NCBI GenBank assembly: GCA_046583315.1
Contig: JAYGCN010000059.1
Location: 1-11,826, forward strand
Origin: Candidatus Hydrogenedentota bacterium
GTDB lineage: Bacteria; Hydrogenedentota; Hydrogenedentia; Hydrogenedentales; GCA-2746185
Direction: 5' to 3'
Length of the DNA: 11,826 bases
The notes beneath the pieces are model-generated. The model did not search any database. It was not told the DNA's origin and saw nothing but the letters and a program-made list of their open reading frames with translations. This document shows positions 1-11,826 of this stretch, piece after piece. Within the stretch, counting starts at the first letter, position 1. Each line of letters starts with the position of its first letter. The position numbers were made by a program, and so were the translations under genes.

Positions 1-1
1 G

Positions 2-865
2 CAAATCACTCGTATAATCGTTGATCACCAGAACGGCACAGTCTGCCGGAATAGATGCATTCTCCGAGGTCAGTAGCAGCTTGTCCACGTCATACGATTC
101 ATGCTGCAACAAGGCTTTGAATAAATGCCCGCCGTTCACCTGATCCTCTGCATCAATGTCGCGACCACCGTGACCATCCAAGAAATAGACTTTGGGGATG
201 GTGTTTCGGGATACGTTTATCAGTGCGTTGGTGAATTCGCGCTCTTCCAGTCGCGAAGTCACCTTGGTCAATGGGATTTCTTTTTGTCGGGATCGGGAAC
301 GCAGAATCACCGTGCCGACATTCTGGATGGGTTGACGCAGCACCTTGAGCGCTTCCATCTGCGCCAAATCCTTTTGCGAATCCAGCACTTCGATGCTCAG
401 CAAATCCGTATACTGCTGGCACCGTTCCAGAAACTTGAGCGTCTTATCCTGCGCCAACACCGCACGTTGATCAGCGGCCTTGATAAACACACAAAAAGCC
501 TCCACCGGCTCCGTCAAACTTTCGAGCATCTGTATCGTCTGCGGGGCCAATTCACGCCGCCCTTCTTGCGTAAGATCGTATGAGATGTCCGAGCGTTTCA
601 GATAAGCATAGATCGTTATTGCGGCAACCAACACAGCGATAGAAGCGATAACGGTATTAAAGGCGTAGGGTGTCGAATGCTGACTTTGCGCGCGGAAGGT
701 GCCCACCAAATACAATACAAACCAGATAAGCCCTGACACGACGAAGGTCGCCAGCCCGTAAAGCACACTCGCGGTAAATACAGAGTCCCGTACCAGCATC
801 AGATTCAGCGACACCAGCAGTGCCACTATTGCCACAATTCCCAGTGTCGTTCGTACCTTCTTCAT
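2..865 (-). CDS. GldG-like ABC transporter auxiliary protein (ABC_transp_aux/GIFT-type domain); 3' end truncated by the window edge
   Basis: Not in the ORF track because its stop lies outside the window. Manual translation from ATG 865 is open to the edge: MKKVRTTLGIVAIVALLVSLNLMLV...IYAYLKRSDISYDLTQEGRRELAPQTIQMLESLTEPVEAF...EEREFTNALINVSRNTIPKVYFLDGHGGRDID...IPADCAVLVINDYTSDL. It has about three N-terminal hydrophobic segments and the GldG-family motifs DLT-x5-L-x2-T-x3-L, E-x2-FT-x-AL, KVYFLxGHG and IPxD-x2-VLVI. SD GGAGGAG lies upstream, and the gene starts 2 nt after the permease stop. Confidence 0.88.
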   Translation of the reverse strand, partial: MKKVRTTLGIVAIVALLVSLNLMLVRDSVFTASVLYGLATFVVSGLIWFVLYLVGTFRAQSQHSTPYAFNTVIASIAVLVAAITIYAYLKRSDISYDLTQEGRRELAPQTIQMLESLTEPVEAFCVFIKAADQRAVLAQDKTLKFLERCQQYTDLLSIEVLDSQKDLAQMEALKVLRQPIQNVGTVILRSRSRQKEIPLTKVTSRLEEREFTNALINVSRNTIPKVYFLDGHGGRDIDAEDQVNGGHLFKALLQHESYDVDKLLLTSENASIPADCAVLVINDYTSDL

Positions 866-867
866 CC

Positions 868-1698
868 TTAACTCCTCCACTTTCGCGTTTCAAGTGATCG
901 AAACGTGAGGAACAAGAAGAATCCGATGAACAGGAAATAGTAGGCGACGTCCGCTGGCTGGAAAATACCCTGGGCCATCTGCCGGGCATGCGCATCGATA
1001 GGCAATTCGAGTGCAATCGACTGAATACCGCCGTGCACAACGGTCACCACCGATCGTACACTCTCCGGCCAGGTCTCAGGAACGGTGATAGCATCTGGAA
1101 TCTTGTCAGAGAGAGTACCGATCATAAACAGAACGAAATACACGGCAAAGGTAACTGTGGCAGCCGTAATCTGCGTTTTGCACAGGGACGACACGAACAG
1201 GCCCATGCTCAGAAAGGCCGCGCCCATCAAGAAGAACGCAAGCAATCCGAACAGCAACACTTCTATCTCCACATCCACATAAAAATAAACGATCACCAGA
1301 TGAACACCGGTCGTAAGAATCATCAATCCGAGCATGGCGATGGCTGCAAAGTATTTTCCGAAGATGATGTCCCGATCACGCAAGGGGAGCGTATACAGCA
1401 TTTCGATCGTGCCCAGATTATGCTCCTCCGCAAGCAGTTTCATCGATATCAACGGGCCGATAAACATCATCATGAGACCGCAATAGACCATGTATTCGCT
1501 CAGGAAGGTTTCTTCGAAGTCGGGAATCGCAGCCAGTTCGTAATTCGCTGGTGTTTCCGTCATGAATCCGTACACGATAAACGAATAGGCAAAACCGAGC
1601 CCGGAAATCAATGCAAAGGCCCCCAGCACCACGTATCCAACCGGCGTGGAGAAGTACGATTTGAATTCGCGCTTAGCGATGATCCAGCTACTACCCAC
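868..1698 (-). CDS. ABC-2 type transporter permease (GldF-like)
   Basis: Motifs IAKREFKSYFSTPVGYVVL and SMKLLAEEHNLGTIEMLYTLP...IIFGKY, with about six TM segments. The likely start is GTG 1698, with GGAGG at 1709-1705; it overlaps the ATPase 3' end by 8 nt. The track start at 1746 is less likely. Confidence 0.92.
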   Translation of the reverse strand: MGSSWIIAKREFKSYFSTPVGYVVLGAFALISGLGFAYSFIVYGFMTETPANYELAAIPDFEETFLSEYMVYCGLMMMFIGPLISMKLLAEEHNLGTIEMLYTLPLRDRDIIFGKYFAAIAMLGLMILTTGVHLVIVYFYVDVEIEVLLFGLLAFFLMGAAFLSMGLFVSSLCKTQITAATVTFAVYFVLFMIGTLSDKIPDAITVPETWPESVRSVVTVVHGGIQSIALELPIDAHARQMAQGIFQPADVAYYFLFIGFFLFLTFRSLETRKWRS

Positions 1699-2416
1699 CA
1701 GCGACCTCCGCGTTCGTCGAAATCGATTCGATAAACAATTCTTCAAGCGTCTGCGACTTGGATAACTCCGAAAGTTTTTTCTCGGTAACGATTTTTCCCT
1801 CGTGCAGAATCATCACTCGATCACAGATCATCGAAACCTCGGGAAGAATATGGGTGCTCAGCAACACCGTGTGATCGTTCGCCAGATCCTTGATCATCTG
1901 TCGAATGCCCACGATCTGTTTCGGGTCCAGACCGACCGTCGGTTCATCCAGGATAAGGACTGGCGGGTTGCCCAATAACGCCTGCGCAAGACCCACACGC
2001 TGGCGATATCCTTTCGAAAGATTGCCGATGAGTCGAGATTCCATGTGCGACAGGCCACAGCGCTCCAAAACATCCGCCACTTCAGCACGACGTTTGGTGC
2101 GGCCAATGCCTTTGATTTCCGCGATATACATCAAATAACTCGAGACCACCATTTCAAGATAGAGTGGCACACTCTCGGGAAGATAGCCGATTCGCTTCTT
2201 CACTTCGAGGGCCTGGCGATGCACGTCAAAGCCCGCTACCGTTGCCGTGCCCGAGGTCGGCGGATGATACCCGGTCAATATGCGCATCGTGGTCGTCTTG
2301 CCCGCGCCATTGGGTCCAAGAAAACCCACGATTTCCCCCTGAGCAAGTTCAAATGAAATGTCGCGAACCGCCTCAAACGCTCCGTAGGTCTTGGTTAAGT
2401 GCTGGACATTGATCAC
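1691..2416 (-). CDS. ABC transporter ATP-binding protein (GldA-like)
   Basis: Walker A GPNGAGKTT, signature LSKGYRQRVG, Walker B VLILDEPT, H-loop STH. GTG start with GAGGTGAG upstream. 241 aa. Confidence 0.96.
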   Translation of the reverse strand: MINVQHLTKTYGAFEAVRDISFELAQGEIVGFLGPNGAGKTTTMRILTGYHPPTSGTATVAGFDVHRQALEVKKRIGYLPESVPLYLEMVVSSYLMYIAEIKGIGRTKRRAEVADVLERCGLSHMESRLIGNLSKGYRQRVGLAQALLGNPPVLILDEPTVGLDPKQIVGIRQMIKDLANDHTVLLSTHILPEVSMICDRVMILHEGKIVTEKKLSELSKSQTLEELFIESISTNAEVAGG

Positions 2417-2585
2417 GGGATACTCACCTCAGTTTCGAAACAACCGCACAGTGGCATAAAAGTACAGAAGCGGAAAAAAGTTCCCCTTTCCCCCTGCCTA
2501 TTAAGTCGGACACGCCTGGTGCCGATATTCCGTAAGTCTAAGCAAAGCACATGGTTTAACGCAAGCCGCAACCACTTTCGGGGAA

Positions 2586-2602
2586 TTGGCACGTAGTTTG
2601 CC
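2586..2602 (+). promoter_or_regulatory. sigma54 (RpoN) -24/-12 promoter
   Basis: TTGGCACGTAGTTTGCC matches TGGCAC-N5-TTGC exactly (GG 2588-2589, GC 2600-2601, 10-nt spacer). Predicted TSS is about 2613, about 45 nt before the small ORF. Confidence 0.75.
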
Positions 2603-2657
2603 TTAGCTTGGACACAAAAGTGACGCCGTTTGAGCCAGACTATGCCGAGAGGTTTAC

Positions 2658-2825
2658 ATGATGACTACGCAATGTTGCGTGTGCCGAAGATATCAAGTGA
2701 ACAAAAGCTGGAAACGCGTCGCCATCGTCGATTCCAGGATTAGTCACAGCTATTGTCCCCCATGCAAAGACAAAGTCATGAAGGAACTGGCTGAAAAAAG
2801 GAAGCCTACGCTGGCGAACCGATAA
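2658..2825 (+). CDS. Small (55 aa) putative zinc-binding protein with a CxxC...SHxxCxxC motif
   Basis: MMTTQCCVCRRYQVNKSWKRVAIVDSRISHSYCPPCKDKVMKELAEKRKPTLANR*. SD GAGAGG at 2647-2652 precedes ATG ATG (2658/2661), with a sigma54 promoter upstream and a hairpin 18 nt after the TAA. It is shorter than any ORF in the track. Confidence 0.8.
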   Translation: MMTTQCCVCRRYQVNKSWKRVAIVDSRISHSYCPPCKDKVMKELAEKRKPTLANR

Positions 2826-2843
2826 TATCCCCAAGCAATAAAT

Positions 2844-2876
2844 AACGGCCCTGCCACATTTCGTAGCAGGGCCGTT
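2844..2876. terminator. Intrinsic terminator of groEL, probably bidirectional
   Basis: Perfect 11-bp stem AACGGCCCTGC / GCAGGGCCGTT, extendable by 3 pairs on the minus strand, where ATTTATT follows. It lies between the convergent stops of the small ORF (2825) and groEL (2910). The plus-strand U-tract is weak. Confidence 0.85.
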
Positions 2877-2909
2877 CTCAGTTCATAGTGCAGGCTGGTT
2901 GGCGCTGAT

Positions 2910-4538
<1,629 letters not shown>

Positions 4539-4589
4539 TCAGTTTCCTTCACTCAATAGTCAGTTTCAGGTTTCGAGAATAAACAAGAC

Positions 4590-4877
4590 CTACTCGATGA
4601 CAGCCAAGACATCATCTTCGCGCATGATGATCAATTCCTCACCATCCACCTTGACTTCAGTGCCAGCATATTTACCCATCAAGATGCGATCGCCTTTCTT
4701 GATTTCCATGGCCTGATGCTTGCCGTTCTCATCAATGCGACCCTTGCCCGCAGCAATCACTTTGCCTTCTTGTGGTTTTTCTTTTGCCGAATCGGGGATA
4801 ATGATCCCGCCGCTAACGGTTTCTGAGGCTTCTTCACGCTTCACGAGAATACGGTCGCCTAGAGGACGAATCTTCAT
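4590..4877 (-). CDS. groS: Co-chaperonin GroES (Cpn10)
   Basis: [14 protein letters not shown]...[24 protein letters not shown]...KYAGTEVK...[12 protein letters not shown]. The real start is ATG 4877 (95 aa, SD AAAGGAAAG), not 4949. Confidence 0.99.
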
Positions 4878-4991
4878 GGTACTTTCCTTTCCGGGAATGG
4901 CCCCGGTTTTAGACGGATATTCCGCCATGTTTGCTAAATTCCGGAACAAATGCCATATTGACAGGCCGTCGTTCCAAAGGAGGTTTCGTAC

Positions 4992-5020
4992 AATATATCA
5001 AATATAGGACCTTGATTCAA
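4992..5020 (-). promoter_or_regulatory. sigma70-type promoter of groESL
   Basis: Minus strand reads TTGAAT-17 nt-TATATT, with TGA directly before the -10 (extended -10). Predicted TSS is about 4985. Confidence 0.6.
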
Positions 5021-5076
5021 GCATTAATTAAACAACTAAACCGCCACAAAAACATAACTGCCATTTTGGCATACCA

Positions 5077-5103
5077 CTGTCACTTTGTACGAATGAGTGC
5101 CAA
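5077..5103 (-). promoter_or_regulatory. Degenerate CIRCE-like element (possible HrcA site)
   Basis: Minus strand TTGGCACTC-N9-AAGTGACAG versus consensus TTAGCACTC-N9-GAGTGCTAA: 8/9 and 5/9 matches with the correct spacer, upstream of groES. Confidence 0.35.
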
Positions 5104-5337
5104 AGAGTGTCCCAAAGACAAGGTTTCGGCCGTTATCAAAATTTTATCCTTCCTGCTTATATATCTAACTCCCTGCTGTAATTAACCTTAGCTATGGCCT
5201 CAGCAAACTCCAAAATCTTGATCTTTAAGCGAAAGACTGGCATAGTACCCACAAGTGCTTTGTAACGTTCGCATTCATTGCTCTTTACGGATATGCGAAC
5301 ACTCTGTCGACGTGTCATCGAACATGAAAGTTGGTGT

Positions 5338-6117
5338 ATGGAACAGTACGATTTAGATTCAGGTCAAGGGTTTGAACAAGTTGACGCCGATGCCGTGTGC
5401 CAGCAATGTGGCACCGTCAACGAAGAAGGCACGCTGCTTTGCAAGGTCTGCGGAAATAACCTGCGCGATCAAAGGAATCAGAGAATTGCTCAGGGCGCAG
5501 GACCAGAACTCATCGGAGACGGTCGAAGTAAATTTCAGATGCTCACCGGTCTGCTCGTCGCTTTCGGCATCCTGATTATTTTCTATGTCGTCTGGAATAT
5601 CGATAATTTCGAATCCATGTTAGTCGAATCACTTTCACAAACCAATGCCACGACCGACCGCAATGTTTGGACCGGTGGTAATGCGTCGATGTACGACGAG
5701 ATGTTGCTCGACCTCATCGAATTCCCGACGCCGGACAACGTTCGGCAGGCCGCATTGAGTAACCCTCAAATTGAAACGACCTACAACGGGCGCTACCTGC
5801 TTCTGTTTCCTGGCGAATTGGATGCCAGTCGAATCGTGGGCGAAGCCAATCTGCAACGCATCGGTGAGCGCATCCATTTCGTATTCAAGGCGAGCAACGG
5901 AGGCGCCGAAATTCGTGGTTATGCGATGTTGGAGTCGGTGGAGGAAGGTGAACTACCACACCCCATCGTTCGCCGTACGGCAGAAATCCAACTCGACGGT
6001 TTCAATTTTGACGGCATAGGCGTATCGACGCTGGCACCGGCGGGCGGCCATAACATCGTCGCCAAGCGTGACCACGACGACCAACAATGGGAAGTGCTCG
6101 CCTACCGCGTACCGTAG
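5338..6117 (+). CDS. Hypothetical single-pass membrane protein with an N-terminal zinc ribbon
   Basis: CQQCGTVNEEGTLLCKVCG (CxxC-x10-CxxC), then one TM helix (MLTGLLVAFGILIIFYVVWNI) and an acidic soluble C-terminal domain. The start is probably ATG 5338 (259 aa) but is uncertain. Confidence 0.85.
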   Translation: MEQYDLDSGQGFEQVDADAVCQQCGTVNEEGTLLCKVCGNNLRDQRNQRIAQGAGPELIGDGRSKFQMLTGLLVAFGILIIFYVVWNIDNFESMLVESLSQTNATTDRNVWTGGNASMYDEMLLDLIEFPTPDNVRQAALSNPQIETTYNGRYLLLFPGELDASRIVGEANLQRIGERIHFVFKASNGGAEIRGYAMLESVEEGELPHPIVRRTAEIQLDGFNFDGIGVSTLAPAGGHNIVAKRDHDDQQWEVLAYRVP

Positions 6118-6182
6118 CTACACACCAAACCGTTCGCACACCATTGGACCCAACTGCGGGCAAGAAAAGAGTACGTTCTATT

Positions 6183-7106
6183 ATGGCCGGGGGCTTCTTA
6201 TCGAAACTGAGAGATCGACTGGGCAAGACCCGCTCCGGGCTCGTCACCAATGTACGATCTGTTTTTCAAGGGCGAACCGCCTTTGACGATGACCTCTTCG
6301 AAGAGCTTGAAAGCGTACTGATACAGGCAGACCTCGGTGTCGAACTCGCTTTTTCCCTTGTCGAGGACATGCGTCAACTCGCCAAGGAAAAACGACTCTC
6401 CGATTCCGACGAACTCATGACACTGCTTCGACGAGAACTCACTGCGATTCTGGAGCCAGGCGATCACACCATGAGCTGGGATCACCATCAAGGCACCCAC
6501 GTCACACTCGTAGCCGGTGTCAACGGTGCCGGCAAAACAACCACCATCGGAAAACTCTCCGCCAGACTCAAGACGCAAGGAAAATCCGTGATTCTGGGTG
6601 CCGCAGACACCTTTCGGGCCGCAGCCGTGGAACAACTCGTCGTGTGGAGCGAACGCGCCGGAGCCGATATCGTCAAACATCAAAATGGGGCCGACCCTGC
6701 TGCCGTGGCTTTCGACGCAACCGAAGCCGCATTGGCACGCAAAACCGACATCCTGATTATCGACACAGCGGGTCGTCTTCATACCAAAGTAAACCTGATG
6801 GAAGAGCTGAGCAAGATTCAGCGCGTCATCAAAAAGTGCATTCCCGATGCGCCCCACGAAGTACTGCTCGTGCTCGACGCGACAACCGGCCAGAACGGAC
6901 TGCAGCAGGCGCTTCGATTCACCGAGTTAATCGACGTGACAGGAATCGTACTCACAAAACTCGATGGCACGGCCAAAGGCGGCATTGCATTCGCCATACA
7001 ACAGCAATTGGGTATCCCCATAAAATTCGTAGGAGTCGGTGAGGGCATTGAAGATTTACAACCCTTTGATCCGCACGAATTTGTTAGTGCACTATTCGAT
7101 TCATAA
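6183..7106 (+). CDS. ftsY: Signal recognition particle receptor FtsY (NG domain, no acidic A-domain)
   Basis: FLSKLRDRLGKTR amphipathic helix, LIQADLGV, GVNGAGKTTTIGKL, AADTFRAAAVEQL, DTAGRLHTKVNLMEEL, DATTGQN, TKLDGTAKGG, GVGEGIEDLQPF. Start ATG 6183, 307 aa. Confidence 0.98.
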   Translation: MAGGFLSKLRDRLGKTRSGLVTNVRSVFQGRTAFDDDLFEELESVLIQADLGVELAFSLVEDMRQLAKEKRLSDSDELMTLLRRELTAILEPGDHTMSWDHHQGTHVTLVAGVNGAGKTTTIGKLSARLKTQGKSVILGAADTFRAAAVEQLVVWSERAGADIVKHQNGADPAAVAFDATEAALARKTDILIIDTAGRLHTKVNLMEELSKIQRVIKKCIPDAPHEVLLVLDATTGQNGLQQALRFTELIDVTGIVLTKLDGTAKGGIAFAIQQQLGIPIKFVGVGEGIEDLQPFDPHEFVSALFDS

Positions 7107-7125
7107 GTGCTACTATGCGCTTATG
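7102..7125. other. Inverted repeat overlapping the ftsY stop codon
   Basis: CATAAGTGC-TACTAT-GCGCTTATG: a 9-bp stem with one U-G pair and no U-tract after it. Confidence 0.35.
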
Positions 7126-7156
7126 GGGAATGAAATAGCAGAGGGGGGAAAATAAC

Positions 7157-8188
7157 ATGGGATCATGTTTTGCATGCGGAGAAGACTTGCTGTCATGGGT
7201 TCGCCCATTCAATCCAATGCAGCTGGTCGGGTGCAAGAAATGCCTGAACCTTTCACTGCTTTCATGGGCGGAAGATACCGCAACAGTACAACCGCTCCCG
7301 GAGTGTCCGACATTAGGCACCTTAGCCCCCAGGGGTTCGGTCATGGCCGACATCATGAGCATCATACCGGAACTCATTCCAGAACTGCCGATCTTGGCAG
7401 AAATTCCACAGCGTGTCGTCGCGACTGTTCACGATCCCATCGCTTCGATTCAAGACGTTGTGCAAATTGTTGAAGAAGATGCTGTGCTTTCCACCAAGAT
7501 TCTCAGCGTCGCCAACAGTGCCTATTTTGCAACCGTCAGCGAGATAGGCGATCTATCCACCGCGTGCAGTCGACTCGGCATGCGTGCACTGGCGAACATT
7601 GCCCATACCGTGGCCAGTGCCAACCAATAGAAATCGCCGAACCCGCAAGCCCGTATGCTGATGGAGCGGTTATGGAAACATGCCGTCGCCACGGCCCACT
7701 GCACCGAGACCATCGCGACCACGGTAAATCTCGGCTCGAATCTCCCCTACATGGCAGGATTGATGCACGACATCGGTAAGGCCGTTATGGTCGATGCCAT
7801 CACGACACAATATACGGGGAACGTCGGGCGCCTCAAAGAAGCACCGGATGTATTGGCCAGAGCAATCGATCCTTTCGCGCCTCTGGTCGGCTTGCACGTT
7901 GCACAACACTGGAAACTTCAGGGCGAATTGCTCATAACAATATTTTACACGCAAGATCCCGACGCGACCGTTAGCGAAACATGCAAAACACTCGCTCACT
8001 GCGTACGACTCGCGAGCGATATGGCGGAGGCAAAAGGATATGGCGTGTCTGAAACCGCCCCAGAAATTGCGAACGACCACCCTTCAATCGAAAAACTCCG
8101 CATCATGCCAGAGCAGTTCGAAACGATGTCGGCAGACCTCGACGAGATACTCGACTCCGTCGTTGGCGCATACGGATCGCTGGGTTAG
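7157..8188 (+). pseudogene. Zinc-ribbon + HDOD domain protein, copy 1, interrupted by an in-frame TAG at 7628-7630 (pseudogene or sequencing error)
   Basis: Track ORFs 7157-7630 and 7655-8188 are in the same frame. HDOD motifs: LPIL, D-x2-LSTKILSVANSAYF, A-x2-RLG, LWKHA, YMAGLMHDIGK, HWKL, VRLASD. The TAG aligns with Tyr (NQYKS) in the paralog. Read-through length is 343 aa. Confidence 0.88.
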
Positions 8189-8333
8189 CCCTGTAAAACG
8201 CGAAATCTCAGGTAGAATAGACGCAGAACATGAGTTCGCCAGGTACCCTGTTTGATTCTCCAAACGGCGTGCGGCACAATACGCGGGTTAGGCCATCGAA
8301 AGGCACTGTCTGTAGCAAGGAGGAAGTATTCGC

Positions 8334-9363
8334 ATGAGTCTGTGTTTTGCCTGTGGACACGATATGCTGGATTCAATTCGACCGACAAGGGTCAATCAAG
8401 TAGTCGGGTGCAATCAGCGCCTGAACATATCAAGAATCGAGTGGCAAGACGATACCATGAGCATTGAACCCATTGTCGTGTTCCCACCCATCGCAGAATC
8501 GGTTTCGCCCGACACCATCATGGCCGAAGTACTCGACAACGTACCCGATGCCATTACGCATCTCCCCGTACTGAATGAAATTCCCCAAGAAGTCGTCTCG
8601 ATGATTCACATCACTACGATTCCTATTTCAGACGTAGTGAGCGTCATCAAAAAAGACCCTGCCCTGTCAACCAGCATCCTCAGCATGGCCAACAGTGCGT
8701 TCTATGCCACCGTCACAGAAATCACGACCTTCCCACTGCATGTAGCCGGTTGGGCGCACGCGCGGTTTCCAATATCGCCAATACCCTGTCCTGTTCCAAT
8801 CAATACAAATCAAAAGACCCCGCAGCACGCAAATTCATGGAGTCCCTCTGGAAACATGCCATCGTCACGGCCCACTGTTCCGAGGCGCTTGCCCTCAAAT
8901 TTGGTATGGAAGTAAACTGGCGTTTATCGCCGGACTCCTCCACGACATCGGCAAGGTCGTTCTCGTGGACATCATTACGACGCGATATGCCGATGCGGCC
9001 GGGCGACTGGTCGCGAAACCCGAAGTGTTGCTCAAAGCCATCGCGCCGTTTTCATCAATCGTAGGCCTCCACGTGATACAACATTGGAAATTGGCCAACG
9101 AACTGACGTTTTCAACCCTGTACGTTGAGCACCCAAATTCCACGCCCCACGCGACCTGTATTGATCTTGTTAATTGTGTGCGATTGGCGAGCGATATTGC
9201 CGATCAAACCGGTTTCACCGTATTGGGAGAGTCAAGCAAAGGATTTGAGGACCATCCCTCCCTTGAGCACTGCGGTGCAACAATGGAAGAACTCGAAGCG
9301 CTTAAAGGCGAAATGGAAGAACTGATAGCCTCCGTGATGGGCGTGGTGGGCAGCGTCGCCTAA
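8334..9363 (+). pseudogene. Zinc-ribbon + HDOD domain protein, copy 2, with two 1-nt deletions (about 8731 and about 8915)
   Basis: SD AGGAGG precedes ATG 8334. Three consecutive frames join to give ...DPALSTSILSMANSAFYATVTEITT/PTACSRLGARAVSNIA...LWKHA...GMEV/LAFIAGLLHDIGKVV...HWKL...VRLASD. 1030 nt plus the 2 missing nt gives 1032 nt, identical in length to copy 1. Confidence 0.88.
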
Positions 9364-9370
9364 GCAACCC

Positions 9371-11518
9371 CTACTCGGTCGCCAACAAGCTAATCGTCTT
9401 CCACCCACCAATACTGAGAATTGACGGTAGATAAAATTCGTCCGCCCAGCGGGGGTCGTCATCGGCTATCGAAAAATCATCGGGCGTATATTCGAAGTAC
9501 AGATTCCTATCCACCGCTTTCGCCAATGTCGCCCAAAGTCGTCCATCACCCTTCGCTTCAACGGACACCTCGCCGCTCATGTCCCGACGCGAATGGATGT
9601 ACGCAACCGCCGTAATGACATCCTGAACCCGGTACGCGGTATCCGTCGGCTGAAAGGTATCCATGAACCCGCCGATTCGTGTTCGTTCAGTCCGCGCATA
9701 AGGCGAATGATGTTCACCTGTCAAAAACGTATCGATCAGCAACACAGCGTTGCCGTCCGAAATATGTTTCGCCGCCGCATCCACCAGCTCACCCGAATTC
9801 GGATCGAACCAATCCTTTTTCCCATTCGTAGATACAAGCACAACCGCATCCTGCCGCCCCGCTTCTTTGGCCCGATACAGAATCGCTGGAATCGCATCGC
9901 CCGTAGCACGGCGGCGAATCACCCACCGCTCCACAACCTGCTCACCACGCTCTTGCATGGATACGCGCTCCGGCGCGAAGTCGTTACTCTCAGGAAGCGT
10001 CGTACCCAATATCGCGTTGAGCGCGGGAGTGTAGGACTGCAGGTCGTTTTCCGAACGCTGGTTGAATTCCGACTGAATGGTCGCGACAACCTCATCGCTT
10101 GAATCATTGCCCTCGAAGTTCTCACCGAAGATGCGCAGATCCTCAATCGAATCCATCTCAAAATCCGGCTCGGTAAAATCACTCCACTCCCTCGATGGAT
10201 CAATCAAATGTTTGCCGAAAAATCGATACATGGCCTCGCGACTGGCCTTGTTATAGTTGTGTCCGTAGTCGAGATGCACATTTTCGATATTGTTTTCAGC
10301 GTTGTATAGTTGGTAGATGCTGCGAATCGCGGGGTGCTCGACGTGCGGCGTCTCACGAGTCCAGTCGCCCGTCGTGGAAACCATCAACAACGGCCTCGGG
10401 GCCATCATGGCACCAATCTCCATGTTCGAATTATTAAAACGAATCAACGGCGCATTCTCACATATGCACCCGCCCTGCATCGTCGATGAAATCATGTTCA
10501 CCGGCGCGGCGACCTTCACGCGATCATCCACCGCCATCAGCGCGAAGGTCTGCGTGCCACCACCCGATGCACCGGTCACGCCCAAGCGTTCCGGATCTAC
10601 ATCCGGCAGGCTCTGCAGAAAATCGAGTCCCCGTATGCCGCCCCACAGCTGCAACGCAAAAGGGTGTATGCCCCACAACTTCAACTCATTGCTCGACCAC
10701 CGATGCTCGAACTGCATGCTGTCGTTGTAACCGACCATATCCACCACGAATGTAACCGCGCCCATGCCCGCCAGCGTAATACCTCGTCCGGGTACCGAGT
10801 TCACGTCTGTGTTCACCAAACGCCCCTCTTCCCAATGCCCATGCGGAGAGTACACCGCGGGAAAGGGTCCGTCCCCGACAGGCCGATACAGATTCCCCGT
10901 CACCAGATAACCCGGCCACGCTTCGTAGGAAACTTTCTCCACCGAATAATCCTCGTGCCGAACCCTGCCGAACACTTTCGCGTTCAACGGCGTTTTTTCA
11001 GGAAGCGGAAAGAGTCCCGACGAAGTCAGGATGGCAACCCGTAACCGCGCGGCTTTCTGATCCCAGGATTCCAGTGTGTACTCCGGAAAGGTAAAAACAG
11101 TATCTGTATGTTTCGCCATCTGCGCTCTGCGATCACGAACCGCCTCGGGAGTTGAATACACGCGTGTCTTTTTCGTTACGGCCTCGGGTCGAAAATCACT
11201 ATCCAATGCAAACACCACCGAGGCCACCCGCTCGCCGAACTCCAGCGTATGATCGCCCGCTTTCAGCGCTTGCGTGCCGAGGTTGTACCAGATAAAGTCC
11301 GATTTGTCGTCCCGAACACGTGGAAGTTTCAGCGATTCACCATCAATAACCAATGCCCCATCCCGACTCGTTCCAATACGCGGGGCCCACACCCAAATCG
11401 TATAATCCCCTGTTTCCGAAAGGGTTATGGCGTTCCGGGAAGTCTCGGTAGCGTCCACCCATACCGCGCCCGGACTCGATGCGCCCACCAGACATGCAAC
11501 AGTAATCGCCAAAATCAT
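9371..11518 (-). CDS. Secreted alpha/beta-hydrolase fold protein (acetylxylan esterase-like / dienelactone hydrolase-like)
   Basis: Short hydrophobic signal-like N-terminus, VTGNLYRP, PHGHW, DMVGY, RGLDFLQSLPDVDPERLGVTGASGGGTQ (nucleophile elbow), GGCICEN, APRPLL, GDW and GHNY (candidate Asp/His). SD AGGAG. 715 aa. The substrate cannot be determined from sequence. Confidence 0.88.
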   Translation of the reverse strand: MILAITVACLVGASSPGAVWVDATETSRNAITLSETGDYTIWVWAPRIGTSRDGALVIDGESLKLPRVRDDKSDFIWYNLGTQALKAGDHTLEFGERVASVVFALDSDFRPEAVTKKTRVYSTPEAVRDRRAQMAKHTDTVFTFPEYTLESWDQKAARLRVAILTSSGLFPLPEKTPLNAKVFGRVRHEDYSVEKVSYEAWPGYLVTGNLYRPVGDGPFPAVYSPHGHWEEGRLVNTDVNSVPGRGITLAGMGAVTFVVDMVGYNDSMQFEHRWSSNELKLWGIHPFALQLWGGIRGLDFLQSLPDVDPERLGVTGASGGGTQTFALMAVDDRVKVAAPVNMISSTMQGGCICENAPLIRFNNSNMEIGAMMAPRPLLMVSTTGDWTRETPHVEHPAIRSIYQLYNAENNIENVHLDYGHNYNKASREAMYRFFGKHLIDPSREWSDFTEPDFEMDSIEDLRIFGENFEGNDSSDEVVATIQSEFNQRSENDLQSYTPALNAILGTTLPESNDFAPERVSMQERGEQVVERWVIRRRATGDAIPAILYRAKEAGRQDAVVLVSTNGKKDWFDPNSGELVDAAAKHISDGNAVLLIDTFLTGEHHSPYARTERTRIGGFMDTFQPTDTAYRVQDVITAVAYIHSRRDMSGEVSVEAKGDGRLWATLAKAVDRNLYFEYTPDDFSIADDDPRWADEFYLPSILSIGGWKTISLLATE

Positions 11519-11680
11519 GTACTTCTCCTAGATAATCTCACCCTTCGTCGCACATTCCTTCCTGCATGGTAGAAAAATTTCTCACCGGAAAACAATGCGG
11601 ACGAAATACGTTGTGGCGCAACCACTTAGCACTCTTTTTAAGCTCGAACTGAGAAAAGTAATACTTTCATTACATTTCTA

Positions 11681-11709
11681 TTGTCACGTCGAGTCATTCA
11701 TGTTATTAT
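11681..11709 (+). promoter_or_regulatory. sigma70-type promoter facing right
   Basis: TTGTCA-17 nt-TATTAT with a TG-n extended -10, and an overlapping TATAAT at 11707-11712, in AT-rich intergenic DNA. Confidence 0.55.
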
Positions 11710-11744
11710 AATTGGTCTACTCACCGTTGAAGAAGGGCCTGCAT

Positions 11745-11825
11745 ATGCGACTTAATCAATTCTACAGAACCGTTTTGTTTACTCAACATTCAGTCAAGCG
11801 AATACTGATTACTATTACAATGCTA
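11745..11825 (+). CDS. Possible 5' end of the next gene (truncated)
   Basis: ATG 11745 follows GAAGAAGGG and is open to the window edge: MRLNQFYRTVLFTQHSVKRILITITML. Basic residues followed by a hydrophobic stretch resemble a signal peptide or TM start. Only 27 codons are visible. Confidence 0.35.
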   Translation, partial: MRLNQFYRTVLFTQHSVKRILITITML

Positions 11826-11826
11826 C

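Follow-up and report, generated by a model that had tools for sequence, protein, structure and literature searches.

CsfB/Gin of Bacillus subtilis is an anti-sigmaG and anti-sigmaE factor (PMC5890618, PMC4383634). These papers describe it as a treble-clef dimer that resembles the ClpX N-domain (PMC5890618) and report expression of csfB under sigmaF and sigmaK (PMC4383634). The PDB entry for Fin, 5msl, bears the title of an anti-sigma-F factor. Zinc fingers are also known as outputs of signalling proteins: PMC5847659 presents HalOD2, an archaeal response-regulator output with two CxxC motifs 20-25 residues apart, together with TackOD1. Among flagellar proteins, PMC3930126 describes an RpoN- and FliA-dependent pair of flagellins, FlaB and FlaA, in Campylobacter jejuni. 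As for Hydrogenedentota, the accessible text of a genome paper (PMC10866078) says nothing on motility of the phylum, and the literature searched, mostly outside subscription journals, yielded no description either of the protein family reported below or of flagellar control in this phylum.

The locus under study lies in a stretch of 11,826 nt of a Hydrogenedentota genome, hereafter the window. A plus-strand gap is bounded there by a divergent ABC-2 operon, whose first gene encodes an ABC ATPase (1691-2416, minus strand; start at 2416), and by the convergent groEL gene (2910-4535, minus strand; stop at 2910). The ABC operon serves as a synteny marker; groEL lies beside the small gene in some relatives only. 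The gap contains a sigma54-type -24/-12 box, TTGGCACGTAGTTTGCC (2586-2602, plus strand), with a predicted start site near 2613, a Shine-Dalgarno sequence, GAGAGG (2647-2652, plus strand), an open reading frame (2658-2825, plus strand) and a hairpin (2844-2876), all four at the positions given in a preliminary description of this DNA. That description had proposed a self-contained unit encoding a stand-alone zinc-finger protein of 55 amino acids. The reading frame is real, and counted from 2658 it has 55 codons; because the one methionine of the homologues aligns with Met2 (31 of 33 sigma54-type copies), translation probably starts at the ATG at 2661, 8 nt from the Shine-Dalgarno sequence, to yield 54 amino acids. 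AGGAGG- or GAAAGG-type sites are likewise found 5-10 nt before the methionine in homologues.

Homologues were found in 53 of 61 relatives. The ratio dN/dS is 0.18 over four genera and 0.17 over eight, and the small gene is under purifying selection. One frame-breaking change was detected in a close relative, genome G001, in which an invariant tryptophan codon is replaced by TAG, and it is a single case among 100 loci. We thus consider it virtually certain that the small reading frame is a real, stand-alone gene, as originally proposed. The interrupted copy (L071:2455-2617) is a sigma54 copy from the same genus; G001, which is 84% complete, yielded FliA and flagellins but no rpoN, fliF or flgB.

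The hairpin is strong on either strand (z -4.5 on the plus strand and -4.9 on the minus strand, with 0 of 200 shuffles equally stable). Since its T-run lies on the minus strand, the hairpin is first of all an intrinsic terminator of groEL, rather than the small gene's own terminator as had been proposed. In two closely related metagenomic loci that keep this gene order (L288 and L290), however, T-runs flank the hairpin on both sides, and therefore it may be shared and end the transcript of the small gene too. The same two loci show other peculiarities: a 120-nt leader between the sigma54 box and the start, with a common G-rich, hairpin-like stretch and a CCGATA/TCGATAG box that is possibly a second, sigma28-type promoter, and, in L290, a serine in place of the last cysteine. 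Elsewhere in the window, two tandem genes for HDOD-domain proteins with an N-terminal CxxC (7157-8188 and 8334-9363) are either pseudogenes or assembly errors: an in-frame stop interrupts the first, and the second runs across three frames. A zinc-ribbon transmembrane protein of 279 amino acids (5278-6117), which matches no family above cut-off, overlaps the start of ftsY.

The protein begins with MxVQCC and has the layout CxxC-W-SHxYCPxC followed by a C-terminal helix. Residues C6, C9, W18, C33 and C36 are invariant, and Q5, C7, S29, H30, Y32 and P34 nearly so; the conserved residues include five cysteines and one histidine across some 35 positions. The family comprises 401 short proteins at E<=0.001, and 2409 clusters at 50% identity. 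When 94 free members were profiled, no Pfam, NCBIfam or PDB match that would name the family was found, and none reached curated level, among the best 25 of 33 Pfam families and the 21 NCBIfam families at E<=0.1. DUF2197 (YlaI; 4 of 94 members, best E 0.005) and BCAM0308 (15 of 94, best E 8e-4) were matched below curated level. Both share the CxxC...CxxC-helix pattern with the small protein, as does the flagellar-operon protein YvyF (TIGR03826), which was not among the 21 NCBIfam families matched. Nor did a CsfB/Gin or Fin profile appear among the best 25 of 33 Pfam or the 21 NCBIfam families (E<=0.1), and there was no PDB sequence match. Judged from these profiles, the 54/55-aa protein seems to found a family that has no name.

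A confident structure model of the free protein (pLDDT 83) presents two hairpins and a helix; the fold may be treble-clef-like, and zinc would be held by C6, C9, C33 and C36. Weak fold matches include Fin and the zinc-binding domain of ClpX, both among seven by VIA, and also the zinc sites of PerR and Zur. The ClpX zinc-binding domain (PDB 2ds5) and the insect ZAD domains (7ppp, 7poh) are dimeric treble clefs that form parts of larger proteins; their fold scores against the small protein are, however, at noise level, and they have no sequence relation to it.

The TGGCAC-N5-TTGC motif matches exactly at 2586-2602 only, across the whole window. If up to one mismatch is allowed, the window holds two matches against 1.04 expected; taken alone, the sigma54 box is within chance for a window of 11,826 nt. 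It is conservation across orthologues that places the box and the reading frame beyond chance. Hydrogenedentota have two syntenic stand-alone paralogues, one divergent from the ABC operon and the other from mazG. When loci were sorted by nothing but their neighbour, 35 were ABC-divergent, 47 were divergent from a short mazG-like gene and 18 lay elsewhere; four loci with masked or short leaders were dropped before promoters were counted, leaving 34 ABC-context and 45 mazG-context loci. With patterns that were drawn after inspection of the first 20 loci, the sigma54 pattern was found within 160 nt in 33/34 ABC-context loci (0.22 expected) versus 0/45 mazG-context loci, while the sigma28-type pattern was found in 40/45 mazG-context loci (0.6 expected) versus 1/34 ABC-context loci. 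A sigma54 box is also present in 37 of 39 syntenic metagenomic loci, which come partly from the same organisms as the genome set. RpoN is encoded by the genome (E 7e-63), along with 11 Sigma54_activat matches (E<1e-53). The sigma54 promoter of the preliminary description is thus borne out by its conservation upstream of homologues and by the presence of rpoN.

A sigma70-like promoter of the divergent ABC operon, TTGCGT-N18-TAGACT (2535-2564, minus strand), lies outside the unit of the small gene and back to back with the sigma54 box. A pattern for it, defined only after data inspection, occurs in 24 of 32 syntenic loci, where 0.6 would be expected, and in most of these it lies 20-24 nt away from the sigma54 box. 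Similar boxes persist in the non-flagellated genomes G038, G031 and G064, where the sigma54 box and the reading frame are lost. The near-constant spacing of the two promoters (window 2535-2602) raises the possibility that the polymerases at these sites interfere.

The genome carries both paralogues, with the twin at C299:17506-17688. The consensus of sigma28 promoters is TAAA-N15-GCCGATAA. When 222 sites in this genome were ranked with a matrix derived from the boxes that twins carry in other genomes, fliD took first place, flgM the second and a flagellin the third, while flgK was sixth, the genome's own twin eighth and a second flagellin thirteenth; FliA and flagellins are encoded by the genome. 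These ranks identify the twin's box, by its sequence, as a putative FliA (sigma28) box. The arrangement is reminiscent of the Campylobacter flagellins, in that each tier of a sigma54-then-sigma28 hierarchy has its own copy; here, however, the pair consists of 6-kDa cytoplasmic fingers encoded outside flagellar clusters.

The twin appears to tolerate changes that the sigma54 copy does not: the histidine is kept in 33/33 sigma54 copies, and is replaced by tyrosine or phenylalanine in 7/44 sigma28 copies. In the genus of the genome studied, the twin (C299:17436-17688, locus L113) no longer has the Ser-His pair, nor the second cysteine of CC; in genus g8, a tyrosine stands in place of the histidine. 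Genus g22 (L010, L025, L076) has a third, longer paralogue of 79-82 amino acids at a different locus, preceded by a palindrome, ATTACAAC-N-TTGT(A/C)AT, and a degenerate sigma54-like box. The replacement of the histidine bears on the proposal that the protein is a zinc or redox sensor, or a buffer, whose link with flagella is incidental. The five cysteines and the histidine clustered in a short stretch, and the PerR and Zur zinc sites among the weak fold matches, would suit such a role; but no metal or oxidative-stress genes are found as neighbours, and the two copies are preceded by two independent types of flagellar promoter, the small gene also by an enhancer common to flgB (see below). We therefore regard this proposal, whose sensor part was already raised in the preliminary description, as weakened to the point of being very improbable.

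A sigma54 box does not by itself tell the regulon: not only flgB but also amtB, a PilZ gene and a gene of pilin type turn up among the sites found with a matrix of such boxes. A dyad search of small-gene leaders revealed a palindrome, CGG(C/A)A-N5-T(G/T)CCG, which is a candidate sigma54 enhancer. In the window it occupies positions 2471-2485, 117 nt upstream of the -24 GG; in orthologues it is mostly found at -122 to -126 from the sigma54 box. Both spacings agree with the roughly 80-150 nt typical of an upstream activator site. With a matrix trained on 26 leaders, the window excluded, the held-out score of this site was 15.1 bits, the top of 444 sigma54-pattern sites in the genome. At a threshold of 9 bits, the palindrome was present before 29 of 34 further sigma54 copies and before 2 of 45 sigma28 twins. 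Among 29 usable flgB loci, 27 had a sigma54 box, and a palindrome of at least 9 bits lay upstream of it in 24 of these 27 genomes (2.7% in shuffles), at distances of 82-133 nt and phylum-wide (L368-L397). Among 22 amtB loci, 18 sigma54 boxes were scored and none had an upstream palindrome. As the palindrome is common to the small gene and flgB and absent at amtB, the activator of the basal-body operon is predicted to control the small gene as well. A piece of counter-evidence is that the palindrome still scores 10-13 bits in two of six non-flagellated ABC leaders. Two candidate activators for the palindrome were tried, and both failed. The palindrome also occurs, with 13.8 bits, ahead of a LysM/M23 peptidase gene that has a sigma54 box (C30, L422), and in the window it sits beyond the sigma70-like promoter, inside the leader of the ABC operon.

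The distribution of the family was examined in 135 Hydrogenedentota genomes. A family call was a strong match (E<=1e-10), weaker matches behaving as fused modules (see below), and a genome was considered flagellated if at least one of FliA, flagellin or FliF was found (110 of 135). Strong matches were present in 108 genomes: 107/110 flagellated versus 1/25 non-flagellated, although the 25 are not independent: a single family accounts for 21 of them, G038 and G059 represent separate losses, and G026 is 63% complete. Independent losses of flagella and small gene are therefore few in the sample. The gene rpoN is retained in 22 of the 25, and the ABC operon and mazG likewise persist in most of them. 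In all six non-flagellated genomes inspected that keep the ABC operon (G023, G031, G038, G043, G059 and G064), the sigma54 box and the reading frame are gone; in a seventh, the leader of the ABC locus is not assembled. Box and reading frame are also gone in 5/5 non-flagellated loci inspected that keep mazG. In G038, mazG now faces mpl, the gene that follows the small gene in congeners. Among the flagellated exceptions, the fetched locus of G118 is cut off by the end of the contig just as the box begins; in G002 the mazG copy is missing and the ABC locus is not assembled; and G062 belongs to a distant family without the gene order. Genome G079 keeps both copies and has no flagellar marker.

Altogether, the enhancer shared with flgB, the sigma28-preceded twin and the co-loss with flagella make it highly probable, on comparative grounds, that the small gene belongs to the flagellar regulon. 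The preliminary description had seen in the sigma54 promoter a sign of tight signal control; the promoter is conserved, but the signal would be the flagellar cascade, which that description missed.

Beyond Hydrogenedentota, sigma28-like boxes precede a stand-alone copy at four loci of Planctomycetota, and both genomes tested are flagellated and have FliA. Stand-alone copies are also found in Patescibacteria, in one Kiritimatiellia genome and in 11 viral contigs; flagellar boxes are absent from the copies inspected in these groups, and FliA is absent from the three such genomes tested. The flagellar link is therefore lineage-bound and no property of the module itself. In the Patescibacteria-type loci L129, L168, L174 and L189, the stand-alone copy occupies a conserved site devoid of flagellar boxes, ahead of a membrane protein gene and of a gene that, by eye, looks like pheS. 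The viral contigs (L277-L287) carry module relatives mostly as short stand-alone reading frames, and phages may use the module to act on a host partner.

The preliminary description had pointed out a likeness to a module at the C-terminus of response-regulator and PAS proteins, and this proved correct. A profile search of longer proteins gave 156 matches at E<=10 among 7999 candidates scored; most of the best 120 of these 156 were REC, PAS, GAF, CHASE or TPR proteins or membrane sensors that end in the module, and a CheR-PAS protein ending in it was also seen (L241). Comparison of the free and fused profiles with hhalign gave a probability of 99.2% (E 2.8e-19). The genome itself has one REC fusion, with a stand-alone Hpt gene immediately behind it (C207:66558-67551, L115). 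The fused Cys4 module (consensus LxGxLPICxxCKKIRDxxGxWxxxExYxxxxxxAxFSHGxCPxC), for which no database entry was found, shares the CxxC, the tryptophan, the SH-x-x-CPxC and the terminal helix with the free protein. The latter, by contrast, stands alone under flagellar promoters instead of being part of a sensor, begins with MxVQCC and lacks the short helix between the tryptophan and the Ser-His pair. This helix is present in the model of the genome's REC fusion, in which a continuous helix (residues 138-176) runs from REC into the module, and is absent from the model of the free protein. The helix and the preceding coiled coil, traits of the fused module, are not found in the free form, which the models portray as a shortened variant. 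HalOD2 is like the Cys4 module in being a small predicted zinc finger that serves as output of a receiver domain, but is confined to a few halobacteria and has a HalX-like N-terminal part; none of 15 fused or 94 free members matched it in Pfam among the matches listed.

Fused modules were found in 98/110 flagellated versus 9/25 non-flagellated genomes. One interpretation of this association is that the free protein is a decoy that pairs directly with fused modules and damps REC, PAS or GAF signalling proteins during motility; the coiled coil ahead of the fused module suggests a dimer, and the genome has the REC fusion with its adjacent Hpt gene. However, in 11 flagellated genomes the free protein occurs and no fused module was found, including G045 (100% complete), G035 (96%) and G055 (93%). 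Competition with proteins that carry the same domain, as first proposed, is thereby weakened, and we deem it improbable. The persistence of free copies in genomes where no fused copy was found makes a common downstream partner likelier than poisoning of the fusions.

Another interpretation, unlikely in our opinion, is that the free protein has departed from its signalling origin to become a flagellum-specific accessory: a chaperone for assembly or export, a factor that binds the motor or CheY, or a regulator that controls flagellin translation by binding RNA. The tight co-loss with flagella, a need at two stages, the basic residues together with the invariant Trp, His and Tyr, which could bind RNA or a peptide, and the helix lost from the free form all speak in its favour, and the genome encodes zinc-finger flagellar accessories of YvyF type, albeit below cut-off. 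Yet the genes lie outside flagellar clusters, the fused modules of non-flagellated genomes retain the same motif residues, and copies exist in lineages without FliA. The YvyF-like matches are three (C22:11081-11467, C226:2893-3267 and C171:6418-6756), all below the curated cut-off, and the one on C22 is outside any flagellar operon.

The interpretation that we prefer is that the free protein is a four-cysteine finger, predicted to bind zinc, that represents a free copy of the C-terminal module of signalling proteins. In these, a coiled coil that follows REC, PAS, GAF, CHASE, CheR-PAS or TPR leads into the terminal module, which takes the slot usually filled by GGDEF or a kinase; because it occupies an output slot and is too small for an enzyme, it is likely to be a protein-binding output that engages a target once the sensor is on. 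The small gene would be switched on by sigma54 from the enhancer of the flgB operon and the twin by sigma28, if transcription does start from the predicted boxes. Free copies would then supply the output by transcriptional timing, without upstream control by phosphorylation or ligand, in a first basal-body stage along with the rod genes (sigma54) and again, after hook completion, along with the filament genes (sigma28). That free and fused forms share this protein-binding output, and hence a partner, is a plausible proposal to which we would grant slightly less than an even chance.

Similarity with CsfB/Gin and Fin suggests a more specific scenario: the small protein would bind a sigma factor, a sigma54 activator or RNA polymerase, and sharpen the switch from middle (sigma54) to late (sigma28) expression. 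All are small four-cysteine fingers with a helix, of equal size and with a CxxC...CxxC-helix layout, deployed, in the present case by prediction, in a staged cascade under two sigma factors, and the seven weak VIA matches include Fin and the zinc-binding domain of ClpX. Differences are that two paralogous genes, not two promoters on one gene, are involved here, that the cascade is flagellar instead of sporulation-related, and that the Cys4 module also exists fused to sensors. Besides, the module also lives in genomes without FliA. We consider this scenario unlikely, too. By analogy, the small protein may work like the known small zinc-finger modulators of sigma cascades, and we do not assign it to any of them.

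Returning to the shared-output interpretation, a broader and decidedly speculative version, which we hold possible though doubtful, is that the Cys4 module serves as a signalling currency, widespread but so far unrecognised, that has a single conserved target. In Hydrogenedentota and some Planctomycetota, free copies would be wired into both flagellar tiers as a new checkpoint linking assembly to this target, which might for instance be RNA polymerase, a phosphorelay or c-di-GMP control. If so, the free copies would open a first physiological approach to an output domain present in thousands of sensor proteins.

The small gene is likely to encode a new motility regulator that would act by binding a partner protein, and thus a new, unnamed component of the flagellar cascade, detected by means of cis-elements and co-loss rather than gene neighbourhood. 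The data also provide a first outline of flagellar control in Hydrogenedentota, with sigma54 and an enhancer palindrome predicted for flgB, and sigma28 for fliD, flgM, flgK and the flagellins. The free version, a 6-kDa protein, lends itself to expression, purification and bait experiments, and its link with motility may give a first indication of what a very common but undescribed output domain of bacterial sensors does.
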